Assembly (NCBI GenBank): GCA_030390025.1
Contig: CM059432.1
Location: 55,988,001 to 56,052,000 of the forward strand
Direction of reading: 5' to 3'
DNA: 64,000 nucleotides
Origin: Squalus acanthias
Taxonomy: Eukaryota
Shown: positions 1-64,000 of the stretch, piece by piece
Layout of the letters: each line of letters begins with the position of its first letter
How positions within the stretch are numbered: position 1 is the stretch's first letter
Position numbers and translations under genes: made by a program
The notes under the pieces: generated by a model
Told to the model about the DNA's origin: nothing
The model's database searches: none
What the model saw: only the letters and a program-made list of their open reading frames with translations

Positions 1-742
1 TTCAACGACCTTGGCATAAATTCTGGGGCTAACCTTATGCATATCAGCACATATGCTGAGATTAACATTTCTGTAAATATGTGTGTGCCACATCAGACTT
101 TTCCTCTTATTAAGGATTAAATGGTTACATGGATGGTGGCTTTGTCTCTGCCCTGACATAGATACAAGTATACTGATGATAAATATACCCATGATGAAAA
201 CCCATTGTTTAAGAGATATACTGCTAGCCTCATCCAATCTGAGTTTTTTTTTAATGGTAATTTAGAATGATCATTTGAAGTGTCAAAATAGGCCAGTAAA
301 CATATCCATCAGCAACTTTGCTGGCTGCTGTTCTGAAGGATTCCAGAAAAATGTTTTCCAGTGAATGAATGATGAAGGAACAGGTTAATCATGGTGGATT
401 TGCATTTTTTTTTAAATGCACACAAGATGTGAAGTTACTGAGGATTCAGTACAAACTGGGAAGTGGGTGAAGAAGATTTGACCCGGTCTGAATAGAACAA
501 CTGTTTCTAGTTTCAACTGTCTTTTTTATGACTTCCTGTACAACATCTCCGCTATAATGATTTTACTAGCAGTTGAGATTTCCTGAAACTTCATTTGGTT
601 GTTTTATTGATTAGATGCATGTTCTATATTTGTATTATTTCTGGCATCTTAATATCATTAGTCTATGATTAAAATAGTCAATTTAACATTTGTATTGTCC
701 TAAAATGTCAATGTATTTTTAAACTCATTTGTTGCTGTTCAG

Positions 743-903
743 AAATGGATAACAAGCTGAGAGAGGAGAGGATGTCCAGACAGAGAGCAGAGAATCAGGT
801 GATGGAAGTGGAAAAAAAGCGGTCTATGTTGGATGTTGACTTAAAGCAGTTCCAACAAAAAGTGGAGCAGCTCAGTAAGCAGAATGAGCGATTGGAGGAT
901 GAG
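743..903 (+). CDS. ROCK1: ROCK1 coding exon (~human exon 19), coiled coil: (E)MDNKLREERMSRQRAENQVMEVEKKRSMLDVDLKQFQQKVEQLSKQNERLEDE
   Basis: ttcag acceptor at 741-742, GAG|gtgaga donor; matches ROCK1 EMEKKLKEERE...SMLDVDLKQ...EDE; 161 nt. Confidence 0.95.
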
Positions 904-1199
904 GTGAGAGGATGTAAACCAAGGTTTATAACCATTTTTTGATATTTTTAGAGTTTTAATATTTATGTTAACATATGAATCTAACAGTAGATGTAGCAGG
1001 AAAAGCAACATTAAGGTAAATATACATTGAGTACTTTTTATATAACTGCAGAGAGACTCAGTCCTGAGTAAACTATGAAGGTAATTTTCACAAGAGCTTG
1101 TAATATGTTATCAGCTTTGATATACAACATACATATTGTTTGAAATTTGTTTTTAAGCAATCATTTTGTAGCGCTAAACCATTGTTTTATAACTGTTTT

Positions 1200-2975
1200 A
1201 CCATTTGAAAGGGAGGTGAAAGAGGTGCCTGAGTTTTGAAAGTTATAAAGGAGAGTGCAAACTTGAAACCCTCAGTATCACAAGGGAAGGAGTAATAGAA
1301 AGGTTTAGGAAACTAAAGGTAAACAAGGTTCCACGCTCTGAGAATGTCCATCCAAGGCTGCTGGTGGAGTTGGATGAGGAGAGTATAGATGTCTTCACCA
1401 GTATCTTTCAAAGTTCACTGGTATCAGATAACATCCCAATGAATTGGAAAGTAGTCAAAGTGCCTTTTTTTTAAAAAAAGACGACTGTGGGATTTACCTT
1501 CAAATGACATACCTCTTGGTCTTACCTTGATTGTGTGGAAAGTGTTTTAAACTTTGACAGCAAAAGAGATCTGAAGTACAGGATCTGATTCCAGAGAGTC
1601 AGCAGGGGCAGGTTGTGTCCAGTTTACTGGATTTCTACATAGATATGGTGGATAAGAGTGAAGCAGTAAATATCATGGGGTAGAGTTTCCACTTTGGGCA
1701 CAATTGGCGATCAGGACGCAAATTGTGCCCAAAATTGCGCTAGTTTTGAGAAGTTTTTTTTAAGTTTCCGCTCACTCATTTGCATATCGGCGAAAGCAAA
1801 ATCGGCCATGAACCAGCGCAATTGAGCAGTGGTTTAGAACTTTAAAAAAAAAAATTTGCCTTCAAGATATTCCTTGATATATTTGAGTGGTAACTTGGTG
1901 TAGTTTGATCAATACAGCTGAAAATGGGTTTATCACAAAAAATAAACATTTTAATCAGAGTGTCTAGTCCACCACCTGCGAGTAACCTGATTTTAAATAA
2001 CTGAAAATGACTTAAAAAAAAAATATACAGAACCATTTGCTAGTTATATTGGGATACAGTAGTCAGTTCCTTAGTAAATTTTAAAAATATATATATTCAA
2101 AAGCTTTTAAAACGTGCCTATTGGTGACCTTGAGACTAAAAGATCCAGCTTAATTTTTAAAGTCTCCTCAAAGGCCCACAAACGAGCGAAATTTGAAGAA
2201 ACTCCCAATGGTGATTAACTCGATCTGGGGTGTGGCCAGTTTTGTGGGTGGGGCCAGCTTCTAGCACGATTTTTTTTTAAACTAACGCAAAAGATTGTGG
2301 AAATTCTACTTGTGCTGATCGGAATTTGCGCTTAAAATTCTGCGATCTTTTGTGCTGGTTTTGCCGCTTTCAGGCGAACCGAGCAGAAACTCCAGGCCTA
2401 TATATATCTGGATTTCAGAAACTTATTTGACATTGTCCCATGTAACAGAATAATTCACACTGTGCGTGTCTACCGGATAGATGGCAAAGTATTAGGCTGA
2501 ATTGAAACATGGCTGATAGGTCGACAGTAAAGCATGGTGATGTGTCAGAGTGGGAAATGGTTACCAGTGGAGTAACACAGGGGTTGGTATTGGGGCTGCT
2601 GTTGTCTATAATTTTTAGAAATTACTTGAAGGATGGAATATTGTCCAAAGTGACTAAATTTGTGGATGGCATCAATTTGAATACAGTGCCCAATGGTGCT
2701 TATCAATGTGCAAAAATTTAGAAGGCTTTGAATAGGCTAGATTAACGGACAGAGACATATCAAGTGGACTTCAACACAGATAAATGTAAATTCATGAGAT
2801 TAAGTATAGGAAGCGAGATTATGGAGTACATGTTAAAAGGAGACGTGTTTGAAGCAGAAGAGATCTTGGGGTTTTGGTGGATAGCTCGTTAAAACCTTTG
2901 GTTCAGTGTTTGTGGGTGAAGAAAGCAAATAAAATTTTGGGATGTGTAACAGAAGTTGTGCCTTATAAGTCTAAA
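1200..2975 (+). mobile_element. Ancient degraded CR1 LINE RT fragment, split by a MITE
   Basis: Remnant motifs AVNIIYLDF, VTSGVTQGLVLG, KFVDG, KKANKILG. Confidence 0.75.
1677..2398. mobile_element. PIF/Harbinger-like MITE
   Basis: Imperfect TIRs GGGGTAGAGTTTC / GAAACTCCAGGCC; interrupts the CR1 motif NIIYLDF with a 3-bp cat/tat duplication. Confidence 0.65.
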
Positions 2976-2981
2976 GTGGTA

Positions 2982-3456
2982 GGGGGAAAAATTGGGTCAT
3001 GCCCCCTTTGGGGCGCTAACTTCGCCGGGGCGCTACTTTTAGCGTCCCGAAAAAGTTAGCCCCCCATGCCCGAAATTCCCTGGTAGCACCCCAAGAGGGA
3101 GGCGGGGTGCTACTGGAAGCGCCCTGCCTCCCTCTTGGGGCGCTGCGAGTGAATATCACAGAGCTATGTCGCGCCGCGGTACTGCAGGCCTTCCTCCCCT
3201 TATTAAAGGGGAGAGGCCTAGCGCAGCGCGACCCGGGGCCCAGCTGGGCCACCAGGGATCGGAGTGCCGGCAAAGAGCCTGGCACTCGAGAAGTGCCGGG
3301 CTCACAGAGCGCAGCCGGCACCCCGCGGGGGGACTGCACAGAAGGCCGGGGACAGCAACGGGGGCAGGTGCTGGCAGGCAGCCAGCAACAAAAATGGCCG
3401 CCCGGCACCTCCCCTTTAATTTGTGCCGCCCCAGCCACAGGTAGGCCCCCCTGCCC
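2982..3456 (+). mobile_element. GC-rich Harbinger-like MITE, truncated copy of the 40365-40988 element
   Basis: Starts GGGGGAAAAATTGGGTCATGCCCCC and closely matches 40365-40740; right end missing. Confidence 0.75.
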
Positions 3457-4074
3457 AAAACATTGCTATATTATTTTTATAAAAAGGAAAAAAAATTCCG
3501 ATGCTAGATGTACACTGCATCTGAAAAGAGAGCAGATTGGTTAACATTCCAAGCAAAAACGTTTCATCCAAGGCTCTTAACAGAGTTTCAGTAACTGAAA
3601 TGTTGATGTATATTTTTGCTTTTCTGATGCTGCAGTGTATGCCCATCATTTTTTTAAAAATCTTTGTAATCCATTTTCACTTGGCTTTTAACTAGAGCTA
3701 AACTCAGCATCTCGGTCCAGGTCACACACTACCTTTGGCCAAGAGGGCAGACAACTTGCACCCAGGCCTCTGCCAATGCAAACCCTCAAAAGATAGTCAG
3801 GAAGGATGTGCGAGTAACTTGGGATGATTTGCCTTCTTCCTGTGGGAATCATCAAACCTTCAGTCAGTTCCTGTCTCACTTGCTGTGCGTAGATTGGCTG
3901 TCATTTTTACCCGTATGACAGTGATTGCACTTCAAAAATTAAATTCATGAATGTGAAGCTCTTTTGGGCATCCTGATAGATGTGATGAGGCACTTTATAA
4001 ATGCAGTTAATTTATTTCCTTCTTAAATTGAGATAATTTAAATGAAATGATGATCAATGTTCTTGATTACACAG

Positions 4075-4259
4075 GTAAAGAATCTGGCACTGCAGCTGGA
4101 GCAAGAGATGAATAAACGGGCAATGACAAAGAGTGAGCTAAAGGCACAGTCATTGGAAGCTGACAACCTTAAAGGTTCAGAGAAGCAGTTGAAACAAGAG
4201 ATCAATTCATTGCTGGAATCCAAGCGGTCGCTAGAATTCCAGCTGGCGCAACTCTCAAA
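4075..4259 (+). CDS. ROCK1: ROCK1 exon (~20): VKNLALQLEQEMNKR...LEFQLAQLS(K)
   Basis: acag|GTAAAG acceptor, AA|gtattt donor; phase 0 in, phase 2 out; homologous to VKNLTLQLEQESNKR. Confidence 0.95.
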
Positions 4260-4876
4260 GTATTTATTTCTTCTTGGGATATTAACATTGTGTAAAATCT
4301 ATTTTAAATGTGCTGTAATGGGAAACTCTATATTAATCTTAGAAAAATGCTTAGTATAAAATTATTAGGAAAAGTTATTTTGTAGTGTATGCTAAATTGC
4401 GGATTTCAAGTGCTATTCAGTGATAATTAACCAGAAATTGGACTAATATTGCATGTGATTTCAAAAATTACTGATAAAATTTTAAGATTAAAATGTTTAA
4501 TAATGTGATGGGACAGCATGTTGAAGTACACTTGTAGTGTGGTAGTTATGCACCAAAGATTCACATTACAATGAGCTAATTGTCTCATTGCATTAAAAGA
4601 AAGACAGACTTAGGGATTCGTAGAGTGGAGGTCAGGTGCTTTACAGGGAGTAAAAATCTGAAGTTGGGTCTTGCACACCTCAGATTGGGAATGTTCCAGG
4701 AAACATTGGCGAAGAAAAAAATAATGCCACTTGTAAAAATACATTACCAAAACTCTATCGTGCACTAACATAGATTTTGTTACAGATCATTTTAAATACT
4801 AAGGTATAGGAAAAAATATTATCTCCGTAATAAACACTTTAAACCACATCATTTTCAGATAAACCTTTTACCTTTC

Positions 4877-5060
4877 ATAGAATAATACAGCGCAGAAGGA
4901 GGCCATTGGGCGCATTGAGTCTGCGCCGGCTCTTTCGAAGAGCAATCCAGTTAGTCCCACTCCCCCGTTCTATCCCCATATCCCTGCAATATTTTCTCCA
5001 AGTATTTATCCAATTACCTTTTGAAGGCTACTATTGAATCTGTATCCACCACCCTATCAT
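4877..5060 (-). mobile_element. CR1 3' end fragment
   Basis: catagaataatacagcgcagaaggaggccatt, the CR1 3' tail shared with other copies in the window. Confidence 0.75.
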
Positions 5061-6159
5061 GACCTCAGTTGCAAATTCTATCCAACATTAAAACTTGTTA
5101 TATTAATTTTAATTACTTGTGACTATGTTTCATCTTCCATTAATGGCCATTCTTAATTTCTCATCTTGTTTTTAAAAAAAAATGCAGAATAGCTTTATTA
5201 TGTATTGTCTCCTAAAAGTGTGTGGTCAAAAGTTGTCACAGTAGTTCCCAACCTATGTATCATTTCCATGATAGGATACATGAGACAGTTCCCAGTTGAA
5301 TCATTCTTCCAATTTTTCCTTACTCTCTGCCATAAAATGCCTGTCCTGTTTGTGGTGCTACCTACAGCCCCTCCCAGCCCAAGTGATCTGTCATGGATCA
5401 ATCGTTTGATTCCTTTGTTAAATTTTATGGTGAGGAGCATTAGGAAGCAGAGAGTTGCAGGTTTAAGTCCTTTCTTTGCGAAGTTCCCAATCTCAGCTGC
5501 ACTGCTCTGGGAAGTGGTGGGCATTACCCTGGCAAAGGAAAATCAGATAGGGTTTCCCTCAGAGCCACTGTTGTCTGCCTCATGGTTGCTGGCTAAGACC
5601 TGCATTGGCAATGGCCTAGGGAACAAGACCAATCACCCCTGCTCTCAGCCGCAATGGGGTATGTCCAACTTAGGGACCAATAAGAAGAGACAGAAGATAA
5701 GAAAGATATCTGTCTTTTAGAAAACATCTGGTGAATTTAAACAGGTTAATTAAAGCTGTAGTGGCAGCAATTTCATCATAATGTGTTACTTGCTAATGTG
5801 TAGGTAGGTCAAAAGAAGTCTATGCTGCAAACTATTCACTATTCCCAGTAGTGCATATTTTTGGGAATATATAGATTGTGTACTAATGTTGTTGAACCTC
5901 TTGCTTATGTGGCATCATACCAGTTATTAGCTGATGTCGAGTCAGTTTTTCTCTCCCTGTAGCTATGAGTACAGATTAAAATGAAAGTAAATTGAAACAG
6001 CTGCCTCTAAATATAGACTATACACTTTTTTTTGCGCACGTAACATATATTATAAAATGTAGTGACGAGGTAGTCGGTCAGGGAAAATGCATCCTCTATC
6101 CATGAAGCAATGGACATTTTAAGCAACTGTTATTTTAAATAATTAATCCCAGGAACTAG

Positions 6160-6523
6160 AAACAGAAAATGCTGGAAATACTCAGCAGGTCAGGCAGCAT
6201 CTGTAGAGAGAGAAACAGAGTTAACGTTTCAGGTCGATGACCTTTCGTCAGAACTGGAAAAAGTTAGAGATGTAACAGATTTTAAGCAAGTTCCACTCTA
6301 TCACAAACCTTCCCTTTTGTTCTTTCCTCCCCTCCCCCCCCTTTCCCTGCCTCTGCACTTGCTTAAAATCTGTTACATCTCTAACTTTTTCCAGTTCTGA
6401 CGAAAGGTCATCGGCCTGAAACGTTAACTCTTCTGTCCACAAATGCTGCCTGACCTGCTGAGTATTTCCAGCATTTTCTGTTTTTATTTCAGATTTGCAG
6501 CATCTGCGGTATTTTGCTTTTGT
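6160..6523 (+). mobile_element. Fold-back Penelope-type non-autonomous element (family A) with hammerhead motifs
   Basis: Inverted arms ~6160-6291 and ~6357-6483 plus a 40-nt unique tail; CTGACGA...GAAACGTT core in both arms. Confidence 0.75.
6393..6429 (+). ncRNA. Minimal type-I hammerhead ribozyme motif
   Basis: AGTT-CTGACGA-A-AGGTC(atc)GGCCT-GAAA-CG-TT-AACT: core, helix II, palindromic ACGT helix III and helix I AGTT/AACT. Confidence 0.7.
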
Positions 6524-7124
6524 ATTAGTTACTTTCCTCCTTGGGTGGGAGTGGAAAGTCGGGAGAGGAGGGAGATAATTCAAATCTCATTATAGCGGAG
6601 GTGGCTACAAGATGACGTGTCTGGCAATGGAGGCTTGAAACCAAGTCTGTGGCAGCCTCGGTAATCCGATAGCTGAATCGGGCAAATCCGCAGTACTCCA
6701 GAGTCCTGTTGATTGACCGGCCATCTCGGCTCATATCTGGTACCTGGAGGGGTAGACCTGTCACTGGGATTCTTCCCACTTACCTCAAATATCAATGCAA
6801 GCTAATGTCACAATTGCTAAAGTGATCCTAGCTGGATAATCAGTGTGAGGCAGCTCTGGCAAGCTGGTTTTACCTGGCTAAACTCCACGTGTAACCCTAT
6901 GCTCTGTTAACCTGCACTTGACTTGGGTTAATGGAATGTGTCCCTACGGCGAGAGAGTTTGAACTGCATATTGGACAAACAGAAACCCTATAGGTGGATG
7001 TGGTTTTATTAGTAGCTTGATTTAGAAAGGCAATGATGGGTTTCCATGCATGTTAGACACCTGATTGAAAAGAAAAAAGACCAGATTTAAGTCATTTATT
7101 CTAGTGCCAGAATTTGTTATACTA

Positions 7125-9200
7125 ATAGAGTCATAGAGTTATTACAGCACAGAAGGAGGCCATTCGGCCCATCGAGCCCATGCCAGCTCTCTGTAGAGCA
7201 ATCCAGTCAGTCCCATTCCCCTGCTCTATCCCCGTAGCCCTGCAAGTTTATTTCCTTCAAGGGCCTATCCAGTTTCCTTTTGAAATCATTGATCGTCTCC
7301 ACTTCCACCGCCCTCGTCAGCAGCGAGTTCCAGGTCATTACTACTCGCTGTGTAAAAAAGTTCTTCCTCACATCCCCCCGTATCTCTTGCCCAAGACCTT
7401 AAATCTGTGTCCCCTAGTCCTTGTACCATCAGCTAATAGGAACAGCCTTTCTCTGTCTACCTTATCCAAACCTGTCATAATCTTGTACACCTCTATTAAA
7501 TCACCCCTCAACCTCCTTTGCTCCAAGGAGAACAACCCCAGCTTCTCCAACCTTACCTTGTAGCTAAAATCCCTCATGCCTGGAACCATTCTGGTAAATC
7601 TCCTCTGCACCCTCTCAAGGACCTTCACAACCTTCCTAAAGTGTGGTGACCAGAACTGGACGCAATACTCTAGTTGTGGCCTAACCAGAGCTTTATAAAG
7701 GTTCAGCATAACTCCCCTGCTTTTGTACTCAATACCTCTATTTATGAAGCCCAAGATCCCATATGCTTTGCTAACTACTCTCTCAATATGTCCTGCCACC
7801 TTCAAAGATCTATGCACATGAACCCCCAGGTCCCTCTGTCCCTGCACACTCTTTAGAACTGTGCCATTAAGTGTATATTGCTTCTCCCGATCCCTTCTGC
7901 CAAAATGCATCACCTCACACTTCTCTGTATTAAATTCCATCTGCTAGCCTATCTATGTCCTGTTGCAGTCGATTGGTATCATCTTCACTGTTTGCCACAC
8001 CTCCAAGTTTGGTATCATTGGCAAATTTTGAAATTTTACACTCTATTCCAATATCCAAGTCATATATATCAAAAAAAGCCATGGTCCCAGCACTGACCCT
8101 TGGGGAACACCACTGTCTACCATCCTCCAGTCTGAAAAACAACCATTTACCACGACTCGCTGTTTTCTGTCCTTAAGCCAATTTCTTAGCCAAGCTGTCA
8201 CTGACCCTCCTATTCCATGAGCCTCAATTTTGTTAACCAGCCTTTTATGTGGTACTTTGTCAAACGCTTTCTTAAAATCCATATAGACAACATCCACTGC
8301 ATTCCCTTCATCAACCTTCTTTGTTACTTCATCAAAAAATTCAGTTAGATTAGTTAAACATGATCTGCCTTTTAGAAATCCGTGCTGGCTCTCCTTAATT
8401 AACTTAAACCTCTCCAAGTGCCTGTTAATTTTTTCCCTGATTATTGTTTCTAAAACTTTACACACCACTGATGTTAAACTGACCAGCCTGCAGTTACTAA
8501 GATTGTCCTTGCACCCTTTCTTGAACAAGGGTGTCACATTTGCCACTCTGGCACCTCCCCCCGTATCTAGGGAAGATTGGAAGATTATGGCAAGCCTTTC
8601 TGCTTTCTCCACCCCCACTTCCCTTAGCAACCTGGGATGCAAGCCATCTGGACCAGGCGACGTATCCACTCTAAGCATATCCAGCCTTTCCAGTACATCC
8701 TGCCGATCAATTTTCACCCCATCCATTACCTCTACCATCTCCGCTTCTATTTTGTCAGCATCCTCTTCTTTAGTAAACACCGATAAAAAGTACTCATTAA
8801 GTATTCTAGCCTTGCCCTCCACCTCCAAGCATATATCACCTTCTTTGTCCCTAATAGGCCCCCCCCCCCCACCCCTGCTCTTACTACCCGCTTACTATTT
8901 ATATGCCGGTAGAAGATTTTTGGGTTCCCTTTTATGTTAACTGCCATTCTATTCTCATTCTCTCTTTGCCAGTCTTATTTTCCTCTTCACTTCCCCTCTC
9001 AACTTATTGTATTTGGCCTGGTTCTCACTTGAAGAATTCACCTGACATGAATCATACACCTTTTTTTTCCATCATATTCTCTATCTCCCTCGTCATCCAA
9101 GGAGCCCTGGTTTTGGTTCCCCTACCTTTCCCTCTTGTTGGAATGTACCTAGCCTGTACCTGAAACATCTCCTCCTTAAAGATCACCCATTGTTCCGTTA
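7125..9200 (-). mobile_element. CR1 LINE, 5'-truncated ORF2 (RT) with frameshifts
   Basis: ORFs 8043-8828 and 7368-7940: [60 protein letters not shown]1 3' tail. Confidence 0.95.
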
Positions 9201-9320
9201 GAATTAGGAGTTGTTGTGTGTCTAATAACATTGTTGCTAGATATGTTTGTCACATAATGTAGCTTTAATTTAAAGTTCGCTACAGCACAGTCTGATAATG
9301 CCCCTTTTCGATTTCTTAAG

Positions 9321-9390
9321 GCAGTATCGAGGAAATGAGGGTCAAATGCGAGAGCTCCAGGACCAGCTTGAAGCAGAGCAATATTTTTCA
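9321..9390 (+). CDS. ROCK1: ROCK1 exon (~21): QYRGNEGQMRELQDQLEAEQYFS
   Basis: ttaag acceptor, TCA|gtaagt donor; peptide matches ROCK1; too short for the ORF track. Confidence 0.97.
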
Positions 9391-9449
9391 GTAAGTGACA
9401 TTTTCCGATATTCCAGGAGTTAACTTTGGATACAATAAAAATACCTTTT

Positions 9450-9585
9450 TTTAATTCATTAATGGGATGTGGGTGTCGCTGGCAAGGCAAGCATTTATTG
9501 CCCATCCCTAATTGCCCTTGAGAAGGTGGTGGTGAGCTGCCATCTTGAACCGTTGCAGTCCGTGTGGTGTAGGTACTCCCACATG
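9450..9585 (-). mobile_element. 3' tail of second LINE family or its partner SINE
   Basis: Reverse complement of caccaccttctcaagggcaattagggatgggcaataaa, as at ~56555. Confidence 0.8.
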
Positions 9586-10254
9586 ACTTCTGAAATCTAC
9601 AATGAATCTTAATTATTTTAGCCACAACCTGCTCTTTCGATTCAAATTTGCTTTGCTCCGTAGGCTCAATGGCCTTTACTCATTCATATCTTATGTTCTT
9701 ACTTGGGTAACATTCCTGGAAAAATATCTCAAAGGTTTAGTCAGCAAATCTTCTTAAATAGCAATACCAGTTATTATTGCATACTGCAGATCCCCACACA
9801 CCATGTAGTATTTTACGTGTTTTTAGTGTTTCCAAATTTATCTGAAAAATCCGATTAAGAAAATAATGGTTTTGCATTGCTGTGTACTAGCATTGTAATA
9901 CCACCAACACACTGTTTTGGTGCTGTTCAGAATGGTGTATTCTAGAAGCTCAATAGTGCCACTAGCAGGTGTGCAGTATGCTTGTAAGTACACACAAAAG
10001 AAATACACCTTGGTAAGGCTTTATCCTTGTTCATTGATGCAAACAATCCCACCATCTATACTTTTTGTAATAAGTTGAAATATTATGTATATCATGGCTA
10101 GCCTTCCCATCAGAATAGCCATCTTACTGCTATTTCCCAGACTAGGATGCTGAATGGCATTTGAGAGCAGAGCACTGAAACACAACAGTTTCTGCGGTCC
10201 TGCCTTCAAAATTATATAGAAATGTGTGCCAAGTTTGAGAGGTCACTTATTTTG

Positions 10255-10640
10255 AGTGCTCCAAAAACTCCAGCTCATCCAAAACTCTGCTGCCCATATC
10301 CTATTTTGCACCAAACCTTGCTCACTCATTGCCGAGACATCCTCCAGTCCACCACCACCTTCTCACATACTCTCCATTCCTGTGACGCATCTTGTGTGTC
10401 CCCTGTCCCTTCGCCCCACTGTTGGCAGCTGTGCCTTTAGTCAGCTAGGTTCCATTCTCTAGAATTTCCTCTCTCAACCTCTCCACTTTCTTTACTTCTT
10501 TAAGACCCTCCATTGACCAAGTTTTTGGTCACCATTCCTAATCTCTTTGGCTCAGGGTCTTTTTTTCTTTATGCCCCTGTGAAGCGCTTTGGAACATTTT
10601 TCTATGTTAAAAGTGCTATATAGATGCAAATTATTGTTGC
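10255..10640 (+). mobile_element. L2 LINE 3' end
   Basis: KLQLIQNSAA motif; tail cctgtgaagcgctttggaac...gtgctatatagatgcaaattattgttg. Confidence 0.8.
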
Positions 10641-11335
10641 TGCTGCTTCCCTGATACTTCGTGGACAAATGCATCATGTCATCGTACACACCATGAAATT
10701 CCAAGTGCTTTAAGTGGTTTTGATTTGGTTCCCTTACAAGTAGTCAGGTTAAGTATGAAAAGAGGGAATCCATTTTAAGAAGTTTGTTTACAACTAACAT
10801 AATTATGACTTGGTCTACGAGAACAAGATGCGAGGACGCAGGTTTAAAACTAAGCCTCGAGCAAGACTAGCGAGTAGAGAATTTATTTTCCTACAGAGTA
10901 GTAGCGAAATGAAACAAAATCCCAGCAAAGGTATTTGAGACTCGGTTGTTCTAGATTCCCCTACTCGAGTCATGTGCTGTCAATTTCCTTTGCTATATTA
11001 AACTTCTCACTCAAATTACCTCCTCATCTTTAGGGATTATAACCCAAATTATACTCAGTCTGTCAAAGCTAAGTCCCTTCAGCTCAGGTATCATCCTGTT
11101 GAACCTTAGCTGGACTGGCTCCATGGCCAGTATATCCTTCCTAAGGTGAGATGTGCAAAGCTGAACACTATACTCCCAAGTGAAGTCTGTATAACTGGCC
11201 TTCGTATTTCCTACATTAAAACTGCAATTTAAAAAAGTACTTCAATAGCTGTGAAGCACTTTGGGATGTCCTGGGGTAATAAAAGAGGCTACATATTTGC
11301 AAGTTTGTTCTTTTTTCTTTAGTTTAATATTCTTT

Positions 11336-12089
11336 GGGGGGAAAATGCTGTATCGCCCCGTTTGGGGCGCCATTATCGGCCGTGCGCAAAGTTTAGCGCC
11401 TGGCACTAATTATCGCCTCCGACTGCAAACTTGACTTTTATCGCCCCTGGAGGTGATTGGAGTGCTAAATCAGGCGCTACACATCTGTCTTAAGGCGCAA
11501 AGGCCGAGGAGCGAGGCGCTACTTCAGAGCGCTGGTGAAGCTCATGTGATGTCAATCAGCAATGGAACACAGACACAATGGCGCCGGCCAGTTCTTTAAG
11601 GGGAGGGTCGATCTTGCTCTACATCCACACCCTGCTCATTGCAGCCTTGAATCTCGGCCTGGAGAGACCTGTTGGAAAGAACAATGGAGAGGCCCAGGGA
11701 AAGAGCTCAGACTGCAGCCCCCATATTCTCTTCTAAATCGATGCAAGGAAGATCAAACCAGAAAGAACCTGCAAAGTGCTGCTCAGTACCCAAAACTCCT
11801 CAACACAGCTTTGAATATCTCCTGCAGTCTCTCTCTCACTCAATGTGTGGTGCAAAAATTTCACCGACAAAAAAAGGCAGGAAGCGGTCACCTTTAAATA
11901 GCGCTTTAAATAGTCACGATCGGCCGGCGCAGGAGATCGTGGTGGTAGTGTTTAGCGCCGCTGCAAAATGTCTAGTTAATTTCGTGAGCGGTGCAAAGTT
12001 CGCCGCGCACGGGCGCTAGTTGCTTTGCGCCCCATTAGCGCCCTCTTAAGGTGCTAACGGGAGGTGCAATCCAACTGAATTTTTCCCCC
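11336..12089. mobile_element. Harbinger-like MITE related to 40365-40988
   Basis: GGGGGGAAAAT...AATTTTTCCCCC termini; last ~80 nt match the end of the 40365 element. Confidence 0.7.
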
Positions 12090-12339
12090 GTTTTCTTTCT
12101 CTTTCGATCTTTTTCTTTCGATCTTTCTTTCTTCTGCTCTTCTCTATTCCCAAATCCAAATATGATAACCTTGGGGCCCAGCACTGATTCATGGAGAATG
12201 CCACTTATCACTGCCTGCTAATCCAGGATGTTCCTTTTATCCCAATGCTATGTCTCCCATCTCCGAGTCAATTTCCTATCCATTGTAGGAGTTTCTCTTC
12301 AGTTCCATATGCCTCAATTTTATCTAGGTTTAAATGTCA

Positions 12340-12945
12340 GCTTTGCCAAGAGGTTGCACTCGTGCCTCTGTCAGGCGGTCATGGGTTCATGTCTCACTGC
12401 AGGACTTGAGCACATCACCTAGGGTGATACACCAGTGTAGTACAGCGGGAGTACAGCATTGTCAGATATGCCTTCTTTCAGATGAGGTGTTAAACCGAAG
12501 CCCTGTATGCCTGCTCAGGTGGACATAAAAAACAATCCCATGGCACTATTCGAAGAAAATTGAGAGGTCGCACAACACCAGGTTATAGTCCAACAGTTTT
12601 ATTTGAAATCACAAGCTTTCGGAGCTATCGATCGCCCCTTCCTCAGGTCCGAAAGCTTGTGATTTCAAATAAAACTGTTGGACTATAACCTGGTGTTGTG
12701 CGACCTCTCAGTTTTGTCCACCCCAGTCCAACACCGGCATCTCCGCATCATGACCACTATTCGAAGAAGAGCAGGGAAGTTCTCCCAGTGTCCTGACTAA
12801 CATTTATCCTTCAACCAAAACACAATATCTAGTTAGTTAAATTGGCTGCCACGTTTGCCTATATAACAACAGTGACTATACTTCAAAAGTAATTGGGTGT
12901 GAAATGCTTTGGGATGTCCTGAGGGCATGAAACGCGCTGTATAAG
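12340..12945 (+). mobile_element. Deu-domain SINE (SacSINE1/AmnSINE1-like), interrupted by a palindromic element
   Basis: gatgaggtgttaaaccgaagccctg...ggtggacataaaa...cccatggcactattcgaagaagagcaggg core; L2-like tail. Confidence 0.75.
12558..12754 (+). mobile_element. Fold-back Penelope-type element (family B) with 14-bp TSD
   Basis: TSD cactattcgaagaa at 12544-12557 and 12755-12768; inverted arms; tail ttttgtccaccccagtccaacaccggcatctcc. Confidence 0.8.
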
Positions 12946-13899
12946 CTTTTCAGAAGTTTCTTGTGCAGAATCTTTTTAAACACCTTCTGAAATCCATGGA
13001 TAAGATATCCTCAATCCTTGTACCTTCCTCCCTTTTTGAATAACGATGTAATATTTGCCATCTTCCAGTGTCATCCCTGAATCCAACAGGGTTTTTCAAA
13101 TTATAAGTAATGAATCCCCTATTTCTTTTAATGTGTTAGCTTATTTATTAGTCTTTCTATTTATTATAATCCCTGTAAGTTTCTGTAAATTTCTCTCTCT
13201 TGTAAACGTCTAGTCTTCTCTGTACCGCCAGTATTGGATCCTTTTCTAATGTGAAGACCAAAGCAAAATATATATTTAGCAATTCGACCATGTCATTATT
13301 ACCTACTGTTGTCACATCTAATTCTGTATAATACTTCTTTGCCAAACTCTCAATCGATGTATTTATAATGGCCTATATAATATTTTCACACTCCACATTT
13401 GCCAGCTTCATTATTTTCTTGGTCTCCTTTTGTTGCTGTCTATAACCCTCCAAGTGCAAATTCCTGCTACTTATAATCACTCTTGTATAATCCTTCTCTC
13501 TTTGTTTAATACTCGCCCTAACCACTTCTGTAGACCATGTTTACATCACCCCAGAAGAACCTCTTTTGCCTTTTGGAGTATATACTTGTTTTATAATCCA
13601 CTAATTGCCTTCTTGAATATATTCCATTGTTGGTTCATAGATTGAGGGATAGATTTATACTGAAATGATGAAATATCCTATGAGACCCAATTGTACAACG
13701 TCTGAAAGGAGGAAGCTGAATTGGTAGAATGACCTTTTCTCATTTTAAGCAAACTGAGTACAGCACTTTTTTAGAAGTTGCAGACTGAATTTTACACACA
13801 CACCCTATTTGTGATTTATATGTGGGAAATTTTACTCTTGATTTATTCCTTTGTTCAAAATACTTCATGTTGGAAAACAATTGTTGGATTTGTTCACAG

Positions 13900-14003
13900 A
13901 CTCTGTATAAGACTCAGGTTAAGGAGCTGAAAGAAGAAAATGAGGAGAAGAACAGAATAAATAGTGACCTTCAGAAGAGGATGCAGGAACTTATCAGTGA
14001 AAG
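13900..14003 (+). CDS. ROCK1: ROCK1 exon (~22): TLYKTQVKELKEENEEKNRINSDLQKRMQELISE(R)
   Basis: cacag acceptor, AG|gtagaa donor; TLYKTQVKELKEE motif. Confidence 0.96.
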
Positions 14004-14436
14004 GTAGAAAACTTGATGTTACAAACTGTATTTTTCAAAGGATGACTGGTGCTGAAATATTATAGTATCAGATGGAAGACATGAACATATTGCCTAACTT
14101 ATATCTTGGGTAATCCCATAAATCTGTTTTGTACTTATTGGATGAGTTATATATCTAAATGGTATTGGTCTACGGGATACAACACAAGGGAACGATCTGG
14201 GGTATTTATGGATAGCTCACTGTAACCGACAGCAGTAAAAAGCCAAATGAAATTACGGTATAAAGCTCGAGGGATCAAGCATAAGTACCAAGAAGTGATA
14301 AAAGTTGACCTCAACTTTGAGGCCAGGATACTGGCATTCAGTTAAGCATCAGCTAGAAGCCAAGATGGGAAGATGGTGGGTTCACTGTTTTAGAAGGATG
14401 TGACCAGTTGAGTTAACAAGAGCCTTTATTACCTTT

Positions 14437-14897
14437 AACAACTTGCATTTATATAGCGCCTTTAACATAGTAAAACGTCTCAAGGTGCTTCACAGGAATG
14501 TAAATCAAACAAAATTTGACACCAAGCCACATGAAGTAATATTAGGATAGGTCAAAGAGGTAGACTTTAAGGAGCATTTTAAGAGAGGCAGAGAGGTTTA
14601 GGGATGGAATTCCAGAACTTAAGGCCTAGGCAGCTGAAGGCACGGCCACCAATGTTGGAGAGCACTGGTCTGGCCTCACCTTCTGTGTGCGCTTCTCCGC
14701 CTCTCTACCTCTCTCTCCTTTTAAGACACTCCTTAAAACCTACCTCTTTGACCAAGCTTTTGGTCACCTGCCCTAATTTCTCCTTATGTGGCTCGGTGTC
14801 AAATTTTTTGTCTTGTGAAGCGCCTTGGGACGTTTTACTATGTTATATAAATACAAAGGCGCTATATAAATACAAGTTGTTGTTGTTGTTGTTGTTC
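14437..14897. mobile_element. Two L2 3' ends in inverted orientation
   Basis: aacaacttgcatttatatagcgcc (minus) ... ggcgctatataaatacaagttgttgttg (plus). Confidence 0.8.
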
Positions 14898-15584
14898 TGA
14901 TCAGTGTAACAACTATGGGGACATCCTGGCATTGGAGTGGGTACAGTGAAGGGCGACTGAACTGGCATCTTGGATTAGGCTACAGCAATTGGGAATGTTT
15001 ACACTGGAGAAAGGAAGACTCGGGTGCGATCTTATTTAGGTATTGAAGATTCAAAACATTATAGATAAATTGAACCATAATTTTTGATGCAACAAGTTCT
15101 GCAAGAAACCACAAACTGAAACTTGGAAGAGGGAAGATGAACAGATAGTTTACATTTAATTACTTTACACAGGGTTCTGAATATATGGGACAGACTGCCT
15201 GGCAGACAGCAGAAGTGGATAGTATCTGCAAATTTGTGAGGGAACTGGACAGATATTTGGCAGAGAAGTGATTGAGATGTATGAGAGTAATGTATCATTT
15301 TTTCAAACTTTGAGATTGGCCCAATGAGCTGCAATGGTCTCTTCCTGTCCTGCACAGGAATGTCCCTATCTGATATGCGTAATAGCTTCTTTGGAATTGG
15401 TAGGTTCAATAAATTCAGAGATGCGCATCCATTCCTATCAACCGTGAAGTGTAGACTTTTGAAAATATGGTGCTACAGGCACCAAAATTAAATACTTTTG
15501 TTGTAAAATCTGGCTTTAAAAAAAAAGCTTGGAGCTAGTGTCTGAATAAACATAAGTAGGATTTTTGGGATGTCTTATACACAC

Positions 15585-15808
15585 AGTGAGGTATGGTAAC
15601 CTAGTGGTTATGGTATGGGCTCTTGTCATAGATCATCAGTTCAGATCCCACCATGGTAAGTTGTGAAATTAAGTTCAATAAATATTTTATTTTGTGGTCT
15701 AGTTCCAAAAACTTATGGATTGTCATAAAACCCAACTGGTTCACTTCCTTCAGGAAAGGGAGCTTGCCACCCTTACCTAGTCAGCATAAGTGTGATTCCA
15801 GTTCCACA
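15585..15808 (+). mobile_element. tRNA-derived SINE, 5' part (same family as 57678-58115)
   Basis: agtggttatggtatgg...gttcagatcccaccatgg head; ggattgtcataaaacccaactggttcac body. Confidence 0.6.
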
Positions 15809-16549
15809 TACCCTTTACTATCAGGTTGGCTTGATTTCTTTTGTACTTGATTTATTATTGAACCTATCAGCAACAACCCTAGCATTATATCAAGACAAAA
15901 CTTAGGCACTCTCAAAATTTAGGTTTAATGGTTCAACAGTGCACACAAGCATCAAACAATACATACAACCTTAAATCGATGCTTCAAGTGTCAATCCGGT
16001 GGAGTGATCAGTTTCTGTAGCACTTGAGGTTCTTCTTGGATGTCCTTCCTTTAGACAAGCTTCTTCAAGCTCCGTTGACTGCGGTGTTTGACCTGCTTCG
16101 ATGACTTGTTATGTTGTTTTTGCCGGTTGGGGTGTGAGTAAAAGTTAGCAGAGACCCAGTTTTGGCCAATCACTCACTGTTGCTAGACCTCAATGGTTAT
16201 TTTGATTGGTTGGTCATGCATCACTCTGTTTCCTGAGATTATGTCAGACCAGGTGCAACTCCTAGCGTCTCGCTCATTCCACTCAGACATGTCCTAATTT
16301 TCAACGGTTTTCCAACTACTTCCACAGTTTCCAACCACATTGTTCTATCGTGAGGGGTCTAACCGTTTGGACTCTATTTCTGTTCTGTACTGTCTGGCAG
16401 TTTTTCTGCACATGCTGTTTTTAATTTTAAGTTCACATTGGTTTTTAACTCCTTCATTCATGACATGCTTTTATGGTTCCACTCCTTGTTCAAACGCAAT
16501 CACTAAGTTTCCTCAAATAGTTTCTGCTCCCATGCCCCCACGGTCACGT

Positions 16550-17560
16550 TTTGGTGTGCCACAAGGCTTTTTCCTTGTTCGCCTCCAATAATTAATCTAC
16601 ATACTACCACTTTATGATATCATCCACAAGCATTGCGCCAGCTTCCACATGTATATTGATGACGCTCACATCTGCCTTTCTTCATCACTCCATTGCTGTT
16701 GCAATCCTATACAACTGCTGTTTGGCATAAAGTCTTGGTTGAGTCATAACTCCCTATAGTTCAATATTGACAATACTGAGGATATCTAATTCTGATGAAA
16801 GGTCTTCGACCTGAAACGTTAACTTTGTTTCTCTCTCCACAGATGCTGCCTGACTTGCTGAGTATTTCCAGCATTTTCTGTTTTTATTTCAGATTTGCAG
16901 CATCTGCAGTATTTTGCTTTTGTACTGAGTATATCTATTGGCTCTTGCCAATACCTATGTACCACTGATGCTGACTGCTCGCTCGGGCTGAGACCTGTGG
17001 TGTGCAAACCTGGCATTCTCTTTGACCATGAACTGACCTTTCTACCCCAAAATCATCGTCTTCCATCTCTGGAACTTTGTCTGCATTATATCCTCAGCCC
17101 ATTCCAACTGCTGCTGAAACCCTTATCCACACCTTTAACAGGTCAAGGATTGTTTGGTCCAATGCTCTACCTTCAGCTTTCACACACTTCATTAATTGAG
17201 AAGTTTGCAGCCTGTGCCCTCTCCTGTCCAAAGTCATGCACCCAATCACCCATCTTCAGAAAACTCCATTAGCTCCTTTTGCCCCAGACGATTTCCAGAT
17301 CTTTATCCTCACTTTCAAGTCCAGCTGTGATCTCACCCCATCCTACTTGAGGAATCTTCTTTGTGTCTGGGCCCATATCCTCCATTCTTCTGACGCTGGT
17401 TTACTGCTTGCTCTCCACCCCTCTGCTCCACCACTGGAGTCCAGTCTTTCAGCCAGTACAGCCTAAACCACTTTGCCTTGCTATGTCTTTCCCTGATTTC
17501 AAAAGTCTCTTGTGCCTTCCCCCCCATCAAGTTCCTTCACTCACTGTTCAGTTTCCTCCT
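16550..17560 (+). mobile_element. Degraded L2 RT/3' region, interrupted at 16789-16922
   Basis: GVPQG and FHMYIDDAHI remnants, pyrimidine-rich L2 body. Confidence 0.65.
16789..16922 (+). mobile_element. Single-arm family A Penelope-type element with hammerhead core and 15-bp TSD
   Basis: TSD tactgag(g/t)atatcta at 16774-16788 and 16923-16937; CTGATGA-A-AGGTC(ttc)GACCT-GAAACGTT. Confidence 0.8.
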
Positions 17561-19003
17561 CTCCTGAAAGTTTCAGCTTATGCACAAGTTCAGATCTACA
17601 ACAGCCGAAACCCAGTCATTCCTTTCCCAAGTGGCCCTTCATTATCTCTGAGCCTGGACAGCTATTGTGGAACCCACTCCAGGTCTTCACCCAGTGTGTA
17701 AGCACATGGTCACTACCAGCAGCTGTTGTTGGATTCATTAATTATTCCCCATCATCTACAAACAGTCACTCTGCCCCTCCCCAACCCCGGCCCCGGCCAA
17801 GAGTGGAATGCTGTGGTCAGTTGTGTGCCTTCATTCCTGCCCCAGCTGAACTTGGTTGAATCAGAATAGACAAGTAACTGAAGTTGGGACTTCACTGCAT
17901 GAGGTTTAGTACCACACTATATGGTGCATTTACACATTGACCCATTTTTTTGGAGGAAGAAAGGACAGAGACGGGCTTTGTATGGCGTTTTTCAAAATTA
18001 GTGTTAAATAGGCAAGCGTACTATAGATTAGTGTGCTTCAGTTGAAATAGGATTATCAATTCAAGATGTGGGGATAGAATGGGTCCTTATGAATTGGGCA
18101 ATGTTGCAACACATCAATGCACCAAAACATTGTGGAGAGGAAAGAGCTAGCTTTGGGTTATTCTGAGCTGCTTTTTTTGAGGTTGGCTCCAGAAATTTAT
18201 GATCAATATTGTGAAAAATATTGACACTAACATTTATCAGATCTACAGTCATTTAAAAAAAAACTCTTTACAAAATAATATATATATTTTATCCTGTCTC
18301 TTTCCTTAGTTTTCTTCTGTGCACACAACCTGCTCCCATGTCTCAACCATTCCTTCTCTTTCTTGGCTACTAGGAAGCATCTCAGCTGAGCAAAGACTGC
18401 TTACAGATTTGGTATTTTTTCCCCCACTTGACTTCAGCATGGCTGTGAGCCTGCACTATCCCACTTCTTGGTGCTACACTTTGGTGCACAGATACACTGT
18501 GCTGCAGTATGGTTTAAAAACAGCTACTCTGGGATGTACACAAGCTTCCCCTTGTTACTGGTGCAACTACAAAGGGGAGTAGCAAAATCAAATGATTTTT
18601 TTGAGAGATAGTGAATATTTTGTAACTAATGAACTTCTCCATACCTTTCCTTCTCCTTTAATACCCCTTTCTCAAATTGGTCTTCGAATTAATGCAGCAT
18701 GTGCTGTGCATGTTGTGGTCTTTCTTTTGGCTCTTAGCAGCCAGACCTTAAAGGAAACATTGGCAGCTGCCACCCAAAAGGTAAGTTGAACATTTGTGAC
18801 TTTTTGAGGAGCCACGAGTTGGTACCCCTGCCAGTCACCGCTCACCGCCACTCCACCCCCCCCCCTCCCAATTCGAATTCGATCCGATCCAATTTCTAGG
18901 CCCTAATGTTTATGGTACAAACTATAATACTGTATTCTTTATCACAGAATATATTTATAAGACTGCCATTATTATGTATGTTAATTTTTCTGTCTTCCAC
19001 CAG

Positions 19004-19169
19004 GGATTCATTATGTTCACAAATGGATCTAACTATAACTAAAGCAGAATCTGAGCAGCTAGCTCGAGCTATTGCCGAGGATCAATGTTTTGAACTTGAT
19101 CAGGAACTGAAGAAAGTAATGATGCGACACAAGCAAGAGCAAAATGAGAAGGTCAACACCATTACCTTA
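19004..19169 (+). CDS. ROCK1: ROCK1 exon (~23): DSLCSQMDLTITKAESEQLARAIAEDQ...NTITL
   Basis: ccaccag acceptor, TTA|gtaagc donor; TKAESEQLAR motif. Confidence 0.96.
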
Positions 19170-19334
19170 GTAAGCTTGGCAGTTTTACACACACTAACTC
19201 AAATAATGTATAAACTATTGCATATATTAGCTGGAATAATGTTTAAACCTTTCATTATGTCTTCATGCTTTTAGTGATATTTAGCATTGCATTTTCTTTT
19301 ATAAAAATATGCATATATGTTTATTCATGTTTAG

Positions 19335-19428
19335 CTAGAGGAATCAAATAGAACCCTGACCAAAGATGTAGAAAATCTATCAAAGGAAAAAGCAGAGCTT
19401 GATGAAAAACTGAAGTCTATGGGAGAAG
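19335..19428 (+). CDS. ROCK1: ROCK1 exon (~24): LEESNRTLTKDVENLSKEKAELDEKLKSMGE
   Basis: tttag acceptor, G|gtatga donor; homologous to LEEANSMLTKD. Confidence 0.94.
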
Positions 19429-20144
19429 GTATGAAATGTATCTGATCACATTATTATAATAGCATTTAGATTGACTATTTTGTTCATGCCAATCCTCTTC
19501 CCAGGAGACGGGTTGTCCATTTAAATATTATAATGAGGCTAGAAGCCTCTGCATTAACCTCCATTTTGAGTTTAACTTTAGCTAGTCGGGTTTTGCACGC
19601 CTCGTGAAACCCACCAACTAATGCAAGGTGAGGACTGCTGGATCCAGGAGGTAAGTGGCTTTACTGGATCCAGGGTCTCTACCTAACCCACCCCCTGCAA
19701 TGTATCCGGTAATATGAGAGCAAGAGGAGGGAGAAAGTATTGTTTATATATCCTATTATAATCCCGTTTAAGAACTCTGGTCAATTAGAGAAAAAAAGAA
19801 AATAAGATAGTATGAGATGTGTTCAAATGTTTAAAACATTTAGAATTCAGATGGTAACCTTCTAAAACTCCGAGCTGTCTAAATATATAGTTATCATACA
19901 AATGATTATAATGCTGTAAATTGGCTGAGCTGTAATAGATAAACATATGAAGCAAAGGAAGATAGGGCTATGGGGAGAGCAGGGCATTGGGATTAGGTTT
20001 GGATTGCTCTATCAAAGACCGTCTTCAGTGTTGTAAACTTGTATGGTTCTTCTATCTCACTTGTTTAAGTAAACACACAGATCAACATTAAGTACTCACA
20101 CTATCATAAATAACTGTTATTACTTTCAACAACTTGTATTTCAG

Positions 20145-20230
20145 GGTCACAGAAGAGGGAGGAAGACTTAAACAACATGAAAACTAATTATGAAAAAATA
20201 ATTAACCAGGAACGCACACTGAAAACACAG
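20145..20230 (+). CDS. ROCK1: ROCK1 exon (~25): (G)SQKREEDLNNMKTNYEKIINQERTLKTQ, N-part of Rho-binding domain
   Basis: tttcag acceptor, CAG|gtagat donor; ERTLKTQ motif. Confidence 0.93.
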
Positions 20231-20357
20231 GTAGATTTTTTTTAAATTCTCTCCTAACTATATAAATAGCCACATTTTAATGCAGTTTTCTAGTAGTTTG
20301 TACTGGTTCTGTCTTGTGGGTACATTTACATGCATGTTGTATGTTTGCATCAATTAG

Positions 20358-20546
20358 GCTGTTAATAAACTTGCTGAGATTATATACCGAAAAGATATGA
20401 AAGTGGATCGGAAGAAAGCAAATACAGCAGATGTCCGAAAAAAAGAAAAGGAAAACAAAAAATTGCAACTGGAATTGAACCAAGAGAGGGAGAAATTCAG
20501 TCAGATGGTTATGAAGTATCAGAAGGATTCTAGTGAAATGCAAGCA
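20358..20546 (+). CDS. ROCK1: ROCK1 exon (~26): AVNKLAEIIYRKDMKVDRKKANTADVRKKEKENKKLQLELNQEREK...EMQA
   Basis: attag acceptor, GCA|gtaagg donor; AVNKLAEI RBD core; DRKKANT is ROCK1-type. Confidence 0.97.
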
Positions 20547-21455
20547 GTAAGGAAATATGCTAACTTTCATTTTTATATAGATACATAATCTATTAAAAAT
20601 CTTAGCTGTGCACACTTCTGTAAATGTTTCTATTGTAAATTCATATGTCCACATTGTCATGCTGTAATTACACACTCCTACCAGTGGTGGCACTGCAGTG
20701 CCTCTAGTGGGGAGGGGATGTCATTACAGCATGACAAGTTGACAAAGGTAGTTTCCATTAGAAATATGGGCATAGGAGTTTTATAATGGAGATTAAAGAA
20801 TAAGTGCAAAATGTATGACTTCAAAATGGGGACACAATTTTATCTATACACCCTGGTCAAGTATTCCCGAATATGAGAGAGATAGCTGTGTTTGCGCACT
20901 GGTTCTGTCTTGTGGGTATATTTACATGCATATTTTTTATATATATATATGAGAGAGAGAGAGAGCAATAGAGATCCTCTTGTAGTGTGGACTGCAGCAA
21001 ATTCAACATCAAACCAGAAAGGGTGAGAATATGGTCCAAGGTTGCCACATGTAGCCAGAAAGTGGTGTGGACTGCCCAGGTTGCCTCCCTGTTTTGATGT
21101 AGGTGAGATCAGGAACTGTGCAGAACAAGACTTGAATGGCCATTCCATAGTATTTAGTGTTGGTATGCTAAATGCTGCTTTCATTTCCATACATTTCAGG
21201 GAATAAGTCATGCCATCATGTAGTTTTTTTATGATTTACAAACATGAGATTGTGATTTATGAATCCTTGTAGTCAATCTTTTGGTCAGTCAACTAACTGC
21301 CAAAAAAGTTGCAGGTATGATTTTGCACTAGTACAATGAAATATATTTTATAAAAGCATTTTTAACTGAAAGTGGCCTTGAAGACTTTTTGCTATTATCC
21401 TAAAACACCACTTTTTTTTCTCTCATTTTGACTTCATTTTGTTTGAATATTACAG

Positions 21456-21621
21456 CAATTAGCAGAGGAATCTAACCTTCGTACAGAGCTCCAAATGCAG
21501 CTTGATAGTAAGGACAGTGATCTTGAGCAGCTTCGTTCTAAGCTTCAGGACCTCCAGCTCCGTATGGATAACACAAGTGTAGCCAGCTTACAGACAGAGG
21601 ATTCTGATGGAAATGTAGCTG
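21456..21621 (+). CDS. ROCK1: ROCK1 exon (~27): QLAEESNLRTELQMQLDSKDSDLEQLRSKL...TEDSDGNVA
   Basis: tacag acceptor, G|gtaaga donor. Confidence 0.96.
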
Positions 21622-23539
21622 GTAAGATTGACTCAAACTTGACATTTACTTTAGGACAAAGCCCTTTGTGTTTAGGTATTCAAGAAATTAATTTAATTAA
21701 AAATTATTTTGAAAAATTGAACAATAGTTTATGTACATCCTTTTTATGTTGGTAAAAGCAGATGATTTTTTGAAGAAATCAGCATCAGAACATAATTACT
21801 AATTTTCTAAGTTTATTTTTACTCTACACTTGTAAACATTATCCATCCCACTCCCAGTGTTAGGTTATTTTACCCGAGCTGCCCTTGGTCAAGTAGGGGG
21901 GCTGAGTGGTACAATGGATTAGCATCTCTGGGACCAGAATTTCAATTCAGTCCAGAAAGAAAGGAATAAAGTCTCTCTTGCCTGATGGTTGTAAAGTCCA
22001 AAATAAAGTTAATTTGGACAATCTTGACACAATTCGACAGCAACGAAAAAAAAACTGGCTATAATTTAGCACTTGTTGGCATCTCATTTAGAGACTGTTG
22101 CGGTAAGTGGAGAAATTCATAGTGGCACATAATTGAGTATACTTCAGTGTTTAAGACAAATAGTTTGAGCAAAGAAGAGGGAGCTTTTAGTCTGTGGCTT
22201 ACTGTGCTATATTTCACCTAAAGAATGTTCAGGGCTAACTCTGTGCATTCAAAAGTTAAAAATGTTTGGTTCTACAGCAATAGCACCCCTCACTTAGAAC
22301 ATAAAAAATTCTCTTTTAAAATAGAATTAAACTGGTGGCATCTGTCATCATCTCTATGATGCTATTCCAATTTTGTTTGTGTCTGCTGGAAAGCAGTCTT
22401 GCAGTGACTGGTACTTGTGAGTTCAAATCCAGATTTTGTCACTGACATCTACTGTCACTGATATTGAGCTGCTAACATTCTTCATTATTAAATTGAACAT
22501 TCATTAAAAGGACAGTTATTTTAAGGAACAGAAGTCAAATCAGGATTGTATTATGGTAGAGTTTAAAAAAAAAAAAATCTTACTATAGAAGATTACTTAT
22601 CTTTTTTTATGGAAATGCCTTTTATTTTTTGTGCCTAGTTGGGTGTTCCTCTTACAACACATGTCTTATCTATCTTTTTCCAGTGAGTAATTGAAAGCCT
22701 TGTTCTGTTTGCACCTTCTGCTTGCTGGCTGGCATTTGATGTCTGACTCCATTTGTATCTGATTAAGTCGCTTTGCGATGTTTAAGGGACAGCATTCCTT
22801 TTTATCCATCTATACGGTCTTTATTGATGAACTGCGGAATTAGCCATGAGAATGTTTTAACATTTTAATTTAATAGGAACTCTCCGATACAATCAGAAGC
22901 AGTCATTAGTGTTTTAATTTGCCACAATTTTTCAGTTGACTGTTCAAAGCTAGAGATGTGTTAGTAGAGCTTCAGAGAAGGTTAATGCCCACTAAGTGCA
23001 TGATCAATTTTAAAGTAATGCGTTAATCCTTTGAGTACTCAAACTTTTCAGTTTTTTAAATAACTATATGTTTTATTGTATATGATTAAAACTATTCCTC
23101 TACTTTTTATATGAAGCATTATAAAGTAAAATTAGAGAATTTGCATAACCTTGTATGTTAAATAATTTTGGAATTTCCCACAAAATTATAATTCCCATGT
23201 TTTTTATTGTGGTGCAAAAGTGCAACTAGTTTTTAGAGTTCATCTCGTACAAGGGATACTGTCTTTTAAACCATTAAAATGCCAAATTTGAATAGCAATA
23301 TACAAAATAATGAATGCAGCTTAGCATGGTATCTATAATTTTTTTAAACAACCATGGCTGCTTTACCCTTTTGCTACCGAACTGCCTGTAGTTTTCCTAT
23401 TTTAACATATTTTTCATAATGTTGCAATATTCTGAAAATCACAGAACTATATGTTGCAAGAAAGACTGAGTATAAGGTTCAGAAAAAGTATTTTAAATCT
23501 TATTATTATGGTTAAGTGTACTGAACCTTGATCTTCTAT

Positions 23540-24476
23540 TTCTCATCTACATGCTGCCCCTCGGTGACATCATCCGAAGACATGATGTCAGGTTCCACAT
23601 GTACGCTGATGACGCCCAGGCCTACCTCACCACCATCTCTCTCGACCCCTCCACTGCCTCTTTGTTGTCAGACTGCTTGTCCAACATTCAGTCTTGGATA
23701 AGCCACAATTTCCTCCAAGTAAACATTAGGAAGACAGAAGCCATCGACTTCAGCCCCCATCACAAACTCCGTTCCCTCGCCACTGATTCCAACCTCCGCC
23801 CCGGCCACTGTCTTTGCTGAACCACTGCTCCCTTGGCATCCTATTTGGCCCTGAGCTGAACTTCTGACCCCATATTCTCTCCATCACAATGGTTGTCTAC
23901 TTCCACCACATAACATTGCTTGTCTTCACCCCTGGCTCAGCTTATCAGCTGCTGAAACTCTCCTGGCAGGCCTCCTATCTTCCAAACTTGAGCTCATCCA
24001 AAACTCTACTGCCCGTACCTAACCCGCACAAAGTCCCGCTCACACATCACCTCTGTGCTCGCTGACCTACATTGGCTCCTGGACCACCAACACCTCGATT
24101 TTAAAATGATTCTACTCAAATCCCTCCATGGCCTTGCTTTTTCCTATCGCTGAAACTTCCTCCAGCCCAACAAACCTCCCAAGAACCCTACGTTTCTCCA
24201 ACTCTGGCCTTTTATGCATCCCCTACTTCCTTCGCCCCACCACTGGCATTCATGCCTTAAACCGCCGAATCCCTAAGCTCTGGAAATTCCTCCCTAAATC
24301 TATTCACCTATTTTAGAACTCTCCTTAAAATCTACATCTTTGACCAAGATTTTAGTCATCTATCGTAATATTTCTTCCTTTGGCTTAGTGTCAATTTTTG
24401 TCTGATTACTTTCCTGTGAAGTGCCTTGGTTTGTTTTCCTACATTAAAGGCGCTCTATAAATTCAAGTCGTTGTTA
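23540..24476 (+). mobile_element. L2 LINE 3' part
   Basis: [26 protein letters not shown]...[12 protein letters not shown]2 tail. Confidence 0.9.
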
Positions 24477-26904
24477 ACTTCAGTATATTTCTGGATAAAA
24501 CACAGGCAGTAGATTTCATTTGGAATCGAAGATGATCATGAATACGTAATTAAAATATAGGTGTCTATAATTCTTTTAAATGTAACCCTCACTACCACAT
24601 TTCATTTTCAGTTTGGCATGTTTAGCATAAACTTTATCCTGTATCCGCTGTTGATTCTGCTTTGTAATCAAATGACAAGAGTTGTACTTTGTGAGGTTTC
24701 CATCTGTCCTCTTCCCTTCCCCCAAAGATCCCACATTAGAGTGGTCCATTGCGGAGTTGAGGCTTCATTCCAGTAGTCCAGTTAAAAATGCTCAAGGTCT
24801 CTCAGTAAAAACGAGCTGAAATTCCAGTCGTAAGTTAGGATTCAAAGTTGAGGCCTTTTGACTGGGATTCCACTGATTTACTGTTGAAGCTACTGGTTTC
24901 AATTTACTTTGTCCTTCAGTACATGTGTGTTTGTGTGTGTTTTATTAGTTTTTTTATAATGGCTACTACTCATTGATTGTAATAGTGTATGTTTTCACTA
25001 ACATAGTAGGTTAATGAGAGGAATTATTTGACTCTCCTTAACAATTTTAACCTGTGGATTAATAGTTCAGATGGTGATATTTACTGCAGTGTCATTGGAA
25101 GCTATATATATGATGTGAAAAGATTGAGATCAGTTTAATTTGGACAGGAAGGATAAATGCATACATCATTAGTCTGCAACATCATTGATACTGTACATAA
25201 TATAGGTATTTTTTGTTTGTTTGGCAGAAGGGGCTTAAAAGATTCTCGTACTGTGAATTAGGCTGAATCTATATGAAATGAAGGCCTTAATTCTGAGCTA
25301 CAGCTTACTTTAGTAAATATTTGTGTTGATCAGTACTAATGTGGTTTTATGCAGCAAAAATTAATTTTCTTAATTCATTAATTGTATGCTATAAAGTAAG
25401 TAGAGTGTCATGTGAAAATTAATTATTTTCATTAGAGCAATAGGGTCAACCCTTCTCCCTATTCCCACAAGTTACTTTAATTATTTCTTTCCAGTAATTT
25501 TATTTGTACAAAAATATATACACTCAAGTTTTGGTACAATACTGAACAACAGAATACATGCCATGTTGCAAAGATAAGATTTAGGTTCTTGTACATCTGT
25601 ATAGTTCTTATCACTTGAGTGGGGTTATTTGTTAGTAATGGGGACTTGGAATGGGTGGAAGCTGGGCTGCAGGCCCATACCCCAAGTGCTTCCTGGCTCC
25701 AATTGGAGCCTGTACATTACTTGTTCTGATTGGCAAATATCCCACAAGTTCTATATATGTGTTGTGGCAGGTATCAGGTTGTGCCAATGTTGAGAGATAC
25801 ATTATCTTGCTGCTAGAAATGAAAGCTGGGTGAGCCTGGAAGTGACGTATGTTCCTTGCCTCACTGGTAAGCACAGTCATGGCTTTGATGGCTTCCAAGA
25901 CCTCAGTCAAGAAGGTCTAGAGGTAGGGCAGGACCAAAATGTTACTGGGAATAGAGGCAAGTGCTGTTTTACCAGTCCAGAGCACACCCTTCCTTTCACA
26001 GACCCCAAGAAAAGACCATCCAAAACCCTGAAATGCCAATAGTACTGACCCTGGCCGTCTAAGAGAAAGCATGCACCATACTGCAGGTGCCCCTCGGGGC
26101 TTGCGTGACTTCATGTGGCGAAGCTGGAACCTTCCAGAGGTTCTTGCTGCAACCTGCTATAAGGCATGGTATGAGAAAGGCATCACTGAAGTAAGCAAGC
26201 TGCCCTAGGAGGGTCAACTCCATGTCCAGGAGCTGACTGACAAGTTCTACAGCATCTAATATTTCTTCCAATTCATCAAGATCCAACACTACCGGTGGGG
26301 GCCCAGCTCTGCTTACAAGACTCCAGTGCAAACTAACCCCATTAAACTGGCCATAGCAAGACAAACAGCCCAACTCCTGCATCCACAATATTATCCTCCA
26401 TTTCATCAGAGGATAGAAAACCTGCATAAATCCTGGCAACTACTTGGCCATGCACGGTTGGGTTCATTGGAGAGAGTTGGCCCTGCCTTATTCTATTATA
26501 GGTGGAGGTTAGGGGGTGGGGGGCTGACCTTCAGGATCTCCACCTGCAACAGATTGATGGAGGGCTAGCCCAGAAATGTTTGTAGCATGTACCCCACCCT
26601 GCATATACGCTTACAATTCCATCTAACCATGTTAAATGTATACTGTGGAACTTTGACCAAAAAAACCAGACTCCAGCTTTCATTATTTCTGGCAAATTTT
26701 AAAAAGTCTGTTATAGACGTTGGTATTGTCAGTTAAGGCTAATGGTTTAAAAAGGGGACAGAGATGTTACAGGCAGTCTAGTTGAGGAATTTGTTCCATT
26801 TCTGTAATATAATTCTTTATGACTTGACCTAAGTTGATGATGCAGTCAGAGTTCCTGTCAAAGTATGTTTATTCACTAAATGTTCAATGTATTTTTGAAA
26901 TCAG

Positions 26905-26975
26905 AAACCAGGATGGAGGGCTGGTTATCGATACCAAACAGGGCAAACATCAAAAGATATGGATGGAAAAAACAG
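26905..26975 (+). CDS. ROCK1: ROCK1 exon (~28): (E)TRMEGWLSIPNRANIKRYGWKKQ, start of PH domain
   Basis: atcag acceptor, CAG|gtatga donor; EGWLS..NIKRYGWKKQ. Confidence 0.97.
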
Positions 26976-27204
26976 GTATGAAACTATTGTAAAAGAATTA
27001 AGTCTTCAAATGTTTACACCATGCTGTTGAATTGTATATTAAACATACACAAAATCTCCCTTTCTGATAGATCTGCATTCTAAGTAATTTAACTGTCGAC
27101 CTCTGGTTTGAAATATAAATAGGATATTAAGTATGCAAGTTATATTAATGAAAAAGTAACATTTCTTAATAACAGCAAAGAGCAGCACACATTTAAAGGG
27201 GGAG

Positions 27205-28480
27205 ATAGGAACATTAGAAACAGGAGTATGTCATGCAGTTATTCGAGCCTGCTCTGCCATTCAATTAGATCATGGCTGATCTGCACCTCAACTCCATTTT
27301 CCCACCTTTGCTTCATATATTCCTTGAACCCTTACCTAACAAAAACGTATTGATCTCAATCTTGAAAGCTCCAATTGTCTTAGCATCCACAGCCCTTTGG
27401 GGAGAGTTCTACATTTCTGCTACCCTTTGTGTGGAAAAAGTGCTTCCTGATTTTGCTCCTGAATGGCCTAGTTCTAATTTTAAGATTATGTCCCCTTGTT
27501 CTTGATTCCCCAACGAGAGGCAATAGTTTCTCTGTCTCTACCCTATCAAATCCTTTTACCATTTTCAACATCTCAATCAGATCACCCCTCGATCTCCTAT
27601 ACTCAATGGAATACAAGCCTAGATTATGCAACCTGTCTTCATAATTTAACCCTCTAAGCCCAGGTATATTCTGTTGAACCTGCGCTGTACCTGCTCCAAG
27701 ACCAATATATCCTTCTTGAGGAACGGTGCCCAAAATTGAACTCCGTACTCCAGATGATGGGGTGTGACCAAGGCTCTATACAACTAAAGCATAACTTTCT
27801 CCCCTTTGTATTCTAGCCCCCTTGAGATAAAGGCCAACATTCCATTAGCCTATGTGATTGCTTTTTGCACCTGTCTACTGGCTTCTAATGATTTGTGTAC
27901 TTGGGCTCCCAAATCTCTTTGCCCCTCTACAGTTCCTAGTTTCACACCATTTAGAAAATACTCCTGATTTATCTTTCTTGGGTCTAAACTGGATAATCTC
28001 ACATTTGTCCACATTAAACTTGTTTTGCCCACTCACTTAATCTGTCTATTTCCCTTTGCAACTTTCTGCTCCCATCTGCACTACTTACTGTCCCTCCTAA
28101 CTTAGTGTCACATGCAAATTTGGATATACAACTTTCCATTTCTTCATCCAAGTCATTAATAAATATGGTGAAAAGTTGAGGCCCCAAAACAGATCCCTGG
28201 GGAACACCACATGTCACATCCCACCAATCAATTTTTGCTAATCTCTTGTGTGGAACCTTATTGAATTCCTTCTGGAAGTTCATGTAGATAAGGGAGTATG
28301 TCTATGGATGTTATCTCTGTTATTCGTCATCTCCTCAAAATATTCAACAAGATTACTCAGACATAACTTATCCTTAACAAAGCGTGTTGGCTCTCTCTGA
28401 TCAGCTTATTTATTCAAATGCTCAATCACTTTATCCCCAGTGACAGATTCTAGTAGCTTCCCCACAACTGACATTAAAAT
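27205..28480 (-). mobile_element. CR1 LINE RT/3' end, degraded
   Basis: [39 protein letters not shown] motifs. Confidence 0.9.
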
Positions 28481-28599
28481 ATCAAGATGGCTTAACAATA
28501 GAATTTTTGTTTCTTAACTTCTTCCAATCAAGTATGTTGTTTGTATTTTTGCCAGTCCACCTGTGCCCACACCTGAGCTTTCAAGGGTTCATTGCCACC

Positions 28600-29370
28600 C
28601 AGTGGAAACACCACCTCTGTGTTTACCCTATCAAACCCTTTCATTATCTTAAGGACCTCTATCAGGTCACCCCTCAGCCTTCTCTTTTCTAGAGAAAAGA
28701 ACCCCAGCCTGTTCAGTCTTTCCTGCTAAGTATATCCTCTCTATTCTGGTATCATCCTTGTGAATCTTTTTTGCACCTTCTCCAATGCCTCTATATCCTT
28801 TATAATATGGAAATCCGAACTGTGCACAGTACTCCAAGTGTAGTCTAACCAAGGTTCTATACAAGTTTAACATAACTTCTCTGCTTTTCAATTCTATCCC
28901 TCTAGAAATGAATCCCAGTGCTTGGTTTGCTTTTTAAAATGGTCTTATTAACCTGCGCCGCTACTTTGTGATTTGTGTATCTGTATCTTATATCATGTCC
29001 CCTGTATCTGTATCCTGATCCCTTTGCTCCTCCAGCCCATTCAGACCCTTGTTATTCCAAACAGTATGTGGACTCCTTATTCTTCCTACCAAAATTCACC
29101 ACTTCACACTTCTCTATAGTGAAATTCATTTGCCAATTAGATGCCCATTCTGCAAGTTTATTCATGTCTTCCTGTATTTTGTCGCATTCTTCCTTTGTAT
29201 TAACTAGACCTCCCAATTTGGTGTTATCTGCAAATTTTGAAATTGTACTTCCGATTCTAGAGTCCAAATCATTAATGTAACAGTGGTCCCAGCACCAATC
29301 CCTGTGGAAAACGACTTCCCATCTTTTGTCAGTCTGAATAGCTACCCTTGCTATCCATTCTGCTACCTGT
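28600..29370 (-). mobile_element. Second CR1 RT fragment
   Basis: ISKFADNTKLGG, VMLNLYRTLVRLHLEYC. Confidence 0.85.
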
Positions 29371-29684
29371 CCCCAGACTCCATCTGCTCTGACCTTACTA
29401 GCCTAAATGTAGCGCTCCAACTGCTGTTCTGGCTGAGATCAGCTAACTCCGCACAGTTTGGTAATCTGACCTCAAAGCTTTTGGTCTGTATGGCTGGCCA
29501 TGCAGATCAGAAGCTTTGAGGTCAGGTTATCAGTCTGGGCTGCATAGGGTGGTGACTTTATCTCTTGGGTCATCAGCAAGCTGATGGAAAATAGTTTTTA
29601 AAAAGCCTTTTGTATGTCTTTATAAAATTTTGATCCAAATTTTTTTTTTTTGTAATGTTGAACCCTTTTCTTTGTTATCTACAG

Positions 29685-29773
29685 TATGTTGTGGTCAGCA
29701 GTAGAAAGATGCTGTTTTACAATGATGAATTGAATAAAGAACAATCTAATCCTTCTATGGTACTGGATATAGA
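29685..29773 (+). CDS. ROCK1: ROCK1 exon (~29): YVVVSSRKMLFYNDELNKEQSNPSMVLDI(E)
   Basis: ctacag acceptor, GA|gtaagt donor. Confidence 0.97.
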
Positions 29774-29899
29774 GTAAGTACAACCGCCTTGATATTGAGG
29801 ATGTTATGGATAAAGGACATGGGCGAATAGGGGAATCCAGAGTAGAACACACAATTAGATAAGAAATTGGTTTAAAAATAGAAAATGGAGGGTACTAAT

Positions 29900-30036
29900 C
29901 AAAGTTCTCTCTTTTTTTCATGTGCGGGCCCCTTAACTGGCTGCACAGCCCATTCAAATTTTCACACATACGCGGATATTCACTTTGAAAAGCCAGTGAG
30001 TGGCCTGTGTGGCCGCGCAACTTAATGGGAATGTTG
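29900..30036. mobile_element. hAT-type MITE with 8-bp TSD, inside an old CR1 remnant (~29790-31430)
   Basis: TSD gtactaat at 29892-29899 and 30037-30044; degenerate TIRs CAAAGTTCTC / GGGAATGTTG. Confidence 0.75.
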
Positions 30037-32233
30037 GTACTAATGAGAGTTATGATGTCTTGCTGGGAGGGGGGTGGGGGTTGAATTGAGTTCCAGCAGG
30101 GGTAACTGCTTGGACCTCTGCTGTTTCACATAAATGGCCTACACAATAAAACCAAGTACAAGGTTATCAAATTAGCAGATGATGCTAAAGAAGGTTGAAT
30201 AAGAGGATGCTGCTAAGTAATTGCTGAAAGATTTTGTTAAATGATGTTAAATGGCAAATGAAATTTACTGCTGACACATACGTTGCAACAATCAGTATCA
30301 AGTTAATGAAATAGAATTAGCTCATGGAGACTTCAAAAGGACCTGAGAGTAATAGTAGAATCATATTGTCAATCTCTAAATAATTTGGTGAGGCTGTTTA
30401 AAAATCTTATAAAATACTGGGATATATAGCCAGAACAGTCTACTTAGCTTATTCTAAGGCTTTTTAATACATTGGTCAGACCACACTTTGAGTGCTGTTT
30501 TAATTGTGGTCATCATGATGGTCACAAATTTAATGTGGACCCTCGGTTATATTCCCCTCCAAAAGAAACCCAGATGTGATCAGCTGCTGGATCTGAAGCA
30601 GATGGCTAAAAGTGCTTCCCAGTGGCCACCTTGCCTGATCCTTCTCCACTACAGAAATAAATGCTAAAAGCAGCATTCATTCCTTTCCATTAATCCCAAA
30701 AAATTGAAAATCCCTAAGAGCACCTGCATGGTTTAAACACATTCCTGTGTCAGTGAGTGGGGGCATGTGTTGGATGTAACATCAGCATATGCTGTGTTCA
30801 GTCGTCACCTGTGTAACTGGGGGCTGTAGTTACAGTCAGGAGAGTCAAGATGTGTCTCTCAGCTACGGTAGCTGAGTTCATGGAGCATGCATAGAGGAGC
30901 TTATAGTGAACAGATCAGCTGTTTGTGTCAGCAGGAGCAGAACAATGAAAGTGTATGGGTAGGGAAAAAAGTACTGACAGTTTGACCCCTGTTGATCTCC
31001 CATTATCGTCATAAATTCACACAAGTAATCAAGTATGCATATAATTGAGGTTGTGTTTTACATTCATTGGCAAGGATTCAGAGAAGAGCAGCAAATATGA
31101 TCCCAAATATAAAGGATGAGTTCTGACAAAAGATTAATAAAGCTTAATCTGTACAGATGATATCACTGAGGTATACAAAATATTAAATAGTTTAGATAGG
31201 GTGAACTCAGATCATCAGCCTAGTAGGACCAAACATTCAAATTAGTAAAATGTAATTTTAAAAAGGTATTGCGAAAAAATGTTTTAAGTAAAGGCTAAAT
31301 GTCTGGAATAATAAAACGGGGTATTGGATATAAAAGCATTAATGGTTTCAAAATTGAGCAGGCTGCTTAGTTGGGGCACTAAATGGGACTAGCTCTATTT
31401 GGTTAAATGGCCTTTATCGTCTTAGACTGTACCTGTGGTAACAATACTATGTGTCTTCATGTAATTCACATGGTGAATGATTAGGCTTCAGATCATGCAT
31501 TTAAAGAGGTATTAGGGTGATCTCTGTGGTTCCAACGGTAAGCTGCGCTCGCAGGTCAAGAATCGTAGCTCCCGCCTATCTCCATATGAGCGCACCTTCC
31601 CTGCTGGGAGAGCAAAAATGCAGAGTAACCACTATTGTTTGGTAAGCCTTTTTCCCTGCTGCAAGCGGAATGCAAGATGGCCTAATTTCCCTAAATGTAA
31701 TGTAATTTTCACGATGCAGCACCCAATGCTCTTGTGACTTAATGATCCTTGGACTCAGCTAATTTTGCCAATATCAACTAATGAAGAGCCCAACTGCCAC
31801 GTATTTCACTGGACAACAAAACCAAACTATGAAACCTATTTTTCAGGTTGGCAGTAGTGAAGTCTACCTCAATGCCATCCATTTTGATTTCTTCCTCTCC
31901 TCAGATTTTCAGTTGGAAAATATTGTCACAGCAGCCAGTATCCATTATACAAACGAAATGGAACAAAATGCCACTCTATTTACCTGAACAGATTTGACAT
32001 TGATAACACCAAAGCTAGATTTCCCTTTCTGTGCACCACCTTGATGAGGTGAAGAACATAGCAACAGACCAGTTGTCCTTTCTTGCCCAGACACTACAAT
32101 TATCACCTATAGGATCTTGACCGTCTCAATCAAAAATTGGTGCTGCATTTTTTGTTGGATTGAAATGACTAATCAAAAGATTACAAATGTGTTCTACAGT
32201 TCTGTAGTATCTGAACATGGCAACAAGCTTGTT

Positions 32234-33797
32234 AACATAGAAACATAGAAGATAGGAGCAGGAGTAGGCCATTCGGCCCCTCGAGCCTGCTCCACCATTC
32301 GATGAGATCATGGCTGATCATCCAAACTCAGTACCCTGTACCTGCCTTCTCCCCATATCCCTTGATACCTTTATCTTTAAGAAATATATCTAACTCATTC
32401 TTCAATATATTTAATGACTTGGCCTCAACTACCTTCTGTGGTAGAGAATTCCACAGGTTCACCACTCTCTGGGTGAAGAAATTCTTCCTCATTTCTGTCC
32501 TAAATGGCTTACCCCTTATCCTTAGATTATGACCCCTGGTTCTGGACTCTCTGACCATCGGGAACATTCTTCCTGCATCTAGTTTGTCCAGACCTGTCAG
32601 AATTTTATATGTTTCGATGAGATCCCCTCTCATTCTTCTATACTCCAGCGAGTATAAGCCCAATCTCTCCTCATATGTCATTCCTGCCATCCCAGGTATC
32701 AGCCTTGTGAATCTTCGCTGAACTCCTTCCATGGCAAGAACATCCTTCCTCAGATAAGGCGACCAAAACTGCACACAGTACTCAAGGTGTGGTCTCACCA
32801 AGGCCCTGTACAACTGCAGCAGGACATCCCTGTTCCTATACTCAAATCCTTTCGCTATGAAGGCCAACATACCATTTGCCGCCTTCACCGCCTGCTGCAC
32901 CTGCATGCTTACCTTCAGCGACTGGTGCACAAGGACACCCAGGTCTCGTTGCACTTCCCCTTCTCCCAATCTATTGCCATTCAGATAATAGTCTGCCTTT
33001 CTGTTTTTGACACCAAAGTGGATAACCTCGCATTTATCCACGTTATATTGCATCTGCCACGCTTCTGCCCACTCACCCAACCTGTCCAAATCATCCTGGA
33101 GTTTCTCTGTATCCTGCTCGCAGCACACACGCCCACCCAGCTTTGTGTCATCTGCAAACTTGGAGATATTACATTTAGTTCCCTTATCTAGATCATTAAT
33201 GTATATTGTGAATAGCTGGGGTCCAAGGACCGATCCCTGCGGTACCCCACTAGTCACTGCCTGCCACTTGGAAAAAGACCCATTAATTCCTACTCTCTGC
33301 TTTCTGTCCGCCAACCAGTTCTTTATCCAAGTCAATACCTTGCCCCCAATCCCATGTGCCTTCACTTTACACGCTAATCTCTTATGCGGGACCTTATCGA
33401 AAGCCTTTTGAAAGTCCAAATACACCACATCTACTGGTTCTCCCTTATCTATTTTCCCAGTTACATCCTCAAAAAATTCCAGTAGATTAGTCAAGCACGA
33501 TTTACCTTTTGTAAATCCATGTTGACTTTGTCCGATCCTGTCACTGTTTTTCAAGTGCTCAGCTATTACATCCTTTATAATGAACTCTAGCATTTTCCCC
33601 ACTACCGATGTCAGGCTTACAGGTCTGTAATTCCCCGCTTTCTCTCTACCACCCTTTTTGAATAGTGGGGTAACATTAGCTACCCTCCAATCCATGGGTA
33701 CAGTTCCAGATTCCATCGAATGTTGGAAGATGATCAGCAATGCATCTACTATTTCTAGGGCCACTTCCTTAAGTACCCTAGGATGTAGATTATCAGG
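32234..33797 (-). mobile_element. Young 5'-truncated CR1 with uninterrupted 478-aa RT ORF
   Basis: ORF 32328-33764 with all RT motifs (YLDFQKAFDKVPH, QGSVLGP, FADD); intact 3' tail. Confidence 0.97.
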
Positions 33798-34047
33798 AGG
33801 GGAATGTTGTCTTCAGCCATTAATTTCTATTCGCTATGAGTTAGAATTTTATGATTAATTCTGTTTATAGAGAATTCTTAACTGTTTTACAAATAAGTAC
33901 AATTAACAAAAAGTTGCCTGTCCAACAATAAATCTTAAATGGCTTACTTGCATTTTATCTTTAAAGTTGATTTACTTATGAATTAACACATACATAATGA
34001 AATCTGTAAGTTATTTGCATTTCTAAATAACTGTCTTTATATTCCAG

Positions 34048-34126
34048 AAAATTATTCCATGTGCGTCCTGTAACACAAGGTGATGTATACAGGGCAGAAA
34101 CTGGTGAAATTCCTCGGATATTCCAG
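34048..34126 (+). CDS. ROCK1: ROCK1 exon (~30): KLFHVRPVTQGDVYRAETGEIPRIFQ
   Basis: ttccag acceptor, CAG|gtgggc donor. Confidence 0.97.
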
Positions 34127-34277
34127 GTGGGCTATCAAGCACAGTTAGTTTCCATAAAGGGTTTTTGATTTAGATTTTATTTTTACTATTGTCTGTATTT
34201 CGGTTCTAAGAACCAGAGGGATGTTATGGTCACGATGGAAAGGGCGTGTGTTCATGTGACAGTTAAAATTACAGATT

Positions 34278-34812
34278 GGGCCAGATTTTGCTGTAGAAAT
34301 AACAGTGAGGCTAACAGCGTTCACGTGCAGTTAAATGCGGAAATCAGAAAGTTGCTGTCAGAGTTGCCCTGCTCTTCCCAAAGCTGCGCTGTAATGGTAT
34401 CTGGCCGAGAGACTCAGCATTGAAATACATGGAACAGTGTGAAGTTGCTGTACTTGCGTGATATATACACCCTAAACTTGCCAGAAAAAGTTAGCCGGAT
34501 TTATTCCTTTTTTTTTTAAACAGGGGTGTAACATCTCCAGTCCTCTGGCACCACCCCCATATCTAATTGAATTCATTATTCTAATTGACACTGCCTGGTT
34601 CAGACTCTGCGCTGCTCATTAACGATTCTTCACTCTGATTGATTAAGGAGATAAAACAGTTGCTGGCCCTGTTCACACAGGTCCCAGATGCCCTGTAGAA
34701 GCCGCTGTGCCTAAATTGACTCTCTAATTACAGTAAGTTCCAGTGCAAAATCCCATAGAAAGTCTGTGTGCAAGTGTAAAGAACAACTAGCGCTGAGTGC
34801 AAAATCCAGCCC
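34278..34812. mobile_element. Harbinger-like MITE
   Basis: TIRs GGGCCAGATTTTGC / GCAAAATCCAGCCC (12/14); flanks att/aat. Confidence 0.7.
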
Positions 34813-35069
34813 AATAGAATTGCAACATAGTAACACAAATGGAAGGAAGAGACTATAGTATGACGAATTTATAAACATCAAGTCATCTCGTTTTTGTGAT
34901 CATGCCTCTGTGTAGCCCCTTAAGATGTTTTTCTACATTAAAGGTGCTATATAAATGCAAGTTGTTATGCAACTAACCACTGACTGGTTTTTGCATCAAA
35001 CTTGTAAGCTGGATTCTTGCTGGGTAGGACATGTTCATGGATGAAAATCTGAGCATTTGATCATTTTTT

Positions 35070-35190
35070 CATCTCTCTCCCTTCCACTCCTCTTTCTCTC
35101 CCCTTCACTCTCTACTTTCTCTCTCCCCTTTCTCTCTCTCTCCACTTTTTTCCTCTCCCTCTCTTCCTCCCCTTCTTTCTTTCTACTTTA
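35070..35190 (+). repeat. CT-rich low-complexity tract
   Basis: (tctc/ccct)n polypyrimidine run. Confidence 0.85.
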
Positions 35191-35314
35191 TGATCTCCAT
35201 TCAACCAGCTGAATCTACTGAGGTCCAAAATAGGGACCCCAATGTAAACAATTAAAGATCAGGACATGGGAGTAGTTCTCATGCCTCAACCATTTCATTT
35301 CAGCTGATGATTGC

Positions 35315-35416
35315 AAATAAAAACAGAAAATGCTGGAAATACTCAGTAGGTCAGGCAGCATCTGTGGAGAGAGAAACAGAGTTAACGTTTGAGGTCGATG
35401 ACCCTTCGTCAGAACT
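35315..35416 (-). mobile_element. Family A Penelope-type arm with mutated hammerhead core
   Basis: Matches 6160-6255; on the minus strand GAAA is changed to CAAA. Confidence 0.75.
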
Positions 35417-36461
35417 CGCAATCCTGCACATGATTGTACATGATCGCAATCCTGGTTTGTCATTCCGGGAATCAGTTCAGTCTCTTAGTAAAACTCCATC
35501 TTACTGATGCAGTCAGTTGCTGTGTCCTTGCTAATAATAGAAAAAGCAGCAAACTTCGGAGGAGCAAGGACTGGGCCACAGTGCTGGCATCTTAGAGTGA
35601 AGAAACTACAGTTAACAACAGATAATACAGAAAGCAAAGAAAATGCTAAAAGAGGGGGAAAGGAAAAAAATGATGAAAGCGAAACACAAAGCTGCTGAGG
35701 AGGACAGGAAAAATAACTAGTAAGATTTGTTTCAACAGCACTGCAGCCTGGAGAATAGGCAGGAAAGAGAGTAGATGACATTGGGGAGGAATAGAGACAC
35801 TTTTGAGGGAGACTAAAGGAGAGGGAGAGTGACCCTCTTGGGAACCCAATTGAGGCGGGGCAGAGGAAGAGACCCTGGTTGCATGTCAAGGAGAAACCGA
35901 GATCAACCTTGGAGGAGAATAGAAAAAGAAAAACCCTGTCTTGCAGGGGACGAGAATAGAAAGAGCGTTTAACTCCATTGTGGGGAGGAGGGTGAAGAAA
36001 GAGGATCTGTTGAGGCAAATGACACTGTTGAAGAGGATGGGGAGGGAATAGTGAGAAGCTCTGTGGCAGGGTGAGCGGGAGAGAAACTTTGTTACATGGC
36101 TCATCTCTGGCCTGCCTGAGGGCAGATGGGACAGTTGCTGTTGGGCGAAGCAGACCCACACTGTGTCCTATGACTCACCATGAACAATGCCACAGGAAAT
36201 CCACAGATATTTACAAGAAAAACTTACATACCTATTTGGACTTTGGCTAATGTTTCCCACAATTGCAGGTATTGTACAGAGCAATCCCAAGTGTGTAGGT
36301 TTGCGGGCTGGTTTACCTTGCATCTGTAGTGTTCCAGAATGCTTCCGTTCTTGACAAAATTATGTATGTAGTTTTGTAGGTTGTAACTTTGTAGTTTGAG
36401 CCATTTATTTTAATTATTGTATGTTTTATTTGAGAAAAGTGTGAATTGTGTTATCTTTCAG

Positions 36462-36723
36462 ATACTATATGCGAATGAGGGTGAATGTCGAAAAGATGTG
36501 GAAGTAGACCCTGCGCAGTCGGTAGAAAAGCCTGACTTTATACCTCATAAAGGTCATGAATTCATTCCCACACTTTACCATTTTCCTACCAATTGTGAAG
36601 CTTGTTCAAAGCCTCTATGGCATGTCTTCAAACCACCAGCTGCATTGGAATGCAGGCGATGCCATGTTAAGTGCCATAAGGATCATTTGGATAAAAAGGA
36701 AGACATGATTGTACCATGCAAAG
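36462..36723 (+). CDS. ROCK1: ROCK1 exon (~31): ILYANEGECRKDVEV...C1 zinc finger HEFIPTLYHFPTNCEAC...IVPCK
   Basis: ttcag acceptor, AAG|gtatga donor; C1 Cys/His pattern intact. Confidence 0.98.
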
Positions 36724-38254
36724 GTATGAATTATTTTATGTGATCAATACTATGCTGGCTTTTGTCCATCACTCTTAACCTTTCTTAACCTTGTGTTCAC
36801 AGCAAAAGGGAGTTTGCTTAAGCAGTTCCATGTTTTATGAACTGAAGTTTACATCTTAAACGTAACATGAATAGAATACTGTACCATAAGATTAGCAATT
36901 ACCTTTTTACCACATTATGTAGTACCAGTGCCTCATGATCTCCTGCCCATTTTCAAATTCTGTAAGATCACACTGTCGGACCATTGTACTCAGGCTAAAA
37001 CTAATAATCGTAATTTATTTACAAGCAGGTTAATTACACAAGCAGAAACACAGTGCAAGAAGCAGTACCATACATGACTTGTAACATACATTTTTGAAAA
37101 CAAAGCGCTGAATTTTTAGAAGTCCAATTCAATAACTTTTTCACTGAGTCAATGATGTTTTTGAGGTAATTGCAGGCTCAATGTTTAGCCAATCAGGATA
37201 TTAGTTATTTTTAACCAGTTGAGGAATTAAGGTATAAATAGCAGTGTCTTGGCCATCTATGTTTGCATTTGACATCTTGCCACAACAGAAACTATTTGGA
37301 ATGTCTGATATGTTTTCTGTTTTGAGACATAATGAAGATCTGCTTCTGTTAGACACACTATGCAGCTTTCACAATGGGAGTTTCTATTTTAAATTTCATG
37401 CTGTAAAATGTTATAAAATAGCGCTGTCCATATAGAAAGAAAAACTGAAAATGCTCTTGAGACAGTAATATTTCACTTCTAAATATAAAAGAGTTCAATA
37501 TTTGTAACTTTTGTCCTTAAACGCTGCTTATGGCTTTTAATGTCAATGACACTGATGGATCACTTGTACAGAGAGTACTTCTATCCACTCTCTACTACCT
37601 CTGGGTCCTAGTGCCCTTCATGTATAGGTAGAAGTCTATTCCACTGCACCCTGTTTTTGGCTAGTTACTGTGTCTCTTCCCAGATGAGAACTCCTCTCCC
37701 ACTGGAAAATAACATCATATCTTGGTTTGTAACAGCTTCATTAAATTTGAGATGTGCAGCAACAAAAAATATCTTGTAACATTCAACCTAGTGAGTTTTT
37801 ACAGTCAGTTATCATTCACAACATATATTTCATCTCCATGTTTGAGAGGGAAAAATAGATATCTGTAGTGTTAATATTTTATAACATTTCTTGATCGAGA
37901 ACAAGCTAATAGAGCACAGTTTAAAATATAAATCCTGAGAGGTAGCACATTGCTATATCCACATACTGTCTTACAAGTTTGTACGATGTGAGTTATCACC
38001 CATATGTGGTGTTACCTCTCTCCTCTGGTAAGATGCCAAACTGAGGCAAGGCATTCCTCTTGAGAGTGTTCAAGTCAGTCGATGGATCTACTGTGCATCT
38101 CTTTGTGGTTGATTAGGGGGTTCATGACAGGTGCTTGGGAACATGTTAGCTACCTAATTTAATTCATGAAACTGCAAAGTAACTAGAACATGGGAGAGGG
38201 GAATGTGGAATTTTATATATCGACCTTTGCTAAAAGTATGTGTTCTCTCCTTAG

Positions 38255-38471
38255 TGAATTATGACGTTAACACAGCGAGAGATATGTTGCTACTGGCATG
38301 CTCTCAGGATGAACAGAAAAGATGGATTGGACATTTAGTGAAGAAGATTCCCAAGACCCCACCAGTTGCCTCCAGCTTTGTGCGTGCTTCTCCCAGGACT
38401 TCTTCTACCAGATCAGCACCAAACCAATCTTTTCGCAAAACTGCCAAACATATTGTTCCAGTCAAGCCCAG
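38255..38471 (+). CDS. ROCK1: ROCK1 exon (~32): VNYDVNTARDMLLLACSQDEQKRW...NQSFRKTAKHIVPVKP(S)
   Basis: ccttag acceptor, AG|gtaata donor; ARDMLLLACSQDEQK and NQSFRK distinguish ROCK1 from ROCK2. Confidence 0.97.
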
Positions 38472-38924
38472 GTAATATATTGGAGAAAAGATTTTGTTTT
38501 GGTGTAAATCTGTGGAAAGTAACATGACTGAAGTCACTGATTTGCAGTTTTTATGGAGAAATGGATGGTTCGTGGAACATAATCCCCAAAACACTTATGA
38601 ATATCCTGTGATCCCAAGCAAGAGAAATTGACTTGGCTTAGTCACAAAAGAGTGAGCCTGAAAGTGACAGTTAAATTGAGTTAGGTTACAGATTGTTAGT
38701 GCTGCCCTTACACCTGTGGAACATGGCTCTAAATTATGATAGCTCTTAAGGGTTCTAAATGCTATTCATGTAGGGATGGGGGCATGTAGGATCCTAAGGA
38801 TTACAAAGTAAAAAGTTGGAATTCTGCAGTGATTAAAATAATGATTGCAAAAATGAATGCAAATAAAGGCAGTGAGCTTAAATGCACTTCCCTGTCCTGA
38901 TCATCAGAAGCAAAAAAAAAAGAA

Positions 38925-39400
38925 AGAACTTGCATTATATAGTGCAATTCATGTTTATGGGACTTCCCAAAGCACTGTACAGTGAATGAAGTACTTTTGG
39001 TGCAATCACTGTTGTTATGTACAGTTAATTATATATCACAACATATTTTCTCATGCACCAGCCAGTTTGCACACGGCGAAGTCCCACAAACAGTTTTGAG
39101 ATGAATGGCCAGTTAATCAATTTTGGTGATGTTGGTTGAGGGATAAATGCTGGCCAGGACACTGAGATAACTTCCCTGTTCCTTTTCAAATAGTTTCATG
39201 AGATCTTTTATGTCCACCTGAGCAGCCTCATGGGATCTCGTTTTCACAGCTCATCAGGAAAACTGCACTTCTGACAATGTAGCACTCCCTCAGTCATGCG
39301 CTGAAATGTCTAACTAGATTATGTACTCAAATCCAGGTGTGGCACTGAAACTCAACCTTCTGACTCTGCGGTATGAATGCTACCACTGAGCCAAGCTAAC
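38925..39400 (-). mobile_element. Deu-domain SINE
   Basis: Reverse complement of the 12340 element, with tRNA-like head and tail. Confidence 0.75.
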
Positions 39401-39539
39401 ATTCAAGCTACTGTAGTTATACAAATTACAGTAAACAGCTATGGATAAGCAGTACAAACTCGTGAAAGAACAGCTGATAAAGTTGGTGAAATAGCTGAAT
39501 TAGATCATAAAGATTTATGAATGAGGAAAGGCTATTCCC

Positions 39540-41760
39540 CAGCAACAATTTACATTATATAACGTAGCTCCTTTTGTAGATGACAGTCCTGGGGCGCTTT
39601 ACATGGTGGATGGTAGGGCGGAGGGTCCTGAGGAAGTGAGGAAGGAAATTGGAGGAGAAGATATGGAAATAAAAGGCATAGTTGAAGAGCTAGGTACCGA
39701 AGAGGCTTTTGAAGACAGAGTGATAACAAGCCACAACATGATTTTGGAAGACAGTTTCAGAGGGGCAAGTAGACCAGCCTCTGATAATGAAGTAGAAGGG
39801 GTGGGGAATGAGATACAATCCAGGGACAGATGATGGAGAACATTTCTCGGATAAGGTTAAGCAAGACCATGGAGAGATTTGAAGATGAGGACAAGCAGCT
39901 TGAAACTCACTTGCTGGGATGCAGGGAGTCAGCGAGTAGAAAGAATTACATAGAATTTACAGCACAGAAACAGGCCATTTGGCCCAACTGGTTTGTGACG
40001 GTGTTTATGCTCCACACGAGTCTCCTCCCACCATACTTCATCTTACCCTATCAGCATATTCTTCTATTTCTTTCTCCCTCGTGTACTTATCTAGCTTCCT
40101 CTTAAATGCATCTACATTATTGAGTGATGGGTGTACGGAACAACATGTGGCAGAGGACTAATAGTGCAGAGTTCTGGATTGGCTGAACTTTGTAAAAGGT
40201 AAAGGGTGGAGATGGCAGGGCCAATAAGGAAAGCACTGAGGAGTTGCTCCATAAGGTAGGTGACAAGACATGGATTAGGGTTTTGCCAGTGATCGAATAA
40301 GATAGGAGAGTAAGCAGGTATTTTGGAAGTGGAAGAAGGTGATCTTGACAATGGACAAGATGTAGGGGGCAAAATTGGGTCATGCCCCCTTTGGGGCGCT
40401 ACTTTTAGCGCCCCGAAAAAGTTAGCACCCCTGTGCCCGAAATTCACTGGTAGCACCCCAAAAGGGAGGCGGGGCGCTACTGGAAGTGCCCCGCCTCCCT
40501 CTTGGGCGCTGCGAGTGAATATCGCAGCGCAACGTGCCACAGTACTGCAGGCCTTCCCCTTATTAGAGGGGAGGGGCCTAGCGCAGCTCAACCCGGGGCC
40601 CAGCTGGGCCACCAGGGATCGGAGTGCCGGCAGGTGCTAGCAACGGGGGCAGGTGCTAGCAGGTGGCCAGCAACAAAAATGGCCACCCGGCCCCTCCTTT
40701 AATTTGCGCTGCCCCGGCCGCACGTACGCCCCCCTGACCCTGTCGGACATGGCGTCCGGCAGTAAGTCAGGGGGCGCTACCGAAGATCGCAAGCGGGGTG
40801 CTGTGCACGGCAATGACGTCATCACCAGAGGCGCAGTGGGGCGCTAACGGTTACCACCACCGCTATCCTCCCGCTGAATTTCGCGGGAGGCGTTAGCGGC
40901 GCCGTGCCCAGGCGCTAGTTGCTTTGCGCCCTGTTAGCACCCTCTTAGGGCACTAACGGGAGGCGCAAATCAACCGAATTTTTCCCCCGTAGAGTTTAAA
41001 GCTAGGCCTGGATTTAACAACACTGAGGTTGCACATCACTGAGCGGACAAACAAGGGTCAGTGCAGTTGAAGCCAGAGGCATATGGTTGGTGGCGCGAGC
41101 CAACTAGGATTGCTTCAGTCTTTTCAATATTGGCCTGTAGGAAATTTCAGTTTATCTAGTTCTTGATGTCAGGTAAGCAGTCATAAGTTGTAGCAACAGT
41201 TGTGGATTTGATACAACACTGATAGAATTGAGTGTTGTTGGCGACATGTCAAAGCTCACAGCCGTTCTTGCAGATGTTGTGGAGTAGCATGTGGATGACA
41301 AAAAGGACACAATCAAGGATGGAGCCATGGGGCATATTGAGGTGACTGTGCAAACACAGGAGGAGAAGTAGTTGAAGAGGTGACTTTGTTGGGAAAGGTT
41401 GGCGAGAAGCCTGAGAGTGCAGTGCCCATGGAGGAAGAAGCAATGGGAAACAATGGAATGCTCAACAGTATAGGAGTTGGCAAAGACATTCAGGAGGCCA
41501 AGGTCAACAATGAACCATGGCCACAGTTACACAGGATGTCATTGGTGACTGACCAGGGAAATCTCAGTGCTTTGCGCTAGTCTGAAACCAGATTTGAACC
41601 AGAAGTGATGAGAGAAGTGAGCATTTTGTTCAGTAGCAACAACATATTAAAGGACTTCGGAGACGAGGGCAGCAGTTTGAGAATATAGGTAGTTTGGAAA
41701 AGGGTGAAAGATTGACAATGCCGGAAAATATGGTATCAGTAAGAGGGATTTGGTGGCCTA
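39540..41760 (-). mobile_element. Old L2 remnant with nested CR1 tail (~39948-40110) and MITE
   Basis: Purine-rich L2 antisense pattern; GSILD..LF.IHML remnant. Confidence 0.55.
40365..40988. mobile_element. Full-length GC-rich Harbinger-like MITE
   Basis: TIRs GGGGGCAAAATT / AATTTTTCCCCC; perfect 3-bp TSD gta; repeated GGCGCTA motifs. Confidence 0.8.
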
Positions 41761-41939
41761 GAACTCAATCGAAAGGGGTTTAGGAAGTATCTGTGAATAA
41801 ATTTGCAAAGTGAGCTTGATCAGAGCTATGTTAGAGATGGGGTGAAGGGAAGAGTATAGGGGCTGGATTAGGACGGCTCCAGAAAGACTGGTGGACTTCA
41901 TAGAGGAAGTGAGGCTAATAAGGAATAATAGGGGAGAAA

Positions 41940-42518
41940 CTGCAGAGTATAGGTGTTGATAACTGTCTTCAGCCCCCGCCACAAATTTCGTACAGATGTC
42001 ACCAATTCCATCCTGCTCCCTGGCCAATGTCTCAGGCTGAACCAAACTTTGCGCAACCTCGTCATCCTAGTCACCCTGAGCTGAGTCTCGAACCCCAAAA
42101 TCATCTCCATCACAACACCTACTTCCACCTCTGTAACATTGCCCCTCTCACTCCTGTTTTAGCCTATCTGCTGCTGAAACCCTCATCCATGCCTTTGTCA
42201 CTTTCAGACTTGACAATTCCAGTGCTCTCCTAGCCCGCCTTCCATCCTCCATGCTCTGTAAACTTTAGTTTATCCAAAACTCTGCTGCCTGTATCCTATC
42301 CAGCATCAAGTCCCGCTCACCCATCACCCTTGCACTTGCTGACCTACATTGGCTCCTCATCCCCCAATGCCTCAAATTTAAGACCCACCTTTTTGACCAA
42401 GCTTTTTGTCACCGCTCCTAATATTTCTTTCATTGGCTTGCCATTCATTTTTTTCTTTATACCTCTGAAGCATCTTTTTATTTCTACGTTAAAAGCACTA
42501 TTTAAATGCAAGTTGTTG
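41940..42518 (+). mobile_element. L2 3' part
   Basis: TYFHLCNIA, ccaaaactctgctgcc, L2 tail. Confidence 0.8.
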
Positions 42519-44239
42519 ACGAGGGCTAGGTTAGGAGGGACTAAAAGGAGTGATCGGAAGGGGAGAGAAGGCAATGGAGGAGCCAGAGATGGCCAAGAAG
42601 ATAGTCTAGATTTTGGAAACACGCAAGCTTATGTTTCTTGTATACCTTGTATTAGAGGTGTTGGAGGCGATTAGGGGAATGGGTTAATGGTAGAGAGGAG
42701 GAGGTTGAAGTGGTCCTTGCTGTCAAGGATGACCTTAAAATAATGGGAGAATTTGGCTACAGAGAGGGAAATATAGCCCTGCTTTGGGTAGTGAAGCCAG
42801 CTTTGTCGATGGACAGACCGGGCAGTTGCATGCTAAATGTTCTGTAGTCTGCAGCCCACAAGTGGCTGTTGTACCAAGGGAACAGTGAGGATGGGATACT
42901 GTTTAGGATCTGGTGGGGACAGGGGTATTAGAAGTGGAGCCAAGATAGTTATTGACCAGATCGATGATGCAGATGACAGGCTAGAGAACAGGTTCCGAAA
43001 CTGGAGGGTGCAAAAAAGTTATCAGTGAGGGGGGGGGGGGGGGGGGGAAGTGGAGCTCGTTAGTTGTAACTCACTAACAGATAATGCCATCAAAATGTAT
43101 TTTCTCCATTGGTTGGCGCTGTAGCACTCCCCTCAACTATCTCAGGCTGATTCCCGACTGCTCTCTCCAAAACACAGGCATCTCCTGCACATAGTTCCAG
43201 CTTACAGGTATTTTACTCCTCAGTTTAAATGTTTTCTTTAGTTGGGGAAAAAAAAGTTCTTTGCCTTCTGGTCTTTACATTTGTGCACCATAAATGTATT
43301 TTTGGAAGGGCTCATGAGCCCTGCGATCCCCACTGCCATAGAGAAATAAATTAATTGCAGCAAGTCCGTACCTGACCCCCCTCCCCTCACCACTCTGCTT
43401 CAGAAATCTGTTAATCAGTTCTTGCTGCAATTTCTGTAGCTCTGTGAAGCATCCATTTTTTCGTTCCTCTATCAAAGTTTTCATGAGCCCTCGAGTCCCT
43501 GAGATGTTTAGAAGGAATTGATAAATAGCCCTCCTTTTAAAAACTTGTCACGGCTTCAAAAAATACTTTATTTGCCACTGCTCTGCAACTTTATGGAAAG
43601 TTTATTTTGCCCTGTTTGACCACAGACCCATTTCAGTTCTGTCTGCAGAGGGTTGTTCATCCTGCAGCCAGCTTGCATCTCTAACCTGGAGAAAGGAGAG
43701 GTCCACAGCTTTCCTTTCAGTGAAGTTGCTTACACTGTCATAGTGGCTGGGAAATTCTTTGGTGTGCTCACGTTTGGCTGGTGTTATTTCGCTAGAGGTG
43801 CAGTAGAAACCCCGTTTAAATTTAACACATTAAGCTTTTTATTTTGAGGGCAGGGCACAGAAAGAGATGGACATATTGGAGGTAGGGGAAAGTCAGCCAG
43901 TACTCCTGCTCATGACCACGATCCAGTGACCGCTGCTGAACGTGCACATATGTAGATATCAGATAAGGACAGGATCAGGCTTGGCTGTCATGCTACCTTC
44001 CCCGTGCTCCCCCTTTGCATTTCAATAAACTGGCAAGATGCAGTATCGAGGCATCCACATGGAAAATGGGCACTTGGGTGAGATACCAAAGGGAACATGA
44101 CACCCATAGATCCATTGCCCAGCAAGGAGTCAATGTCATCAGGAGGTTAATGGGAGAGTGAATCGATGAGACGAGAAAGGAAAAAGAAAGCATCTTTTAT
44201 ACAAGAAGGTTTGAAAATTCTAACCTATTTTGAACTTTA

Positions 44240-44475
44240 AATGGCCATGCCTTCAGCTGCCTAAGCTCTGGAATTCCCTCCTTAAACCTCTTCGCCTCTC
44301 CACCACTCTCTCCTCCTTTAAGACGTTGCTTAAAACCTACCTCTTTGACCAAACGTTTGATCACCAGTACTAATGCCTCTTTCTTTGGCTTGGTGTCACT
44401 TTTTGTTTATGCTCCTGTGAAGCGCCTTGGGACATTTTACTACGTTAAAGGCGCTATATAAATACAAGTTGTTGT
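44240..44475 (+). mobile_element. L2 3' end
   Basis: ctcctgtgaagcgccttgggac...ggcgctatataaatacaagttgttg. Confidence 0.85.
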
Positions 44476-44903
44476 AAGAAGGTATTTTTTGAAGAACTGG
44501 AACGTTTCCATGCCTCTAGTGATGTGGCATGGAAACGATTCATATAGGACAGACTCCGATTCAGTCCCTGGTTAGTGCTGAATTAGCTGAACAGGGGTTG
44601 TGTTGGATTGCTGTAGTCGACTTGTGTTTTTGGGATAGGGAGGGGGGAATATCAACCAATGTTTCCATTCCTGATCATCATCCAGTGACACCCTGCTGGA
44701 AGCTGGAGATGTAGACATCAGACATTCTGGTACTCACTGGGCTCACACAGGAAGAAAGGCTACATGTGCGAGATACTGCAGAGCTGCTAGGGACAGCAGA
44801 ACCATACCTGAGCAAAAAAGGCCAAACCTGGACAGATTGGGACAAAAAACATTACAATGAAGAAAAATTCTGGGTTCCTTTTGTGTAATGATATAGAAAT
44901 AAT

Positions 44904-45653
44904 GGCTTAGAAATTGCGGTCGAGGTGTACCTCCGGAGTACACCTCCGACCCGCGAAACATTTACGAATTTACCTCCAGGTGTCCAGGCTGTGAAGAGTT
45001 GCGGTCTCTGGCTTCCAGGCATACGGCAGCGTAAAGGCCCACTGATCCCAGGGACGCAGGCGGTTCGGAAGCGTCCCTGGGATCACGTGGGTCCGGTTCT
45101 CAATGACAAAGGAGGATTTCATTGCAATCATTTGCAAAACGAATCCCTAATGATATGCAATGGAATCCCCAAATAATTATACAATTTACAGAATTCTAAT
45201 GATTATAAATGTACTGAATTGCAATTTTATTCATCCATCCCTTCATTCCACCAACCTCAATAAAAATTTAATTTTTTGATAAATTTTAAACATCTTAATC
45301 CGGGCCAATATTTGCATAAACTCATTTATAGTGTGTGTGCATAATTTTGGATTTTTAAATGTTTTATTTAAGCCTTATATATACCTTTACGCTGATGAAA
45401 GCAGGCCCTATGCCTGCTTTTACCAGCTGTAAGAGTTGCGTGGGCAGTTGTTGAGCAAATAGTCCAACTCTGTGCCAGCAATACTCATTTTTCAGTCGGT
45501 TCGCATGATCTGTCAAGGCATATCTTGACAGATCGCAAGTTCTGGATTTCGCACAAGCACATGCGGAAATCCGGAACTTCCGGGGCCTTTGAAATGGATT
45601 ACGACGGTGTACTCTGAGAGTACGCAGTCATGGAGAACGCATTTTTTGCCCCC
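44904..45653. mobile_element. Harbinger-like MITE with AT-rich centre and internal palindromes
   Basis: GGCTTAGAAATTGCG / CGCATTTTTTGCCCCC ends; palindromes near 44922-44946 and 45507-45534. Confidence 0.6.
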
Positions 45654-45846
45654 ATAATTTACTCTCTTAAATCATTACTTCTATAATGATGTAGTAGTTT
45701 ACTCTGCAATTCAAATAAAATGCATAGTTTTTTTGAAGCCATCTGAATGCTGCTATTTGACAGACATGTTTTCATATTTTATTCCAGCTACTGTGTTCAG
45801 GTAGATGTCAAAGTTCTGTTGATTATGAATATTTTTTCTATTTCAG

Positions 45847-45850
45847 CTAA
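45847..45850 (+). CDS. ROCK1: ROCK1 terminal exon (~33) coding part: completes Ser codon, then TAA stop
   Basis: ttttttctatttcag|C TAA CCA; same 4-nt coding tail layout as mammalian ROCK1 last exon; followed by repeat-free AU-rich sequence. Confidence 0.85.
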
Positions 45851-47330
45851 CCACCTCTGGAATTGGGATCCAAGATTCTTTTCAAGAAACCAGGGTTTTC
45901 GAAGATCACAAAGTAGTGCAAAATGGATTTGATTCCTTTGAATACAAACATTACAAATTTCAGGGTTACAATTGTTTAACCCGTGCCTCCCACTCCCCAG
46001 TTCCCCATTCCTGCTGTAATCACAGCACGTGGAAGGCTATTCACTGCGTGTTACCCACATTAGCATAGTTTTTTTTAAATTGCAACAGATAAAGCATAGC
46101 TAGAAATAAGATGCTGCTTTTTCTGTAATAATCAAGTGAACACCAGGGTAGATCATTGTGGAATAGCCCAATGAGTTTTCTTTTATCACATTATTTAAGC
46201 AAGTAAGGGACAGAACAGCTTGTGCTAAATCAGGGAGGGAAGGTGTGGAATCAAAATACTGAAAATACAAGCACAAGACAAGATGGAACTGCTTTGAAGA
46301 TGGTGTCAGATGCTTGAAAAGACCAATGGTATCTTGGAATCCGTTATGTCCTCAAACTTTTTATGCCTTTAGTGCAGAGTTGTTGAGACCTTGAAGCTCA
46401 AAAATCTCTTGGCTTTAAGATGAAAATGTTTGGTGAACTGCTGGTATAAGTGCTTAGAAATTATACTGTTCCAAATGCTTCAATTGAAAATGTGTAGAAC
46501 TGGGAAAAATGAACAGAGTGTTTCACTCTTGATCTATGCATTTTTTGCCAAGCCATAGTGGTTCATGGATTGATGAACCACTAGAAATAACAGAAGCATT
46601 AGGAAAGTAGCAACAATTTAGAACAACCAGGTTTGAGAGTATTTTGGGGGGTACATTATTTTGTAATGATTTTATAAATATATTGCCTTACATTTGCAAA
46701 TAAATTCTTATCAGATGGTAGACAACATTAACTTAACAGATAAATTGTGCACTGTTTTAAAGCATAAGTTATTCTACTTAAAACACTTTAACAGGAGTAG
46801 CATTGTCCTGTTTGGTGCCTTACTTTTGAAGAACTGTTTTACTGCCATATAATTAATGCATCATAATTTCCGATAACTTCATCTGCGTAAACATTTTCCT
46901 TTGCATTGTGAACTGTATTTTAAGTTAAGATTTTATTTTGGGTATAATTTTGAATACAATGTTAAGGTGAATAAACTGCCTGTAATGAGTGGGATTTATT
47001 CATAGGAAAACATGCAGGAAACTTGAACTGCAGAATGCATTAAGTAAGATTTGTTTATGTGAATTATTTCAGGAGTCACTCCAGTAATATAGGAATTGTT
47101 GTATTTGCTGTTTTATCTCTTGCCAGTCAGCAGGAACACATTCATGATATGGATGGGTATGGTTTACTTCACCCAGTACCTCCCAAAATAATTTATAATG
47201 GCTTAGCAGTTACATGTATTAAGCACTGGAAATTGGATTTTTGTTTAGGATGAACGCATGTTTTAAAAGATATTGAAAGTCGCACTGATGGGTATGTACC
47301 AATAAACATATCTTGTCTACATGCATCTGC
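45851..47330 (+). other. ROCK1: ROCK1 3'UTR with candidate polyA signals AATAAA at 46699, 46970 and 47301
   Basis: Repeat-free AU-rich block after the stop; several miRNA seed matches; end point uncertain. Confidence 0.7.
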
Positions 47331-47489
47331 CTGTTTTAATATGGTGGGAAATGGTTCTTGCAGACTTCGCCAGGGCAGATGATCTGATTTTTTACTGAAG
47401 TTGTTTTCTGATACCAAAATGTGCAGCATGAATCTTTGTTATTGGAGCAGAATTTATTAATTCACTGAAGAAAGAACTGTTATTTTATG

Positions 47490-47805
47490 GCAGCGACTTT
47501 GTACACTGCAAAGTCTCAGCAAATGAGATAAATGACTAGTTAATCTATTTTGGTAATGTTGGTTGAGGGAGGAGCGAGGGTACAGGGAGAACTCCCTGCA
47601 ACATTTCATCTAGTGTGATCTTTTACGTACACCTGAATAGGCTGATGGGGTCTCTTTTGAAAGGTGGAATCTCCAACAATGCAGCACTCCCTCAGTACTG
47701 CACAAGTGTCAACCCAGATGATCTGCTGAAGTCCTGGAATGGACTTTGAACACGCAACTTTTTAACTCAAAGGCAAGAGTACTACCATTGAGCCAAACTG
47801 ACACT
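47490..47805 (-). mobile_element. Deu-domain SINE
   Basis: Similar to 38925-39400. Confidence 0.7.
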
Positions 47806-48043
47806 TTTAAAAGAGAATTAGCTAGTTCCCTGAATATTAAAGGTTATGGGGAGTGAGCAGGAGTGGGATTGGACTTGTGGAGGAAAAAAAGCACCGCCAT
47901 CTTGGGCTGAATGTCACTGATTTTAGATTGTAGTCTGATAACACTTTTGCTACAAAAATTCTTCCAATTCTAGTAAAGGCAGCAATAGCCACCTTGATAT
48001 TTCCAAATCCATTATTCCATCAATGGATCAATCGTCTGCCACT

Positions 48044-49280
48044 CATAAGGACTTAAGACATAAGAAATAAGAGCAGGAGTAGGCGATTGAGCCATTCAAG
48101 CCTGCTCCGCCATTCAAGAAGATCATGGCTGATCTTCCACCTGAACTCCACCTTCCCGCACTATCCGCATAACCATAGATTCCCTTAATACCCAAAAATC
48201 TGTTGATCTCTATCTTGAATATACTCAACGACAGCATCCACAGCCCTCTGGGGTAGAGAATTCCAAAGATTCACAACCCTTTGAGTGAAGAAATTTCTCC
48301 TCATCTCAGTTCTAAATGGTGACCCCTGATTCTGAGACCATGACCCCTAGTTCTAGACTCATTGCCAGGGGAAACATTCTCTCAGCATCTGCCCTGTCAA
48401 GATCACCTCTCATTCTTCTAAACTCCAGAGAATATAGGCTCATTCTACTCAATCTCTTCTCATAGGACAGCCCTCTCATCCCAGGAATCAATCTAGTGAA
48501 CCTTCGTTGCACCCACTCTAAGACAAGTATATCCTTCCTTAGGTAAGGCAACCAAAGCTGTACACAGTACTTCCAAGTGTGGCCCGTTCTTGAATAGCGG
48601 GGTTACATTTGCTACCTTCCGATCCTCAGGGACTGTTCTAGCATCTAGGGAATTCTGGAAGATCAAAGCCAATGCATCCACCATCTCTGTAGCCACCTCT
48701 TTTAAAACCATAGGATGTCGGCCATCAGGTCCAGGGGATTTGTCGGCTTTTAGTCCCATTAATTTCTCTAGTACTATTTCTTTACTAATATTAATTTCTT
48801 TAAGTTTCTCATTCTCATTAGACCCTTAGTTCTCCACTATTTCCGGAATGTTTTTTGTGTCTTTTTCCATGAAGACCGATACAAAGTATTTGTTTAATAT
48901 CTCTGCTATTTCCTTATTCCCCATTTATAATTTCTGCTGTCTCTGCCTGTAAGGGACCCACATTTACTTTCGCTAATCTCTTCCTTTTTTCATACCTATA
49001 GAAGCTTTTACAATCTATTTTTGTGTCTTGCTCGTTTAGTCTTGTATTCTATTTTCTCTCTTTCTATTAATTATTGGTCCTCCTTTGCTGAATACTAATA
49101 TCCTCCCAATCCTCAGGCTTACTACTCTTGTTGGCAACATTATCAGCCTCTTCCTTTAATCTAAAACAATCTTTAACTTCTCTTAGCCACAGTTGAACCA
49201 TTTTTCCCATTGGGTTTTTATTCCTTAAGGGAATGTATTTTCATTGTGAATTATGATTTATTTCTTTAAATGTTTGCCAT
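48044..49280 (-). mobile_element. CR1 LINE with internal deletions
   Basis: KSPGPDG.HP..LKEVA, VQRRFTRLIPGM; CR1 tail. Confidence 0.9.
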
Positions 49281-49748
49281 TTAAAGAAATAAATTGCCGT
49301 TTACTCAGATAGGTCAACGATGTCTCAAGTTCATGCAGTACCCTTGATGTTTATTCGGTGGGGGGTGGGAGGGAAAGAAGTGTTTTGAGATGCAGACTGA
49401 TGCATCGCTTATGTTGCCTTGAAATTGATTGAGACATCAAATTCCTTTGTAGATGTTGAAAAATGGTCCATAATATATTTCGATGTATGTAATTGTCACC
49501 AATGATTCCTGAATAATTTTCTCCTTCATGTTAAAAGTCTTGGGCTTGATTGTTAATATTCACACCTTTGTACGAAATCCACTATTCATTCTTTGCTGAC
49601 GCGAGAAAGTGTCCTTACAAAATTTGAAAATAATTGGCTGACCTGGAAGGGACAACAATGGCTCATTAGACTTGGTGTCAGCAATAGCAGGGATTCTGAA
49701 AGCAATGGTCCTTCCAAATGTTAAAGAATAAGCATCTTGTGATTTTCT

Positions 49749-52700
49749 TAGAATCATAGAATGATACAGCACAGAAGGAGGCCATTCTGCCTATCGTGCC
49801 AGTGGCGGCTCTTTGAAACAGCTATCCAATTATTCCCACTCCCTTGTTCATTCACCATAGCCATGCAAATTTTTGCTTTTCAAGTATTTATCTAGTTCCC
49901 TTTTGAAAGTTATTGAATCTGCTTCCACCACCCAAGTAACATTCGTGCCACACAAGTGCCAGGCAATGACCATCTCCAATAAGAGCGTCTAACCACCTCC
50001 CCTTGACGTTCAACTGCTGATTACCACCTACCGCCCTCCCTCGGCTGATTGGAAGAAGCACAGAGTAGCAAGGGCACAGAATGTACGCTGGATGGGGGAC
50101 TTCAATGTCCATCACCAAGAGTGGCTCGGTAGCACCACTACTGACCGAGCTGGCCGAGTCCTGAAGGACATAACTGCCAGTCTGGGCCTGCGACAGGTGC
50201 TGAGAGAACCAACACGAAAAACCTACTTGACCTCGTCCTCACCAATCTACCTGTCGCAAATGTATCTGTCCATGACCATATTGATAGCAGTGACCACCGC
50301 ACAGTCATTGTGGAGATGAAGTCCTGTCTTCACACGCGTGTTGTGTGGCACTACCACCGTGCTAAATAGGATAGATTCAGAACAGATCTAGCAGCTCAAA
50401 ACTAGGCATCCATGAGGCGCTGTGGGCCATCAGCAGCAGCAGAATTGTATTCCACCACAATCTGGAACCTCATGACCCGCATATCCCTCACTCTACCACC
50501 ATTACCATCAAGCCAGGGGAACAACCCTGGTTCAATAAGAAGTGGAGAAGAGCAGGCGTAGCTAAAAATGAGGTGCCAACCTGGGGAAGCTGCAACACAG
50601 GACTACATGCATGCTAAAAAGCGGAAGCAGCATGCTATAAACAGGGCTAAGCGAGCCCACAATCAACGGATCAGATCAAAGCTCTGCAGTCCTGCCACAT
50701 CCAGTCATGAATGGTGGTGGACCATTAAACAACTAACTGGAGGAGGAGGCTCCATGAATATCCCCATCCTCAATGATGGTGAAGCCCAGTACATGAGAAC
50801 AAAAGACAAGGCTGAAGCGTTTCCAACCATCTTCAGCCAGAAGTGCTGAGTGGATGATCCACTTCGGCCTACTCCTGAGGTCCCCACCATCACAGAAGCC
50901 AGTCTTCAGCCAATTTGATTCACTCCACGTGATATCAAGAAACGGCTGAGCGCACCATATATGGGCCCCGACAACATCCCGGCTATCGTGCTGAAGACTT
51001 GTGCTCCAGAACTAGCTACGCCTCTAGCCAAGCTGTTCCAGTACAGTTACAACACTGGCATCTATCGACAATGTGGAAAACTGCCCAGGTATGTCCTGTC
51101 CACAAAAAGCAGGACAAATCCAACCCGACCAATTACCGCCCCAACAGTCTACTCTCAATCATCAGCAAAGTGATGGAAGGCGTCATCGACAGTGCTATCA
51201 AACGGCACTTACCAATAACCTGCTCACTGATGCCCAGTTTGAGTTCCGCCAAGACCACTCTGCTCCCGACCTCATTATAGCCTTGGTCCAAACATGGACA
51301 AAGGAGCTGAATTCCAGAGGTGAGGTGAGAGTGACTGCCCTTGACATCAAGGCAGCATTTGACCGAGTGTGGCATCAAGGAGCCCTAGTAAAAGTGAAGT
51401 CAATGGGAATCGGGGGAAAATGCTCCACTGGCTGGAGTCATACCTAGCACAAAGGAAGATGGTTGTGGTGGTTGAAGGTCAATCATCACAGCCCCAGGCC
51501 ATCGCTGCAGAAGTTCCTCAGTGCAGTGTCCTAGGCCCAACCATCTTCAGTTACTTCATCAATGACCTTCCCTCCAACATAAAGTCAGAAATGGGGATGT
51601 TCGCTGATGACTGCACAGTGTTCAGTGCCATTCACAACTCCTCAGAAAATGAAGCAGTCCATGCCCGCATGCAACAAGACTTGGATGACGTTCAGGCTTG
51701 GGCTGATAAGTGGCAGGTAACATTCGCGCCACAGAAGTCCCAGACAATGACTATCTCCAACAAGCGAGAGTCTAACCACCTCCCCTTGACATTCAATGGT
51801 ATTACCATCGCCGAATCCCCCACCATCGACATCCTGGGGGTCACCATTGACCAGAAACTTAACTGGACCAGCCACATAAATACTGTAGGACCAAGAGCAG
51901 GTCAGAGGCTAGGTATTCTGTGGCAAGTGTTTCACCTCCTGACTTCCCAAAGCCTTTCCACCATCTACAAGGCACAAGTAAGGAGTGTGATGGAATACTC
52001 TCCACTTCCCTGGATGAGTGCAGCCCTCCTCCAGTTAAGTATTGTTATTCTAGATTGCTCCTTGTCCTTCTCCATAATTAATCTAAACCTTACGATACTA
52101 TGACATCTACCACCTAAAAGGACAAGGGCAGCAGGCGCATGGGAACACCACCACCTCCAAGTCCCCCCTCCAAGTCACACACCATCCTGACTTGGAAATA
52201 TATTCTCATTCCTTCATCATCGCTGGGCTAAAATCCTGGAATTCCCAACCTAACAGCACTGTGGGCGTACCTTCACCACACAGACTGCAGTGGTTCAAGA
52301 AGGCGGCTCACCACCACCTTCTCGAGGGCAATGAGGAATGGGCAATAAATGTTGGCTTTGCCAGTGACTCCCACATCCCATGAATGAATTTTTTTTTAAA
52401 CTTTCAGGCCGTGCATTGCAGATCATCATAACTCGCTGCATTTTTTTTTCCTCATGTCGCCTCTTGTTCTTATGCAACTACCTTAAATCTGTGTCCTCTG
52501 GTTACTCACCCTTCAGCCACTGGAAACAGTTTCTTCTTATTTGCTTTATCAAAATCCTTCAAGATTTTGAACACCTCTATCTCCCCTTAACATTCTCTGT
52601 TCTAAGGAGAACAACCCCAGCTTCTCTAGTCTCTCCACGTAACTGAAGTCTTTCATCCCTGGTACCATTCTAGTAAATCTCCTCTGCACCCTCTCTAAGG

Positions 52701-53620
52701 CCTTGACATCCTTGCTAAAGTGTGGTGCCCAGAATTGGCCACAATACTCCAGCTAGGACCTAACCAGTGTTTTATAAAGGTTTAGTAAAACTTCCTTGCT
52801 TTTATACTTTATGCCTCTATTTATAAAGTCAAGGATCCCGTATGCCTTTTTAACAGCCTTCTCAACTTGTTCTGCCACTTCAAAGACTTGTGTACGTACA
52901 CCCCCAGGTCTCTCTGTTCCCCCTTTAAAATTGTACCATTTCGTTTATATTGCCTCTTCTCATTCTTCATACTTCTGTGTTAAATTTCGTCTGCATGGGT
53001 CTGCTCATTTCACCAGCCTTGTCCTCCCGAATTCTGTTACTATCCTCCTCACTGTTTACTAGATTTCCGAGTTTTGTGTCATCTGTAAACTTTGAAATTA
53101 TGCCCAGTATACCCAAGTCCAGGTCATTAATATATATTAAAAAGAGTAGTGGTACCAACACCGACCCCGGGGACACACCACTGCACACTTCCTTCCGGTC
53201 TAAAAAGCAACTGCTCACCACTACTCTCTGCTTTCTGTTCCAAGGCCAATTTCATATCCACACAGCCGCTGCCCCTTTACTCCCATGGGCTTCAATATTG
53301 CTAACAAATCCATCATGTCTTTTATCAAAACGTCTTTTGAAAGTCCAATTGCATCAACACGCACTACCCTCATCCACCCTCTCCGTTACTTCATCAAAGA
53401 GCTCAATCAAGTTAGTCAAACATGATTTGCCTTTAACAAATCAGTGCTGGCTTTCATTTATTAACCCATATTTTTCCAAGTGCATAGAAATTTTGTCCTG
53501 GATTAATGTCTCAAAGTTTCCCACCCCCCGACATTGGGCTGACTGGCCTGTAATTGCCAGGTTTATCCCTCTCCCTTTTTTGAACAGGGGTGTAACATTT
53601 GCAATTTTGCCGTCCTCTGG
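49749..53620 (-). mobile_element. CR1 LINE split by the 49934-52400 insertion
   Basis: Host reads ...cttccaccaccc|ctttcaggccgtgcattgcagatc across the insert; KFTDDTKLG motif. Confidence 0.85.
49934..52400 (+). mobile_element. Non-LTR LINE, second family (endonuclease-end + RT), copy 1
   Basis: GDFNVHH, EWWWTIKQL, ALDIKAAFDRVWH, FADD; tail gggcaataaa...gaatgaat. Confidence 0.9.
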
Positions 53621-54057
53621 TTCTCTAAGGATGTAATCGATTCAGACATGGTGCCAAAAAATGGTAAACAATGATTTGTTTTTTGAAAATCACATCAAAC
53701 ATATGTTGGCACATAAGAGATCAAAACAATATTACCCCATTGATCTCTGGACAGCGTTCGTAGTTAAGTTGGTGGCGTGATCGACTCCAGTTCTCTGTCT
53801 ACTTTAGTGGTGAGCAAAGTATGGCCCGCAGACCGTATGTGGCCCGCTGGACGCGACAGAAATAGAACATGAGTCGGAGCTAGAGCTGCACATTAGCCTA
53901 TCCACTTTCACTTCTCGTGGGTCAGAGACAGACCCGAACTGCAGCCAGGGAACACACAGTAATACTTAATTCAATTTATCAATTCTCAAAAGCGATTTCC
54001 CCAGCCCGATCTTAAAATGATTCGTTCTGCGATTCTGGGCCCCAATGGCGAACATCC

Positions 54058-54076
54058 ATACCCAGAATGCACTACA
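54058..54076 (+). promoter_or_regulatory. ZNF143/Staf binding site-like motif upstream of the TPP2 fragment
   Basis: ATACCCAGAATGCACTACA fits the SBS consensus YYWCCCRNMATSCMYYRCR at 18/19 positions; YY1-like AATGGCG at 54044-54050. Confidence 0.55.
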
Positions 54077-54112
54077 TACTCGAATATGCCCTATCCATTT
54101 TAGAGTCAAGTC

Positions 54113-54257
54113 ATGGCTGCTCATCTCGATGACTCTTTTACCGAAGAAAGAGACCGGCGCTGTGTCTTTCCTCTTTCGGTACCCAGAGTACGACAGCAGG
54201 AGGGTTCTCATTGCCAACTTAGACACAGGAGTGGATCCCGGAGCACAAGGACTCCAG
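54113..54257 (+). pseudogene. TPP2: Tripeptidyl-peptidase II exon 1 fragment, frameshifted and unprocessed
   Basis: gtcATGg MAAHLDDSF, then a frameshift, then [40 protein letters not shown] followed by CAG|gtaatg; matches TPP2 [39 protein letters not shown]. Confidence 0.85.
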
Positions 54258-54463
54258 GTAATGGCACGTGATTGTAGCTTAGGCCATGCGAAGCCTTAGC
54301 CTCCCGTACTCAGCACTAAAAAGAGAACACCTCTCGCATCGGAGGCCCCACACTCAAGCCACTCTGCCAAACAGCCACGTAGACTTTCAGTACAACTTAT
54401 AATCAATCAATCAATCATTTAATTCATTTAGTAATGGAATGTTTTACTATTTTACATTACATT

Positions 54464-56641
54464 TCTTCACACCGAGGACACCCTCCATCATGTTGTGTGG
54501 CACTACCACCGTGCTAAATGGGATAGATTCAGAACAGACCTAGCAGCTCAAGACTGGGCATCCATGAGGTGCTGTGGGCCATCAGCCGCAGCAGAATTGT
54601 ATTCCACCACAATCTGTAATCTCATGGCCCAGCATATCCCTCACTCTACCATTACCATCAAGCCAGGGGACCAACCCTGGTTCAATAAGGAGTGCAGAAG
54701 AGCATGCCAGGAGCAGCACGAGGTGTACCTAAAAATGAGGTGCCAACCTGGGGAAGCTGCAACACATGACTACATGCATGCTAAAAAGTGGAAGCAGCAT
54801 GCTATAGACAGGGCTAAGCGATCCCACAATCAACGGATCAGATCAAAGCTCTGCAGTCCTGCCACATCCACTCGTGAATGGTGGTGGACCATTAAACAAC
54901 TAACGGGAGGAGGAGGCTCCATAAATATCCCCATCCTCAATGATGGTGGAGACCAGCACATGAGTACAAAAGACAAGGCTGAAGCGTTTGCAACCATCTT
55001 CAGCCTGAAGTGCCGAGTGGATGATCCACTCAGCCTACTCCTGAGGTCCCCACCATCACAGAAGCCAGTCTTCGGCCAATTCGATTCACTCCACGTGATA
55101 TCAAGAAACGGCTGAGCGCACTGGATATAGCAAAGGCTATCGTGCTGAAGACTTGTGCTCCAGAATGAGCCGCGCCTCTAGCCAAGCTGTTCCAGTACAG
55201 CTACAACACTGGCGTCTATCGACAATGTGGAAAACTGCCCAGGTATGTCCTGTCCACAAAAAGCAGGACAAATCCAACCCGACCAATTACCGCCCCATCA
55301 GTCTACTCTCAATCATCAGCAAAGTGATGGAATGTGTCATCGACAGTGCTATCAAGCGGCACTTACTCACCAATAACCTGCTCACTGATGCCCAGTTTTG
55401 GTTCCGCCAAGACCACTCGGCTCCCGACCTCATTACAGCCTTGGTCCAAACATCGACAAAGGAGCTGAATTCCAGAGGTGAGGTGAGAGTGACTGCCCTT
55501 GACATCAAGGCAGTATTTGACCAAGTGTGGCATCAAGGAGCCCTAATAAAACTGAAGTCAATGGAAATCGGGGGGAAAACGCTCCACTGGCTGGAGTCAT
55601 ACCTAGCACAAAGGAAGATGGTTGTGGTGGTTGAAGGTCAATCATCATAGCCCCAGGACATCGCTGCAGGAGTTCCTCAGGGCGGTGTCCTAGGCCCAAC
55701 CATCTTCAGCTGCTTCATCAATGACCTTCACTCCAACATAAAGTCAGAAATGGGGATGTTCGCTGATGACTGCAGAGTGTTCAGCGCCATTCACAACTCC
55801 TCAGATAATGAAGCAGTCCATGCCCGCATGCAACAAGACCTGGACGACGTTCAGGCTTGGGCTGATAAGTGGCAGGTAACATTCGCACCACAGAAATGCC
55901 AGGCAATGACTATCTCCAACAAGCGAGAGTCTAACCACCTTCCCTTGACATTCAACGGTATTACCATCGCCGAATCCCCCACCATCAACATCCTGGGGGT
56001 AATCATTGACCAGAAACTTAACTGGACCAGCCACATAAATACTGTGGCAACAAGAGCAGATCAGAGGCTAGGTATTCTGCGGCGAGTGTCTCACCTCCTG
56101 ACTCCCCAAAGCCTTTCCACCATCTACAAGGCACAAGTAAGGAGTGTGATGGAATACTCTCCACTTGCCTGGATGAGTGCAGCTCCAACAACACTCAAGA
56201 AGCTCGACACCATCCAGGACAAAGCAGCTCTCTTGATTGGTACCCCATCCACCACTGGTGTACCGTGGCTGCAGTGTGTACCATCTACAAGATGCACTGA
56301 GGCAACTCACCAAGGCTTCTTCGGCAGCACCTCCCAAAACGGCGACCTCTTCCACCTAGAAAGACAAGGGCAGCAGGCGCATGGGAACACCACCACCTCC
56401 AAGTTCCCCTCCAAGTCGCACACCATCCTGACTTAGAAGTATATCGCCCATCCTTCATCATCGCTGGGTCAAAATCCTGGAACTCCTTACCTAACAGCAC
56501 TGTGGGAGTACCTTCACCACACGGACTGCATTGGTTCAAGAAGGCGGCTCACCACCACCTTCTCAAGGGCAATTAGGGATGGGCAATAAAGGCTGGCCTT
56601 GCCAGCGACGCCCATATCCCATAAAAACGAATTTAAAAAAA
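54464..56641 (+). mobile_element. Same LINE family, copy 2
   Basis: ORFs 54495-56436 near-identical to copy 1; possible 6-bp TSD acattt. Confidence 0.9.
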
Positions 56642-57677
56642 CATTTTGTGTATTTAAGATAGTATCTGACTGCTACCTTCCTCATTGGACCGGAAACATA
56701 CTGATCAAGAATCTTGTACACATTTCAGGAATTCCTCCCTCTCTCTGCCCTTTACACTTTTATTTTCCCAGTCAATATTAGGATAATTAAAATCCCCCAT
56801 TAGCATTACTCTAAAGTTCTTCCATCTTTCTGCAATTTGCCTGCTAATTTTCTCCTCAGTCACCTTCCCACTAATTGGTGGCCTACAGTATACACCCAGC
56901 AGTGTAATAGCTCCTCTATTGTTCCTTAATTCTAATCAGATTCACAGAATCCCCACAGTGCAGATAGAGGCCATTTCGGCCCATCGAGCCTGCACCGACA
57001 CATATCCCACCCTATCCCCGTAACCCCACGTATTTAATCCCCCCCTAACACTAAGCGTCAATTTATTCTGTCTTTGAACTCTCAAGTACATTATCCCTTT
57101 ATACTGCTGTAACAGTATATTTCATCAATACTACCACCTCCGCTATTTTTTTTCCTTCCCTATCTTTCCTGAATACGTTGTAGCCAGGAATATTAAGTGC
57201 CCATTCCACCCCTTGTTTGAGCCAGGTCTCCATTATTGCCATGTGACAACTTGTGCCTGCTCACCAACCTTGTTTACTCCGCTCCGGCATTTAAGCACAT
57301 GCACCCCAAACCCATCTTAGTCTGCCTCACATTTCCCCCCGTCTGATCCCTCCTATTTATGAAGTACTCTTTATTTTAATGCTATTTGTCTCTCCCAGTC
57401 CTCTGTGCACCTTGTATCTCCCCTCTAATTAGTTTAAACCCTCCCCCACAGCACTAGTTAACCTCTCTGCGAGAACATTGGTCCCAGCTCTGTTGAGGTG
57501 CAATTTTGTACAGGTCCCACCTGCCTCAGAACTGGAATCTGAAGCCCTCCTCATGCACCATTTCTCCAGCCACGCATTAACCTGTCATGTTCTACTGTTC
57601 CTATACTCGCTAGCACGTGGCACTGGGAGTAGTCCAGAGATTACTACCATTTGAGGTCCAGTTCTTGAACTATATAG

Positions 57678-58115
57678 TTTTTTTTTAATGGATGTGGGTG
57701 TCGCTGACAAGTCCGGCATTTATTGCCCATCTCTAATTGCCCTTGAGAAGGTGGTGGTGAGCCACCTTCTTGAACCACTGCAGTCCGTGAGGTGAAGGTA
57801 CTGTGCTGTTAGTACAACTGAGTGGCTTGCTAGGCCATTTCAGAGGGCAGTTAAGAGTCAACCACATTGCTGTGGGTCTGGAGTCACATATAGGCCAGAC
57901 TGGGTAAGGACATTAGTGAACCAGATGGGTTTTTACGACAATCCAGTAGTTTCATGGTCACCATTACTGATACTAGTTTTTCATTCCAGATTTCTTAGTT
58001 AACTGAATTTAAATTCCCCAGCTGCCGTGGTGCAATTTGAACGTACGTCCTCCGGATCATTCGGCCAGTCCTCTGGATTACTAGTCTAGTAACATAACCA
58101 TTATGCTATCGTACC
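57678..58115 (-). mobile_element. Full-length tRNA-derived SINE with tail of the second LINE family
   Basis: Head gcataatggttatgttactagactagtaatccagagg...cgttcaaat; tail matches 56500-56620. Confidence 0.75.
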
Positions 58116-59220
58116 TGCTTCCCTTCCTCCCTAACTGCTGAAACTCTGTCTGAAGGACCTCAACCCTTTTCCTACCTACGTCATTAGTTCCGACATGGAC
58201 CATGACTTCTGGCTGATGCCCCCGCAAAATGCTCTTCACCCGTTCAGTGATGTCCCTTCCCCCGGCAACAGGGAGGCAACACACCATGCGAGACTCACGT
58301 TGGAGGTTGCAGAAACTCCTGTCTATCCCCTATGACCACTGCATTTCTACATTTTGCTGTACCCCCCTGTGCAGTCATTTGTCCTACGGTGCCACAGATT
58401 ATTAGGGACAAAGAAGGTGATATATGCTTAGAGGCGCAGGGCAAGGCTAGAATACTCAATGAGTACTCTGTATCAGTGTTTACTAAGGAGGTCATGATGC
58501 GGAGGACTAAGGAGGTGGATGCTGACAAAATATCGGTAGAAGTGGAAAAGGTAGAAGCAATGGAAGGGGTGAAAATTGATTAACAGGATGTACTAGAAAG
58601 ACTGGGTATGCTTAGAGTGGATAAGTCACCTAGCCCAGATGGCTTGCATCCCAGGTTGCTAAGGGAATTGGGGGAGGAGATAACAGAAGGGCTTGCCATA
58701 ATTTTCCAATCTTCCCTAGATGCGGGGGAGGTGCCTGAGGATTGGAAAGTGGCAAATGTGACACCATTGTTCAAGAAAGGGTGTCAGGACATTCCTAGTA
58801 ACTACAGGCCAGTCCGTTTAACATCAGTGGTGGGTAAAGTTTTAGAAACAATAATCAAGGAAAAACTTAACGAGCACTTGGAGAGGTTTAAGCTAATTAA
58901 GGAGAGCCAGCATGGATTTGTTAAAGGCAGATCGTGTTTGACTAATTGATGATGATATCAATCGACTGCAACAGGACATAGAAAGGCTAGCAGAATGGGC
59001 AGACAAGTGGCAGATTGAATTTAATGCAGAGAATTGTGAGGTGATGCATTTTGGCAGAAGGAACAGGGAGAGGCAATATACACTTAATGGCACAGTTTTA
59101 AAGAGTGTTCAGGGGCAGAGGGACCTGGGAGTTAATGTGCATAGGTCCCTGAAGGTGGTGGGACATATTGAGAGAGTGGTTAGCAAAGCATATGGGATCT
59201 TGGGCTTCATAAATAGAGGT

Positions 59221-59561
59221 CATGATGTGGAGATACCGGCGTTGGACTGGGGTGGACAAAAATGAGAAGTCGCACAACACCAGGTTATAGTCCAACAGAT
59301 TTATTTAATTTTACAAGCTTTCGAAGCAGTTCGCTCCTTCGTCAGGTAAGTTAGCAGTGAGAGAATCTCCCAGAATTCACAATTTAAACACAGACAAAAT
59401 TGTAGGGAAAAATGTGAATAGATTTTGTCTGTGTTTAAATTGTGAATTCTGGGAGATTCTCTCACTACTAACTTACCTGACGAAGGAGCGAACTGCTTCG
59501 AAAGCTTGTAAAATTAAATAAATCTGTTGGACTATAACCTGGTGTTGTGCGACTTCTCATT
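59221..59561 (-). mobile_element. Fold-back Penelope-type element (family B) with 15-bp TSD
   Basis: TSD ttcataaatagaggt at 59206-59220 and 59562-59576; ~140-bp near-perfect inverted arms around a ~20-nt loop; tail at the left end. Confidence 0.85.
59473..59511 (+). ncRNA. Minimal type-I hammerhead ribozyme motif (mirror copy on the minus strand at ~59310-59349)
   Basis: TTAC-CTGACGA-A-GGAGC(gaact)GCTTC-GAAA-GC-TT-GTAA. Confidence 0.72.
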
Positions 59562-60905
59562 TTCATAAATAGAGGTATTGAATACAAAAGTAGAGAAGTT
59601 ATGCTGAACCTTTATAAAGCGTTGGTTAGGCTAGACGGGGAAAGCCTGTTCCCACTAGTTGATGGTACAAGGACTAGGGGACATAGATTTAAGGTTTTGG
59701 GCAAGAGATACAGGGGGAAACGTGAGGAAAAACTTTTTTACGCAGCGAGTGCTGATGACCTGGAATTTGCTGCCGACGGAAGTGGTGGAAGCGGAGACAC
59801 TCAATGTTTTCAAGGGGAGACTGGATAGGCACTTGAGGGAAATAAACTTGCAGGGCTACGGGGATAGAGCGGGGGAATGGACTGACTGGATTGCTCTACA
59901 GAGAGCTGGCACGGATTCGATGGGCCGAATGTCCTCCTTCTGTGCCGTTATGACTCTATGTGCCCTAGACTGCATTCCCCATAGTGTCATCACCCTCACC
60001 GGTATTCAGCACTGAAAACCGGTTTGAAAGTACCACACGCCCAGAGGATTCCTTTACTGCCTGCCTCTTCCTACCCTGCCAAATGGTCACCCACTCCTGA
60101 ACTCTCTGTAGCTGCAGGGTGACCACCCACTGGAATGTGCGCTCCAGGAAATTCTCAGCCTCCCATATGCCCTGAATTGACTCCAGCCACTCCTCGAGCT
60201 TAGAAACCCTGAGCTTGAGTTCGAGCAATTGAAGGCGCTTCCTACACACATGGTTACCTAGGACACATGAAGTGTCCTGGAGTTCCCACATGGCACAGAA
60301 ATTACAGTCAATGGGTCTCAACTGTCCAATCATTTTGTTTAAAAGTCTTATCAACTTATTTCTTTATATAGTTTAGTATCTCCTTACTAATTTATTATTT
60401 ATTTATACCAGATTTTTATTTAAAGCAATTTGGATCCCTTTAATATTAGTATGCTCTACTTAATTTTATCCCCTTAGATCTAACTAATTAGTCTGATTAT
60501 TTATATATTTACTGTTGCCCTTGGTTTAAATTACTTAGCATCTCCTTCCCCCTCTGCACTGAATTCCCACTCTCACCAAATTCCCGTCGTCACTCTTTAG
60601 CAGATTCACCCAGCTCTGTGCTCACAGCTCTCCTTGGTCTTCTAGTTAGATTGGCCAGTGCTAATGCTATAGGAAATCATTTTTTATTTGAAGAATAACC
60701 ACTGTTTAAAGATTGATTGATAAATAGAGAGATTAAAACTAAAATTACATTTGAGAAGCATGCAATAAAACTAGTGCTAACAATACTAAAGAAAAATACG
60801 AGGAATATAGAAAGTGTAGTGAGATTTTTAAAAAAACTAATGCAGAACGAGTGGGCAAGTACAGCAAGAACTAAAGGGGAATATGAATAAAGGTTAGCAG
60901 ATAGT

Positions 60906-62033
60906 GGCCTAAATTTTTCTGGGGACTTGCACTGTTGTAATGGTGCACCTGCATCTTAGGGACCTTTGTATGGCACAAAAGAGAGGAAATTATGGAGTAA
61001 GTGACTTATGCCATTAATTAAGCCACTCCTTTTTTTCCTGGGATTTTTGTGCCACTTCGCTGTTATCTTCACCAAAAACAGAAGATAATTATCATGACTT
61101 TGCCCCCAAATGCAAACATGATTTACTGCATTTAAGCCAATTTTCACACCACTCCCACTTAGACTCAAAAATAATGGCAGTAGTGTGATGTATTGTTCCA
61201 AGACCTGGTTTAAATTCCCAATTGTTAAAAATGTATTACTGTTGCAAAGATTAAACAACTAGGATCTTTGAGTATCCACTTCCTGCATCTGGGATTTTCA
61301 ATTTTAATACTACCACGCCATTCAATTTGAGAATTTTTCAGAATTTAAATGACCCTCTTTTGTTTTCTCACATTGTTCAACCTCACTAAAGCCACTAATA
61401 CAAGAAACATATGTTTTCTAATAACTCGAATTTGCTTAATAATCACTATTGTTTAAATCAGTTATGAGTAAATTGATGTACATATACCTCAAACATTTCA
61501 TGCCCATCCACTCAGGGGAAAATCAGCATGTCTTGTAAATTTTTACTGTCCATAAAGATTTGTGATCTTCGGTCTCGTTCAAACCGAAATAATTATCAGC
61601 ACTTTTCAATAGGTTAAAAATTCACGGTTAGCTTGCTGAGATCATTTTTGCCCTCGTAATCCATGGAAATAATTTTTTCCTGAATTAATAATTTATAATG
61701 TAGCGACTTGGAGTGTCCTGAATTCATAGATCTCACACAGCAATTAAACTGACAAAGATGTCAAAACTTTAAAAGAGACATTACATTGTAGATTAAAGTT
61801 TATTTAAAAATTTACACTTTAATTCACTTACCCTCCAGAGGCTTCACATAGTGAATGTGCTGTCACTTTAGCTCTTCGATTGGCACTGGAGTGCCTGATT
61901 CACCACTATGCTCGCTACATTGTATTCTAATTAGAAAACCAGCAAAATTTGGAGCAACAGCGTGACCAGCGTGTTGGACTGTGAGATTTACAGTGTACGT
62001 TGCCAATCTCACCGTTGCAGGAAAATCTAGGCT
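60906..62033. mobile_element. ~1.1-kb Harbinger-like non-autonomous DNA transposon
   Basis: TIRs GGCCTAAATTTTTCTG / CAGGAAAATCTAGGCT (13/16); splits the CR1 remnant LAD|NIKGN with an agt/aat 3-bp duplication. Confidence 0.65.
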
Positions 62034-62419
62034 AATATAAAAGGAAATCAGAAAAAAACTTCAACTATTCTTTATAGCAAGGCTCCGGGAGGAAGAAGGC
62101 AATCTGATTGCAGAGAATGATGGTATAGCGAAGCTATTGACCCAGATTATGGTGACGAATGCCAGAAGTCAGACCATTGTGCGTCCTAATCCTCCAATGG
62201 CGAATTGACGCCAAATTTTACTGAAAAACTGATTTGAGTACCCCACAGCGCGGATAATAGCGAATCAGAAACTGGGCAGCCAATGGCCAATAAACGGATT
62301 TAATTTTAAGAAAGAGAACGCATAACGGCCATCTTCAGTTTTCTTCCTATGTACTTCATTTTTAAATCATGTTTGCAGAATTATATAGAATCAGAACTAG
62401 AATCTACAGAATCGCTGCA

Positions 62420-63420
62420 ATTAGGTTTCCACCCCTGCCGCACGATTGAAATGGCCCTAACCAAAGTCACAAATAATGTCCACTGACCGTGACCATAATG
62501 CATTATCCCTCCTTAATCTCGGAAATCTTTGAAATGGTCGACCATACCATCATTATCCGATGCCTCTCCTCCATTGTCCAGCTGAATGCGACTGCCCACA
62601 ATCTGTTCCAGTCTTGGCTATCCAATCAGCCAGAGCAGCAGCAGCAATAGCTACTCTTCCAGTCCTCGTATCTTTATCTCCAGAGTCCCCAAGGATCCAT
62701 TCTTGGCCTTGTCCTGTTCCTCATGGGCATGCTTCCTCTTGGCGACATAGGCTCAACATCCACATGTGCACTGACAACACCCAACTCTACCTCTCCTCTG
62801 CCTCTCTCTCAAACCCTCCATTGCCTCTGATATTAAACTGCTTGTCTGATGTGCGGTCTTAGATGATCTGCAATTACCTCTAATTAAATATTGGGAAGAC
62901 CAAAGAAATCGTCTTCGGCCCCCAAGACTCAATCCGTACCTTTGCCACCAAGTCTATCCCCCTTCCCAACCACTGTCTCAGGGTTAATCAAAGTGTTCGT
63001 ACCCTCAGTGTTCTATTTGACCCCGAGCTGAGTTTCAGCTCAATATCCTCTCCGTCGCAAAGAACGGCCTACTTCCACCGCCATAAACATTGCTCACCTC
63101 TACCCCGATCAGCCCACCTGCTGCTAAAACCCTCATCCATACCTCTGTCACCTCCAGACTCGACTATTCTAATGCTCTCGTGGTCAGCCTCTGGGTCCCT
63201 CCACACCTCCAATTTAAAATTCTCATCCTCCATAAATCCATTCAATGGCCTTGCCCTTCCTTATCTCCTCCAAATCTGAAAACCACTTCCCTCCATCCAA
63301 ATTCTCCATTCCTTTGACTGTAGCCTTTTGTACATACCCGCTCCATTTGCCTCACTGTTGGTGGCCATGCCTTCAGCCGCCTAGGCACAACACCCTGGAA
63401 TTCTCTGTCTAAGCCCCTTT
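62420..63420 (+). mobile_element. Degraded L2 RT region
   Basis: HMCTDNTQLYLS, KTLIHTSVTSRLDYSNAL. Confidence 0.85.
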
Positions 63421-63734
63421 AAGCGTAGAATAGCCAACATCATATATCAGGCTAGATTATGGTAGTAAGGGATAATGGAATCAGTCTCCGAATACAAAGA
63501 GGAACAGAGACCAGCAGTGAAGTGTGGGAAGATGCGAGAAAGGAATCTTAATTGGTGGATTGGTGCCAGGGTGTCTGAGGACCAGGAAGGGGTTGTGAAA
63601 GGCGAATCTGTCTTTCGCTCCTAAATATCTAAGAGCGATAAGAAAGTGAAGGCCGTTGTACAAAATTAGTCATTAATGAATGGAGAATTTTTGGAAAACA
63701 ATAAACAGTACTAGTGAGAATGTACACAATGGGG

Positions 63735-64000
63735 AAGTCATAGAGTCATAACGGCACAGAAAGAGGTCATTCGGCCCATCGAGTCCATGCCGGCTCTCTG
63801 TAAGCAATCCAGTCAGTCCCATTCCCCGGCTCTATCCTCGTAGCCCTGCAAGTTTATTTCCCTCAAGTGCCTATCCAGTCTCCCCTTGAAAACATTGAGT
63901 GTCTCCGCTTCCGCCACTTCCGTCGGCAGCAAATTCCAGGTCATCACCACTTGCTGCGTAAAAAAGTTTTTCCTCATATCCCCCCTGTATCTCTTGCCCA
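63735..64000 (-). mobile_element. CR1 3' end, continues beyond the window
   Basis: Matches 7125-7390. Confidence 0.9.

Follow-up and report, generated by a model that had tools for sequence, protein, structure and literature searches.

A head-to-head pair of truncated, hammerhead-bearing repeat copies in a ROCK1 intron of Squalus acanthias, likely from the 3' end of a Penelope-like element

Minimal type I hammerhead ribozymes (min-HHRs) have been described in the pseudo-LTRs of Penelope-like elements (PLEs), where they number thousands per vertebrate genome and mostly occur singly (Cervera and De la Pena 2014, PMC4209133). According to the same study, their consensus runs CUGANGAH, helix II, GAAAN, a palindrome and NUH, a genome may hold several covarying families of them, and some form opposite-strand pairs 100-700 bp apart. 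An inverted, 5'-truncated copy together with a 30-40 bp tail on one end is standard for PLE insertions (Arkhipova et al. 2013, PMC3846280; Craig et al. 2021, PMC8557442), and the PLE protein of Anolis cleaves and extends both target strands, with two start sites of reverse transcription between which the tail lies (Frangieh et al. 2024, PMC11167929). Further, non-LTR retrozymes have been reported in the one chondrichthyan sampled by Li et al. (2026, bioRxiv 10.64898/2026.07.22.740005). What the hammerhead does in PLEs is described as still unclear (PMC8557442), and its cleavage was dispensable for insertion in vitro (PMC11167929).

Here, we describe a 371-bp head-to-head insertion within a ROCK1 intron of Squalus acanthias, at positions 6153-6523 of a 64,000-nucleotide stretch (hereafter, the window, to which all positions refer). 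It is very probable, in our judgement, that this hairpin consists of two 5'-truncated copies of a high-copy repeat (family A) joined head-to-head, likely representing the 3' end (pseudo-LTR) of a PLE and a single old insertion, and that its hammerhead is likely cargo with no role in ROCK1. Directly seen are the hammerhead motif and both arms, the tail on one side only, the abundance of the repeat, siblings that bear target-site duplications (TSDs), and a second family of the same build (family B).

The family A insertion and its siblings

The host gene was recognized from 14 exon matches to a shark ROCK1 protein, all on the + strand and extending from 730 to 38469; the exon at 4075-4260 shows 97% identity to a shark ROCK1. 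Because the ROCK1 exons are on the + strand, the hammerhead motif at 6393-6429 (+) is sense to ROCK1, in agreement with the first-pass annotation of this DNA, which had called this copy sense to the ROCK1 pre-mRNA. The annotation had also placed the fold-back at 6160-6523 inside a ROCK1 intron, and this holds; the family B pair at ~59 kb lies past the last ROCK1 exon match. In addition, the left edge of the insertion, previously fixed at 6160, had to be replaced by a range, 6153-6160. The layout of the locus is as follows:

4260-9320, + strand: host ROCK1 intron, with GT at 4260 and AG at 9319-9320
6153-6291, - strand: inverted arm of family A, 5'-truncated and without a tail; left edge 6153-6160
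6219-6255, - strand: minimal type I hammerhead motif of family A, antisense to ROCK1; the mirror of the sense motif, with GACCU in helix II
6291-6523, + strand: long family A arm with a tail, truncated at its 5' end (6291); other copies go further upstream
6292-6356, + strand: unpaired hairpin loop of pyrimidine-rich element sequence, itself high-copy
6393-6429, + strand: minimal type I hammerhead motif of family A, sense to ROCK1; predicted cut after 6425
6490-6523, + strand: 34-bp tail, absent from the other arm; in all three DNA runs of related organisms, loose ends fall at 6488-6489 and 6523

The inner parts of the two arms, 6217-6291 and 6357-6431, differ at a single one of 75 positions, and the arms extend outward to 6153 and 6490 with 5 further substitutions and a 5-nt gap; the predicted fold of the whole hairpin has an energy of -228.9 kcal/mol (z -23). 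The difference between the inner 75 bp, with mismatch at 1 site, and the outer part, with 5 substitutions and 1 gap, gives a Fisher p of 0.087, or 0.044 when the gap is counted, and weakly hints at conversion or constraint near the motif. The short (-) arm, read from 6291 to 6153, begins 66 nt deeper in the element than the long arm. In each DNA run of related organisms, 264-266 records have loose ends before 6291, with an agreement of 0.71-0.73; that is, these records have common sequence upstream of 6291, and 6291 is therefore a truncation point.

Four sibling copies in the window were used for comparison:

12558-12754, unstranded: family B fold-back in a ROCK1 intron, with a ~41-bp tail on its shorter (+) arm
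16789-16922, + strand: solo copy of family A lying in a ROCK1 intron in sense orientation, with the tail and an intact core, beginning inside helix I
35315-35416, - strand: solo copy of family A lying in a ROCK1 intron in antisense orientation, without a tail, beginning at the edge of helix I
59221-59561, unstranded: family B fold-back in a LINE remnant, with motifs at 59311-59349 (-) and 59473-59511 (+)

The fold-back at 59221-59561 has arms at 59259-59400 and 59422-59563 (141/142 positions matching), a ~40-bp tail on the minus arm only and a perfect 15-bp TSD (59206-59220 / 59562-59576), and that at 12558-12754 has a perfect 14-bp TSD (12544-12557 / 12755-12768) and carries the hammerhead core only on its longer, tail-less (-) arm. 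The solo copy at 16789-16922 is likewise bounded by a 15-bp TSD with 1 mismatch (16774-16788 / 16923-16937). The TSD scores of these three copies are 15, 14 and 12, whereas none of 300 random flank pairs scored above 9; a TSD is thus present at 3 of the 5 insertions tested. The solo copy at 35315-35416 has no clear TSD, and the 6153-6523 insertion has none above chance with either left edge (score 3, equal to the null median). All three fold-backs have the tail on exactly one arm (34, ~41 and ~40 bp), and the unit occurs in the window only head-to-head or solo, never as a head-to-tail tandem.

Two further observations were made on the copies in the window. At 35301-35450, the solo minus copy has, instead of a TSD, an inverted 6-nt match at its flanks and a short local duplication beside its 5' end. 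At 3515-3660, there is a probable older, decayed head-to-head pair of the family A type that has lost the core; the match of its minus arm was equalled by none of 1000 shuffles and that of its plus arm by 13 of 1000, with an nhmmer E of 0.068.

The region 5900-6900 was also matched against contigs of four public runs of related organisms, three of them DNA-sized and one small. Matching contigs numbered 112,821, 110,869 and 106,640 in the DNA-sized runs and 4,084 in the small one, and the summed depth, which is not a copy number, rose from 8-31 in the left flank to as much as 2e7 over the arm, being several-fold lower upstream of the motif. The 3' loose ends cluster at 6488-6496 and at 6523, which are the two 3' ends found in the window. 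Contigs that match the flanks (92-96% identity) run into the element. On the right side, they enter it by 35 letters in X19 and 47 in X22, but by only 24 in X20. On the left side, they get as far as 6186 in all three of these runs; counted from an edge at 6153 this is 34 letters, and counted from 6160 it is 27, the latter being below the 31-letter threshold of the comparison. No single contig spans the whole insertion in any of the 4 runs. Based on these comparisons, the insertion seems to be common to related organisms whose flanks differ by 4-8%, and it would therefore be older than the split from them. The two arms show 6 mismatches and a 5-nt gap over 6395-6489 vs. 6-7 mismatches between unrelated copies, a divergence in keeping with what old neutral decay would give.

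The same runs revealed two other features around the locus. The best-supported opposite-strand joints at 6201-6237 and 6488-6523 recur at offsets of 33-36 nt, close to both the tail length and the assembly word length, and may represent preferred junctions or an assembly effect. Another moderately repeated sequence lies to the right of the insertion, at 6614-6850, with depth up to 1,393 vs. ~30 in X19.

Hammerhead motifs in two repeat families

In the sense motif of family A (6393-6429), helix I is AGUU/AACU, followed by the core CUGACGA, an unpaired A, helix II AGGUC/GGCCU, GAAA and the palindrome ACGU, with U17 at 6425. The family B motifs at 59473-59511 (+) and 59311-59349 (-) have UUAC/GUAA, GGAGC/GCUUC and the palindrome AGCU instead. 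The helices, core and palindromes that had been claimed for both families were reproduced by our descriptor scan, the strict version of which matched 4 times in the window (2 family A, 2 family B) and not once in 300 dinucleotide shuffles; with helix I waived, there were 6 matches in the window vs. one match in 2 of 300 shuffles.

The core (CUGANGA ... GAAA ... UH) is intact in both 6-kb arms, and position 12 is changed in the 35315 copy. A helix II of 5 bp with an unpaired A between positions 9 and 10.1 is found in all 7 aligned motifs. Helix I has 4 bp in both 6-kb arms and both 59-kb arms and is damaged in the 5'-truncated copies at 16792 and 12646, and in place of helix III there is a palindromic 15.2-16.2 (CG in family A, GC in family B). 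The pair 10.1-11.1 is A-U in both 6-kb arms, G-U at 35412 and G-C in family B. G at 10.1 makes up 21-73% of the matched depth in relatives, where the base that pairs with it is not visible, and thus the A found here is one of two common states. A search of Rfam at E <= 5 matched no hammerhead family, canonical or ultraconserved intronic, and returned 17 other weak matches; its miRNA-family matches, all below gathering scores, reflect only the long hairpins and were rejected.

Two predicted local structures were observed in addition. Core positions 6398-6402 of family A can pair with 6422-6426, forming an inactive rod that is the predicted most stable local fold. A G+C-rich 63-bp hairpin occurs in two copies (3083-3146 and 40450-40512) in another repeat and gives weak mir-3926 matches below the gathering score.

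Families A and B cannot be aligned outside the core, and the view that they are unrelated in sequence stands. Their best blastn match is 9 nt long (E 0.23) and their global alignment score is 69 vs. 59.6 +/- 6.5 for shuffled sequences; with 47 of 500 shuffles scoring as high, a link between A and B by sequence was rejected. The first-pass annotation had also stated that all stems differ while pairing is kept, and took this as covariation. Between the two families, 8 of the 11 pairs do change on both sides; 1 changes on one side only, however, and 2 are identical, and no pair is changed on both sides within family A (4 copies) or within family B (2 distinct motifs). Across 7 motifs, the pair count is 93.5% paired and 8/11 pairs are changed on both sides, which 0-1 of 500 shuffles matched; the number of pair types was reached by 26 of 500 shuffles, and slid controls were 17-51% paired. 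We read these counts as showing how well the motif fits and not as significance, since both structure and rows had been picked from these very sequences, which represent three lineages. That is, the pattern fits one motif, but calling it covariation was an overstatement for two families and one outside record. The broader notion of two parallel ribozyme-retroelement lineages is borne out, in the sense that retroelement ends of two families bear a ribozyme motif of the same RNA architecture.

Regarding the identity of the element, a tblastn search with 31 PLE-type proteins left 30 of them without a match in the 64-kb window, and the match of the remaining one was rejected as LINE reverse transcriptase (RT) remnants. 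No RT or endonuclease ORF was tied to family A or B by this search, and the PLE label therefore rests on the anatomy and the motif. As a separate matter, the window contains two copies of an RT-bearing LINE region (50554-52384 and 54721-56625) that are 88-96% alike and ~4.16 kb apart.

The outside record mentioned above came from a pattern scan, in which the family A pattern was found at 1 locus in metagenome_contigs (L001) and at none in viral_contigs; the family B pattern was found at none in viral_contigs either. In L001, the same core, helix II and palindrome lie ~150 bp behind a GIY-YIG ORF (E 4.9e-5), the longer relatives of which mostly have an RT domain. Positions 112-1148 of this record read as a PLE-type 3' end, with a CxxCxxC linker in the GIY-YIG ORF followed by a core with C17; it represents another family, and its helix I is poorly paired. 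Relaxing the pattern brought up 13 prokaryotic loci (L002-L014), which play no part in our conclusions, and of 3 candidates for the PLE protein P0128 in viral_contigs none was confirmed.

Formation and persistence of the insertion

We infer a two-primer route for the head-to-head arrangement. A GIY-YIG/RT protein would nick both target strands ~14-15 bp apart, and each nick would prime one cDNA on the element RNA. One of these cDNAs, started from the outer site, would become the arm with the tail, and the other, started from an inner site 34-41 nt upstream, the arm without it; both would stop early and be joined head-to-head, leaving a one-sided tail and a TSD. In the parent element, cleavage would occur only as a same-sense dimer formed via the palindrome, or with help from the protein. 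In the ROCK1 pre-mRNA, the antisense arm is transcribed first and is predicted to pair fully with the sense motif, likely as a side effect of the geometry of the insertion.

In the fold-back at 12558-12754, it is the shorter arm that carries the tail, and therefore neither arm is a copy of the other's cDNA. The arms within a young insertion match at 63/63 and 62/63 positions vs. 56/63 between the two family B insertions. Because the arms are near identical within an insertion but differ between insertions, both derive from a single RNA or a single source locus. Alternatively, for this step alone, the inverted arm could have been made by self-priming on the antisense template, as opposed to two target-primed cDNAs. 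Self-priming has been proposed, and favored, for head-to-head PLE junctions (PMC3846280), and near-identical arms made from one template or locus are in line with it as well; however, both-strand extension and the two RT start sites seen in vitro (PMC11167929) account for the TSD and the one-sided tail directly, and no longer palindrome is evident at the family A junction, where the arms overlap by 1 nt at 6291. Provided that the PLE-end identity is correct, self-priming thus keeps a real but minority share of our belief, and the two-primer route is the one that we favor.

Of the 8 arms, three have their first base 2-4 nt ahead of the core, where helix I has its 5' edge: two in family A (16790 and 35416) and one in family B (12648). 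These start points are ~30 nt upstream of the cleavage site, i.e., not at the predicted cut. A binomial calculation (a 4-nt window in 170) gives a p of about 7e-4, with the window chosen post hoc and a small n. It is possible, although we would sooner bet against it, that copying in both families meets a discrete stop, in the template RNA or in the reverse transcriptase, at the 5' border of helix I, so that the ribozyme fold sets where the copy starts; if true, this stop would be a handle on what the hammerheads of PLEs do. The PLE intron of Drosophila virilis has been reported to end at the 5' end of helix I (PMC4209133). At 6381-6394 (+), we observed a branch-point-like CTAAC, a pyrimidine run and a CAG ending just inside helix I of family A, and the solo family A copy at 16790 begins one base past the equivalent of this AG. 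A 3' splice site as the general cause of the 5' boundary was nevertheless rejected: it fits family A, but family B has the CTAAC and no AG there.

The first-pass annotation had further suggested that the sense motif is tolerated in the ROCK1 intron because the antisense arm sequesters it; that is, a sense minimal hammerhead would otherwise cut the pre-mRNA and be purged. The masking itself is predicted to be complete: in the ROCK1 transcript, each base of 6393-6429 is paired to the antisense arm with a predicted probability of at least 0.997, the probabilities of helices I and II in the sense motif are about 0 in the whole hairpin, and the near identity of the inner arms (74/75), which match better than the outer parts, is as sequestration would have it. 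The damaged helix I of the solo sense copy in ROCK1 also speaks for it, and so does the modest depletion from introns reported for tandem retrozymes of Xenopus, although 42-44% of the Xenopus copies are still intronic in those data, which do not separate strands. The attribution of tolerance to masking, on the other hand, was not supported. Masking does not explain persistence, because it follows automatically from a head-to-head insertion in either orientation. In addition, single min-HHRs show no detectable cleavage in vitro and dimers little (PMC4209133), and the Anolis motif was cleaved only with its protein (PMC11167929). When the sense arm is taken alone, helix I is predicted with a probability of 0.03-0.22, the core pairs with itself with a predicted probability of up to 0.73 in a 60-nt context, and no helix III is predicted for the monomer, which would require a second same-sense copy. 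The solo copies in ROCK1 introns are 1 sense and 1 antisense, too few for a test, and the sense one (16789-16922) is a weak counter-example to purging because its helix I has a mismatch, though its core is intact. Accordingly, we consider survival through sequestration improbable. Apart from this assessment, a cut intron can still be spliced, through exon tethering.

The hairpin could also be a mobile unit as a whole, i.e., a MITE-like or fold-back non-autonomous element, or a retrozyme. MITEs and other DNA transposons have fixed terminal inverted repeats, symmetric ends and a short TSD. The long, near-perfect inverted arms would suit such a unit, and some opposite-strand joints recur at the same sites in 5-13 contigs per DNA run. 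In contrast, more than 1,100 further joints were found beyond those listed, the arm starts vary between insertions, the tail is one-sided, the TSDs measure 14-15 bp, and a solo arm has a 15-bp TSD of its own. The one-sided tail, the variable starts and this solo arm led us to reject a MITE or DNA transposon, and the head-to-tail tandem that a retrozyme requires is absent from the window; mobility of the hairpin in any of these forms is, in our opinion, highly unlikely. We give even less credence to exaptation by the host, in which an intronic ribozyme or a double-stranded RNA element would regulate the splicing or level of ROCK1. The apparent retention of the insertion in relatives with a 4-8% flank difference and the great stability of the hairpin are what exaptation would lead one to expect, but any fixed neutral insertion is expected to persist over such a distance, the hairpin is a member of a huge family, its arms have decayed like other copies, and it matches no Rfam hammerhead family. 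Hence, we favor the reading of the hairpin as two truncated PLE ends that came in as a single insertion.

Comparison with described elements

Families A and B are like the min-HHRs of PMC4209133 in being of type I, in the core and the unpaired base before helix II, and in having a 4-bp helix I, a 5-bp helix II, a 2-nt palindrome for helix III and U17; both U17 and the CG and GC palindromes occur in the alignment of that paper. As described there, several families are present in one genome and form an opposite-strand pair, here ~170 bp apart. The copy at 6 kb differs from the usual G10.1-C11.1 in having A10.1-U11.1, a state shown by two A-U rows of the same alignment. Supplement file 2 of that paper has no shark entry, and its file 1 may list further species. 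In the literature, we found no paper that gives these shark families by sequence (repeat databases were outside the scope, and the supplements of Li et al. may hold chondrichthyan families), and nothing on a strand bias of intronic minimal hammerheads.

Like those of the endonuclease-bearing PLEs in PMC3846280 and PMC8557442, the insertions are 5'-truncated, have an inverted copy next to the 5' end and a tail at one end only, and show a TSD in some cases but not in others. They differ from these in that only the terminal 90-230 bp are left, with no ORF, and in TSDs of 14-15 bp vs. 8-10 bp in the examples from rotifers. PAc, the Poseidon element of Anolis carolinensis (PMC11167929), similarly has two 3' ends that bound a tail and a hammerhead in its pseudo-LTR, and both-strand extension as described for it would yield head-to-head arms; this likeness is by description rather than by sequence comparison. 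Like the non-LTR retrozymes of Li et al. (bioRxiv 10.64898/2026.07.22.740005), which are PLE-derived, the shark copies are non-coding and bear a type I hammerhead, but the retrozymes are head-to-tail tandems with a motif per unit, whereas the shark copies are head-to-head pairs or solo stumps. The abundance of the families means that counting alone could address both selection on sense intronic hammerheads and the fixed start point. As it stands, the significance of the locus is small: it belongs to a kind known from the 2013-2024 literature, and it extends the 2014 observation of minimal hammerheads to two repeat families of a shark.
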